Of a stretch of 64,000 bases of DNA, positions 1 to 64,000 are shown in pieces. Each line of letters starts with the position of its first letter. Within the stretch, counting starts at the first letter, position 1. This DNA is from Vicugna vicugna. Lineage: Eukaryota. A program made the translations under genes and the position numbers. The notes beneath the pieces were generated by a model. It was not told the origin of the DNA and did not search any database. It was given only the letters and a program-made list of their open reading frames with translations. The stretch lies in the NCBI GenBank assembly GCA_013265495.1, contig MU057651.1:2644948-2708947 (forward strand), read 5' to 3'.

Positions 1-380
1 CGCACATGTTCCCATCACTGCCGGAGCCAGGATCGGCTCCGACCCTGATCCGGATCTGCACCCCGATTCCGGAGGCACTGTCCCTCCGTGGACTTGGGAG
101 CCCCAAGCGCGCAGCCCTCGGGCACCGCGGTGTCTCCCCGCCTCCTCCGGGCTCGGACCTCCCCGCACCCAGCGCGGCGGGATTACCACGCCAGGGCCTC
201 CGAGCGCGCTTAAGTAAGGGAAAGAGGATCTATTTCTGACCTGCGTACGCGGGATTGACTCTTCTAAATAGGGCAAGGGCCTGGTAATGCCTGTTATCTC
301 TACCCCGAGGAGCCGGCCCTGCAAGGAGGGCGGAGAGAAGCAGTGCCGGAGCGCACGTCCTCATCGGCCGGCAGCCCAGG
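1..380. promoter_or_regulatory. Edge of a CpG island (continues left of the window)
   Basis: Very high GC and CpG density over 1-250; TTATCT (GATA) at 294-299. Confidence 0.6.
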
Positions 381-1419
381 GTCACCCTGAGAGGCTTTTC
401 AAAAGTCAGATGAACTCAGATGGCACACAGATGCCCCGAAACCCGGCACTGACCTACCAGAGCCTACGTGACTCGCCTCGGGGATGGAGGTCAATTCAGG
501 TGGCCCCTCCCTGCACCTCTGGAACCACCCGCAATGATCTCAATAAATAAGAAAAGGACAAAACTGCGAAGAGTTCCTGGTGCAGGAGCAGGTCCCTGCC
601 TCCAAAAGGCAAGTCAAAACCCAGGCCCTTCTGGGCAACACGCAGAACTACAGAGTGGCCACTTCTGTGTGATGGTGCATCCCCAGGCAGGGCAAAATAT
701 ACCTCTGTTTCCGAACTTACCAGCTTCCAGAACATTCTGAACCCCGGAGTCCCAGGACTTTGGAGAACGTAGCATTCTGCCTGCAAAACTCCCCCAGGGA
801 GCAGGAAACGTATGTTTGTTGAAGCCCTACTGTGTGCCGGGCACTGTGCAATGTATTGACTGACACTTCCCTTTGATATTTACAATCCCTGAAAGAATTA
901 GCACTGTGGGCGGGGTCTGTGCTCTCCTGACACACGCCCCCCGGGCATTCGAGTCGCTGGAAACACATCACCCCTCTTTCCCCCTTCCTCCTTCCACGGT
1001 GGCATTCAGAGGGGTCCGAAGACCTGGAAGTGTGATTCCAGCTCTTCCACTAACACCCGCTGGACCCCGAACCAGGCACCTATCTGACTGTGAGGGGCGC
1101 CCATTTCCACACCTGTGTAGAAGGAAGTCTCTCCCTCTCCCCCTTGCAGGTTTGTCCTGAGGACCCAATGCAACCCACAGCCTTGCAGAGTAAGGAATTC
1201 ACCACCCCCGGGTCATGTTGTTCTGGTCCTTCCCAAACAGCAGCACAGCACCCTGTCCCAGCAGGGCTGGAGCTCCCTGGGAAAACACACACCTCGCCGT
1301 GATCCCATCCCAGCAACGGCAAGGATGTGGTACCAAAGGCCCACAGCAGCCGATTCAGGTTTCGGCGTTTTATAAAATGTTCTTCTGAACGTAATTTACT
1401 CAGTAACTGCTCACATCTT

Positions 1420-3410
1420 AGCAGCCTTTCTTCCAGCATAAGGATAGTTCTAAGAAGAAAGGAATGTAGAGAAATGAAGAATAAAAAGCTATAAGATACG
1501 CACAAGCCAAAAATGAGCAAAAATGTCAGACGTTCCTCGTTATCCGTTATCACTTTAAACGTAAATAGATTAAATCCTTCAATCAAAAGCAGATACTGGC
1601 AGAATGGAGGACACACACACACACACACACGCATGTGCACGAAACCCAACCATCGCTGTCTATAGAAGACTCCCTTGAGGTCCAAAGACACAATCAGGTT
1701 GAAAGGGAAAAGATGGGAAAAGATATTTCATGTTAAGATTAACAAAAGGGGACCTGAAGTCACTATAGCAACGTCAGCCAAAATATACTTTAAGTCACGA
1801 CTGTTACAAAAGACAAAGAAGGACATCAGATATTGAGAGAGACCCCCCCCCAAATATATGAAGTCAACGCTGACACGACTGAAGGGAGAAAGAGACAGAC
1901 ATACACGAGTTGGAGATTTTAACACCCCCCTGTCAGTAATGGGTGGAGCCACCAGGCAGAAGATGAGTGAGGAACAGAGGACCTGAACGCACCATAAACC
2001 AACTGGATGTCACAGATGTGACGTGCGTTGGACACTCCCCTCAACCACAGGAGGACAGTCTTCTTAATGGCATGCGGGACTTTCTCAAGGATGACAGGAC
2101 ACAAAAAAGGTTTTCCATATATGAACAAAACCTACGGCTATCATCATGCTCAACGGTGGGAGTCTCCCTTTAAGATCGGGAACAAGTCAACAACGCCCAC
2201 TTCCAACTCTTCTATTTAACACAGTATCGGAAGTTGTAGCCAAAGCAATCAGGCAAGAAAAAGAAATCAAAGGTATGCAAATTGGAAAGGAAGAACTAAA
2301 ATCACCTTTGTTTGCAGATGGCATAATCTTATATGCAGAAAATCTTAAAAATTACACACACACACACACACACAAGAAATTACCAGAGTTACTCAATGTA
2401 CCAAAGTTACAGGATATGTCAACATGCAAAAATCAGTTGTGTGTCGACACACTAACAATGGCCAATCTGAAAAGGAAACTGAGAAAACAAGTTCATTTAA
2501 AATAACACCAAGAATAATAAAATAATTAAGAATAAATTCAAACCAAGAGGCCAAGACTTGTACCCTGAAAATGACAAAATGTTCCCATATGAATATGAAT
2601 AAGACATAAATGAGAAGAGACATCTTGTGGTCACGTATCGGAAAACTTATTGTTAAGTCAAAATAATCTTCAGATTCAATGCCCTCCTATCAAAATCTCA
2701 CTGGCATCTTTACAGAAATAGAATTCGTATGGATTCCCAAGGGACCCCGAATAGCCCAAACCATCTTGAAAAAGAAGAATAAAGTTGGGAAAGTCACATT
2801 TCCTGATTTCAACACTCACTACAAAGCTACAAGTAGGCAAAACTGCAGCCTTGGCCTGAGAACAGACGCAGACTTAACAGAACAGCACCGAGAGCCCAGA
2901 AGTGAGCCCTCACGTACGTGGTGGGTTAAACTTTCAACAAGGATGCCAAACCATTCAATGGGGGGAAGAGACAGTCTTTTCAACAAATGACACAGGGGAA
3001 ACTGGACTTCCACACGCAACAGAATGACGTGAACGCTTACCTTACCCCAGCAACAAAAATTAGCTCAACGTGGATCAGTGATCTAAACACAGGAGCTGAA
3101 ACCAGCTCTTAGCACCCACAGGGGAGTATCTTCGTGACAGTGGATTGAGAAACGACTTCGTGCGGACGGCACCCGAAGAATGAAACAGATCCACTGAACT
3201 TTATCAAAATTTAAGACTTTCGTGTATCACAGGACAAGAGCGTGGAAAAGACCGGCCAGAGAAAGGGACCAAATAGTTACCAATCACGCAAATGCTAAGG
3301 GATTAATATTCAAAATATATAAAGATCTCCGGCAAATCAACAACAAAATGCAGATCAAGATCACAATGAGGTACCACCTGCTGCCTATGAGGATGGCTGT
3401 TATTTTAAAA
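1420..3410 (+). mobile_element. Old, internally deleted LINE-1 ORF2 remnant
   Basis: ORF2 start-like ATCACTTTAAACGTAAATAGATTAAA near 1549; ORF 2146-2505 [29 protein letters not shown] (RT motif); ORF 2679-2990 PRIAQTILKKKNKVG; MQIKITMRYHL near 3350. Confidence 0.93.
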
Positions 3411-3414
3411 AAAC

Positions 3415-3640
3415 AGGGATAAAAGAGATAAATGACAAGGTCCTACTATATGGCACTGGGAACTGTGTTCAATACCGTGTAACAGTCTATCATGAAAAAA
3501 AAATCTGAAAAGGAATATACGTATGTGTGTGAGTAACCGAATCTCTACTCTGTACTCCGGAAATCAACACGGCATTGTAAACCGACTATGCTTGAATTAA
3601 ATATAAGTAAATAAATAAAAATAAATTTTAAAAAAAATTT
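3415..3640 (+). mobile_element. Younger L1 3' UTR stub nested in the old L1
   Basis: ACAAGGTCCTACTATATGGCACTGGGAAC...ATTGTAAACCGACTATGCTT plus A-rich tail; host L1 resumes at about 3680-3770. Confidence 0.75.
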
Positions 3641-5589
3641 AAATGGGGGGAGGGAGGACGAGGAAGGAAGGAAAAATTGGAAAATACTGAACTAGTGAGG
3701 ATGTGGAGAAATTTAAACAGTTGCACACGGCTAATGGGAATGCAAAACAGTGCAGCCACTGTGTTAACTGTCTGGGGGCTGTGGCCCTGAATATTAGTCC
3801 CTGTGACATCGCTGAACCTTCGAGAAGCACCGAGTTGTGCACTAGCAGCACATGTCTAGGGAGATGTTTGATAAAAGATGACAAAGGAACAGAGTCCAAA
3901 GCCCCTCGCGCTCTGTCCATGCACGTGTTGGACATCTAGGGTGGGCAAGAACCCCCAAATTCCCCAGGGGTGGAGACTGCTTCCAGCAAACACCGCTGAG
4001 GGCGCAGGAGCAGAGATGCCAGCGGACTGAAGGTGGTGCTTGGAACCCAGGGTCACTTCTAACGGCACCTGAAGCCCCGCATCCTGGGGCATCACCACCA
4101 TGCCTGCCCCTGGTCACCGGTCCCTTCATCCTCACAGAGCCCAGACGGGGAGGGCGCCCACCTCCTCCTCCCTCAGCTGGCAGTGAGACAGCAGCCTCCA
4201 GGGACAACAGCTCCCTCGGAGTGGCGCTTCCAACAGGTCCTCTGTCAACACCCTGAGGGGGGACTCCGGCTGCCAGTGACAAATGTCAGTTGATCAAAGG
4301 GATGATCGGTGTGTGAACAGGTGATCCTGTTTTTCTGAAGACGGCGGCTCCTGTGTGCAGAGCAGTCAGTCCAGCCCCATCCAGAGGGCGAGCGCTCCCC
4401 GGCTTCAGCATCTCTGCCCCGGAGCCGTCCGACAGGCTCCCCCCAGGAAGGCGCAGGCTCGGGACAAAGATGCAGTGGGACGAGATGTGTGTATCCGAGG
4501 CTCTGACACCAGACTAGACATGTCAGCGAGGCTTCAGAGTCCACCAGGCCTTGGTCTTCTGTTTTCAGCAGAGAAAAAGGTCCAGTTCCCCCAGGAGCCC
4601 TGATCTCCCCATGTCCACAGCCAGCTCCCGCACCCTCTGCCCATCACTGGGCTAAGAGCGATTGGACCCATTTATCTGGGTACCGTTGTTACTTGTTACA
4701 TATTAAACAATTATGATTAGAAACGGTGACACACCACCATCCCACGGCCAACACCCACAGAGGCTGCGGGATCCTGGACTCCGGCTGGATGGCCCGAGAG
4801 CGGTCAGGGAGCCTGTCTCCAAGAACACGCGCATCTCAGAGCCCCTGGTCACCAAAAGCCACGGCGAGAACAGTGTAAAACTGATTGCCACAGCCCTTCC
4901 AGGTGGCCCAGGGCGGCCCTTCCGGGCCAGCGCGTGGATCAGAACCGAGCCATACTGTGAGCTGGACCCCGGCGCATCCTGGTGCCAGCCGGCCGCACGG
5001 GATCGCTGGGCGCCCGGCCACCAGGGCTCGGGCACCGGGGCGCAGGGCGCAGGGCGCAGTGCAGGAGACGGAGCCTGGTCCCCAGGCCTTGAACCTGAAA
5101 GAGGAGGGCCAAGCAGAGTGGGTCAGACACCACCTTGTCAGCCTGACCAGTCTGGTCGCTGCTGGGACGAGCACAGGGGCACGGGCCCGACAAGGCCCAA
5201 GGCCAACAATGGCCTACCCAGGGGTCCAGACGGTGGGATGGCCACGGCACCAGCTAAAAGCTAACCCTCTGCCCCTTGTCCCTCCCCCAGGACCATCGGG
5301 AGACACACACGATGGAACCATGAGCTTCTCTCAGTTGCTCGGGCCTGGGCACCAGCCTCCTGGCCCTCCCTCCCAGAACATCCAAATAAAACATGCGCGT
5401 AAGTTCGAGCCCGCCACTGGCTCGGCTCTGGGCAGGCCAGAACCAAACATGGAAAAAAAGGAATAAGGCAAAAATTGGAGAGAAGAAACCATGTAAGGAA
5501 CAAGGGGGGAAAAATTTAACTAATATGGATACATTATATATACACGATTTTTAAAAATAATATTATCTATGAAACAAGAATATTATGAC

Positions 5590-5780
5590 AGTAAAATAAG
5601 AGTAATAATTTGGGGGTAGTGATGGCGTGCTGTAGGTTCCTCGATTGTAACAAATGTCCCATTTTGGGGGAGATGTTGGGGGCGGTGGTAGATAGGAAAT
5701 CTCTGTATGTTCTGCTGAATTTTGCAGTAAATCAAAAATGCTCCAAAAAATAAAGTCTACTTACATAATAACCAAAAAAG
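5590..5780 (+). mobile_element. Old L1M 3' end fragment
   Basis: TGTAACAAATGTCCC...GGAAATCTCTGTATGTTCTGCTGAATTTTGC...AAATAAAGTC. Confidence 0.6.
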
Positions 5781-5965
5781 ACACATAGAGGTCCTTAGAA
5801 AATAAAATCAAAAAACGGAAGTTTAAAGTCCAATAGAAAGGTTGAAACGTCATATTGATGCACTCACTCCACCACCTAGAGGAACTCAGCCGATTCAGAT
5901 GGGAGCTAAAAAAAGTAATGGGAGAACCAGCCCAGGCAGCTAACTGCCAAATAAAAGCTATTCTG

Positions 5966-6079
5966 TGGGTGGGAGGAGGTAATTAGGTTTATTTACTTTT
6001 TAGGGGAGGGACTGGGGATTGAACCCAGGACCTCGTGCATGCTAAGCATGCGCTCCACCACTTGCGCTACACCCTCCCC
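5966..6079 (-). mobile_element. vic-1-type camelid tRNA-Ala SINE
   Basis: Reverse complement has A/B boxes and the CCTAATTACCTCC tail; 16-bp TSD AATAAAAGCT(A/G)TTCTG at 5950-5965 and 6080-6095. Confidence 0.92.
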
Positions 6080-9000
6080 AATAAAAGCTGTTCTGGAAAG
6101 AAAGAGGAGGAAGGTGGAAAAAAAAAAAGAAAAAAAGAAATTGGGGAACTAATTCAAAAACATTTACCAGCCCCAAGGATCTGAGTTTCCAGCTTGAAGG
6201 TGCCCTTGACGTAACCCACACTGTTGATGTAGAACCACAAGGCGCACCTTCAAGGGATTTCTGAATAAAGACGCAAAGAGAAAATCCTGCAAGCTTCCGG
6301 ACATGGAAAAACAAAAACAAAGGGAAAAAAAAAAGTGAAACGTGGAGAGAACCGTTAACAATGTCTTTATACCTGCACAGTCCCCCCAAAATGTGCAGGC
6401 ACGTCTTCTGGGGGGGAAGCGAGCGTGAAACGTTCTCCATCAAACTGTGGGAAGCAGCCAGGAAAGAGGAGTCGTGGAACCGAAGAGAAAAACTGAGGGC
6501 AACCCCAGGATGGTGGAGAAGGAAGCGGAGGCAGGGAGGCTGCCGAAAGGCACAGAGTCACTGCTTCCAGAAAGATAAGGCTGGCTGGACACCGGGGGCG
6601 TCTGCGAGAATATTTGCACACCTGTGGCGGTTTCCGGCGGGGGTGGGGGAGGGAGAGGCGGGTAAACTCCAAAGCGAACGCAAACACAACTGCAGAAGGA
6701 AACAAGATGCCCCACGAGGCAGAGGAAGTCATCAATCGCAGGACAGACAGTGCGCGGCTCGACCCTGAGCGCCAGCGCCAGGCGGTGCGCGCGGGTCCAG
6801 CCCCGGCGTCACCATGGAGACGGGGAGGCGGAGACAGGTGCGGGATGCGGATGGGACAGCGGTCCAGCGCCTGGCCGGCCACGCAGGGAGGGCACAGGAT
6901 CCTGTGTGACGCTGCGGCCTGCGGGGATGGAGGGGAGGCAGGCAGGGGCGAGGAACCGTAATACATTAGGCGGATGCCTGCTTACAGATGCAGCGGGAAA
7001 CACAGAAGAGGTCGGCTGCGGACTGTTGTGGCATCGACTCTTCCAACTGTGTCCAGCTCTAAAAACCAAGTTTCAAAGTCTGCCCTGGTGTTGAGGGGTT
7101 AAAAAGCCCACTCGAAGGGACAGAGCTTGGTCAGGCCAGGCCGGGAGAGCACAGCCAGGGGACGGCAGGACACGGTGGGGGCTGCCGGCGTCCCACGCTG
7201 TGACACGGTGACACCGCTCCCAGGGTGGGGAGACGGGCCAGGCGGGCCTGTGGTTAAGCGGTGACCCAGCTGAGCAAGGGACCCGTCCGGACTCACCCCT
7301 CCCCACCAGGGAGATGTCGCAGACATCATCAACATTCCAGAAAAAGCAACCTGGAGGCCCCCGGGGAACCCCCACACACCCCGTGCAGGACACCTGGAGG
7401 GCCGTGGACAGGCCTCAGCTCCACCGCCCGGCCCACGGGAAGATCTCCAAGCCGGGTCCCAGATTTGGAGCAAGGCGCCGTCCTTAGGCCAGGGGCGACC
7501 TCCTGCCTGCACGATGCTTCTGCACAGACGTCCGAATTTAAGAAAACGTCCCCTCAGATCAGAGTGGCTTTTTGGTCGTTACGAGTTTCTTGGAGCAGGG
7601 AATCCTAAAATTATCACTGCCATTACACACAGGGTATGAGAAAAGCTTTTATATTACAGGCAGTTCTCAACTCATCTAAGGCTGGAAGCAGACACTCCCA
7701 AGGGATGCAAGTTTAAAAAAAGTATTAAATAAGTAAGTGCACCAAAGAGGAGTGAGTATGTGCCACGTGGATTTCAAGAAGCATCTCAAGTGTGATCCAG
7801 GCAGCTGGAGGTTCCTTCGTGTTGGCACCCATGTGACAGGATGAGACAGAAGGTCCCCAGGGGGTCACCATTTCCCCCTCACGGTTCTCTCTTGCAGAGG
7901 GCCCCCCGGGAGACACCGGATGGCTCGCAGGCAGGGCCAGACAGACGGGCCCCCTGGGCAGTCCCCCGTGCAGTGAAACACCACCTTAGGACCCCAGCTG
8001 CCAACCCTGCTTTCAGTCGTGGTGACAATGACACAGTGAAAAGGGCCAAAACACAGCAACGACTTTCCACGCCAAGTGCACAATGAGCCGATGTCCCCAG
8101 GCGGGATTCCCAGTGCTGGTCCCCAGGCCTGCTGTCCTGGCTCAAAAACACAGCCAGGACTCGAGGGGATTCTGCCCACGGGCACAGCCCTCGGAAGGCG
8201 TGCGACAGCCACTCCCCAGGGGCCCAGCCAGCCCGTCAGGACCAGCCGTCCACACTCACAGAGGTCCCAGCTGGGACAAGTGTCTCTGCAGACTCGAGAC
8301 ACCAACCAACCCGGGGATCCTGAAGACAGATGCCCCCTGGTCCCGCATGCCTGCACCCGGAGGTCTCTCTGCACCCACCTCTGCCCTTAGCATCCTACCC
8401 GCGGGGAGTTCAAACTGCTGCTCATAGGCCAGAAAAGGGTCCTTACTCGAAGGGACTGGTGCTCAAAACAGGTTACGGTCAATTCAACAGGGTTTTGTCC
8501 AGGAGAGAGCACTGGGAGACAGAAATGCAATACGCAGAGCCTCCTTTGCGGTGAACTGAAGGACCCTGCAAATTAAGAGCAAGGGGCATTGCCAAGCTCT
8601 GACATGTGCCCAGGTTTACGCACCCCGGACAGCACCCTACCTTCCCCACTGCCCTCCGAGGTGAGCAACCCTGTGACTCTCACTTTACTGATGACCTTAG
8701 TCCACCTGCCCACCTGCCTAGTAAAAGGAAGAACCAGGAGTCCAACTGAGGTCTCGTGGGGTCACCAGGATTGGTCCCCATCCTGGGGGAAGCCAAAGGG
8801 GGCAAGATGGCAGCACTCACGCCCCCAGGAGATGCTCCGACGCACAGTCCCCCGTGGCCGGTCAAGCCCAAATAAGGTCCTCAAAGTAAGGGTCTGAACA
8901 ATCGAGGAAAACCCTCCCCCAATTCCATATGCAACTTCAGTGGCTGAAAAATAACATTCCAGTGTCCCAGCGGCATCCAGTCATGAGCAAAGCAGCACTT

Positions 9001-10429
9001 GGGCGAGCCAGGCGTGGCTCACCCCATGCCCATCCCTTCCACCGCATGAACCAAAAGGGATCTCTCCTTGGAGCTGGTGTGTCCCCAAAGCAGAAAGTCG
9101 CAAGCGCTCATTTCTTCCTCTGAGATGACTTTTGTCCTCAGAGACATGGCTTTTTTTTTTTTGTTGCCACCTCTCAAAGCGGTCACACCACTTTTCCTTA
9201 CGCTATTAAAGGAAAGCTGTTGGTCCTCCCACGACTCAGCAAGGGAAGTCGGCGATAGAGTGGTCCCCGCTGATCGGAGAAGGTTAGGGAGACAGACACA
9301 GCCCCCCAGAAGCATGTGCCTAAAAATGCTCAGAAGGATGCCGGCCAGGGCTTGAATGGACCCGATCAGTTACACACCCATCAGCACAGAGACCCCGCGA
9401 AAGGTTCCCAGATTCCCACAGCCTTGCCTTCCAAGTGGCCTGTCTGTCCTAACATCTTCCATAATCCCCCATCCTTGAGCAAAAAGATAAATTAAGACAG
9501 GGGAAATCCCTTCTCCACTGGCAGAGTTTTATTTAAATTTTGAACGGATGGCTGATTGTTTACAGGAAAGACAAAACAGCCACGTCTTCCTTATGAGCCC
9601 CATGCGATTCCACCTTGGTTTAAGAGACTGAGAAACAGACCCAGAGATCGTGCCCCAAACTGCAAAGGCATAGTTGCTTCCCATGACACAGGACAGAAAC
9701 ACTCTCCGCATCCAGTCTCAGAGTCCCGGCAGGCGGGCCAGCCAACTGAGCCAGCAGCTCACGTAACAACATCCTACCAGTGTGCCCGTTTCTCTCCCCC
9801 TGCAGTAAAGACTTGGACAGCACTCCAGGCAAGTTAAGTTCCTTAAATTATGCCACCTTTAGATCACTAGGTTTGATCAACTATGCCAACCTAGGATTGC
9901 CAAAGCTCTGGGAGGAAATTAATGCCCAACAGACGTCTCTGCTCAAGGAGCAGACTGGTGTCTGCAGGTTAGACCTGGTCCCCGTCCAGTGCTGTCCCCG
10001 AAGCAATGCAGACAACAGGCAACAAGCCAGAGATGACTTTCGGGACACACAGTTTTATTAAAACCCTGTTTTAATCACAGGAAACCTGGTTACCGTATCA
10101 GACTCATGACTGCGTGAGTATTTTCTCCCAAAATAAGTATGTATTCAGGTACAACAAGTGAGTGGACGAAGGACAGCACTGATGATGGCCTGGTGACATG
10201 GCAGGCATCTGGAAGACGGGGAGCCTCAGAAATGGGAACAGAGCTTCCTGCTTCTGCAGGTGGCTGACTGGCAGCGGAGAGCTGTTAGGACCATGTCTCT
10301 GTCCGAGGCAGGTGTTCTGGGACAGAAGCACGAACCACACAGGACGTAAAAAAAAAAAAAAAAAACCTAAAGCTTAGGCTCTGGTGATACTGTTGTTGGC
10401 TGGCCATGAGACCCCAGGCACGGCTGTTA

Positions 10430-10495
10430 AGCCCCGGGCCTCAGTTTCCATACCTGTAAAATGGGGTCAGTGGGCTGTAGAGGATTAAAAGCAAC
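10430..10495 (+). mobile_element. MIR core fragment
   Basis: GGCCTCAGTTTCCATACCTGTAAAATGGGG...GAGGATTAAA. Confidence 0.7.
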
Positions 10496-11049
10496 TTTGA
10501 GGCTTTGAACACGTCCCCTAAACGGTGACATGCTACAGAAGCCTCGGTCGCCACACTTCTCGGGCACGCAGGCAGCTTGCTGGGTTTGTGACTCTGTCCT
10601 CAGGTTCCCTCCCTGTAATGTGGGGATTGGCCCCCGCGGCCCTTTCCTGCCAAGCGCTCCCAGTAACACGCAGATATTGTGTGCACGCCTCCCAGGGTTC
10701 TGGTCTTGAACAGAAAAGCCTCGTCATCTCGAATCATTCCTGGAAACACTTTGTTTTCAGAGCCCTTCCCTAATAAAGTGCTACCCTAGCAGACACTTCA
10801 GCGTCGCCAAGAGCTGGAATTTCTTTTGCCAGAGAAACCTAGAAGCCACCTGTTTTTGCCTCCTGGAAAGAACGCGAAAAATGGGGGGTGGGGGCGTGGG
10901 ACTCGAGGTCACCTCTCGCGGAAAATTCGCAGCTCAGTGCTGTAAACCCCAGTCAACGCCTGCTGCTGTGCTAACAACATGTGTTCTTAGTAAAACCGAG
11001 CCAAACGCTAAATTGAGCCCCGTTTCTGGAACCCGGGACCTCCAAACGG

Positions 11050-12700
11050 CTGAATCAGCATTTTCGGAAACAAAGTGTTCTGGGCAGGGCCTGGTAAACA
11101 GCGGCGGAGAGAAAGTTGTGCAATAAGGCGTATTTACTCACGAGCGCTACTTCTCTGGGTCTCTGCCGTTGCATCCCCTTGAATGAAGCCGGGTGCAACC
11201 GTTTGCAAAAAAAAAAAAAAAAAAAAAAAAGCTCGCTGGCGAACGCAGCGCAAAAGATCCAGGCCCGGGCAGGGTCACCTGTGGCTCCCCTTCGGGGACC
11301 CAGGGACCCAGGGCTTCGCCAAAGCCAACGCCAAAAAGTTGGCCTTCCTTGCAGTCCCGAGAGAAGAGGAACACAATGAAAAGTGAATACCCTCCTCTCC
11401 GCACCGCCCGGCGCACACGCTCCAGGGCCGCGGCCAGGCAGGCGTTCCGAGCGGCGCTCGGCAAGGCGGGGAGTTGCATCAGAACTGCCTCCTGCGAACC
11501 GCGCGGCTCTTATCGCATTTCCACGGCTGGCGGCCGGCTGACCCGGGACCGGGGCGGCGGGGGGGGGGGNNNNNNNNNNNNNNNNNNNNNNNNNNNNNNN
11601 NNNNNNNNNNNNNNNNNNNNNNNNNNNNNNNNNNNNNNNNNNNNNNNNNNNNNNNNNNNNNNNNNNNNNNNNNNNNNNNNNNNNNNNNNNNNNNNNNNNN
11701 NNNNNNNNNNNNNNNNNNNNNNNNNNNNNNNNNNNNNNNNNNNNNNNNNNNNNNNNNNNNNNNNNNNNNNNNNNNNNNNNNNNNNNNNNNNNNNNNNNNN
11801 NNNNNNNNNNNNNNNNNNNNNNNNNNNNNNNNNNNNNNNNNNNNNNNNNNNNNNNNNNNNNNNNNNNNNNNNNNNNNNNNNNNNNNNNNNNNNNNNNNNN
11901 NNNNNNNNNNNNNNNNNNNNNNNNNNNNNNNNNNNNNNNNNNNNNNNNNNNNNNNNNNNNNNNNNNNNNNNNNNNNNNNNNNNNNNNNNNNNNNNNNNNN
12001 NNNNNNNNNNNNNNNNNNNNNNNNNNNNNNNNNNNNNNNNNNNNNNNNNNNNNNNNNNNNNNNNNNNNNNNNNNNNNNNNNNNNNNNNNNNNNNNNNNNN
12101 NNNNNNNNNNNNNNNNNNNNNNNNNNNNNNNNNNNNNNNNNNNNNNNNNNNNNNNNNNNNNNNNNNNNNNNNNNNNNNNNNNNNNNNNNNNNNNNNNNNN
12201 NNNNNNNNNNNNNNNNNNNNNNNNNNNNNNNNNNNNNNNNNNNNNNNNNNNNNNNNNNNNNNNNNNNNNNNNNNNNNNNNNNNNNNNNGGGGCCGGAGTC
12301 CCCGGAGGCCGCCGCCCGGGACCGGCAGGCGGGCGGGGGCGCGCGGACCCCCGGTCCCGCCCCGCCCCGGGCGCGGACTCGGGCTCCCGCCCCCCCGAGA
12401 CCCCGCGGACCTCTCCCGAAGGGCGATCTGCGAGCGAATTCTTGGAAACTCCAGCAGGAGCCGCGCCGCCAGATCCTTTATCCCGGGCGCAGCGGCAGGA
12501 CGGCACCGGGAGAGGGGAACCCGGGCGCGCGGCGGCCGCAGCCCGCCAGGTCTGGATCCTCGCCTCTCCCAGCCTCAGTTTCCCCGCCTGCCTTGAGCCC
12601 CGGCGTGGGCGTGCGGGTGGCGTGGGGAGGTCCTGCAGCTCTTCTTAACAGCGCCAAGCCTCGAGCCCTTATCTCTGAAATGGGCTGATAAGCCGCCTCA
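11050..12700. promoter_or_regulatory. CpG island interrupted by an assembly gap
   Basis: Very GC/CpG-rich on both sides of the gap; GC box CCCGCCCCGCCCC near 12356; A24 tract at 11207-11230. Confidence 0.85.
11570..12288. other. Assembly gap (719 N)
   Basis: Run of N flanked by a G-run and GC-rich sequence. Confidence 1.
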
Positions 12701-12839
12701 GCCTGGGGGTTAAATAAGGTGTAACTTCTTGTGCCCTAAAGCGAAAGGCAGGAAGGAACCCTGCATGAATGGAAACTTTTCGTGAACACGATGATGAATG
12801 TCTCTATCGAATCAGAATTATAATACAAACAGGGTAATA

Positions 12840-13090
12840 ACAATAATTATGCTTTTTTCCCCTGGGTTTTGATGTTATAAAAACAGCTGTGATAAGGTAC
12901 CTTTGCTGAGCACGTGCGCTGTGCCAGTCATTAATCCTCTAATTTCACAGCCCCCTGCCCCCTCCCGGGCCCCCTGAGGTTGTCACTAGGAGAGGCCCAC
13001 CGCGCACACTAGGAAACCGAATCTCCCCGAGGCTGAATACCTTGCCAGAGGTCAAGGAGCTGGTAAGCGCAGAATAAGGATTATGCCAAA
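12840..13090 (-). mobile_element. Degenerate MIR
   Basis: TGAGCACGTGCGCTGTGCC...AATCCTC...GAGGCTGAATACCTTGCCAGAGGTCAAGGAGCTGGTAAG. Confidence 0.55.
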
Positions 13091-14114
13091 ACCCTTTAGG
13101 ACACTTTTATAGCTCTTTTTTTAACCCCCTTTGGCTGGATGCATGGATGAATGAAAGGTCATCCTTTTCTGTAACTGAATAAGCCTCCGGGAGGTACCTA
13201 CCTATGGTTGAGTCCAGAAAACCTCAAGCTGAAAGGCTAAGATGCAAGAGCTTAGGTTCCCGGAAGAACGGAACAAACACAGAGACTCCGCGTGTAGACA
13301 AAGGATTCAGAGCGGAGTAAGGAAGAGAAAGCAGGTTTGGGGCCATCTTCTCGGAAGTCATGCGCGCTGAATCTTACAGCGTGGCGGAAGGCACGGGTCA
13401 GAGCGCCAGCGCGCACTAGTCAGGAAGCCTGGTGGGCGATGTTTGAAAAGCACCCAATACGTAGATCTTTTTTTTTTTTTCCTGGATCGTTTGTAGGTAA
13501 GTTCTGTACCCCATCGCCCCTTCTTTCCTAAGAGTAGAGATATTATACGTAACCACAGTGCACTCACCAAATTTGTACATTGATACAAAATATGTGTGTC
13601 TCCTCTTGGTCAGTATTCCGTCCCTGCCGGTTGATCTGGCCACGTCCTTTATTGCATTTCTTTCCCCACCATCACAAGATCCCCCCAGGGTCAGGTTAGG
13701 GCGTCTCAGAACATCCGGGTATTCAAACATTACCCTTCAGTGAGAAGGGATGAAAATAAACGTCCGCTAGTGTCATGTCGACATGGATCCGAGAATTCCT
13801 CGGCCAGGCCCTCATTCCCCACATTTCCCGGCTCTGCCGAGACACCCGTGCAGGCCTGTCTCCCTTCTGGGCAGGGGCCACCCAGCACCATGTGATCCAA
13901 GGTCACGGACGTGTCACTCTGCTGGTGGCTGTGGCTGCAGCTGTGCCCTGTGCCGTGATCCGGGCCAGACAGTCCTGTGGGCGGACTGCACCTTGGAGCC
14001 ATCGCGGGCTGCAGGCTCCAAATGTCCCCTGGCCACGTGCTCCTGCCCATGGGGATGGAAGCCACTGCGCAGGACCACCACGCGGTGTGTGGGTGGCCCT
14101 GGAGAAGCCGCCCC

Positions 14115-14515
14115 CTTACCAGGGACAAGGCTGTGTGTCTTGGTGCTCAAAAGCTTCACCAAGGGAAATGTACTGTTTACCCTGAGATGTCAGGACCAAA
14201 AGCAAGATTTCATGATAGTGAGGAATTCAGGGATCCAAATACGAGCGAGAAGGCCCTTTCAGCTGACCGTAGAGAATCTGATAAACTCTAAAGATGATTA
14301 GTAACGACTGATTGTCACCACGTGCTGCTCAGGGTGTCATCGCAGCAGGGGGAGTGCCTGGCACCGAGTGAGCGGGCACTCTGTGAGATTAGTCAGGCCT
14401 GGGAATTCGTATCACGCCAATGAGTTTATCAGCAGAGCAAGTGAACAGAGGATGTGAATGACGGGCCCTGGGGCCCCGGCTCTGTCTCGGACCTTGTAAC
14501 ACCCTTGATAAAGGA
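14115..14515 (-). promoter_or_regulatory. GATA-site-rich promoter and candidate non-coding first exon (possibly GATA4 distal exon 1b)
   Basis: WGATAR at 14213, 14279, 14426 and 14506; CCAAT at 14417; TGTTTAC at 14174; minus-strand donor CTG|GTAAGG at 14120/14119. The gene assignment is inferred from locus layout only. Confidence 0.4.
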
Positions 14516-16448
14516 GAAGGGAGAAGGCGAAGGGGTCCCCGGACAGCCTGAACCCGCTCCTGCGGGTGAGGCCAGACCTGCAGCCCCCGTGCACAGGAGG
14601 GCATGCCTGGAAGGCAGTGGTGAGCAGCACTGGGGGCGGGGATTGATCTGTGGTCCTAACACAATCGCAAGATGCCCTGGGCCTACCCTGCCGTCCTCCG
14701 GAGTTCATGCCTCTGGGCTCAATCTGCATTTTTTAAGATGCCCCCCGACAATTCCCATGTGCACCGGTATTCCAAACGGGGTGATTCTTTGAGTCTTCTA
14801 AACAGGGAAGTACGGGCTGCCCCCGGCATACAAAGGTGGGGAGACTGGCGGCATTCTGGGAGGGCCTCCTGGTGGCAGCAACACCTCAGCGGAGTCCTGG
14901 AGTATCCAGGATGGTCAGTTTCACCAAGAGGGGGCCAAAGAAGGCCTTACAGATTGAGAGAGACTTCAGGGCTCACCGAAGCCAAGAAAGAATTTACCAC
15001 GTGGCTATAGTTCATCGTCGCATGCTGGGGCCAGAGGACAGGGAGGGGGCTCAGCAGGCTTGATAAAAGGCCAGGATGGAACCGTAGAAGGGACTTCTCT
15101 CACGTTCAGGCATTTCTACATTATCCCAAGGGAGATGGGGAGGTCCGATCTGTCGGTCACGGGGCCTACGGACACGATTTACACCCTGCCAAGAGGCGTT
15201 GCCTGTGGTCCCCCAAGATCCCCATGTTGCCTTGGTCCCAACACAGCGATTGATTTGCTGGGGGATGACCCCTGGCCAAGGTGCGGTGCGTTTGCCAGAG
15301 GGCGGAAGGATGGGCCAGTCAGACGCCTGCACCTGGGCTGGGGACAGGGTCTGGTCGAGGAGGCCAGGCGAGGCCCAGCGTGAGAGCAAAAGTCAGCCCC
15401 AGACAGGTGCCCTCCATCCCGTGTGTCCGTGAGCCTGGGTTACACAGTCCGTTTCCAGTTTCCACTGAAATCCATTTCTCCTACGATGTCTTCACGTCAA
15501 CTCGCCTTTTCCCGAGGAAGCTGGAATCAGAAAGGCTTCACCGCCAGGAGCTCACTGGGGGACCCTTTTTCTGTCTGGCTTACGGAGGTCAGGAAAATTC
15601 ACCTTGTGTGGCGGTTGGTGAAGGTGTGCAGCTGCGTTGCCATGACATCGGCGAGGATGGGGAAGACTCCCCTCTTCGGAAAGGTTCCCTCAGGCCCCCT
15701 CCCCACCCCAGCAGCCGCTGCCGGGTTTTCTGTCCCAGTGATTTGCCTTTTCGAGGTGATGGCGCGAATGGAACCGCACAACGTGGGGCACTTTCTGTCC
15801 GACCTCTTAACACTCGGCGTAACGCATTCGAGGTTCACCCGTGTTGTTCCCTGAATCAGTGGCTTGTCCCTTTTTCACGTGATGACCTCAATTTGTACAT
15901 CCGTTCACTGGCTGATGGAAATTCGGGCCAGTCTCAGTTTGAGACAAGTATGAATAAAAGAGCTTCACGGGATTTTTGTTTTCTTCTGGGAACGTAAGTT
16001 TTCATTCGTCCTGGGTAAGTTCACGAGGAGTGAGACGGACGGTCAGGTCGTCGCTCGAAATGCGTTTCGCTTTGTAAGAAATTCGCCAGACCTGTGCCAG
16101 TCCCATCTGCTCCCAAAACGGACGTGGGTTCCAGTTCTGCGTCTTGATCAACACTTGGTGTTGTCAGATTTACTAATTTTAGCCGACCTGGCTGGTGCGT
16201 CATGATGTCTCATTCTGATTTTAATCTGCCCTTCCGTCACGGCAAGTAACACAGAGCGCTTTTTCTCGCGTGCTCACTGGTTATATGTACACGTTCTTTT
16301 CTGAAGTCTTGATCTTTGGCCCTTTTTTTACTTTTCTTTTTACACTGTTTTCTTATCACTGACTTGTGAGAATTCTCTCTATGTACTGCATACCTGTCCT
16401 TCAGCAGACACGTGCTTTGCAAATATATCTTTTCCTTTTTTGTGTTAC

Positions 16449-16580
16449 TTTTTTATTTGTTCTTTTGGGCGGAGGGGAGGTAATTACGTTTATTTATTTA
16501 TCTTAATGGAGGTCCTGAGGATTGAACCCAGGACCTCGTGCATGCTAAGCACATACTATACCACTGAGCTACACCCTCTC
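16449..16580 (-). mobile_element. vic-1-type SINE
   Basis: GGAGGTAATTACG...GATTGAACCCAGGACCTCGTGCATGCTAAGCAC...CCACTGAGCTACACCCTC. Confidence 0.9.
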
Positions 16581-16743
16581 CCTCTTTCTCATTTTTTAAC
16601 AGTATCTTTCAAAGAGCTGAAGTTTTTAATTTTGCATGTTAAAAATGATCCGTTTATCCTTTTGCACTTATTTTGTATCCCATCTAAGAATTTCTTGCCT
16701 CACCCAAGACTGCAACATTTTTCTTCTATGTTTTCTAGTTTTT

Positions 16744-16749
16744 TATTTA

Positions 16750-16780
<31 letters not shown>

Positions 16781-16904
16781 TTTTTAATGGAGGGAGGTAA
16801 TTAGGTTTGTTTATTTATTTATTTTTAGAGGAGGGACTGGGAATTGAACCCAGAACCTCATGCATGCTAGGCATGCACTCTACCACTGAGCCATACCCTC
16901 CCCC
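16744..16904 (-). mobile_element. vic-1-type SINE
   Basis: Same head and tail with a (TTTA)n tail; probable TSD GTTTTCTAGTTTT near 16730 and 16909. Confidence 0.9.
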
Positions 16905-18444
16905 AGAAGTTTTCTAGTTTTAAGCTCCTGCGTTTAGCTCTGCAATCCAACATGAGTTAGTTTCTGTAGATGATGTGAGGTGAGGGTCAAGGGGCTGTTT
17001 CGTGTTGCACACAGGTGTCCCCTGTCCCACTGGGTGACCTGAAGGAGTTGGAACAGCCAAGGTGTGTTACAGAAAACTCGACCTGGCTTCACCGTGGAGC
17101 CAGGCGACCAGCTGGGGACTTCTGATGGGGACAATGGTGGGTTGCAATGGAGAGGATAGAAGAGGTTCTAAATTATTGGAGGCAGACATCTGCTGGCCAT
17201 GGGTGGGACTGGAGATCCCTGGCAGAGCGGAAGAGAGACTGGGGGATGGAGAGGAGGGTCCCCCCAGTCCTCCCCACTGCCCCCATGGAAACACAGGAAA
17301 CTCCAACAGGCAGCCGGTGTACAAGCGGACACACTTTTTTGTTAGCTTCATAGAGAACAGGGCTGGTCAATATCATGCTTGCAATTTTTAGAAAATGGTT
17401 AAAAGTCTGAATCTTTTGCATAAAAATCAGTCTTAGCTTCCATCAAAAAATTAGTGCATTTAGCACAAGGGGCCCCCGTTCTCAGGAGGCAGCAGGCCTC
17501 TGGGGCCGCACAGCTGAAGAGATTTCTTCTCATGTGGCCTGAGGATGGTCTCAGGCCCCTGCCCTCGCAGCAAAAAGGTGTGATGGTGAGCACCAGGCAT
17601 CTTTAACCTCTATGTTGGGGGGCGATTTCTAACAGCAAAAAGGAAGGCCTGGGGAAGGTGGCTGCTAATTGGACAGCTGACCATCTCTGGACCAAAGGAC
17701 GTGATCCTAGGAGCAGGGAAAAGCCAAGACCCCCATCTCCTGCAGGAGCAGCTTCCTGGGGATCAGGATCTGGGTGCGGAGGCACAACTCTGAATCCCTA
17801 AGTATCCAAACCTATTTACACCTCTCCATCACAAGGTCCTTTTCAACCACTTAAAAAAAAAAAAAGCCAATTCAGCCCCTTAGCTCAGTTCAATGTTAAT
17901 TAAACACTAACATCGTACAAACTTTGCATAATGAAATATTCTTCCAGCCCAGGACACTTTATGGTTTTAATCCTCAAAGCTGCAGAGCTAATAGGAGAAT
18001 CTAAAATAGAAACAAAATTATTTAACTGATTCACAGCCACTGAGGATTCCGTGATTGGCGCGACTTGCATGATGTGTGAGGAGCTCAGCCAGTGGAGGTT
18101 TTCAAGGCAGCCTCTCAACGTCGGTGTTTAAATGGTTAAAACCAGAACCTGCTTCAGTTCATCAGCACACGTTCCTTAAAAGGATTACTCTGCCTGCAAA
18201 TGGTGTGAGACCGCGCAGAGAGCAGACCAGCTGGTCCTGGACAACTTGAGGAAGATCTCGCAGGCAGCCCTTGCGGTGACCGGAAGCCCAGTCCAGTTGA
18301 GCGGTGATCAGGGGCGTCTTGGCTTCCATCCTGGGGCCACGCTGCTGCTGGACGAGTGTGAAAGAAGTGTCTTATGATCGTGTGCAAAGCCTTTCTGGTT
18401 TGTTCCACCATCAGCGTCACACAAGGTTTAGAACTCACAAGATT

Positions 18445-19303
18445 TTTTTTTTTTTGGAAGGACAGTCAGTTTCCAGTGTTGCGTCAGTTTCCAGTGCACA
18501 GCGTCATGTTTTAGTCACACATTTACATTCATATATTCATTTTCATGTTCTTTTTCACCGTAAGTTACTATAAGATATTAAATAGACTTCCCTGTGCTCT
18601 ACAGGAGAAACTTGTTGTTTATCTATTTTACATGTAGTAGTCAGTATCTGCAAATCTTGAACTCCCAATTTATCCCTTCCCACCCAATTTCCCCCTTGGT
18701 AACCATAAGTTTGTTCTCTATGTCTGTGAGTCTGTTTCTGTCTTGTAAATAAGTTCATTTGTGTTTTTTTTTTAGATTCCACATATGAGTGATCTCATAT
18801 TGTATTTTTCTTTTTTTCTGGCTGACTTCACTTAGTATGACGATCTCTAGGTCCATCCATGTAGCTGTAAATGGCGTTTATTCTTTTTCATGGCTGCATA
18901 GTATTCCAATGTATACATACACCACAGCTTCTTTATCCACTCATCTGTTGATGGGCATTTAGGCTGGCTCCATATCTTGGATATTGTAAATAGTGCTGCT
19001 ATGAACATTGGGGTGCAGGTGTCATTTTGAAGTAGGGTTCCTTCTGGATATATACCCAGGAGCGGGATTCCTGGGTCATATGGTAAGTCTATTCCTAGTC
19101 TTTTGAGGAATCTCCATACTGTTTTCCACAGTGGTTGCACCAAACTGCATTCCCACCAGCAGTGTAGGAGGGTTCCCCTTTCTCCACAGCCTCTCCAGCA
19201 TTTGTCATTTGTGGACTTTTGAATGACGGCCATTCTGACTGGTGTGAGGTGACACCTCACTGCACTTTTGATTTGCATTTCTCTGATAATTAGTGATATT
19301 GTG
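18445..19303 (-). mobile_element. 5'-truncated young L1 (ORF2 C-terminus, 3' UTR, polyA)
   Basis: ORF 18847-19311 [50 protein letters not shown]; poly-T at the left end; TSD GAAC(T/C)CACAAGATT at 18431-18444 and 19304-19317. Confidence 0.96.
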
Positions 19304-19499
19304 GAACCCACAAGATTGAAAGATCAAGTGACTATATGACCGATTTTTCCAGAAGAAACTCAGTATTCCCTCTTTTCCTTCTTCCCCTGAATTTTTATTT
19401 TACTTCCTCCTCTTTCATTTTCCATGAAACGAGCCCCATTTCTGAAGCAGCCCATTCACCATAGACGGGTCGTAGCTGTGTGATGCAGACCTCATGTGA

Positions 19500-19690
19500 C
19501 AACCATGCCAGGAACTTCGTGTATAGGCACATCCTCCAGTGAACCCAAACAACACGTTTTCAGATAAATATTATCATCCCAGTCTTACAGTCCAGAGAGT
19601 GACCTCAGGGGAGCTAGGAGACTTCTCGAGGTCACTTGGCCAGTAAGTGATGGGGCTGGGGTTTGCAGCCACATCTGTCTGACCCAAGAC
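19500..19690 (-). mobile_element. MIR
   Basis: ATTATCATCCCAGTCTTACAG...GAGGTCACTTGGCCAGTAAGTGATGGGGCTGGGGTTTG...TCTGTCTGAC. Confidence 0.65.
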
Positions 19691-19888
19691 CATTGTCTTC
19701 CACCTTTCCCGGGTGCCTCTGCCATCATTTCTTGTCATATTATGATTTCCCATGTAACCAGTGATTTAAATGTGTGACCTAGTGGGATTTCTATGTGCAA
19801 AATTCTGCAATTAGATTTCACTATGGTGAACTTCTTGCCCTTCAGGAAAGGGGCTCTCATTTGGGGGGGGATCATAAAATGTAATCTT

Positions 19889-19976
19889 GTGGTGGGAATA
19901 GCTCAGTGGTAGAGCACGTGCTTAGCATGCATGAGGTCCTGGGTTCAATCCCCAGTGCCTCCAAAAAAGGAAAAGA
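19889..19976 (+). mobile_element. vic-1-type SINE, tRNA head plus A tail
   Basis: TAGCTCAGTGGTAGAGCACGTGCTTAGCATGCATGAGGTCCTGGGTTCAATCCC; TSD-like AAAATGT(A/G)ATCT on both sides. Confidence 0.9.
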
Positions 19977-20695
19977 AAAATGTGATCTCACTTGCCCGTG
20001 GCTTTGAGTCCAGTGTGAAGGACGGTATTACATCCTTTGCTTATTCAAGATAGGAATTTTGACCTGCAACCTTGCCCCCATCTCCACTGGCTTTTAGGGA
20101 GCTTGAGGACTTGGTGAGGATGCTAGGTTGGGAATCCAGACCGTCTGAGAGCAGGGACACCCACAGGATGGGAGACCCAGAACGGGCAGTGGGAGGAGCT
20201 ATTCCTAGAGAGCAAATGCAGGCGGGCAGTGTATCCACAAAGCCCACGAGCGGGGGACCCTCCTGACGGTGAGATGCCCGGTGGCATCTGAACGTCCGTT
20301 GTAGGGCAAGTGGATGGAGGTGGCTTCACGGTGCGGTCAAGGACAGACGTCCACGGCAGGTCCTCGGTGCCCAGGCAAGGACCATACCCAGCTGCTGTCC
20401 AGCAGGGAGTGCGTCAGAGGTCAAGAGCTGTGGACAGGACCATGTGGATGCCCCACGGCCAGGACGGGGACACAAGTCTATGCGGGACCTGCCCCCTGAG
20501 CACCTCTGTGAGGCCCCTTCAGGTGTCCCTTAGGACAAGCCCCACGAGGCTCAGCTTCTGCAGGGGTCTTCACAGGAGGGGACGCAGCTCTGAAAGCCTG
20601 GACTGCGAGCCTCAGGGCCAGTGGCTTTGGATTATGTTTTAAGCATCTAAACACAACGTGCACTTAACCGACGCCGATGAAGACATGACTCTCAT

Positions 20696-20799
20696 GGGGA
20701 GGGTGTAGCTCAGTGGTAGAGCGTGTGCTTAGTATGTACGAGGTCCTGGGTTCAATCCCCAGTCCCTCCACTAAAAACATAAAAAAATAAATTAAAAAA
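20696..20799 (+). mobile_element. vic-1-type SINE, tRNA head plus A tail
   Basis: GGGGAGGGTGTAGCTCAGTGGTAGAGC...GGTTCAATCCCCAGTCCCTCCA then A-rich tail. Confidence 0.9.
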
Positions 20800-21147
20800 G
20801 AGAGTTGATTTCCTGCAAGCACCATGAGAAATGCAAGGAACTGGAAAGGTGGTTCAGGTGATGATGCCATGGGCCATCTGAGAGGCTTCCTTAGCATGGG
20901 GTGTGGAACGGAGGCCGGTGGGATGCCCAGAGCAGCGATGTCCATCCCAGGAGCACCCCTCACAGCGAGGCCACGCGAGCTACCAAGCTGCCCGGGGACC
21001 CCAAGGTTCCAGGGAGACCTGAGGCTCCGTGAGTGCGCCCCCTCCCTGCCCATCACACAGACTGCTGTGGACTTGTCCGGGGAGTCATCCCATCACCCGC
21101 AGAGTCCGCTATCACAGCGCCTCGGGTGGGCGCAGCAGAAGGACAAC

Positions 21148-21618
21148 TAACACTGAGCAGGACCCCGGGGGGCCCTCCTGGGTCAGACCCCTCCCCGTGT
21201 CCTCCCCTGCAGCTCCTGCCTGAAGGGCCCAGCTCAGAGCGTCTCACGTGTATTTCCTGAGTGTTTCAGATGCTCAAAACCACCCCCAAAGGGAAGAAAT
21301 TAGCTACTTGATGATGGAGAGCGCGTGGCCCCCGGACCTTCTGGTGCCTGGGGGGCTGATGGTGTTGACCGCCCTGTTACCCCGACATCAGCCAATCAGA
21401 GGCTTGTGCATGAGCTCATCATGTACCCTGCGACCCCTGTCCCTCAGCTGACCTTTAAATATGCTTTGCTGAAACCCTTTGCGGAGTTCGGGGTTTTTTG
21501 GGGGCAGGAGCCTCCTCGCTCAGCCCTGCAATAAAACTTTCACTGCTCCAACCTCCTACATTTCGGTTTGTTTGGCATCTCTGTGTGCGTCGGGCACACG
21601 AACTTGCCTTCGGTCACA
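21148..21618 (+). mobile_element. Solo ERV1-like LTR
   Basis: CCAAT at 21392, TTTAAATA at 21454, AATAAA at 21530, 3' end TTCGGTCACA; 5' TG degenerate and no clear TSD. Confidence 0.75.
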
Positions 21619-21624
21619 CTTGTG

Positions 21625-21730
21625 CTTTGGAGTCAGACAGACCTGGGTTCCGGTTTGAATTCCGCTTCCCAGTTGTGCAATTCTGGACAAAGGACACCGC
21701 CTTTCGAAGCTCAATTTCCTCAGCTGCAAA
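21625..21730 (+). mobile_element. MIR
   Basis: CTTTGGAGTCAGACAGACCTGGGTTC...CTCAATTTCCTCAGCTGCAAAA. Confidence 0.7.
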
Positions 21731-24700
21731 ACCAGCCCCCTCCCCCCTTCCCTGATGGCTCAGTGGATTTCTATGGTTTACTGAATTTTGTGCATCACGT
21801 TTCAATACTCTGTTGCCACACGGTAAACCACTCCACACTTAGTGGGGGTCAAACCTGCTGCGTTACGTTTGAAGACATGCACGTTCATAATTCTGACCTG
21901 GTTCGGCAGGCCTGCCTCTCCCCTGCTGTGTCTTGTCCTTGGAATAACCCCCACCCCGTCCGAGTGATACTGTGATCATTTAAGGAGAGGCCATGGGAAC
22001 CAGCTCAGACCAAAGATGATGGAGCAGAGGGAGGCCCACTGGAGGGTCTAGAAAAGGAGGATCCTGTCCCCGTGGGACACGCGCTGTGAACAGGAGGGCA
22101 GGGGGCCCCCGTGACGCTGGCCACCCCTGCCCCGGCTCCAGGGCGTGGGCTGAGGAGGACCCTGGCCATCCGCAGGGGACAGCAGACGGAATGAAGCCTC
22201 TGACGTCCTCTCAGACCACCCAGCCCTGGGCGTCCAGTGCCAAAGCCAGGCCATGCCCTCACTGTGGAGTCTTCTGTCTGCCATTCCTGGCAGCTTAAAG
22301 CACCACCTCTGGTGCAAATGTTCACTCACATAGAACACACCCATTAAAAGATGTGGCATCGCAGGGGCACCTTCCTGTCCTTGCAGCCCGAGTCACTCCA
22401 GATCTCCAGCATAAGGCAGAGCATCACGTAACCAACCCTCAGCCGTGCAGCGCGCTTGCGCCCAGGGAGGGTGCCGGGAGCCTGCAAAGGCTGCCCGGGC
22501 TGAAAAAGGCACCAGCCCGCTGCGAAACCCCGGAGCCACCACCGTGCCCTCCAGCCCCTGCCGAAAACTCTGGCTGGAGCAGAGCCCACGTGATTCTGGA
22601 AGATGCTCTGGCATTCCGCTGGGTTCAGCCTGCATCTGAAAAAGATCCGCAGGACGCACTATAGCCGTTTGCTTTGGGGAACTTTCTAGGGAATAATTCA
22701 CGTCTACTGCTGGCACTCGAATGAGATGACTCAGAGCATCTCTCCGGCAGCGGTTGCCCGACGCCTTCAGCCAACTGCAGAGGACACCCCCTTGGGGCCC
22801 CCACCCAACCCAAGAGCTGGAGCTGACACTGAAGGCCCGGGGTAGGGTCTTTCGAGGATGCTGCGTGCCTGTTCTGGCAACGATCCTTCCAGAAAAGCCA
22901 CTGAGAACTTCCGTCATTGTGAAGAGCGCAGATTTCGCTGGACTGGGGACCTTGGGCGGTTCCCCCAAACACCCCGAGCCTCAGTGTCCTCAGACACCAT
23001 GCAGGAACCCCTAAGGGGGGTGAAACTGACCCGAGGAAGCACCTAGAATCCCCAGCCAGGTCCCAACCCAGGGCGCATGCCGGGCCAGTGGGTTTATTTA
23101 GACTGAACCTGCGAGGCACTGGGTCGGGATCAGACCCTAGGAATAGCCCCCATGCCATGCGGTGATGTGGGGACCACCATCAGTCAGAGTTGGGGGCTCC
23201 ATCTCCAAGGGAGCCGTCGGTAAACGCTGGGCGCCCCCCAGCCCCCTTGGGGTGTTAGTCTTTCTGTTCTTGCCAGAAGGCTGGCCGGACCTGGTGAGAC
23301 CCTGGGTGCGCCCCTCCTAGAGAAGGAAGACTTAAAACAACACTTAGTGCATCCGAGGACAGTGTCCAGAGAACGCACGTCTCCAGCTCCCATCCGGGGA
23401 CGGGTCCTTACATTGGCGGGTCCTCCGACGCGCTGCTCAGGGCTGTCTGCACGGTGAGCTTTGAGCCGGGCCGTCTGATCCCCCTTCCCAGACAGGCTGC
23501 TCGCCCCGAGCTGCAGACGGCCAGCTGTCCAGGCAGACGGGGTGCAGGGAGTCGCTGGGAGGGAAACGCTGAAGAAAGAGAACGAGAAAGTGATGCTGGC
23601 CGCCCTGAGCTCCCCCTTTGACAGCCGCCTGTGAAAGAAGGCCTTTCCCGCTTCACTTACTTCATGTATGTTTCCCTGGCTTTCCCAGGTTTACAGGGAC
23701 AGTTAAAAATACGTAAAATGTCAACTCCTTAACGTGGCCTTTTGCCTTTCCCCAGAGTCACGATGGGCGTGCTTCCATCTCCGAGTGTCCGGAGGGAGTT
23801 TCGCACTGTTTTCATCTGTGCTGCCTGCAGCCGCTCCCAGGTTCATCCTGTGGGGCAATTGTACCCTTTTTTGATTTTTTTTCCCCTGCTGCTATGAATA
23901 GCTCTGTAATAAAAACCTTCGGGCAAGCTGCTTTTAAAGAAATGTTCCTTTATGTATCTGATTAGAACGCTGCTGTTGGCTCCATTATTGTCGAGGAAGG
24001 GGATTCGCTCGGGGCCACCCTGGGGAGGGCTGCAGGGGACATGTGCCCCGGGGCAGGAGGCAGAGGCCCCTCCGGTCCTCCCGGCTTCCCCCGCCCCTCA
24101 CCAGGTGACTGGCATCCTTCAGGGCGTGTGCCCCCATCAGCACCGGCCAGCCAGTCACCCTGCAGTCCCCGTTTCCACTGCCGGCGGCTCCCTCCGTGTG
24201 AGATACCCCAGTGAATGTTCCATCTCGTTAGTCCAACTTGAATTTCACAGGAGGCTGGAGGTCATAGGTCAGGCGTCTTGATAGGGCGGGTGGACCATTA
24301 AGGGCACCAAGTTTAGTTTAATTTTATCTGCAAAAAAGAATTTGACAGGCCACTCACAAAGCTTAGCGTCCGAAAAACACCACCATATTCTTGGGTCAAG
24401 AGAGGGAAGGAAGGAGTAGGAGGGAGAGGGGAGAGAGGGAGGGAGGAGAGACAGAGGCAGGAGGAGCGGGGGGGAACCCGAGAATGAGGCTGTCTGGTCC
24501 TCCGGGCATCCACCCTGCTTTTCGCACCAGGTCCCTCATCCAGAGCCCCCGTTCGCCTCCACTACACCCCTTTCCACGGACTCTGATGACTCACGTTCTC
24601 AACCCAACAGACATTCCCAGACAGACGTGTCTCGGCCTGTCCTGGGTGGACTCGCCGTTCCCAGTCAGGGGACCTGACCTGCTCCCCGCTTTCTTCTTGC

Positions 24701-24744
24701 AGCCAGGAGCGGCCTTACCGCCCACTGCGCGGCGCAGGGCAGGG

Positions 24745-24892
24745 CTCTGACTGTGGTCCCCAGGCCAGCAGTGTCTACACCTCCTGTGAGTGCATCAGAA
24801 ATGCAGATTCTGGGCCCCACCCAGGCCGCCCGGCTCAGATCAGACACTCCGGGGCGGGCGCGCCTGGCCTCCGGGCTTTGGAGAACCAGTGG
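24745..24892. mobile_element. MER5A-like hAT-Charlie relic
   Basis: GTGGTCCCCAGGCCAGCAG...AGAAATGCAGATTCTGGGCCCCACCC...TTTGGAGAACCA. Confidence 0.7.
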
Positions 24893-25419
24893 CTGACAGG
24901 TGGGAAAGCTCAGTACGGACAGTCCGGGTCTGCCTGAGCCCACAGCTCTGTCATCAGACAGCGGGGCTGCCGGATTCAGTCCCACTCACCTTGCAGGCGC
25001 ACACCTGCCCTCCCACCTGTTAGCATATGGCGTTAGCAAGCCCATAAAAGCCGAGAACCCTGCACCCCGTGGCTCCTCTCCCTTTGGAGTGAGACGGCCC
25101 GCACTCTCTTGATGGCCTGCGCATCTCTCTTTCCTGCACGACGCCCGGGACCCACCCTCGGTGAGGCACGCACGTCCTCAACGGGGAGCCCTCTGGCCCC
25201 ACAGTTTCCTGCATCAGCTCAGTGCATAGCTCAGTGTCAGAGATGCTCGGTGGATGAGAGACGCGGGGCGTTCCCCGGCCCCCCCCCATTTGATGGAGCT
25301 GCTGCTGAAGGAAAGAGACACACACTTGCGGGCGCCCCAGGTGCGTTTCCTGGCACAGGTTCTGTCGGATAAGTCTGCCTCTGACGCCCCCAACCTCCCC
25401 CAACACATGCCCATTTAAA

Positions 25420-26200
25420 GCCGTTGGGTGCGCCCTGCAGCCCGGCCCGGCCCCAGGGCACGCGAGGGGGCTCCGCGGGGCGGCGGTGACGCTGCCCCTC
25501 ACTGTCCCCTGGGCAGTGTCCCCGGGGGCCCCCGCGGCGGCTCACAGAAGACGGCTCAGCGGACTACGCGCGGCCGAGCTGGAACGGGACACGCTGGCCA
25601 CCTCTCAGGGTTGTTCGGAGTCCGCCGGGCGCTACCCGTTTAGTGGACACTCGCTGCCCGGGGCGGGGGCGGGGCTCTCAGCCACCGATGAGGCCACGCC
25701 CCCTCCCAGCTCCCCGGGAGCCAATCAGAGGCCAGCGTGACCGATGCGCCCCCCCCACCCCGCGCGCGCCCCTCCCACTTGGGTTCCCGCCTTTGGGAGC
25801 CGCGGAGACACCAAGCCGGTTCGCGGTGGGTGGCCGGGAGGACAAGACCACGAGATGGCACGGGCACAAGCAGGGGACACCGAGTGATGGAGAGAAGGGA
25901 GTGGAGAATCGCTCAGAGGCCGTGGCGCCCCCGGAGAGCGGGCCCCGCGCGGAGCCCAGGGTGGGTCCGCACCCGGCTCCTCCTCCTCCCTGCAGGTGAG
26001 TGAGCCGCTGCTCTGTCCAACCAAAGGGAGTCGGGCCACCCCAGGGGCCGAGCTGACGCTTGACGTCACAAGCATCTCTGAATAACAAGTGTTGTTAACC
26101 ATTACCAGTAACAGCTTGTTGTTTGGAGGAGAGGCCGCGCGGCGGCCTGGGTTTAAGTCTGCCTTTTCCTTCCGAGCTGGTCCACCTTGGGCGAGTGACT
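25420..26200 (+). promoter_or_regulatory. Small CpG island with promoter motifs and a splice donor
   Basis: Overlapping GC boxes 25660-25675; GCCACGCCCC at 25693; CCAAT at 25721; CAG|GTGAGT at 25995/25996; CRE TGACGTCA at 26061-26068. Confidence 0.6.
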
Positions 26201-26629
26201 CACCGTCTCTGAGCCAGTGCTGAGCACAGTGCCCGGGGCAAACGGCTCCGGCTCTTAGCTGTGTCTCAGGACTCATGAAATGCAACCAGCTTTGACTTAA
26301 CTCTTAAGTAGCTGGGGTTCCATGAGACGGAATTTGTGAGCGCTCTGTAGGCCACAAGGAACTGCCCAAGTCAGTCGTTTTAAGTGAGATTTCTCATCAG
26401 CAAATCAGCAGTGCTTGGGAGCCCAGCCCCACCGCGGACCTCCTCACACTGAACCAGGCCAGAAATCTTTTTCCAAGTCCCTGAGATTGTCACCGAGTCT
26501 CTCCCTGGATTTTAAAAGGAGCTGTGTGTTTCCTTCTGTGGGAATCAAATTTTCTACATCGCATTCCACCAGTTGGCTTGATAGCAAAAATGACGGGGGC
26601 AATTGTTAAATATGGATTCTCCTTTTTTT

Positions 26630-27031
26630 AAAAAAAATTAAAGTAGGTAAGATTTACAATATTGTATTAGGTTCAGATTACAGCAGAGTGATTCCGTATT
26701 TTTACAGATTATACTCCGTTAATAGTTATTACAAGATGATGGCCGTAATTCTCTGTGCTTATTTATTTTATACATATTTGTATATTTTAATTCTTTACCC
26801 CTAACTTGCCCCTTCCCTAATCCCTCTCCCCACTAGTAACCACTGGTTTGTTTTATCTGTGAGTCTATTTCTGTTTCACTATATACGTTCATTTGTGTTA
26901 CGATTCCACATAGAGGTGATATTACATAGTATTTGTCTTTGACGTATTTCACAAAGCATAATGTTCTCTAGGTTCATTCACATTGCTGCAAATGGGAGTA
27001 TCTCGTTCTTTTTGATGGCTGAATAATATTC

Positions 27032-27070
<39 letters not shown>

Positions 27071-27200
27071 CACCACATCTTCCTTATCCATCCGTCTCTT
27101 GATGGGCAGTTGGGTTGTTTCCATATCTTGGCTACTGTAAATAATGCCGCTATAAACACTGGGGTGCATGTATCTTTTCAAAGTAGTGTTTTTGCTTTTG
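26630..27200 (-). mobile_element. L1 3' end with an internal (ATT)n microsatellite
   Basis: ORF 26978-27181 ..MEYYSAIKKNEILPFAAM; (ATT)n at about 27033-27066. Confidence 0.9.
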
Positions 27201-27939
27201 TAGTGAGACAGCGGGACAAAGGACTCCTGTTCCCATTTTAACTCAAGGACTGTGGTTTTAATGTTACCACTTAACAGCTGGGGATGGAGGCCTCCCCTCA
27301 GCTGGTCAGTATGGTCGCAAACAGATCTGTCTGACTGATGTGGCCTCTACCTGCCCTGGCTAGCCGACACCTGCCTGTCTCCCCAAGCTTGCTGGTCATT
27401 CCTCTCCAGTCCTGCCCCTCTGGAATGGGTCTCTCCCTCTGGGCTCCCACTGCTCCTCTGATTACCATTTATTATTTAGGGCTTATGTATGTTTTGTGTC
27501 TTCATTTAATGTTTATCTGGTGGAGAGAAATAGGTTAAAGTCATGCTCGGGGTGTGTCTCTGTTCTCCTAATAGCGTCTATGGTTTACGAATTTTGCTTT
27601 ATGAATTTTGAGGGATGTTATTTGGTGCATACATGTTCATCACGGCTAGATCTTACCGCATGTTGTACCCTTTATCATTCAAAAGTGGCCTTCTTGGCAC
27701 ACTTACTATTTCTCTGCAACTTTTCTGTACATTTAAAAAGTCTTACACTAATCACAACTCTTGAACCTAGGTGAGGAGTATTCTGGCATTGGCCATTCCA
27801 TTCTTTCAACATCTCTGTAGGTCTGAGAACATTGTGCATTGAAGAGCCTGGGTGTCGGAGGACAGCATTGTGAAAGCCGCTCAGAATACCTGCTCACATG
27901 TGAATCCTGGTGGTTTTGCGGGTGTAGCAGAGGGTGCCC

Positions 27940-28620
27940 TTTCCAAGAAGGCCTGAATTTGAATCCTGGGTCTACTGCACACACTGGCAACTTCATTTCC
28001 ATGAGCCCCAGTTCCTGCCTTGAAATGGGAGCATGATATTCAGTGCATTCATTGAGATAACATACATGAACATGGCAGGGGCATAGTAGTTGCTCAATTA
28101 AAGTTGGTACCTTTTGAATCTTATGAAAGGCAGTGTCACAATGAAAGTCTTCACAGAGGTTTGAGACTCAAAAGACCTGAATTCAAAGCCTAGATCTTTC
28201 CACCTGCTCAGTCACCTGACGCAAAGCCCTTGACCTCTTTGGGGTCTGATTCTTCATCTGTAAAGTAAAACACGCCTGAGACAGTTGCCGTGAGGGCTAA
28301 ACGTGATAAAGCACGTGAAGTGACTGTCTAACTGCAAATATTTATGAAACACAAGTCATTATTGTGGCAAGATACCAGTGTATTTATAAAATAGTTAATA
28401 TAAAATTTACTATATGCCAAGCACCATTCTGAGCACTTTTCAAATATTAACTCAAGTCTCATAACAATGCTGCTCATAGTACTGCAGTAATCTCGGTTTT
28501 ACTCATGAGGAAATGGGCACAGAGAGATCATTACTTTGCCCAAAGTCACACAGCTGGAAAGCAGGAGACACTGGATCCAAATCCAGGTGGCCTGGCTTTT
28601 ATCTGCTACCACCTCTCAAT
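27940..28620. mobile_element. Cluster of three MIR fragments
   Basis: TTTGAATCCTGGGTCT..; TTCTTCATCTGTAAAGT..GTGAGGGCTAAACGTGATAA; TATGCCAAGCACCATTCTGAGCACTTT..TGAGGAAATGGGCACAGAGAG..TTGCCCAAAGTCACACAGCT. Confidence 0.7.
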
Positions 28621-30349
28621 ATAAATATTAGAAAAGAAACATCTTAATATCTGGGACTTATTTTGCTACGTTGAGTGTTTGAGTAGCTTTTGGGGATCAT
28701 TTTGACATAGTCTGTATTTATATTTTGGATTTTATGGAATATATTGTGAGTAACGTGACTCCTCCAGCAATCTGGGCAAGGAAGTAAAATAAAGGAGGTA
28801 AGTCTGCCGCCTTACAAAAACACCCCCAAAAGACAGCCACCCCCACTGCCACCACAACAGCGAGGGCTTCCTGATCCATGAAAAATGTTCTCGCAGAGCT
28901 TCCATCCGTGTCTGATTCACGGCAGGAAGCTGCGGGCCCCTCACGCACACCTGTGCGCCCCGGTTCACCTGTCAACGCATTAGAACGGCCCTCGCACTGC
29001 AGTGGGGGGCAGCAAAGTGGGCCCCAGGCTGAAGAGGCTTCTCTGCGAGGCCCCAGCAGAGTTTCTTTCTCTGCTTCTCAAAACCCAATCGTTTCTTTTC
29101 AGAGAAAAGTTGGAAACATCTATCTTTCTCAGTTAGCGACCACGGTCGTACTGCACTCAGTTCAGAGGCTTTTGTGGGATGTCGACTCTGAGGCATGAAG
29201 GCCAGTGAGAGATTTGGCTCAATTTGGGACATTTCACATGTCGGTGACTTCACGCGCAGGACAGAAGAGAAGATGCCATTTTCACGCCTGCGATTTCCAG
29301 CCGGTCTTCAAAGTCCAGGCCGACCGGCCAAACCAAAGCGACAACACAGCACACGTACGTGGTCATGACGTGCGGTGATGGCTGCTACCTCGCCTGACTG
29401 TGGTCCTCATTTCACGATGCGTGCCTGCATCCAGCCATCACGCAGTACGCCGTCAGGGACATGCTGCTCTCTGTTAATTATAATATCTCAACAAAGCTGG
29501 GAAAAGTTGTACAAAATTAATGCAATATTTAAAATTGTCTTAAATTTTAACGTGTTGTTTTCTCCGTGAGTCAGGCTCCCTGGGGACCCAGTAACCTGCT
29601 GGTAAAGCTCAGTGATTGTGTGACAGGTGGGCACCCCCACATCGGAGCTCTGTGAGGGGGAAGGCAGGTTACAGCACACAACCACAAATGATGTGCGCAT
29701 CCTTGCCCACTACGCTGCGTGTTCCAGCCAAGGCAGCCGGCGGGACCTGCCTGGGGCCTCATCCCAGGGAAGGTCCTTTCAGGCTGTAGAGGCGGAGCCA
29801 TCTGGGGACACGGCCACCACGCTGTCACTTCCCGTTAGAGGAGACAGACCCTCTTTGGTTGCTTCCAGGGCACTCTGTAGTGTTCAACGGTGACAAACTA
29901 TTTGACCGATAAACTCCCAATGAGGATTGTGAGCTCATGGAAGGCTGGTGGGAGATCACGCCCTGTTAAGATTAAAAAAAGGGTAACTAAGATTAAGCCT
30001 CGGGGGACGGGCACACGAATGACAGCTGTCACACACTGTCTCGCTGCAGACAGGCTTGCCCTCTGTCCTGCTCAGGCTGAAGCGGAGGCTGGCATTTGGA
30101 AAAAGCTGGGCTGGGGAGAACATTCTTTGGTCAAAACTATTGAAAAGAAGACAAAGAGGCTCAGAGTGTATAATTTCCACCCACACTGAGTTATTTGGAT
30201 AAGACTGTGCTGTCACAACCAGACTGAATTCACTAAAAATAAAGCATCCACAAGAACACTTCACAGGTTGAGCAGCGGTTCGTTATGAGAAGGAGCCAGG
30301 GTGTGCGGGAGACTCCGCAGAGCACAGCCCATGACCCGAAGGTGCTGGC

Positions 30350-30520
30350 TTTGGCTGCAATTTATTGCAGATTTATTGACTTGTGAGATAAATATTGAGC
30401 AAGTTAGAGGCAGGATTGCTACATCCTTAGGGACAATAAATCCTGGTATTTTCAGAGACACAGAGTCAATATGTACTTTGCGGCGTAAATTCCAAACGAA
30501 AATGGAACAGCTGTAAATCT
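30350..30520. promoter_or_regulatory. Forkhead/GATA/Hox motif cluster, candidate enhancer
   Basis: TATTGAC 30374, AGATAA 30386 overlapping ATAAATA 30388, GTCAATA 30465, TTTATTG twice plus CAATAAA; no repeat recognised. Confidence 0.5.
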
Positions 30521-31049
30521 CTCCAACGGGACCACAAGAGTCACTTTGCGAAAATTACTATCGAGGAAAGATGGAGATCCAGGCCCAGTGGCAACGTCCC
30601 CTGTTCCCCATCACGGACCCACCAGCAGCCCAGTTCCATTGCGATGGAATCCCTGTTCGTTCACTGGTACTTGGCTTCTGGTGTCGCTGATTCCAAGGAG
30701 GGAAAAATCAAGAATTTTCTCATCTTAAACAAGAGGCAGAATAAACCCATGTATTCCTGGCAACTGCTCTATCTTGGGGGCCAAAGAGACTTCCTTCCTT
30801 ACATACGCAGTAAATGAATTCTATCGAAGTTGAAGGGAAAAAAGAAAAATCGCAGGGTCTTGGTGGCGTGTCGCAGAGGAGTGGCCAGGGCTCTGCTCTG
30901 TGAGATCTGGTCCTCTTTTGTCTTTTTGGTTTCAGTCCATCAACAGCCTTCATCAGTCGTTGACCAGGGTGTACACAAGGACTAGAGTTTTCACCAGAGT
31001 GAGGGCTAACTATACAGCAGGCATGCAACCCTCTGTAAAAATTGATGGA

Positions 31050-32410
31050 GATACAGAAAAGTGGAAGCCATGGTATCTAGCCTCTTCAGACTCTTCTCCA
31101 GGGAACTTTGGGAGGGAACAGGACCTGAGTTATGTCAGGGCCAGCAGAAGCCATCTCCTCCCTTGTCTCAGTCCCTGGAGTATCTTTATAGTACCCAGAG
31201 AAAAGGCACACTTGGAAAACAAAAGAAGGATGGAACATGTCAAAAGGGTATAGGAGCCATTCTGAAAGAGCAACCCATGGCCAAAGACAAAACAATCCAT
31301 GAAAAAGAAGATGTGGTATATTTATACAATGGAATACTACTCAGCCATAAAAACCGACAACATAATGCCATTTGCAGCAACATGGATGGACCTGGAGATC
31401 GTCATTCTAAGTGAAGTAAGCCAGAAAGAGAAAGAAAAACTCCATATGAGATCGCTCACATGTGGAATCTAAAAAACAAAAACAAAAACAAACAAACAAA
31501 CAAAAACAAAGCGTAAATACAGGACAGAAATAGACTCATAGACAGAGAATACAGACTTGTGGTTGCCAGGGGGGTGGAGGGTGGGAAGGGATAGACTGGG
31601 ATTTCAAAACTGTAGAATAGATAAACAAGATTACACTGTATAGCACAGGGAAATATACACAAAATGTTATGATAACTCACAGAGAAAAAAATGTGACAAT
31701 GAGTGTGTATATGTCCATGAATGACTGAAAAATTGTGCTGAACCCTGGAATTTGACACAACATTGTAAAATGATTAAAAAGCAATAAAAAATGTTTAAAA
31801 AAGAAACAATCCATGAGTCTCTGCTGATGTAAAAGATGACTGAAAGTAAATAAATAGGGAAGAGACAAGACTTCCCTACGGAAGCTCCAAATAATACAGG
31901 GAGTTCTATGTAGACACTTTCTCCTCCAGTGGGTGGAGCCGAATGTTCTTTCCCTTAAGTGTGGCAGACTGGGAGACTCATTCCGAAAAATATTACCCCA
32001 GTTTAATCACACACACAAAAAAAAATCAGACAAACTCAACTTGACGGCCATCATACAAAACCCTGATCAGCATGCTTCAACAGGTGATGGTCTTGAAAGA
32101 CACAGAAAGTCAGTGAAACTCTCACAAGCCACAGGAGACCAAGGAGACATGAAAAGTGAAAACCAGGTGGAATCCTGGATGGGATTTCCTGGGACAGAAA
32201 AAGGATATTCATGGAAAAAATCAGTGAAATCCAAATGATGTCTGAATTTTCATTAATAGGTTTGTCTCAGTGCTAATGTCCTCTTTGTGATAAACACCCC
32301 GTTGCTGTAAAAGATTTTGACAACTTGGGGAAATTCAGTGAAGGGTCTACAGGAGCTCCCTGTACGATCTTTGCAACTTTTCTGTAAACCTAAAATCATT
32401 CCAAATTACT
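31050..32410 (+). mobile_element. Old L1MC/MD-type 3' UTR hosting a young L1
   Basis: GATGGAACATGTCAAAAGG..AAAGAGCAACCCATGGCCAA; GGAATCCTGGATGGGAT..ACAGAAAAAGGA; TCTTTGCAACTTTTCTGTAAACCTAAAAT. Confidence 0.7.
31303..31803 (+). mobile_element. Young 5'-truncated L1 3' end
   Basis: AAGAAGATGTGGTATATTTATACAATGGAATACTACTCAGCCAT..; exact 13-bp TSD AAACAATCCATGA at 31290-31302 and 31804-31816. Confidence 0.95.
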
Positions 32411-33960
32411 TTCCTTCATATTTGTGAATTTCTCAAATTTCCGCATCTGTTATTCATTTCTAATTGCACTCTATTTTGGTCAGAAAATGTACTTTGCATG
32501 ATGTTGATGCTTTAAAATCTATTTAGATTTGTTTTATAGCCTAACATGTGGTCTACCCTGGAGGGTGTTCATGGGCATTTGAGAAGATCGTGTATGCCGT
32601 GTCTGTTGGGTGAAGCGTATACTAGGTATCTGCTGAGTTTGGTTGCTTTAGAATGTGGCTTAATTTTCTTTTTTCTTGATCCATCAGGTTGTTAATCCAT
32701 TATTGAAAGTGGGCTACTGAAGTCTCCAATTACGTTTGTTCAATCATCTATTTCTCCCTTCAATCCTTCCAGTCTTTGCTTTATGTATTATGGGGCTCTA
32801 TTGTTAGGTTCATATGTGTTTATATTTATTATATATTCCTGATGGATCGATCCTTGTGGTATTATAAGATGTCCTTTTTTGTGTGTCTGGTAGTAACTTT
32901 TGTCTAAATTCTATTTTTTCTAATATAGTTCTTCATGCCAGTCTTGTCATCCATTTAACTTCTACATATGTTATAAATCCCTTACTACATTATTATTACT
33001 TTAGCTTAAATAGTCAATTATCTTTTAGGGATACTTAAGAATTAAGAAAAAAGTCATTTTAAATTTACCCACATATTTATTATTTCTGGTGATGATCCTT
33101 ATTATGTGTGGATATAGATTTTCATCTGGTATCATTTTTCTTCTGCGGGTCTTTATAACTGAAAAGTTATTTTGTTTTCTTTTCAGTAATTATTTTTGTT
33201 GGGTGTAGAAATCTAGATTGACAGTTTTTTAAATACTTTAAAACTGTTTCTCCACTGTCTAGCTGCTTACATTTTTCTAACAAGAATTCTGCTGTCATTC
33301 TTAACTTTGTTGGTATTTATGAAGTGTTCCTCCACTTCCTTCCTCCAAATACTTTTAAGATTTTTTTTTCTATATCATTGGTTTTGATCAGTTTCAGTGT
33401 GATGTATCTTGGCTTGGTTATTTTTCACATTTTATTGTACTTGAAGTTCACAGAGTTTCTCGGATCTGTGGCTTTATAGATACATTGAATTTGGAAAACT
33501 TTCAGCTACTCTCTCCCCTCTTTTTTGAGGAGGACACATCTATCAGGCTGCTGGAATTGTCTCACATGGCCCTGAGGCTCCATTCAGCTTTATAATTTTT
33601 TATTATCATTCTTTTTCCTCTATGCGTTTTATTTTGGAAAGTTTCCATTTCTGCATCTTTAAGTTCATGAATACTTTCTTCTACAATGCCTCATACGCCA
33701 TTAATTCCGTCCAGTGTATTCATTTGTCTCTGCTCTTTTGGTTTTCATCTCCGGGAGCTCAATTTGTGTCTTTAGAAATGCCTGTCATGCCTCTGACTTT
33801 TTCAACATATGGAATACAATTATAATAGCTTTCAGTGTTTTCGGTAATTCTTATACGTGTGTCTTGTCCGGATTGGTTCTCATTGGTCGTGCTTTCCCCT
33901 CACTGTGGTGTATTTTCTGGCATCTTTGAATGCCTAGGAATCTTGTTGAGAATGCAGACA
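32410..33960 (-). mobile_element. Old L1 (ORF2 5' region and ORF1-like), degenerate
   Basis: TGAAGTCTCCAATTAC, TTTGCTTTATGTATT..GGCTCTATTGTTAGGT; T-rich ORF1 antisense texture. Confidence 0.7.
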
Positions 33961-34087
33961 TTCTGCTCTCTCTTCTAGTTGGAAGGAAATTAAAAGGTCA
34001 AAAAGATAGACTGTTTTGCCTAAGGTGAAAGGTCAGGAAGTTGGAGAGCCGGAATTGGAGTCTCAGCTCTTTCCACTTCAGCACTGG

Positions 34088-34292
34088 CTTCTACTGAGCA
34101 ATGCTGCATGCACAGCTCTCTGCAAAAAGAAACATGTTCTACAGCTGAGCTCTGCAGTAAGGCTGCCCCTAGCCACATGTGGCTCGTAAGCATTTGACCG
34201 GTGTGACTGAGGAATTCACACTTAATTTTAATTTTAACTGATTGAACCTGAAATAGCGACACGGGGCCATTGGCTGCCACGTTGACAGCTGA
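34088..34292. mobile_element. MER3/MER33-like hAT relic
   Basis: CTAGCCACATGTGGCT..AGCATTTG..GTGTGACTGAGGAA..TTTTAATTTTAA. Confidence 0.7.
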
Positions 34293-34723
34293 ACTCCAGC
34301 CCTCAGTGGACAGACCCACCCCGTTTCTCTTTCAGCCTCTTGCATAGACAAGCTGTTCTGAGCCTGGGTTTTTCAGTTCATTTCTAGACAAGGAAGGAAT
34401 TCCAGAAGAAGTTCCAACCAACAGTTTTGTCAAAAAGAAAAATGTCTGAAATGAAAATCCAAGACTGAGCCTAGGAGGAGCAGTGGGTAAAAAGAACAGT
34501 CAAAATGGTCAAAAGAAAAGCATTTTCTCAATTAAAAAAAAAGCTTTCTTTGACCATATTTTCTATTTCATGTAATTTCTCTGGTAGATATACTTGCATA
34601 CATGTAATATATATACACACACACATGTAATATGTAATTATGTAATATGTAATATATATAGAAAAATATCATTTGTGTTATATATCATGAGATCCATATA
34701 TAAATATACCTATGTATCTTGTA

Positions 34724-35077
34724 CAAAATGGATTAAAGATCTAAATGTAGGACTGGGTACCATAAAAACTCCTAGGGGAAAATACAGGCAGAACACTCTT
34801 TGACATAAATCACAGCAATATTTTTTTGGATCTGACTCCCAAAGCAAGGGAAATAAGAGCAAAAATAAACAATACCGACCTAACTAAACAGAAAAGCTCT
34901 TGCACGGCAAAGGAAACCATCGACAAAAATGAAAAGACAACGTCCTGAATTGGTAGAAGTTATTTGCAAATGATCGGACCAATTAGGGATTAATACCCAG
35001 TGTATATAATCATACAACTCAACATAAAAAAATCCAGTTAAAAAATGGGCAGAAGAATTGAATAAGGACATTTCCCA
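34724..35077 (+). mobile_element. L1 ORF2 internal fragment
   Basis: AAAATGGATTAAAGATCTAAATGTA..CATAAAACTCCTAG..GCAAAGGAAACCATCGAC..AAAAAATGGGCAGAAGA. Confidence 0.9.
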
Positions 35078-35089
35078 TAGAGTTAGAAG

Positions 35090-35250
35090 TCCGTCTGTCT
35101 ACCTATCTACCTATCTGTCCATCCGTCCATCTGTCTATCTATCTATCTACCTATCTATCCATCCATCCATCTATCATCTATCCATCTATCTGTCCATCCA
35201 TCCGTCTATCTATTCATCTATCCGTCCATCCGTCCATCTGTCTATCTATA

Positions 35251-35282
<32 letters not shown>

Positions 35283-35376
35283 CATCTATCTGTCCATCCA
35301 TCCGTCTATCTGTTCATCTATCCGTCCATCTGTCTGTCTATCTATCTATCTATCTATCCATTTATCCATCTATCTA
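35090..35376. repeat. Compound (TCTA/TCCA/TCTG)n microsatellite
   Basis: Directly visible tetramer mosaic. Confidence 0.97.
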
Positions 35377-35554
35377 TAATTGAACTCTTAGACTAAACCA
35401 TCTTGTCCTGTCAGGAGGGAGACATCTCCAATTCAGGGACCTCTGTGTTAAAGATAAATTATGGCCTCAGTGCCAGTGACCACATCATTCCCACCCCGTT
35501 GCATGTTAAGGGCATGAGAAAGATCACCTTTGTCCTGCCCAGCTTGCCTGGCTC

Positions 35555-35950
35555 TTTGTTCAGGACAGACTGAGTGGCTTAAGCAGCAAACAGTTACTGT
35601 CTCAGAGTTCCAGAGGCCAGAAATCTGGGGGCCAGGTGTTGGCAGACCGGATTCCTTCTGCGGGTGGGCCTCTGTGCTTTGCCTCTGTCCTGTGTGCTGC
35701 TGGTTGGCTGGCCATCTTGCTTCTCCTTGCCTGACGCCTGTCTTCATGTTCACATGGTGTTCTCCAAGCGCATGCCACTCTGTGTCCGCATTTCCCCTTT
35801 TGTATAAGGACACCAGCCATATCGATTAAGTCCTAACTTAAAGACCGTGTGTGAACGTGACTGCATCTGTAAAGACGTTTATTTGCATATGAGATGCTGG
35901 GAGCTAGGGCTCTGATGTCTTTTGAGGGGAGACAGTTTACCCCAAACCAG
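35555..35950 (-). mobile_element. MLT1-type MaLR LTR
   Basis: GACTGAGTGGCTTAAGCAGCA..TCTCAGAGTTCCAGAGGCCAGAAATCT..TATAAGGACACCAGCCATATCGATTA..GGGGAGACAGTT. Confidence 0.8.
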
Positions 35951-37399
35951 ATTGCATGGCTGCTACGGAGAGCAGGTGGGTGCACAATTGTTTTCCTCGA
36001 TCAACCCTGCCCATTGTTTACTCCAGAAGGTTCGGCCAAAGGGTAAGTAAGAGGGGTGGATAACCAGCACTGTTGGGGGCATATGCGCAGTCCACATCTT
36101 TTCCCCTGCAGGGACAGGCTCTCTGAATGTCCCAGCATCAGCTCCTGGGCCAGAGTTGATTCCTGGGAGAACCTGACTGTGTGCATTTTTTCACTGGGAA
36201 AACAGAAAAGGATGGAGAGGGTCTGCTTAGCTTGTGAACAGAGGTCTGTGCACCTGTGACCTCCGGGCTGGTCCTTCTTGGCCGGACTGGTGGGGAGAGA
36301 AAGCTTGCCCGCATTGCATTGCCTGCTCTCCGTTTCCTGGTTCCGCTGCGACTTCCTGCCTCTGTGTCCTGCTCTGGGTTTCTTGATACAACTCCTGCAT
36401 CCTGTGAAACATTCCATTTTTCTCACCGAAAGTCTCGAAAGGTGCGTTTTCCCTTTGCACCTGGAAGTCTTGTTGGGGCTCAGCGAGAGGAAGCGTGGAG
36501 GGCGAGGAGTGATGCTGGAGGAAGTGGGCGCCCGTGCAGAGGCGGGGGGCTCGTCCCCGTCCCCAACACCCGGGCAGGCAGGGGGCGCCTTGCCCGAGGA
36601 CAGGCATCCCCGCAGATTTCTCACATCAGTGCCAGCGAGTGGGACGGAGCCGTGTTTACCACCGCGTCCCCACCCAAGCCACTCAAATAAGCCCCAGAAA
36701 CCTCTACACCTTAGTCATCAGGCGAGGCAAATTATAAACTCCGAAGCGTCTGGCTTCTCCCGAGATACCACAGTTCCCTCACATACCGAGCCTGCAGTTT
36801 GTGGCCAAGGATGACTTAAGAGCCAGTGAACTCACTGTCTAAAAGGAGCACCCTGATCACTATCAGTTGCTCCTTCTGACTGACAGGGCTGTTATTTATT
36901 TCAGCAGGAGAAAGGGCTAAAATACAGAGAGGAACCCTAGAAATAAACACAGCCTGCAAATGGCCAGGTTCGGTGTTGCCAGAGTCAACAGGGCAGGTTC
37001 CTGGGCCAGAAACCTCCTGCTCTCCTGCCCGCTGGACAGTGACCTTGTCATCCTCCAAGGCAAATCACAAGGGAGTCACGGCACCGTAGTGGCCGGGGCT
37101 GGGCTGGGCTGGGCTGGCCACCATGGATGAAACATTGCCCGTGCACAGGGGCGCTCAGAGTCAGACAGGAGGACCCTGCTGACAGAGCGTTAGGACTTCC
37201 CGTGACCAGTCCTTCCGTAGAGCTGGCCATACACTGCGTCCTGCACACAAAGGGAGGACCCCCGATTCTGCCTGCAGGGGTCACAGAGCAGGGGGTGTTT
37301 GAGGTCAAGGCTGTACGATGTGTGCCACTTGCCACCCAGAGGAGGAGAGGAAAATGTGGGGAGGGGAGGGGCTGGCGCGGTCACTCAGTAACCAGTGAG

Positions 37400-37640
37400 C
37401 TGTCCTGGTTAGATGGGGGGGCTGGAAGGACCGCCTGGAGCTTGGGCACCGAGCATCCTGGCCGGCAACGCTGGGCAGAAGAAATGCAACCGAAAGTCTG
37501 TACGTAGATAGCCAGGTCTGGCACTTGGAAGATAATTCTGGCAGCAACGTTGAAGGCATTTTTCGCCAGAGGATGCCGAGAGATCCGCCAGCGGGTTGTG
37601 GCGGGGATCCAGGCTCCGTACAGACGTGATGTTAAGGGTG
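37400..37640 (-). mobile_element. Ancient L2 ORF2 C-terminal fragment
   Basis: Minus-strand translation LTSRL..NVAARIIF resembles the L2/CR1 motif ITSRL..NAAARLIF; nucleotides GCTGCCAGAATTATCTTCCAA. Confidence 0.55.
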
Positions 37641-39004
37641 ATCTTTCCTTCCTTCTGGTTTCGTTTGCCCTGCTGTTCATTTCACGTTGTCGCCCGTAAA
37701 ACGCTCAGAGGCGGCAGCAGAAGGCACGTGGCAGACGCCAGAGAGATTTATTTTCACAGCTTTCAGGGGTGGATCACGGTAGACTTGACATCCTTTGCAT
37801 TAACCGTGCGCTCGGCTGGAGGCTTAAGCAGGCTGGCTATTCGTGGTCTGAAATTACAAGTGGGGAGGTGGCAGCATGAACGTTGCAGGCAGTAAACACA
37901 CAGGAGACCAGCCACGGGAAACGACACCTTCACAGGCTCTCTGCAGGGGAGGGATGGATGGACACCAGTGGCAGTTTTGGCGACGGCTTGGCCTCGGTGT
38001 CTTGGGCAGCGAGGCAGCTGCTGTCCCAGACCCGCTAATTAGCCCCCGGCAGTCCGGTCCGAGTGAGCGGTTTCCATTAGGAAATCTCAAGGCTGAGGGC
38101 CAGCCAAGCTGGGAGGGGATGGAGGTTTTATGGTGGCAGTTAGGGAATTTCCAAACCCAGGACGGGGAGAGTTTGGCTTGGCCGTCCAGACACAAGGGAG
38201 ACGTGGGCGACCAGCCCAGCGGCCAGCAGGCGGTCATTTTTGCCTGTCTTTACACAAGGCTCATCAGTGTGCATGTGCCTGTACGTGTGTGTAAATGCAC
38301 CCTGCTCTCCCGCCGAAGGAGGGGATGAAGGCGCAGGAGTGACAACTCTGTCCCCACCGCCGGCTCCCAGGGGACGGAGAAGAACCCTTCGCTTTTCTCG
38401 GCCCCTCTGCCTCATTGGCGGTGGCCACCTATGGAGTATTGACTTTTCATGCCTGAATCGACCTCATGGCCAGGAGCGGCTGATCGATGAGTGATGTCTG
38501 CCAGGGGTGCAGAACACAGGGGTGGCACTGCCGCTGCTCCTGTGCCATTCTGACCATGTGAACAGGGACAGAAAACGTGGCAGGGCAGCGTCTCACAGAT
38601 GGGAGGGGATCCAAATAGGAGGGCCAAGAAAGAGTGCAAGAATGGGTCCCAGATACAGAGATTCTGCCGAAATCATGGAATATGGACAGGCTCTTCATCA
38701 CTCCGGGTGAGTCAACGTGTCCTAGAGAAGGCGTGACATGGTGTGTTTCATGGACAATGATGATGAGGAGGCTGGGGAGGGGGGTCCAAACTCGAGTCTG
38801 GATGATGGAGGAGGGGGTATGCCATGGCGCTGGGGAAAGAAGCAGTTCTGGAGATGTGAGGCCAGAGGACCAGAGCTGCGGTGAGGATGGCCACAATCTT
38901 ATTCACAAACACAAGTCTATGACTGAGTCACGTTGGGGGCATTAGAGCCCTAATTCTGCTTAGAAACCCAGGTGACCCAGTGTTATTGTCAACGTGGCTG
39001 GACA

Positions 39005-39365
39005 AGTCCACTGGGGCTGCCAGGACAAAGTACCAGAGGCGGGGTGGCTTGAACAAGATTTATCGTCTCGCCGTCTGGAGGCTGGAAGTCCGAGGTCAAG
39101 CCGTTGGCAGGGCTGGTTCCTTCCCTGGCGTGCAGACAACCGTCCTCTCTCTGTGTCTTCAAGTGGTCGTTGCTCTGTGTGTGCTTGTGTCTTCCTCTCC
39201 TCTTCTTACAGGGACACCAGTATATTCGATCAGGGCCCATCCTCGTGAACTCATTTTAATCTAATTACCTCTTCAAAGATCCTATTTCTAAATATAGGAT
39301 CTGAGTTTCTGGGGGTTAGCGTCTCAACGTATTAGTTTTGGGGGACACAGTTTAGCTCATAATAG
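39005..39365 (-). mobile_element. MLT1-type MaLR LTR
   Basis: GGGCTGCCAGGACAAAGTACCA..GGTGGCTTGAACA..TCTGGAGGCTGGAAGTCCGAGGTCAAG..TTTTGGGGGACACAGTT. Confidence 0.85.
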
Positions 39366-40409
39366 TGACCTCAGGACCTTTGTCGGTGGCCTGATGCCCC
39401 ATCCCCCAGGGCTTACTCAGTATGCGCAAGTCCTCATGGTCCCTGCCGGGGAGCTCAGGTCCTGGACCTGAGGTCTCTGGTCGAGTGTCTCTGTGGCTGG
39501 ACGTATCCACCTGCCTGTCATCGGCCCGCGTGGCGTCTGAGATCGACCGGTAACTGGGACACATGTTGTCCTGACCTTCAGGTAATGCTTCTCATAGGAG
39601 GGCAGAGGAATGATAGGACCCCATTTTCTTCCTCATATTTGCATGACCCTTTGAGCATCTCAGAGAGAAGGGCTGGGCGTGAAAGGCAACACCGGCATGT
39701 TCCCCCCAGCCTGACCAGCAGGAGGAACGTCTGCCTCCCTCTCCTCGCCTTGCGAGCGGCTCCACCTTTATCCTGTGGCGAGCTCCCCGAAGTACGGCTT
39801 AATTTAGCCTATGACCAAACGCGTAATCTTGGGTTTGGTGGCTCCTGAGGTCTTGGCTGCAGATGGAATTTGGAAGCCCCATTGCACCCTCTAATCTACC
39901 TCTCAGAGGAGCCACATACTTTCCATAATCAAATCGATAGTTTGCTACGCTTTTCTTTTTTTTCCAGATCAGTGAGACCCCAGGAAGGGAAGAGAGGTAA
40001 GGGGAGGAAATTGCTCCCCAAAATCCACCCCGAATCTTCAGCCATTCTGTATCCTATATGGTCTGGTGGTGTTTCATTAAATTACATGTCAAATGCCTGT
40101 AATTTGCCTAAGCTGGCTTATGGTAGATGTTCCACTGTTAGAGCCTGCCCTCTCTCCCATCCCAGGAGAACTTTCCTTGCTGTTTTAAAGACCCTGCTCA
40201 TTGTTGTGTTTAGGGACAGGTCTGCCCAGCATCAGGGGGTCCCAGCCTAGTGGAAGAAAAGGGACTTGACCTTGAAATCCCAGCTGTGACTGACAGGAGA
40301 GACCGCTTGGTGCTTAGGACGCCAGCATGGGCGCCACTCCCAAGATGTGTGTTGCAGAAAACACAGAGGAAGGAGCCAGCAGGTTAGTGGGCAGTGAGGG
40401 CTCACCTGT

Positions 40410-40965
40410 CCTCTATGTGGCTTCAGAGTGGTCCTGCTGAAATGCGGGTTATGCATGTCTTCTGTCCACTGGAACTCCGATCCTGTCCCTTCACACTGAG
40501 TTAAGCCAAAGTCTTTACAATGGTCCACAGGTCCCTTTCCCACCTCTCACCCCCTTGACCTCTCTGACCTTGTCCCTCCCCATTGCTGTGTATGGACCAT
40601 GCCGGGCGAGCTCCATTACTTAGTTTCGACTCTTGCTCATCCTCTGATATCCCCCACGAATGAGGGCACACTCACTCCCTAACTGCCTCTGGGTCTTTAC
40701 TCATAAGGTACCTTCTCAGTGGCCTCTCTGTCCCCCTCTCCTGCTTTATATGTCACCACAGCACTTATCACCAGCTAACACACCCCATATTTTATTTCTA
40801 TAGCTTTTTCATCTTGCTTTTGTCATTTCTATCTTGAAATTAAATGTCATAAGGGTAGAGTCTTTTTTTTTTTTTACGTTCTTGCCCATTTTGTATTGTT
40901 GTGTCCACAGTATTCCTGGAACATAGTTAGCAACCAAAAATATTAGAATGAATTGAATGAATCAA
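40410..40965 (+). mobile_element. L2 3' end
   Basis: CAGAGTGGTCCTGCTGAAATGC..AAAGTCTTTACAATGG..AGCACTTATCACC..CCTGGAACATAGTTAG..GAATGAATTGAATGAAT. Confidence 0.75.
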
Positions 40966-41629
40966 TGTTGGGGAAGGTAGAGGCTGGTAGTCCTGCCCGG
41001 CCCTAGTCCATCCAACTGCAGCCAAGCCTATGAATTTTATCTGAGACCCATTCTTGTGTCAAGTTGTCTCTATTGTAGCAAGAAGTTGTCCCCAGGCAAA
41101 AGTAACAGGAGCGTTTACTGGGAAATGATAATGATAATCATTATATTAGTAAGGCGTCAGGAAACTATCAATTCAATGTGTACTCATGGGCCAAAGTTGG
41201 GAATTAATAAAAGGATCAAGATCTGTCAAGAGATCCCTGAGTGCACATCTATGGGAAAGAAAACTTGCAAAATTCAAAATGGTGATGCCACGAAAGCAAG
41301 CCCCCAGAGAAAAAACATAACCTTGCTGTTGAACAAGACATTCTTGGACATCATTAAAAAGAACCGTGAAAATGGAGCTACTTGAGATGAACCCACTGGA
41401 GGCAGCGTGGAAGCAGGCAGTCTCTCTGAACAGAGCATGTGAAGCATGTGTATGTGGGTGTGTGTGAAGGACATTTCAGAGGGACTTACCCAGTGCATGG
41501 GAAAGAAAGTTCCATAAAGACAAGATCTGAGTCTGTATTTTGTCTGCTACGTTCTCATTGTCAGCACAAAGCCTGTCATGTCACATGCAATTAATATTTA
41601 TAGATGCATGTAAAAAATCAGACTTTACC

Positions 41630-43870
41630 GTTCATATAAAAAACTCCCAGTAAACTGGGAATAGAGGGGAAATTCCTTAACTTGACAAAGAATATCTACA
41701 AAATACCTATACTTAACGTCATACTTAATGACGAGAAACTCAGTTTTCTTACTCAGATGAAGTACAAAACAAAGGTTTTCCCCCCTCAACACTTCTTTTT
41801 GAAATGGTGCTAGAAGTCCTAGCTAATGCAATAAGATAAGGAAAAGAAATAAAACGTATACAGACTGGGAGGAAGACATACAACTTTGTTCACAGATGAT
41901 GTGATAGTTTATGTAAAAATCTGAAAAAAAATCAACAACAAAAAAATTCCTGGAACAAATAAGTGATTATAGCAAGGTTGCAGGATACAAGATTGATACA
42001 CATTCATGTATAACTGAAAAATTGTGCTCTACACTGGACTTTGACACAGCATTGTAAAATGATTATAAATCAATAAAAAATGTTAAAAATAAAGATTGAT
42101 ATACAAAAGCCAATGGCTTTTCTACGTATCAGCAATGAGCAAGTGGAATTTAAAATTAAAAATGCAATATTATTTAGATTTGCACCCTCCAAATGAAATA
42201 CTTAGGTATAAATCTAACAAAATACGTATGAGATCAATACGAGGAAGAGTATAAAATTCTGATGAAGAAAATGAAAGAACTCAATAAATCAAGAGATATT
42301 CGTGTTCACAGACAGGAAGACTCAATATTGTTAACATGTCGGTTCTTCCCAACTTGATCTATAAATTCAATACAAACCAAATCAAAATCCCAGGAAGTTA
42401 TTTTGAGGATATCGACAAACTGACTGTAGAGTTTATATGAAGACGGGTACCATATGGTATGCCTTGTATGCTAGGGTTTGTAGGGAGAAGTAAAAGGCGC
42501 AGAACTGCCAACACAAGACTGAAGAAGAACAAAGTTGGAGACTTACTTACCCCACCTGACATCAGGGTTTCCTATAAAGCTATAGAAACCCAACAACGTG
42601 GTGTTGGTGAAGGAGTCGACAAACAGACCAGGGGAACAGAGCAGAGAGCCCAGAAAAAGACCCAAAGAAACAGAGTCAACTGGTCTTTGACTAAAGGGCA
42701 AAGGTAACACAATGGAGCAAAGACACTCGTTTCAATAAATGCTCCTGAAGCTAATGGTCATCCACATGTTAAAAAAAAAATCTAGACACAGACCTTATAC
42801 CTTCCACAAAATCTAACTCAAAATGGGTCACCGACCTAGATGTAAAATGCAGAACCATAAAACTCCTAGAAGATAACATAGGGGAAAACCTAAATGACCT
42901 TGGGTAGGGCGATGGCTTTTAGAAACAACACCAAAGGCACAATTCGTGAGAGACAGAATTGACAAGCTAGACTGCATTAAAGCGAAAAAAATGTCTGTTC
43001 TGTGAAAGATAAGGTCAAGAGAAAGGACGACTTGCAAACTGGGGGAAAAATTGTTTTGCAAAAAACACTGCCATCTGATGAAGATGTGTTCATCCAGAAC
43101 GTACAAAGAGCTCTTGAAACTCAACAGTGAGAAAACAAACAGCTCAATTAAAAACGGGCCAAAAACCTCAACAGACATCACCTCAAAGAAGATATACAAG
43201 AAAGAAAGCATATGAAAAGATATTCCACAGCATATGCCATGAGGGAAAGTCAAGTTGAAACAACAGCGAGATGCTGAATGGCCAAAATCCAGAACTCAGA
43301 CAGCACCAAGTGCTGGTCGGGATGTGGAGGTACCGGAATGCTCGTGCGCGGCTGGTGGGGATGCCATGTGGTGCAGCCATTTTGGAAGATGTCCTTGGCG
43401 TTTACCCACAGGAGCTGAAAACTTACGTCCATACAAAGACCTACTCATGGATGTTTATAGTAGCTTCATTCAGAATTAGCAAAACGTGGAAGCAACTGAG
43501 ATGTCCCTTGGTAGGTCCACTGATAAATAAACATCGTCTGGCAATGCAATAATATTCAGCTCTGAGAAGCTAAGCTTCCAAGGCGTGAAGAGCCATGGGG
43601 GAACTTTAAGTGCATATTACTAAGTGGAAGGAGCCAATCTGACAAGGCTGTCTGTCTCCTGTTGTATTCTGGAAAAGACACAACTATGGAGACGGTAAAA
43701 AGATCAGGTGTTGCCGGAAGTTGGGTGCTGGGAGGAGGGGTTATAGGGGAACCACAGAGAATTTCCAGGGCAGTGAGAATGATGGACACATGTCACTACA
43801 TGTCTGTGCAAACCCATAGAATGCACAACATCAGGGGTGAACCATCTTGCAAACTGAGGACTTTGCTCAG
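41630..43870 (+). mobile_element. Old L1MB/MC ORF2 and 3' UTR
   Basis: GAAGTCCTAGCTAATGCAATAAGA..TTTGTTCACAGATGAT (RT); ORFs LKKNKVG and KTYVHTKTYSWMFIVASFRISKTWKQLRCP. Confidence 0.93.
41999..42091 (+). mobile_element. 93-bp young L1 3' stub nested in the old L1
   Basis: Matches the end of the 31303-31803 element; TSD AAGATTGATA at 41989-41998 and 42092-42101. Confidence 0.88.
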
Positions 43871-44309
43871 TCGGGTGTCTGTTGTCACTGTGCCCTTTAA
43901 AGAGAGTAAAGAAGAGGGATGTAGTGTGAATCCTTCACCTCCTCCTTTCAAGCAGAACGGGGAGGAAAAAGATGGGGCTTTTCTTGTGGGTGGAAGTTGG
44001 GAGTGGTTCAAGCTTATCTTCTGGAAGCAGAAGAAGGCATGACGTTCCTTTCAAAGCTGTTGGCCACTCAAGGAATGAGGCAGGACAGAGGCAATGGGAG
44101 AGCTAGACTCAGAACCTAGGAGGGCAGGACCCGGTCAATGCTTGATTCCAAGTGGACACACAGGCCAGGGCTAGGTGAGGGAGCTCGGAGATCACGCAGA
44201 AACACGGACAAAGGAAACACAGCGTAGGAACCAGGAGGAGATGGACGGCGGAGCTGGTCCTGACCTTTTGCCTGGAATGCGATCACCCACTGACACCCCA
44301 CTGGTGTGA

Positions 44310-44615
44310 GCATAACATGGGACGCTGTGCTGAGTGAAATAAGGTGGACACGGAAGGACAAGGACCTTCATGAGCCCGGTTACACGGGGAACCTGAAGCC
44401 ATCACATTCACAGAAACGGAGAGCAGAGTGGTGGTGGCCAGGGGCCGAGGGAGGGGGAACTGGGGCGTGGCTCTTCCAAGTGTCAGTTATCCAAGATGGA
44501 AAGTTCTAGAGATCCGCCGGTCACCGTCGCACCTTTTGTCAACAATACTGTGCGTGTGTGCACTTAAAAACGTGTGGAGAGGGTCGCTCTCATGTTAAGT
44601 GTTCTCAGCACGATG
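44310..44615 (+). mobile_element. L1MA/MB 3' UTR fragment
   Basis: GTGCTGAGTGAAATAAG..AGAGTGGTGGTGGCCAGGGGC..AAGTTCTAGAGATC..CTCATGTTAAGTGTTCTCA. Confidence 0.8.
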
Positions 44616-45867
44616 GAAGAACAGAACAAACCAACGGAAAGGGAATCACTTAAAAGATCAGGGGGCAGGGCTCACAAGGAAAGATGATGGCCAGGCAGCC
44701 TGGGACCCTCTGGAGAGCTGAGATTTAAATAACAGATGGATAAAAGACAGAAAAGATAGAAAAACGTCAGGGAGGCAAAGGCCTCGTGTGTGCTGCTGCA
44801 AGGGGGTGGTCCTAGGAATTCCTGAAGGAACCAGACAGCTCAGACAGAGGATCCAGGGTGAAGCCAGCCGGTGGCTGGTGGCCTGACGTGGTCGTGCTGG
44901 ATGGCAGACAGGACAGACAGACGGAAACCAAGTGAGAGGATGCTGGCAGTGAAACAGCTCTCTGGCCCCATGTCAAGGGGGATGTGGTAGCAACAGCATG
45001 AAGCCGCCTGGGGGTGTGAGACGGTCCGGTGCACCTGCCTCTCATGCAGCTGCGAACACCAGATGTTCCAGTGATGGGATTTTTTTTTTTGGTTGTGCGT
45101 AGAATCTCCAATTAAAAGTGAGAATCAAAAAATTTGAAGTCTGCATATCTCTCTGTAAAAATCCTTGCAAGTCTGGTGTCTCTTGCAATAGCAGAAAATT
45201 TGGCCCCGGTGGACCCCAGTGGACACATGTAGGGACTGAGGACCCTGTAAATGACTGGACTTCTAAGGGGTGGATCTTGAAGGAACCCCAGGATACCTCA
45301 TTGGTGCTATAGACTGGAAATGAGCGGTATTATTGCGATGCTGGGGGAAAAAAAAGACAAAAATGGTAGGGACAAGCTAGAGAGAGACTCACTGGGCGGT
45401 AAGACAATTAGGGTCTGTCACCAGCTTTGAAGGATAATTCTGGAATTATGGTTTCTAGGACTACATGGGGACATCATCCTCAAACCTGACCTTCTCCCCT
45501 TTTTTTCTCAATTAGAGGAAAAAAAGTAAGTTAAAATGATCCCCCCACCCCAAATTCATAAAGCACAAAGCTGGGGAAGACAGTCAAGCCACTCAAAGCG
45601 AAATGCTCCAAGGGGCTGGGGTCCCATCCCCACTGCCCTGTGTGGTCCAGGGTAGCTGGAGCGATGGAGCGGCACCCGAGAAAGGAAGAAAGCGAGGGCG
45701 GAGGTCAGAGCCGGTCGTAAGGAGTAATAACGCGAATGTCGAGGATGCAGATCGATCTTTAGCGGCTTGGTTAAAATTGTCATGTCCAGAGTGAGGAAAA
45801 GAGTCCCAGGCCACTGGGGACATAGTCCAACCCCACACAGGCACCCCTTGCAAACATCAACAAACAT

Positions 45868-46098
45868 TTTTTTAAATTGAAATATAGTTGATTTACAACG
45901 TTAGTTTCAGGTGTACAGCAAAGTGATTCGGTTGTACGTATACATACATATATATATTTTTTCAGATTCCTTTCCATTACAGGTTATTACAAGAAATTGA
46001 ATATAGTTCCCTGTGCAACAGTAGGTCCTTGTTGTTTACCTCTTTTATATATAATACTGGGTAACTGTTTATCCCCAACTCCTAATTTATCCCTCCCC
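45868..46098 (-). mobile_element. Artiodactyl-type L1 3' end
   Basis: TTGAAATATAGTTGATTTACAACGTTAGTTTCAGGTGTACAGCAAAGTGATTC..AATATAGTTCCCTGTGC. Confidence 0.9.
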
Positions 46099-46119
46099 CA
46101 CAAGCGTTTTTATTCTGCT

Positions 46120-47250
46120 ATTTATTCCAACGTTTTATTATGAAAAGTTTCAGACATACAGAAACGTCGATCGTGTACTACGATGAGCTCATATATTCAA
46201 CAATTTTTAATAAATCCCCACATCTGCTTTCTCCATTCATGTGTGTGTGTGAGACAGACTACAAAGGTGTGTGCGCGCCTGTGTGTACGTCTCTACACGC
46301 TGTTTCCTGAACCACGTGGAAGGAGATTTCGCAGACCTCGGGCCCCTCATCCCTAAACACCTCAGCCTACATCTTCTGAGAACAAAGACACAAAAGGACC
46401 AGCAGGACCCCCAGCAGGGCCGCTGCTCTCCTGCCGGCACCACCCGGCTCCCTGGCCCAGAGGCGCTGTCTCACTTTTTGCCTCTGAAACGGCTTACTTA
46501 CCCCTGAAGTTCTATTGGTTCCCTGAGCTCACTCCTGATTGGTCCGTTTGTAGTGCTTCATTTTCATGGAACTCACTAGTGATTGGTTATTTCTCTCACT
46601 CCTGAATGGCCTGTTTCCCTCATTCCTGATTGGTCCATATAGTATTTCATTTGCATGGAGCTCACTTCTGATTGGTTATTTCTCTCCCTCCTGATTGGTC
46701 CATTTCCCTAACATCTGATTGGTCCTGTTGTAGTACTTCATTTGCATGTAGTACTTCATTCACTCCTGATTGGTTATTTCCCTCGCTCCTGATTGGTCCA
46801 CTTCCCTAACTTCTGATTGGTCCATTTGTAGTACTTCATTTGAATGGAGCTCACTCCTGATTGGTTATTTCTCTCCCTCCTGATTGGTTCATTTCTACAA
46901 AGCTTTTTCCTGGTTGGTCAACTTCTGTTATACTCTATTTGCATATGATGTTGCAAAGTGTAAACTGGCACCTATAAAGGCCTCAGTAAACCCACAGACG
47001 GGGTCCAGAGCTCGGAGTGTTAACTCCTTTCGGCCCGCTGGGGTAATAAACCTTTCTCCAACCTTCCAGGTGCTGCTTGGTCTCTCGCCTGGACCCAGGT
47101 TGCTGTCACAACTGAGCTGTGGCACGTTTTTCTGCAACAAACACACACAGGACACCTGACGGTAATTCCCACGTGTAACGTGACGTCTGGCTCATTGGGA
47201 AATGTCCCCTGGTTGTCTCTAAAATGTCTTTTGCAGCTATTTCAAATCGG
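46120..47250 (-). mobile_element. Old L1ME-like 3' UTR split by the LTR
   Basis: TTTTATTATGAAAAGTTTCAGACATACAG..CCCTAAACACCTCAG..GAGAACAAAG before the LTR; ..GTTGTCTCTAAAATGTCTTTTGCAGC after it. Confidence 0.6.
46386..47139 (+). mobile_element. Solo ERV LTR with a tandem CCAAT/octamer U3 array
   Basis: 12 ATTGG, 3 ATTTGCAT, TATAAA at 46973, AATAAA at 47045, 3' end TGCAACA; 5' boundary approximate. Confidence 0.8.
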
Positions 47251-48166
47251 TTCTTCAGTAAGTGAACTAAATCTGCTTTTCTTTCTTTCTTTCTTTCTTC
47301 CTGCCCGCTCTGGCAATGAACAGGGTGGACCCCGATCTCGCTCACTGAGGACGGGGAGGCAGGAGGAAGAGCGGGTTTAGAGGAGGAAGGTGATGAGTGG
47401 TGATCGTTTTATGCAGAGGTCTGCACTCAGGATGCACCCCTGGGAGCCGTCCGGCCACGGGGGGAGCTGAGACGTTGGGAGTGCGTGAGATAGGAAGGGA
47501 TGTCACCTTGTCACTGGTGGCGTCACCATTTATCTAGACACCACCGTCTGCTTGGCGCTGTCCTAGCACTTTTCATCACGAGTTCCTTTTCTTACCACTA
47601 TCTTATGAGACAGGATTTTTCTGAGAAGGACACGGTCCCAGAGGGGTCCGGTAACTCGCTGAGTCTTAGCTGCTGGCACATTTGGGAGCAGAGATTTGAG
47701 CCTGACTCTCTGGTTCCGAAGTGCCTGTCCGTGAGCGCGGTGCCCACTGCTCCCTGCACGGAGGTGGGAAAGGCGGCCACGGATGGATAGAAGCTTGAGC
47801 AGACAGGAGAGGGTCTCCTGAAGGCACCTGGGAAGAAACAGCCAGAGAAAAATCCTGGAGGGAGAACATTGGAGGCACCAAGGGGCCGTGGCTTGCATAC
47901 CTTTATTCCTGTTTTGTTTATTCTGCAGGTGAGTCCTGCCAGCCAGTCCAGAGCTCCCCGGGGCCGCGAGCTGGAGTGCAGTGGGCTTCTGAACGGGGTG
48001 GGGGGGGAGTGAAGATGGTCCAAAATCCAGTCCTTTCTGGATGCTTGGTGGGATGGGAAGGAGGCATCCAGGGTAGCTGATAGATGGGGAAATCGGAGCC
48101 AAGGGACTGTTTGTTAAAAAGAATGGGACAGACAGTGGGCAGGAAGAGGTTAAACGCAAAAGTTCT

Positions 48167-48375
48167 AAGAATGGGAAAAAATATTTGCAAATGATGTGAC
48201 TGACAAATGCTGGAGAGGCTGTGGAGAAAAGGGGACCCTCCTACACTGCTGGTGGGAATGCAGGTTGGAGCAGCCACTGTGGAGAGTAGTATAGAGATTC
48301 CTCAAAAAACTAAAAATAGACTTACCCTGTGACCCAGCAATGCCACTCCTGTGCACATATCTGGAGAAAAGTCTA
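48167..48375 (+). mobile_element. Internal L1 ORF2 fragment with a deletion
   Basis: Reads [12 protein letters not shown] fused directly to [19 protein letters not shown]. Confidence 0.85.
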
Positions 48376-51099
48376 GCTGACAGCGGTGTCCGGGTTCCCC
48401 CACTGTGATGGGGGCCGAAGCGGAGAGGAGCGAGTGAAGGCAGCCAGGATGGAGTGAGCCCGAGTTTGCAGGCAAAGCTCATGCATCTTGGGCAAGACCT
48501 GTGCCTGACGTGGCTGGCGTTTGGTGCCTTAGTTGGAGCACAGGGTTCCATGATGTGTGGGTTTAAATTCGCCTTCTCTGATGTGGGGAAAAAAAATGCT
48601 ACAAAATATCTTAGATGGTCTGTTGGACCCGCATCACTTGGAAATTAATAACAAATATGTCATGGAGTCACTGTGGGTACTCCGACCTCCCTCTCGCTCC
48701 TCACAAGTGGGCAGTACGTTTTTGCCAGAATCAACTGAACCAGGGAGCTGAGGAAGGACTGAGAGGTGCAGAGAGGGAGGCAGTCCCTGCAGAGGGGACA
48801 GCGAGGCACACGGGCATGGAGCCGCCCCTTGGAATCTAGCATGTGAGGAGGGCGAAGTCCGACCGAGCCCCTCAAAGCGAGATGCAGAAGGATGCCGTAA
48901 AAGATGCGAGTGGAGAAATTGGGTCCAGCCCCCCGGATCCTTCCCCGAAGGGGTTGTGCATTTGTGTGTCTCTGGAACACCAGCTTCACTGTGGGGTCCT
49001 CGGAGTGGTAGCCAGGTGTCTCTTGTCGGGGGCTCCTGCCCCCGGGTTGGCCTTGAGCCCCAGCAGCCACCTTGTCACCAGGATAAGAGAGGCGGAGGGC
49101 AAGGTTTCCTGTGAAGCACGTGGGACCCAAGATAAAATTTCCCTAAGTCAACTGATCTCTCAAACAAACAAAAAAAAAGAGCGGGGACGTATTTCTAAGT
49201 CTGGGTCAGCTGGAGACAGCTCTGGGGCAGACTGTGTAACCCATTAAACAAACAGAAGCCGTTGTAGAAACGCTTAAAGGCAACAGAATGATGCGTCATT
49301 CAGAGCAATTCTCTTTATCTCTCCAAAAGGGCTTTAAAAAAAAAAAGCCTCAAGATTATACAATAAAAATCCCAGGTCTGTTTGAGAAATTGCACCCGCC
49401 CTCGGCGGATAGACTGCTGTCCACACTTCAGCCTTTCAATTCAATTCAGTTTTGCTTCATCAGAACCAACGGCCCAGAGACGGGCCTCTGGCATCACATG
49501 TACCTGGGACCGGTCCCTGCGCCTGGCTTCGGTGGCTGGTCAAAGCCACTTTGAGTGCCCGGGGTCCCCTTGGGACACTCGGGGAACTCATGCTTGCAGG
49601 GCTACTGGGAGGGTCATGCGAGGAGATGCGTGTCACGTGCCGGCGCCCCGTCCACCTCGGCTGCCATCGTTGTTGGGAGCAAAGCACGGAAGTGAGGCTC
49701 CTCCGGTGTCAGATGCTCTGCTGGCTTCCCAGCTCTGAGGCCGCGAGCTTTTCATCGCTGCACGAATGTCCCCTGTGCCCCTTAGCAGAGAGGTGTGCAA
49801 GCTCCCGCCCCACTGTTGTGAAGACCCGGCTCACGGCGGAGTCATGTGGGCAGTGGCCAGACAACTGCGTCTTTGTTTGGTCGCTTAGTGATGTCACCCT
49901 GGAAAAATCTTCGCTCAGATCATTCTGCTGGGAACAGTTAAAGAGCCATTTCTCCAGTCTCCCCGTGTGGCCAATGCTGGGGGGACGGAGACAAAACACA
50001 TGCCATTAGGGCTTGGCCTCCAATGAACGGACCCCCCCCCCAGTAGCACGCAGGGTGGGGCTGATCACGAGTTTCCTGAAACCCACCCCCCTCTCCCTGT
50101 TGCCTGGATGATGTGCACAAGTATCTTATCAGCGTGATTTGCCTGGATTTGGAACTGCAGGGAACTCCGACAGTAGCTTATAGCTGCAGGGACCTGGCTG
50201 GGGTGGGGTGGCGGGGAGGATTTTCAGAGCAAATTAATGCTCATTGACACGGAAGTTTCAGAAGATGCATTTACCCAAGGAGGACAAATGTTTTTGAAAT
50301 CTTCGTGTAAGTGGAGGTGAATTAACTATAATGAGTGACCAACCATCCTCGCGTCCTTTTGAAGCGGTTCCTCTGGGGAGAAAGCTTGAAAGGGTCATGT
50401 GAGGTTGTTATCTCCGCGGGATGGAATTTCAGAACCAGAAGGGCCAGTTAATCCAGCCTCCTTAACCCTGCAGGTGGGTTCCAGGCCTGCCTGGGGTCAC
50501 CCTAGGGGGTGTTGGGGGAGGAACAAGGGGGACCGAGCAGGGTCCCCCTCTGTGGATGGGAAGAGGCGGGCCACTCCCGGCCCACTGTCTAGATCACCAG
50601 TCAGCGTTTATTATGCACCACCTGGATGCCGTCTCTCTGATTTTCAGCTGGAGCCGAGCACACAGCCCGGCAGATCCAGCGCATCTTCCCACACCTTGAG
50701 ATTCGCGGCTGGCGGCTAATTTACAAAAATCCATTTTCTGTCAAAACAAATGGGCCAGAAAGCTCAACCCGCGTGAATTCCTGTGATGAAACATGAACGC
50801 GTAAAAATGTTTCGTGGCTGCATTTTCAGACTCTTGACTCTGGGTTTCTCTGTCTGTACGTAACACACTGCGGGGTGTGGGGGGTTTGGTAGCAAAGTGT
50901 GAGAGGCACCCCGCTGGCTGGGCTGGATGCTGTTTGTATCCTGGGATCCAGACACGGCAGAAACCTGGCTGGACTCTATGAGTTTATCTCTGGAGTCAAA
51001 CACCAGTGTGATCTCCAGTGCTGCCTCCTCCGTGTCTTCCCTGAAGACAGATTTTTAGGAAACAAGGATGCCCCTTTGAGATAAAACTGAATAAGGAAA

Positions 51100-51195
51100 A
51101 ACACACACACACACACACACACTTTGCTGTACACCTGAAGCTAACACAGCATTGTACATCTACTTCAATAAAAATAAATAAAAAATTAAAAAGAA
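51100..51195 (+). mobile_element. (CA)n followed by an L1 3' terminal stub
   Basis: CACTTTGCTGTACACCTGAAGCTAACACAGCATTGT..CTTCAATAAAAATAAATAAA. Confidence 0.8.
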
Positions 51196-52264
51196 TATAT
51201 TCAAGACAAATTCAGGTCCTTTTTCTCTGGCACAGAGAAACCATCACGTGATCCCCCTCTTGGCTTCCCCAGAGGTCCCCTGTGTGGCTGTCAGTGGACC
51301 CCCTTCCATGTAGGCGGCTTTAATTTTTAAAACAGTAAAAAAAAATTGTTTTTTTCCAAACACACTACAGCTTTACTATTTCAAATGCACATTTCCTAGG
51401 TTTGCAGCCTAGGCAGGCACTGGAGGCAGCGAGCCAGGGCAGCTGGGGTCCCTGCGTCCAGAGCGCAGGGAAAGTTCACAGGGGCCGCAGGGAGGCAGAG
51501 GTGACAGGTGGCGGGGGGGCCCTGTGGGGTCTGTTTAAATGAGGGACTCTGGCATCTCCTGGGATGAGGTCCACGGCAAGGGAAGAGGGGGTCATGAATT
51601 TGTGGCCATGTGGCCTGGCCGTCCTGCTCCACGCACAGAGCATGTTCACAGATGCCCCGAGCATGCAGGGTTTGGGACACCACGCAGCAGACAAGACAGG
51701 AGTTTGGGACGTGATGTTTGAGTAACATTTTCTGCCATGTCCTATGAGATGGTCAGATGTCTGGCTGAATCCTGGGGTACCCGAGCCTTTCTTTGGACTG
51801 CCCCACCTCTCACTTCGCGGACGTCTTGCCTTCGCCCTTGGACTGGCTTGCACATCACAATTTCCACCGCATTTGGAGACAACTGGCCAAGTTCTCATGG
51901 TCCCTGCGATCAGTGGATGGACAGCCATGAGACTCCAGGTCCTTCTGCGATGGGAATACGGGGTCCACCTCTCCCCGTGAAATTATAGGGCAGGAATTCC
52001 ACAAAGAGAGATGTGTCTCTTCTTAGCTGAGCTGAGGTTTGCACATCTGGGTCCAAAGCGCGGGCTGTAACCCTGTATATCCAAGGAGAGGTGTGTAGCT
52101 AAGGGAACCTGCCAGCTGAGGGCCTGAGGCCACTGGAATAAACAGCCGAAGAGATCAGATGGGGGGACACGGGAAGAATGTGGGCAGGGGACAGAGAATC
52201 ATTAGTATCAGCTCTGAATGTCTGACTGAGAAAAACGGTCCCCAGTCTTTCCTGTGCGACTGAA

Positions 52265-52356
52265 GGGGAGGGCGTAGCTCAGTGGTAGAGTGCATGCTTA
52301 GCATGCATGAGGTCCGGGGTTCAATCCCTAGTCCCTTCATTAAAAAAAAAAAAAAA
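52265..52356 (+). mobile_element. vic-1-type SINE, tRNA head plus polyA
   Basis: GGGGAGGGCGTAGCTCAGTGGTAGAGTGCATGCTTAGCATGCATGAGGTCCGGGGTTCAATCCC then an A run. Confidence 0.92.
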
Positions 52357-52369
52357 GACATCCTGGTTC

Positions 52370-52525
52370 AGGAAACTCTATTCAATTTCTTGTAATATCA
52401 TAAAATGGAAAAGAATATGAAAACAAAATATATATATATATATATATGTCTGTGTATAATTGAGTCACTTTGCTGTACAGCTCAAACTAACATTGTAAAT
52501 CAACTTCAATAAAAAATTAAAAAAC
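52370..52525 (+). mobile_element. L1 3' terminal stub with (TA)n
   Basis: GGAAACTCTATTCAAT..TGGAAAAGAATATGAAA..GAGTCACTTTGCTGTACAG..ATTGTAAATCAAC. Confidence 0.8.
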
Positions 52526-52619
52526 AGAAGGCCCTCGAGGATTCTGAAAGAACACTTGTGTCTAGCCTCAGCCCCAAAGGTTATTATTGGATTGCGTGGG
52601 AGGAAGGTGTTTAAAAAGA

Positions 52620-52930
52620 GATTCATTTGTGTCCTGTTTTTTCTTGTTTTTTTTTCTTTTTTAGATTCCACATATGAGTGATCTCATGTGGTATTTATCT
52701 TTCTCTTTCTGGCTACTTCACTTAGAATGACATTCTCCAGGAGCATCCATGTTGCTGCAAATGGCATGATTTTACTCTTTTTCATGGCTGAATAGTATTC
52801 CACTATATAAATACACCACATCTTCTTTATCCAGTCATCTGTTGATGGACATTTAGGCTGTTTCCACGTCTTGACTGTTGTAAATAGTGCCGCTGTGAAC
52901 ATTGGGGTGCATGTGTGTTTTAGAATTAGA
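52620..52930 (-). mobile_element. Young L1 ORF2 end and 3' UTR fragment
   Basis: ORF 52684-52902 [29 protein letters not shown].. Confidence 0.92.
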
Positions 52931-54012
52931 AACTGAACATTTATTTTAAATATCTGGATATCTTGTCATTCTACTTCTCATATTAAAAGCAATTTATTTA
53001 ATGTAAAATATGATTTCATTCTTATACTTTCTTGAGCCCCAAATTGACTAGATTAAGAAAAATCACATTGCTGCTGAAGGGACCTGAGATTGAATTCATA
53101 TTTAATGTTGATATGAGGTGACTTCTCAAGTTCTAGATATTTCTCCCATCTATTTTTACTTTTATTGTGTAGAAAGTTAAGGAAGGGAGTTAAGATTCAT
53201 CAGTTAGTGTCTGAAAATGCTTTAGGGTCTTGATAAAAATTCTCTACTTCATACAATTTTGCCCTATCATTTACCTGATGTTAAAGTGGTAGATATAAAA
53301 ACACACAGAGGGTAAGGAAATGAGAGAGAGAGAGAGAGAGAGCTTAAGAAACAGAGTATTTTCTTAGACACAGAAAATAAAGTCAGTGTGCTGGGCCCCA
53401 TGGCAGGTGTGCGTAGAATTTCTCCCTATGTTAGGCTAGAGTCCTGGTTTGGTTTGCTGGGCTGAATGTGGATCATCTAATGAATTCTATCCATCAGCCC
53501 TGGCTTTTAAATCCTATCAAATGGACGTGTAATGGCCCAGATATGAAAACAGCAGCACAAGACAGACAATTTAGTGCAATTTACTTAAAGTGAACTTCTT
53601 CCTCCGTCTCGCCATTTGGTTATGTGAATTCTGACTCACGAAAAGACTCCTGTCTTTTGCTCCGAAGTCACAAATACAGAATGTTGATACTGCAAACTGC
53701 AGAAGAAGACAAATAGAATTGAAGGTGTTTGAGTGAATCTTTGGCCAAATTCTGAGAACATTGGCATAAAATCATCCAATCTCAACACTTTTTCTCTAAA
53801 GAAATAATGGCTTTAGTTTGTGACGTGAAGCAAGAACAGACTATGAAAAGCCATGGGGGCCTCCTTGTATTCTGGAAGGTGAGAAAGTTTTTTTTTTTTT
53901 TTTAAATCGTTTTGAAAGTCAAGAGAACACCTGCTTTGTTTACTGAAATAAGACACTGTCTTAACTAGAAATCGCAAGTTCTTGTGTTGGTTTGGTTAAG
54001 AACCAGCTTCTT

Positions 54013-54606
54013 TTTTTTTTAAACATTTTTTATTGATTTATAATCATTTTATAATGTTGTGTCAATTTCCAGTGTAGAGCACAATTTTTCAGTTATACAT
54101 GAACATATATATATTCATTGTCACATTTTTTTTCGCTGTGAGCCACCACAAGATCTTGTATATATTTCCCTGTGCTATGCAGTATAATCTTGTTTATCTA
54201 TTCTACATTTTGAAATCCCAGTCTGTCCCTTCCCATCCCCCACCCCCTTGGCAACCACAAGTTTGTATTCTATGTCTATGAGTCTGTTTCTGTTTTGTAT
54301 TTATGTTCTTTTTTTTAGATTCCACATATAAGTGATCTCATATGGTATTTGTCTTTCTCTTTCTGGCTTACTTCACTTAGAATGACGATCTCCAGGTCCA
54401 TCCATGTTGCTGCAAATGGCGTTATGTTGTCATTTTTTATGGCTGAGTAGTATTCCATTGTATAAATACACCACATCTTCTTTATCCAGTCATCTGTTGA
54501 TGGACATTTAGGCTGTTTCCATGTCTTGGCTGTTGTAAATAGTGCTGCTGTGAACATTGGGGTTCAGGTGTCATCCTGAAGTAGGGGTGTCATCCTGAAG
54601 TAGAAA
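54013..54606 (-). mobile_element. Young 5'-truncated L1
   Basis: ORF 54315-54557 is the ORF2 C-terminus; poly-T; TSD AACCAGCTTCTT at 54001-54012 and 54607-54618. Confidence 0.95.
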
Positions 54607-55699
54607 AACCAGCTTCTTCATCCCTGGGTAGAAATTCTTGAGGGCAATGGCTGGTACAAAGAACAGAGAATCACAGTGATGGGTGAAATAAAAGCAGAGA
54701 GAGTCCCCTACCTCCTTCCATGTTTCTGTTGGGGTCTCTAGATTCCATCTCTAGCATCTTGAACAGAGGAGAAGTAAAGATAGTGGCAGAATCCGGACAG
54801 CCTCTAAGTCCCTAAAAATTGGGTTTTTTCTTTGTCTGCTCTGGATGAATGGCCGTTGCCTTGGTGGCCTCAGAGAGGATGTCCAGTTACTTTAATAAGC
54901 CACAGAGAGATGGGAGCAGACGCTGTTCTTACCTAGAGCACTCGGTGGGGCGATGCTAGTCTGCCGTCTGGTACAATTCCACAGCTGGGACATCTGGGGA
55001 AGCCAAGGGAAAGGTGCCTGCCTGAATGCTCATCTCTCCACACATCCTCCCTGAACAATCCAGATCAACAAGAAAGACAGATAAAATCCACACCTTCTAC
55101 ACTTTTATCACCAGAACGCTCTACAACTCACTAGTCCCTACGCAGAACAGAAACACCGACGTCCAACTTCCGGTGGAGCTGTTTTCTTGAGTTTGCCTCC
55201 CAAGACTTTGCAGAGAACAAGGCAGGGTCTCTGAAGGCTGCACAGAGGTTGGATGAGGGAAATCAGACTGAGCTAAAGCCAGATGGAATCCACATTAATT
55301 ACAAAATTCAAAAAACATAACTAAACTAAACCTGGAAAGGAGTAACTGGCATTTCAGAGCAGTGACTTCAGGGAAGGGACCCAGAGGGCGTGGAAGATCC
55401 AAAGAGACGTCTGGAAAGGCATCACTTCCAGTGATGAGAGGTTACAGAGAAAGGAAACTGAGTTTTGCAAGACAAAATAAAGAAGAGGCAGAAAGTTTGG
55501 ACCCGCAAGACAAAGATGAACAAGAAAAATGAAAACAAAAATGAGACTCCAAGGTCACAACACCACTTCCATCATTGCTTCATAAAGAAACCATGCGTTG
55601 ATACGTTGAGAAAAGAATCTTGAACGAGGAATGTTACAAGCAATCTAGACCACCAGCCCTGTCTGCTGAATGCAGAGATGCAACTGTATCTCTACAATG

Positions 55700-57084
55700 T
55701 CACCCCGAGAAGAAGATGGGGCCAAAAAATTGAATATTTGAGCTGACAAAAACGCACTTCCCTCCCAACAATTAACCCTGAAGCAAAAGAAGATACATTT
55801 TAGCAGTCTGAACTGAATTAAATGTCCCCAAAGAAGTATTTGAGATGTGAAAAAAAAATCTATCATGAATCACAAATTAAAAAAAAAACAAAGAAACATC
55901 AATGGATAGAAAATTGAAAGAAATTAAATCACAGTTTCAGAAAAAGTTGACACATGACATATCAGTGATGACCACCTCATTAAAGTTCGCAAGGAAGAAG
56001 GAATTCAAGTAAAAACTAAATGAGGACAAATGAGAGAAGCAGTGCAAAAGGCAAAGATAATGAAAATGAGATAAAAATAGAAGAGTCAGAGAAAAGTCGT
56101 TGAAATGGCAAACAACAAAGGAGATGCAACTTATATACAAGTTGAATCTCAAAAAAATGGAAAAGAATGAATAGCTTAACTATAAGCCAATAAAACTGCC
56201 TAGAAATAAAAATACTGAAAAGACCCAACAGGTACTTGTGAACATTGATCCCAAACCATCAACACTGAGACATACTCTAATGAAATTATTAGACTTAAAA
56301 AATAAATTGAAGTGCCCAAGGCCATGAGGCAAAAAAAGATTAAATAATTTCAAGGACAATATAATTAGAGTGGTATGCTGCTCAAAAAAAAAATCAAAGA
56401 AAGCAGTAATAGGGCAGCATTTGAAAGAAGTCAAGGGGGGAAAAAGCAAACGAAGTGTTTTATATTGAACCAAGTTATTTTTCAGGCAGCAAAATTGTGG
56501 AAAGAGCGTAAACATGCAGGAATCAGGGGATACAATACAGAGGAAGCCTTCCTGACCAATTGATGACAAGATAAACTCGATCGAATCAAGAGAACAATGA
56601 GGAGAGACTTTGCCAGAATGTTGGGTGGTGAATTAATACGTCTTATTTGTAGACCTGAGCCTAGATCAGAGGCAGTGAGAAGGAAAAGGAAAAGAGGAAA
56701 GAGTGACAGCTGACTGGTTATTAAATACATGGGCGTTCAACGAGATGGTTGGAAACTGGATTAATTAGCTAACACAAGTTGAAGCACAAAAATAGAAATC
56801 TTCTTAAATAAAACTATTTAAAAATAAAACGACGGCGAAACGAATATCGTGTAAAGAAACAGCAAGTGCAATTACACACAATGCAATTATAAGAAAAAAA
56901 GTTATTTGGCAGAGTTGAGACCGAACATAGTTGTTGTACTAACAACAAATGCGAGTGGGCTGAACTGACATTACAAAATATTTTAAACACAGCTCACAAG
57001 ACAAGACACAATTCTGGTACACAAGAACCCCTCCCTTGCCACCGAAATAGGGAGTGAGTCAGAAAGGCTAAAAATAAAGAGTTA
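55700..57084 (+). mobile_element. Very old L1 ORF1 to ORF2-start remnant
   Basis: A-rich ORF1 texture (AGACATACTCTAATGAAATTATTAGAC); ORF2 start-like ACAACAAATGCGAGTGGGCTGAAC near 56942. Confidence 0.6.
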
Positions 57085-57231
57085 GCAGACATTTGGTCTT
57101 GTCCAAAACCATTTGGTGTGGATCAGTTTGATGTCCACACTCATGTACGTTTTGGTAGGACCAAATTTCAAGGGCCTTTTGGCATGGACCAAGTGTCTTA
57201 CGAATATTTTGGACAGGACCAAATGTCCTGC
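57085..57231. mobile_element. MITE-like element with about 25-bp terminal inverted repeats
   Basis: 57085-57108 GCAGACATTTGGTCTTGTCCAAAA versus reverse complement of 57207-57231 GCAGGACATTTGGTCCTGTCCAAAA. Confidence 0.65.
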
Positions 57232-57292
57232 AAGGAAAATGGAGGGATTTTTCTATTGGCATGCAATTGGCGGACTTAGTAAGAACTCATGA

Positions 57293-57334
<42 letters not shown>

Positions 57335-57457
57335 TCTATCCATCTACCTATCCATCCATTTCTCTATCTATCTGTCTATCTGTCTGTCTGTCTACCCATC
57401 CATCCATCATCTATCTATCCATCCATCCATTCATCCATCCACTTATGCATCCATCCG

Positions 57458-57512
<55 letters not shown>

Positions 57513-57622
57513 GTCTGTCTGTCTGTCTACCCATCCATCCATCCATTCATCTTATCTATCTATCTGTCTGTCTGTCTATCTATCTATCTATCCATCCATC
57601 CATCCATCTATGCATCCATCCG

Positions 57623-57688
<66 letters not shown>

Positions 57689-57710
57689 CACCCATCCATC
57701 TATCTATCCA

Positions 57711-57744
<34 letters not shown>

Positions 57745-57897
57745 CATCCATCCATTCATCTTATCTGTCTGTCTGTCTGTCTATCTATCCATCCATTCTG
57801 TCTATCTGTCCATCCATTCTGTCTATTTATCTATCTATCCATCCATCCATCCATCCATGTATCTGTCTGTCCATCCATCTGTCCATCCATCTGTCTG

Positions 57898-57957
<60 letters not shown>

Positions 57958-57960
57958 ATC
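57293..57960. repeat. Long compound (TCTA/TCCA/TCTG)n microsatellite
   Basis: About 670 bp of tetramer mosaic. Confidence 0.98.
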
Positions 57961-60190
57961 TTTTCTAGTTCTGTCCACTAAGGGTCAAAAGCAATGACGC
58001 TTAGCAGCTGTGAGCACACCTCATGCCGAGATCTTGATTTCTGAATGTATTTTCCCTTAAAAAGAAAGAATTCCCCTTGGATAAGGAAATTCATTCCAGA
58101 GCTGGGACTTGCAAAATACAAGGCAAGTCCAGAATACCTTATTACTCCAAAAAGTAAATAATTGCTCAAAGAATGATGGAGATATTTCAAAAGGATACAC
58201 AGCCAGTTTAAGGGACTCCACCAAAAAAGTCTAGAGCAATTGGAGACTCAGAGTCCGTGCTAATAATGAGTAATAATCTACAGCAGAATATCAGAATCCA
58301 TAAGTTTATACCAATAAGTGGATAAGTGAATGGGAGAATGGAAAAATATTTCCTACAACAAAATACCGAGCCATAAATACAGAAGGAAAAAATCTATTTC
58401 AATTAATTCATTCAGTTAATTCCATTAATCTTTTGAAAACCACCATTGGGTGACAAGTGTAGTAATAATTGATTTAGGCAAGATTCACCAGTGGCTAAAA
58501 CTAGTGAGTAAAAGTTGTTTTTTTTTTTTTTGATAAACAGAATAGTTACATAGTCTCCAAGTATCACCCCATAAAATAGTTAATTACAAAAAAAGAAACC
58601 AAAAAACCCTCAACTTTACAGTAGAGAAAACTATCAGGACACTCCATAATCTGTGTCATCAAGGTTAACGTCACCAGTTTGAAGACAACTTACCGTGTGC
58701 TTCCTGAAAAGATGCCATGAAAAAAGAATCTACTGTCTCTTCTGTGTTATTACCGCCCAAAATGGATGACTTAAATAAAATTATACGGCAACATCGGTTT
58801 AATCCACTCAAGGGACATTCTATAACCATATACTGTTAATCCCTTAAAAATTTCAATGTCATGACGTATAAAGCATGAGGAATTAAGATTAAGGGAGACT
58901 ACAGATACAGTAATTAAATGTAAGGCATGATGATTCTGGATTGAAACTAGCGCCTGGGATGTTTTTTTCTCTTGCTGTGAAGAACATTATTGCAACATTT
59001 GATGAAATTTGAATAAAATCTGTAGATAATCATGCAGAATTCATGTAAGATCTCTGATTTTCATAATTGTACTGTAGTTAGATAAGAGAATGTCTTTGGT
59101 TTTCTGTTTGTTTGTTTGGTTAGGAAATACACACCAATGCATTTAGGGGCAGACTAAATGTTTACTTCCAAGTAGTACAAAAAAAAAGAAAAATGAAAGG
59201 AAAATATTGTTAAATATCAATATTTGTGTCATCTAGGTCAAGGGTATATGAGAATTCTTTGGATTACTACAACTTTTCTGCAAATCTGAAATTATTTTGA
59301 ATTTAAAAGTTTTGAAAAGTGACCAGAAATGATGGAAAGATTTGAAAACAACACAGTGGGAGAAGATATTTTCAGGGCCAAGGGCTTGCTTCCAGAATGT
59401 AGAAAGACATCTTTCCGATCAAAAAGAAAAAGAAAAAGAACCTAATAGAAGGGCAAGAAATTTGGAGGCATTTCAAGGAAAAAAGATACTCAAATGGCCA
59501 ATAAATGTATGAAAAAGAACTCAGCCTTATAAGTCATGAAAGAAATGGAGTGAAAACCATGAGATGGCTCTGCCCACCCACCAAAATGGCTGGTGAATCC
59601 CGTCTTGGTGAGGCTGCAGACCACTGGACCTCTCAGGTCTTGTTGGTGCGTAGAAATACTGGCAAAAACCACTTTGGGAAACTGACATTATCCACTAAAG
59701 CAAAACATATCTGCCCCTGATCACCCCAAAATGCTACTTCTAGTGACCTGCCCCATAGAAGTGCATGTGGCATTCACCAAAAATGTGGGCAGCTCTCCCA
59801 CGGAAGACTGGATGTCCTGTGGGGTACTCAAACAATTCTTTCCCATGTAGTGATGCAGAGCAACACACGCACAGTGATCTGGATGAATTTCACAAACATA
59901 CTGTTAAATGAAAAAAAGCCAGACATGGAAGACGCACGTTACAGGATGGCCCGTGTGTGGAGCTATACGGAGAGGCAGAATTGCACTGCAGAGACAGAGG
60001 TAAGAGTTTCAACCCTATGGGAGCATGAAGCAGCCACACGGTGGTTTCTTGGGTGGGGACGATGTTCTATTTCTAGAACCGGGAGGTGGTTGCCCAATTA
60101 TGCTCCCGACATGGTAATTAGTTGAGCCACAATGTTTGCATTGTGACCTCTTTTTTGTTGTGTGTCATATTCAGTAAAAAATTAAGAACA
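57961..60190 (+). mobile_element. Old L1MC 3' UTR followed by an L1ME-type ORF2/3' fragment
   Basis: TTCTAGTTCTGTCCACTAAGGG..; CAACTTTTCTGCAAATCTGAAATT; CAAATGGCCAATAAATGTATGAAAA; GGATGAATTTCACAAACATACTGTT. Confidence 0.75.
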
Positions 60191-60839
60191 AGGAGACACA
60201 AAAACTACAATAAAACCAGCAGAAATGATTTTAAAAGAGTGAGCTTGCATATTATGTCGCGAAAAGGCAGCCACGCTCACGTGACCAACGTGGCATCAGT
60301 AACGAAGCTCACACGGCCAATGCACTAAATGTGAATTCCACCATCCAGCTGTGTATCTGATATCCAAAGGCTTCCATTAATTTAGGAGACAATTTAAGAG
60401 TCGAAGAAAAATACCATGTGACTAATGACATTTGCCTGGGACGCGTGGAGGGAGGCCCTCTCACCAAGATGGAAAAAAGCCAGGGAAACACCAAAATTCC
60501 GCAGAATTCGTATGCTTGGTCATATTTGATTTTTTTCACGTATGGAAATCTGGGCGGGGGGATGGATTACTTTTTCCTTTCGTATATACTTTTCCAGAAC
60601 CTGACATCATTGTGTGTGGTGGTGTCATTCTCCTGAAGAACCGGAGAGTCTCCCACGCCCGTTCGTTTCGGAAATTTTTATTTTAAAACACAGAACAGTC
60701 ATTTTTCACAGTCAGGGGCTAATTAAATGGAATGACCTATTTCTGGGCTCAGCAAGGCTTCCTTATCCCAGTCTTTTCCTCTGAGTTTCCTGTTCTGCTA
60801 AAGAGGCCGTTCTTAAATTTTATTTTTTAAGTGACCTGC

Positions 60840-62890
60840 AGTTGGTAAACTCCTCGTCTTTGCAAATCAAAAAAGTCTGTATTTTGCCCCCTCATTAGAA
60901 GAATGATCATGTTCAAAGTTCAAAGTTGACGGCTGGTTTTCCTTGGCACTTTGAAGATAACACTTCATTATTACTGGAGGCAATAAATTCTGTAGTTTTG
61001 GGACGATCCTATATTTTTATGTGTGACATTCTGCCATTTCACAGCCGTGTGTGTGTGTGAGTGAGATTTTATTTTTATTTGCCCTGGTTAGAACTCAGAG
61101 TGAATTGTCTAAAAGAGCACATCTTTCCACATTTCCAGAAAATTCTCAGCAATTATCTCATAAAGCATTTATTTTTGATCATTCTCTTTCTGCTCTTTTT
61201 ATGAAATTCCTTAAGAGTATATTATAGACTCTAAATGTATCCTCTAGGTTCTTAACTGAGGTTTCATTTAAAAACAAACAAACAAACAAAAACCTTTTTT
61301 TCCCTCTTTTGACTTTTGGGTAAATTCTATGTTCCAGCTCACAAATTCACCTTTTGGCATCTATTTTAGAATTCATCCAGTTTTTTGATTTATTAGATTT
61401 TATTTTAATGTTTATATATTTTATTTCTGAGAATTAATTTTTTTATGATCACCATTTTTTTCACTGTTTTCTTTCCCCAGCTTGCTGAAGTATAATTTAC
61501 ATCACTCACTTAAAGTTTACAGTTTTCAGTGATCATTACATTTTGTAACCACCACCAGCATGAGATACGGGAGCATTTCTATTACCCCAGAACTTCTCTC
61601 CTGCACCTTTGTTATTAATCCTGTCCCCAGGCTTCTAGCTTTGGGAAATAACCATTGTGATTTTGTCTTTTCCAGAACTTCAGCTGCAAGGAATCATACC
61701 ATATGGAGTCTTCTGCTTTTAACTTCCTTCACTTGGCACAATTTTGTCATGATTGTTACACGTATGGATCATTTATTCCTTTTAGTTGCTGAGTAATATT
61801 CCAATGTACAGATAAAACTAGTCTGTTCATTCATACATTGATGGAATCTTGGGATGTTCCCCATTCTGGGCCATTATAAACAGTGCTGCTGTGAAAATTC
61901 ACTGACATTTTGTGTGGACAGGTTCGCATTCCTCTTGGCTGAATGCCTAGGAGCAGAAATGTTGAATTACACAGTAAGTGTGTGTTTATAAAACTCTGCT
62001 CAACTGACTCCCAAAGCCGCTGCATTATTTTACATTCTAAACAGGATGTGAGGGTTTCATTTGCTCTGCTTCCTTGTCAACACTTACAATTGTCCGTCTT
62101 TTAAATTTCAGCCACTCTAGTGTCCGTGTATCTCAGTGGGATTTTAATTTGTGTTTTCCTGGTAACTAATGATGCCTGCTGGTCCTGCCTTAATGTATGT
62201 CTCGGTCATATACAGTCTGGAGATAAATCTTCTGTCAGATACTTGCTTTTCAAATGTTTCCCTCCACTTGGTGGCTTGTCTTTTCATTTTCTTAAGTGTT
62301 CTTTTAAAGAGCATTAAATTAAAATATGTAATTTTAAAGAGCATTAAATTAAGTATGTAATTGTGATGAAGCTCATTTCAATATTTTGCTCTGTGGGTTG
62401 CCTTTTTGGTGTCCTGTTAAAATCATCACTGTCAAACACAAAGTCACAGTGATGCTTCTCTGCTGTGTCCTTTGGAAGACTTACAAGTTAGCTGTTACAT
62501 TTGGGTCTACGATAAATACTAAAATTATTTTTTTATTTAATTTCCTTTTTGGGGGTGGGTAGTTAGGTTTATTTATTTATTTAACGGAGGGACTGGGGAT
62601 TGAACCCAGGACCTCATGCATGTAGGCATGCTCTCTACCGCTGAGCCACAGCTTCCCCACCGAAATTATTTTTGATAATGGTATGAAGTGAAGACCAGGT
62701 TCATTTATTTTCATACCAATATCCAGTTGTGCCAGGAGCAACTTGGGTAAAGATTTATCCTTTTTGGTCACACATCACTCGGCCACATAAATGAGACCCT
62801 GTCTCCAGACACTTTCTATTTCGTTCTATTGGTCTCGATATATGTCAGTCTGTCAGTTCCACATTGCCTTGAATTCTAAGGTTTGAAATT
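60840..62890 (-). mobile_element. Old L1/HAL1-like antisense fragments
   Basis: CTTGGCACTTTGAAGATA; TTGCTGAGTAATATTCC; ATAAACAGTGCTGCTGTGAAAATTC; GGGATTTTAATTTGTGTTTTCCT. Confidence 0.7.
62533..62660 (-). mobile_element. vic-1-type SINE
   Basis: GGGATTGAACCCAGGACCTCATGCATG..; TSD AAATTATTTTT at 62522-62532 and 62663-62673. Confidence 0.9.
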
Positions 62891-62934
62891 ACATCGTACA
62901 AATCCTCCTTTTTTTTTTTCTTCTTTTTAGATGT

Positions 62935-63640
62935 TCATAAGCTCAGGAAAAGATGCTCAAAGTGAAAATTCCTTAGAGGATTACGGACTTAAAAAACAGT
63001 GAGATACTACCATACACATCTTGATTGGCCCAAATCTGAAACATTGACAACAGCAAATGGTGGTGAGGATGTGGGGCGACAGAAACACTCACTGCTGCCG
63101 GGAACGCAGAATGGTACAGCCACTCTGGAAGACAGTTTGGCAATTTCCGACAAAGCTAAACGTATTCCTACCATATGATCAAGCAATTGAGCCCCTTGGT
63201 GTTTACCCGAAGAAACTGAAAACATATGTCCACACAAAAACCCACCCGTGGCTGTTTATAGCAGCTTTATTCATCATTGCCAAAATGCAGGAGCACCCAC
63301 GGCGTCCATTAGTAGGTGAATAATTAATCTGTGGCACCTCCAGACAACTGATGGATAACAAATGGAATATTATTCAGTGCTGAAAAAGGAATGCATTAGC
63401 CTTCATGAAAGTACAAAGCAGGCATCTTCAGGGTATAACACCGAGAGAAGGAAGCCAATCAGAAAAGGCTATGTTCTCTGGGATTCCCAGTCTATGACCT
63501 TTGGGAAAGGCAAAACTACGGAGACTGTGAAATGTTCAGGGGTTGGCAGGGGAGGGGTACGGGGCAGATCAGAGATTTTTAAGGCAGTGAACTTGTTCTG
63601 AGTGCCACTCCAAGGATGGATACATGTGATTATAAATTTT
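62935..63640 (+). mobile_element. Old L1MB-type ORF2 end and 3' UTR
   Basis: ORF 63057-63323 [35 protein letters not shown]. Confidence 0.9.
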
Positions 63641-63799
63641 TTGAAGGTATAACATTTCAAAACGTGTTACATAGCAAGGGTATAATTAGCCATTTCCAGC
63701 GATGCATAGCTCCTCTGATTCTGCTGGTTCATTCATTCTTTCCCACGCACTCAGTCACCTGAAACACGCAGCCTTGCTCACCTCCGTCCTGAATGATCG

Positions 63800-64000
63800 G
63801 GGAGGATTGTCATAATTTGACAGGCATGTCTGATTTCATGCACCTTGTCTGTAACACCTGCCAGAAGTTTCTAGTTCACAGCCGATCGCACGCTTCAAAG
63901 ATGAATTTTGATAACACAGTCACTCAGTTACACCCACCTGGAGATGAGATGCGTGGCGTGGCGTGGCTTGGGCCATGATTGGTAGTGATTGCTAATATAA
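63800..64000. promoter_or_regulatory. TALE/homeodomain/GATA/TCF motif cluster, candidate enhancer
   Basis: TGTCA-TAATT-TGACA at 63808-63822; TTCAAAG at 63894; TGATAA at 63909; TGATTGG at 63976. Confidence 0.45.

Follow-up and report, generated by a model that had tools for sequence, protein, structure and literature searches.

How did a retroviral long terminal repeat (LTR) in a camelid genome come to carry a dozen CCAAT boxes interspersed with octamers, and is the array used by the host that now contains it? The question arises from a 64-kb stretch of Vicugna vicugna DNA (contig MU057651.1, the whole of which is referred to here as the window), in which an earlier note had described a solo LTR with an amplified enhancer array for NF-Y and octamer-binding factors and interpreted it as a convergent, probably camelid-specific module, inserted among developmental enhancers and possibly active in the germline or early embryo. 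NF-Y binds CCAAT, holds upstream DNA in a nucleosome-poor state and aids the binding of other factors, according to the portions consulted of PMC11853044 and bioRxiv 2019.12.12.874479. The same portions of PMC11853044 describe the U3 region of LTR12 as 5-17 tandem repeats of a CCAAT-bearing sequence of about 41 nt, bound by NF-Y.

We examined the borders, internal structure and age of the LTR and compared it with other members of its family and with published LTRs of similar design. Our analyses bear out the previous interpretation in part. We consider it probable (approximately 80%) that the locus is a solo LTR of a class I (ERV1-like) retrovirus, that the tandem array in U3 was multiplied in the virus, and that the present copy is now drifted, silenced or incidental.

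Results and Discussion

Identity and borders of the LTR

The LTR extends over 46391..47139 on the forward strand (about 749 bp), belongs to a high-copy family and terminates in CA. Its components retain the U3-R-U5 order, the array being followed by a TATA box (TATAAA, 46973..46978), a polyadenylation signal in R (AATAAA, 47045..47050) and, on direct reading, the end of R and U5 (47051..47139, with the terminal CA at 47138-47139), all on the forward strand; TATA box, polyadenylation signal and CA end lie where they had been reported. The TATA box follows the last exact ATTGG by 90 bp and the first base of the last octamer by 36 bp. The LTR is CpG-depleted, with an observed/expected ratio of 0.31.

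Evidence from other copies comes from contigs of public sequencing runs, four of 24 having been examined (X1, X7, X15 and X18); among the 24, 14 DNA-type runs representing two organisms (A and B) hold at least half of the words in the LTR. Both borders are sharp, contig depth climbing in the bin 46378-46431 and dropping in the bin 47134-47187, and 15 contigs of X18 run past 47139 into mutually dissimilar sequence (agreement 0.4). The 5' border is placed at 46389-46391, to within about 2 bp, one X18 contig losing its match at 46389; hence, of the span 46386..47139 given previously, the 3' end stands and the 5' start is displaced by the contigs. X1 and X7 each contain a 360-bp contig (46072-46431) that spans the 5' junction and departs from the present sequence at two of its 360 bases, and the 5' flank (46108..46390) has single-copy depth (10.5 in X1, 33.8 in X7). 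The immediate flanks of the LTR are repeats, that on the 5' side being presumably old L1 3'-end-like sequence. This copy has no TG at its 5' border, which may have been lost in a copy that has drifted by about 7%. When a target-site duplication of 4-6 bp was sought, three of four bases matched with a start at either 46391 or 46389; perfect candidates demand borders that contradict the contig evidence, and the flank is AC-rich. No contig among those listed bridges the 3' junction, the interval 47188-47295 being uncovered in all four runs, possibly through an effect of filtering, and no joint among those listed skips the LTR entirely.

We regard the LTR as solo because no second copy is present within the 64-kb window and, on direct reading, no PBS-like sequence follows 47139. 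No internal gag, pol or env was seen, and a Pfam search of six frames of 36001-64000 returned no families, a weak test that also missed an L1 ORF2-like remnant. The proposal of a solo LTR whose U3 bears tandemly amplified CCAAT boxes and octamers is supported.

Structure of the CCAAT/octamer array

The array contains 12 exact copies of ATTGG (CCAAT on the reverse strand), reproducing every position listed in the earlier note, where about 0.2 would be expected by chance in 374 bp; the LTR has no CCAAT on the forward strand. Ten of these 12 boxes have the form CTGATTGG, which occurs at three further sites in the window, all on the reverse strand, giving a total of 13 compared to 4.0 +/- 2.0 in shuffled sequences (0 of 100 shuffles reached 13). 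Perfect octamers at 46649, 46740 and 46937 and octamers with one mismatch at 46560 and 46838 were likewise recovered at their reported positions; across the window the octamer count is not above chance (7 matches, a number reached by 7 of 100 shuffles).

These motifs are arranged in a nested fashion: a CCAAT monomer of about 23 bp occurs three times and is closed by an octamer, forming a unit of about 90 bp, and four such units follow a partial one, all on the forward strand. The partial first unit (46505..46572) has boxes at 46514 and 46538 and an imperfect octamer at 46560, and is 75-80% identical to the full units. Unit 1 (46573..46661, 89 bp) has boxes at 46582, 46605 and 46629 and an octamer at 46649; unit 2 (46662..46759, 98 bp) has boxes at 46671, 46694 and 46718, an octamer at 46740 and a short internal duplication at its end. 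Unit 3 (46760..46850, 91 bp), which is 89% identical to unit 2, has boxes at 46769, 46792 and 46816 and an imperfect octamer at 46838, while unit 4 (46851..46947, 97 bp), divergent in its 3' half, has boxes at 46860, 46883 and 46913 and an octamer at 46937. Twelve of the 14 box positions are intact, the degenerate ones being 46605 (middle box of unit 1) and 46913 (third box of unit 4). The claim of a three-box-plus-octamer unit of roughly 90-100 bp is thus borne out by the lengths of the four units and requires amendment for these two degenerate boxes and for the two-box partial unit at the front. Pairwise, the four units are 78-89% identical (11-22% different). The excess of motifs over chance is real and has a simple cause in tandem duplication; as repeats of a single unit, the motifs owe their number to duplication and should not be counted as independent sites.

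A multi-copy family with variable array length

Contig depth over the LTR is approximately 1,200-6,700 times that of the flank, a rough ratio and not a copy count; the six LTR bins outside the array have 1,244-4,854 (X1) and 1,210-4,621 (X7) times the flank depth, and the array peaks at about 6,700 times. Multi-copy status is directly evident from up to 119 distinct X1 contigs at a single site of the LTR. The family probably numbered thousands of copies in the camelid ancestor, 'thousands' being an order of magnitude since summed contig depth is not a copy number. Some members keep internal sequence, given that three X15 contigs of other copies extend past 47138 and share a TGG-containing, PBS-like stretch, which we take to resemble an arginine-tRNA PBS. 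The LTR is putatively assigned to class I (ERV1-like), for which this PBS-like stretch is a weak hint. Searches for further copies in viral contigs (0 and 1 loci), metagenomes (0 and 3) and prokaryote genomes (6) returned ten loci matching only 20-27 pattern bases, which were rejected as chance. Among the sites listed at which at least 91% of the other-copy depth in X1 disagrees with this copy, 22 in number, 13 changes are AT-to-GC and 6 are GC-to-AT (p 0.17), a surplus that is possibly a trace of GC-biased conversion.

Family members differ in the length of the array. Of the 15 joints listed (of 45), 13 jump over 127-380 bp of array sequence, while of the other two one steps backwards by 46 bp and one falls downstream; joints at likeness 80 may be repeat artefacts, reads that fit two units are placed on one, and the short side of several joints is 33-52 letters and of several others below 30. 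Three near-duplicates of the commonest skip were left out of the 13, and in the ten in-array skips tallied between 2 and 9 of the 12 boxes are retained; seven boxes and two octamer sites survive the recurrent skip from 46541/46543 to 46752/46755. Independently, the depth summed across 46540-46863 corresponds to no more than 112-144 of the 324 bp for each copy, a deficit that fits a typical array about 210 bp shorter. Because other copies skip 127-380 bp in the array, often keeping seven boxes, the present copy is a long variant, and the term 'amplified' in the earlier note was apt, many members of the family having shorter arrays. That the long array is an artefact of assembly is unlikely, for its units differ by 11-22% and contigs of organisms A and B cover its 5' part (46516-46648 with two differences, 46516-46676 with four).

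Age of the insertion and of the unit duplications

This copy differs by 15.5% and 14.6% from six paralog pieces in each of the DNA runs, the pieces being the longest listed and probably biased towards divergent copies. As the units are about as divergent from one another as the paralogs (about 15%), the unit duplications are about as old as the insertion or older; likewise, unit identities of 78-89% set against this paralog difference indicate that no recent expansion of the array has occurred. The duplications probably arose in the virus. One X15 contig bridges the 5' junction by 39 bases (27 gap letters), and flanks in X15 differ by 5.5-6%; the 5' junction is therefore common to a camelid whose flank differs by about 6%. 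Camels and llamas diverged about 16-17 million years ago, and if the distance of X15 corresponds to this split, the insertion predates it and the family would have spread roughly 30-45 million years ago.

Proposed origin of the array

These observations can be accommodated by a history in which recombination would have left a solo LTR from a class I (ERV1-like) endogenous retrovirus. A CCAAT monomer of about 23 bp would have been tripled and capped with an octamer to form the unit of about 90 bp, which would have been duplicated afterwards; if PERV and LTR12 are a guide, slippage on the template in the course of reverse transcription would be the likely reason why the number of units varies among proviruses. 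NF-Y occupying the CCAAT boxes would be expected to keep U3 nucleosome-poor and to aid the binding of a POU factor (OCT1 or OCT4), and the two together might activate the TATA promoter (46973) in cells of the germline or early embryo, to the benefit of the virus. The present copy would be a long variant. It has drifted since, and in all likelihood it is either silenced or incidental in function, probably evolving neutrally today.

Comparison with other multi-CCAAT LTRs

Like ERV9/LTR12, the LTR has a U3 with several tandemly repeated CCAAT boxes, and solo LTRs of ERV9/LTR12 act as enhancers or promoters at some loci, according to the sections of PMC11853044 on which we rely. Unlike ERV9/LTR12, in which the repeat is about 41 nt and includes GATA and MZF1 sites, the array is built from a monomer of about 23 bp within a three-box unit of 89-98 bp that includes an octamer; GATA and MZF1 (GTGGGGA) sites have no match on either strand of the LTR. 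Membership of LTR12 was rejected, since the unit length differs and GATA and MZF1 are absent. The absence of these motifs of the LTR12 repeat also indicates that the likeness is one of design.

Porcine endogenous retroviruses (PERV) offer a comparison among the artiodactyls. As far as the consulted parts of PMC5932395 and PMC10968565 describe them, the number of repeat boxes in the PERV U3 varies, changes with passage and tracks viral titre, and Table 2 of the latter lists Oct-1 in addition. The gammaretroviral LTRs of PERV-A/B/C share with the present LTR a length of 600-800 bp and a U3 unit, made in their case of two sub-repeats, with an NF-Y site and in variable number, according to the same parts. 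PERV differs in its repeats (39/37 bp), its youth and its replication competence, whereas the present LTR has another unit length, is solo and belongs to an old family with paralogs about 15% apart. Several CCAAT boxes are also found in mouse RLTR10/MMERGLN and human MER51/MER57/MER122, which are bound by NF-Y in vivo (excerpts of PMC12065363; PMC3730095). These belong to other lineages, and in the same excerpts the chromatin around many of the bound copies is closed or unmarked, so that binding of NF-Y does not imply a function in the host. The surprise value that the earlier note attached to the array is diminished accordingly, variable-number NF-Y repeats having been published for LTR12 and PERV, and NF-Y and POU5F1 motifs for an artiodactyl LTR.

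The nearest precedents in abundance and host range are the MER41-type LTRs. Among bovine MER41_BT copies with open chromatin at the 8-cell embryo stage, motifs for POU5F1 (33.3%) and NFY (33.3%) are enriched (PMC7498599, in part), and 1071 of 5491 MER41_BT copies keep a match to the GAS (STAT1) motif in the material consulted from PMC9435751. Table S13 of PMC9435751, another part of that source, records 1227 orthologous hits for alpaca MER41_Vpa in the wild Bactrian camel, with zero for both cattle and pig. Like the MER41_BT and MER41_Vpa group, the present family is an abundant cetartiodactyl LTR, the camelid families of that group numbering in thousands and mostly predating the camel-alpaca split. 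GAS, which MER41_BT carries, was not seen here as a family feature, and a tandem three-box array is not described for MER41_BT or the _Vpa families in the parts consulted, the comparison being one of descriptions. The insertion may be camelid-specific, and related LTR families may exist in other cetartiodactyls. The parts consulted of PMC8605555, PMC6675863 and PMC13286661, which treat large ERV1 contents or enhancer roles of MER41_BT, do not mention the array. A literature search that did not extend to repeat libraries or most subscription journals turned up no account of CCAAT/octamer arrays in LTRs of camelids, and among the matches listed from motif searches of paper texts, none concerned this LTR family by title.

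Alternative explanations

It is rather more probable than otherwise that the LTR is a copy of a camelid consensus already catalogued, such as MER41_Vpa, MER41B_Vpa, MER41C_Vpa or another _Vpa family, which would be compatible with multiplication of the array in the virus. Absence of so abundant a family from repeat libraries would be unlikely. We take the LTR to be unlike human MER41B. In the available parts of PMC9435751, 1715, 978 and 1537 alpaca copies were extracted for these three families, which Repbase names, the same order as our depth estimate; alpaca ERV1 clusters are large (PMC8605555, in part), and bovine MER41_BT displays NFY and POU5F1 motifs in the same partial source as above. 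Against this identification, just one 9-mer resembles GAS (46563), and it coincides in part with a change found in this copy alone, while the MER41_BT consensus, as described in the parts consulted, carries GAS. The _Vpa consensus was not found in the passages and supplement files of PMC9435751 that were searched. It is, by comparison, unlikely that the extra units were added after insertion, at the locus itself, through unequal crossover or slippage in the host instead of in a replicating virus. The region of unit 1 has only 14-20 times the flank depth, suggesting that few copies closely resemble it, and units 2 and 3 (89%) are slightly closer to each other than paralogs are to this copy (85%). 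However, no pair of units is near-identical (78-89%), the non-motif columns differ between units by 20%, above the paralogs, which implies that some unit divergence predates the insertion, and the contigs of A and B cover 46516-46648 and 46516-46676 with two and four differences. Units may nonetheless have been added early after insertion.

Quite unlikely, in our estimation, is that the host has co-opted this long-array copy as an enhancer or alternative promoter of a nearby gene, its boxes being kept by selection. In its favour, 12 of 14 box positions are intact, and the CCAAT-core and octamer columns differ between units by 6.7% and 6.8% compared to 20.5% elsewhere, or about threefold greater conservation (Fisher p 0.038-0.059 on independent pairs, 0.07-0.11 for cores alone; the conserved columns are free of CpG, and it was the motifs themselves that defined them). 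This indicates motif constraint at some stage, which may have acted in either the viral or the host phase. The 5' junction is present in A, B and the more distant X15, CpG-rich promoter-like stretches occur at about 11-12.7 kb and 25.4-26 kb, and the 22 private changes listed all lie outside the exact ATTGG boxes, which is true by definition of such boxes. Single copies of LTR12 and MER41_BT are proven enhancers in the parts seen of PMC11853044 and PMC9435751. On the other side, the motif excess is borderline: the two changes seen among 70 core bases are compatible with neutral rates of 5-7.5% (P 0.32, 0.105), as are two among 40 octamer bases, and the degeneracy of both imperfect octamers (two of five) is peculiar to this copy, essentially all of the depth from other copies having them intact. 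Persistence is the norm, judging from the 1227 orthologous hits in the Bactrian camel for 1715 alpaca copies of MER41_Vpa. The Pfam search of 36001-64000, which is insensitive, provided no target gene, the LTR is depleted in CpG (0.31), and most NF-Y-bound human LTRs do not bear activating marks in the consulted part of PMC3730095. The RNA runs X15 and X18 hold contigs of the family, relatively deeper at both ends of the LTR than in the array. We did not accept them as evidence of transcription, since the depth of the contigs is flat and DNA may contribute to it; such contigs cannot reveal start, strand or level. A wider proposal, equally doubtful, would have the camelid LTR family spreading a tunable cassette of three NF-Y sites and an octamer to thousands of loci opening at embryonic genome activation, long copies being kept as dose-graded pluripotency or germline enhancers. 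If true, it would supply an independent camelid counterpart of LTR12 in which OCT replaces GATA, and a natural series relating NF-Y site number to pioneer activity.

Returning to multiplication of the array in the virus and subsequent drift, the LTR is a further instance of a known design in which CCAAT boxes are multiplied in U3, and quite possibly has a repeat name already. With it, camelids join the lineages in which CCAAT boxes have multiplied within a retroviral U3, and the LTR contributes a tidy nested architecture of three boxes and an octamer that has no camelid description in the literature searched. The finding neither overturns nor opens a long-standing question; should the family open in camelid embryos, its range of unit numbers would relate the count of NF-Y/OCT sites to accessibility across many loci.

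Neighbourhood within the window

The setting among developmental enhancers proposed in the earlier note gains no support from the immediate flanks, which consist of repeats. No gene was identified near the LTR by Pfam in six frames of 36001-64000, a search of low sensitivity. An Rfam scan of the window gave only seven tRNA-like hits, none of them in the LTR (6005-6076, 16507-16578, 16830-16900, 19892-19963, 20699-20769, 52268-52339 and 62585-62655). Each of the seven forms the head of a SINE from a single tRNA-derived family whose members share a tail, presumably the camelid Vic-1-like family. Two CpG-rich promoter-like stretches, at 11200-12700 (spanning a gap of 719 N) and 25400-26000 (with GC boxes and a CCAAT at 25721), are situated 20-35 kb from the LTR. 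On direct reading, the interval 50100-50900 is non-repetitive and rich in TAAT/homeobox-like words, and may be what the earlier note took for developmental enhancers. Long, degenerate TCTA microsatellites occupy 35094-35377 (71 copies) and 57295-57961 (166 copies).
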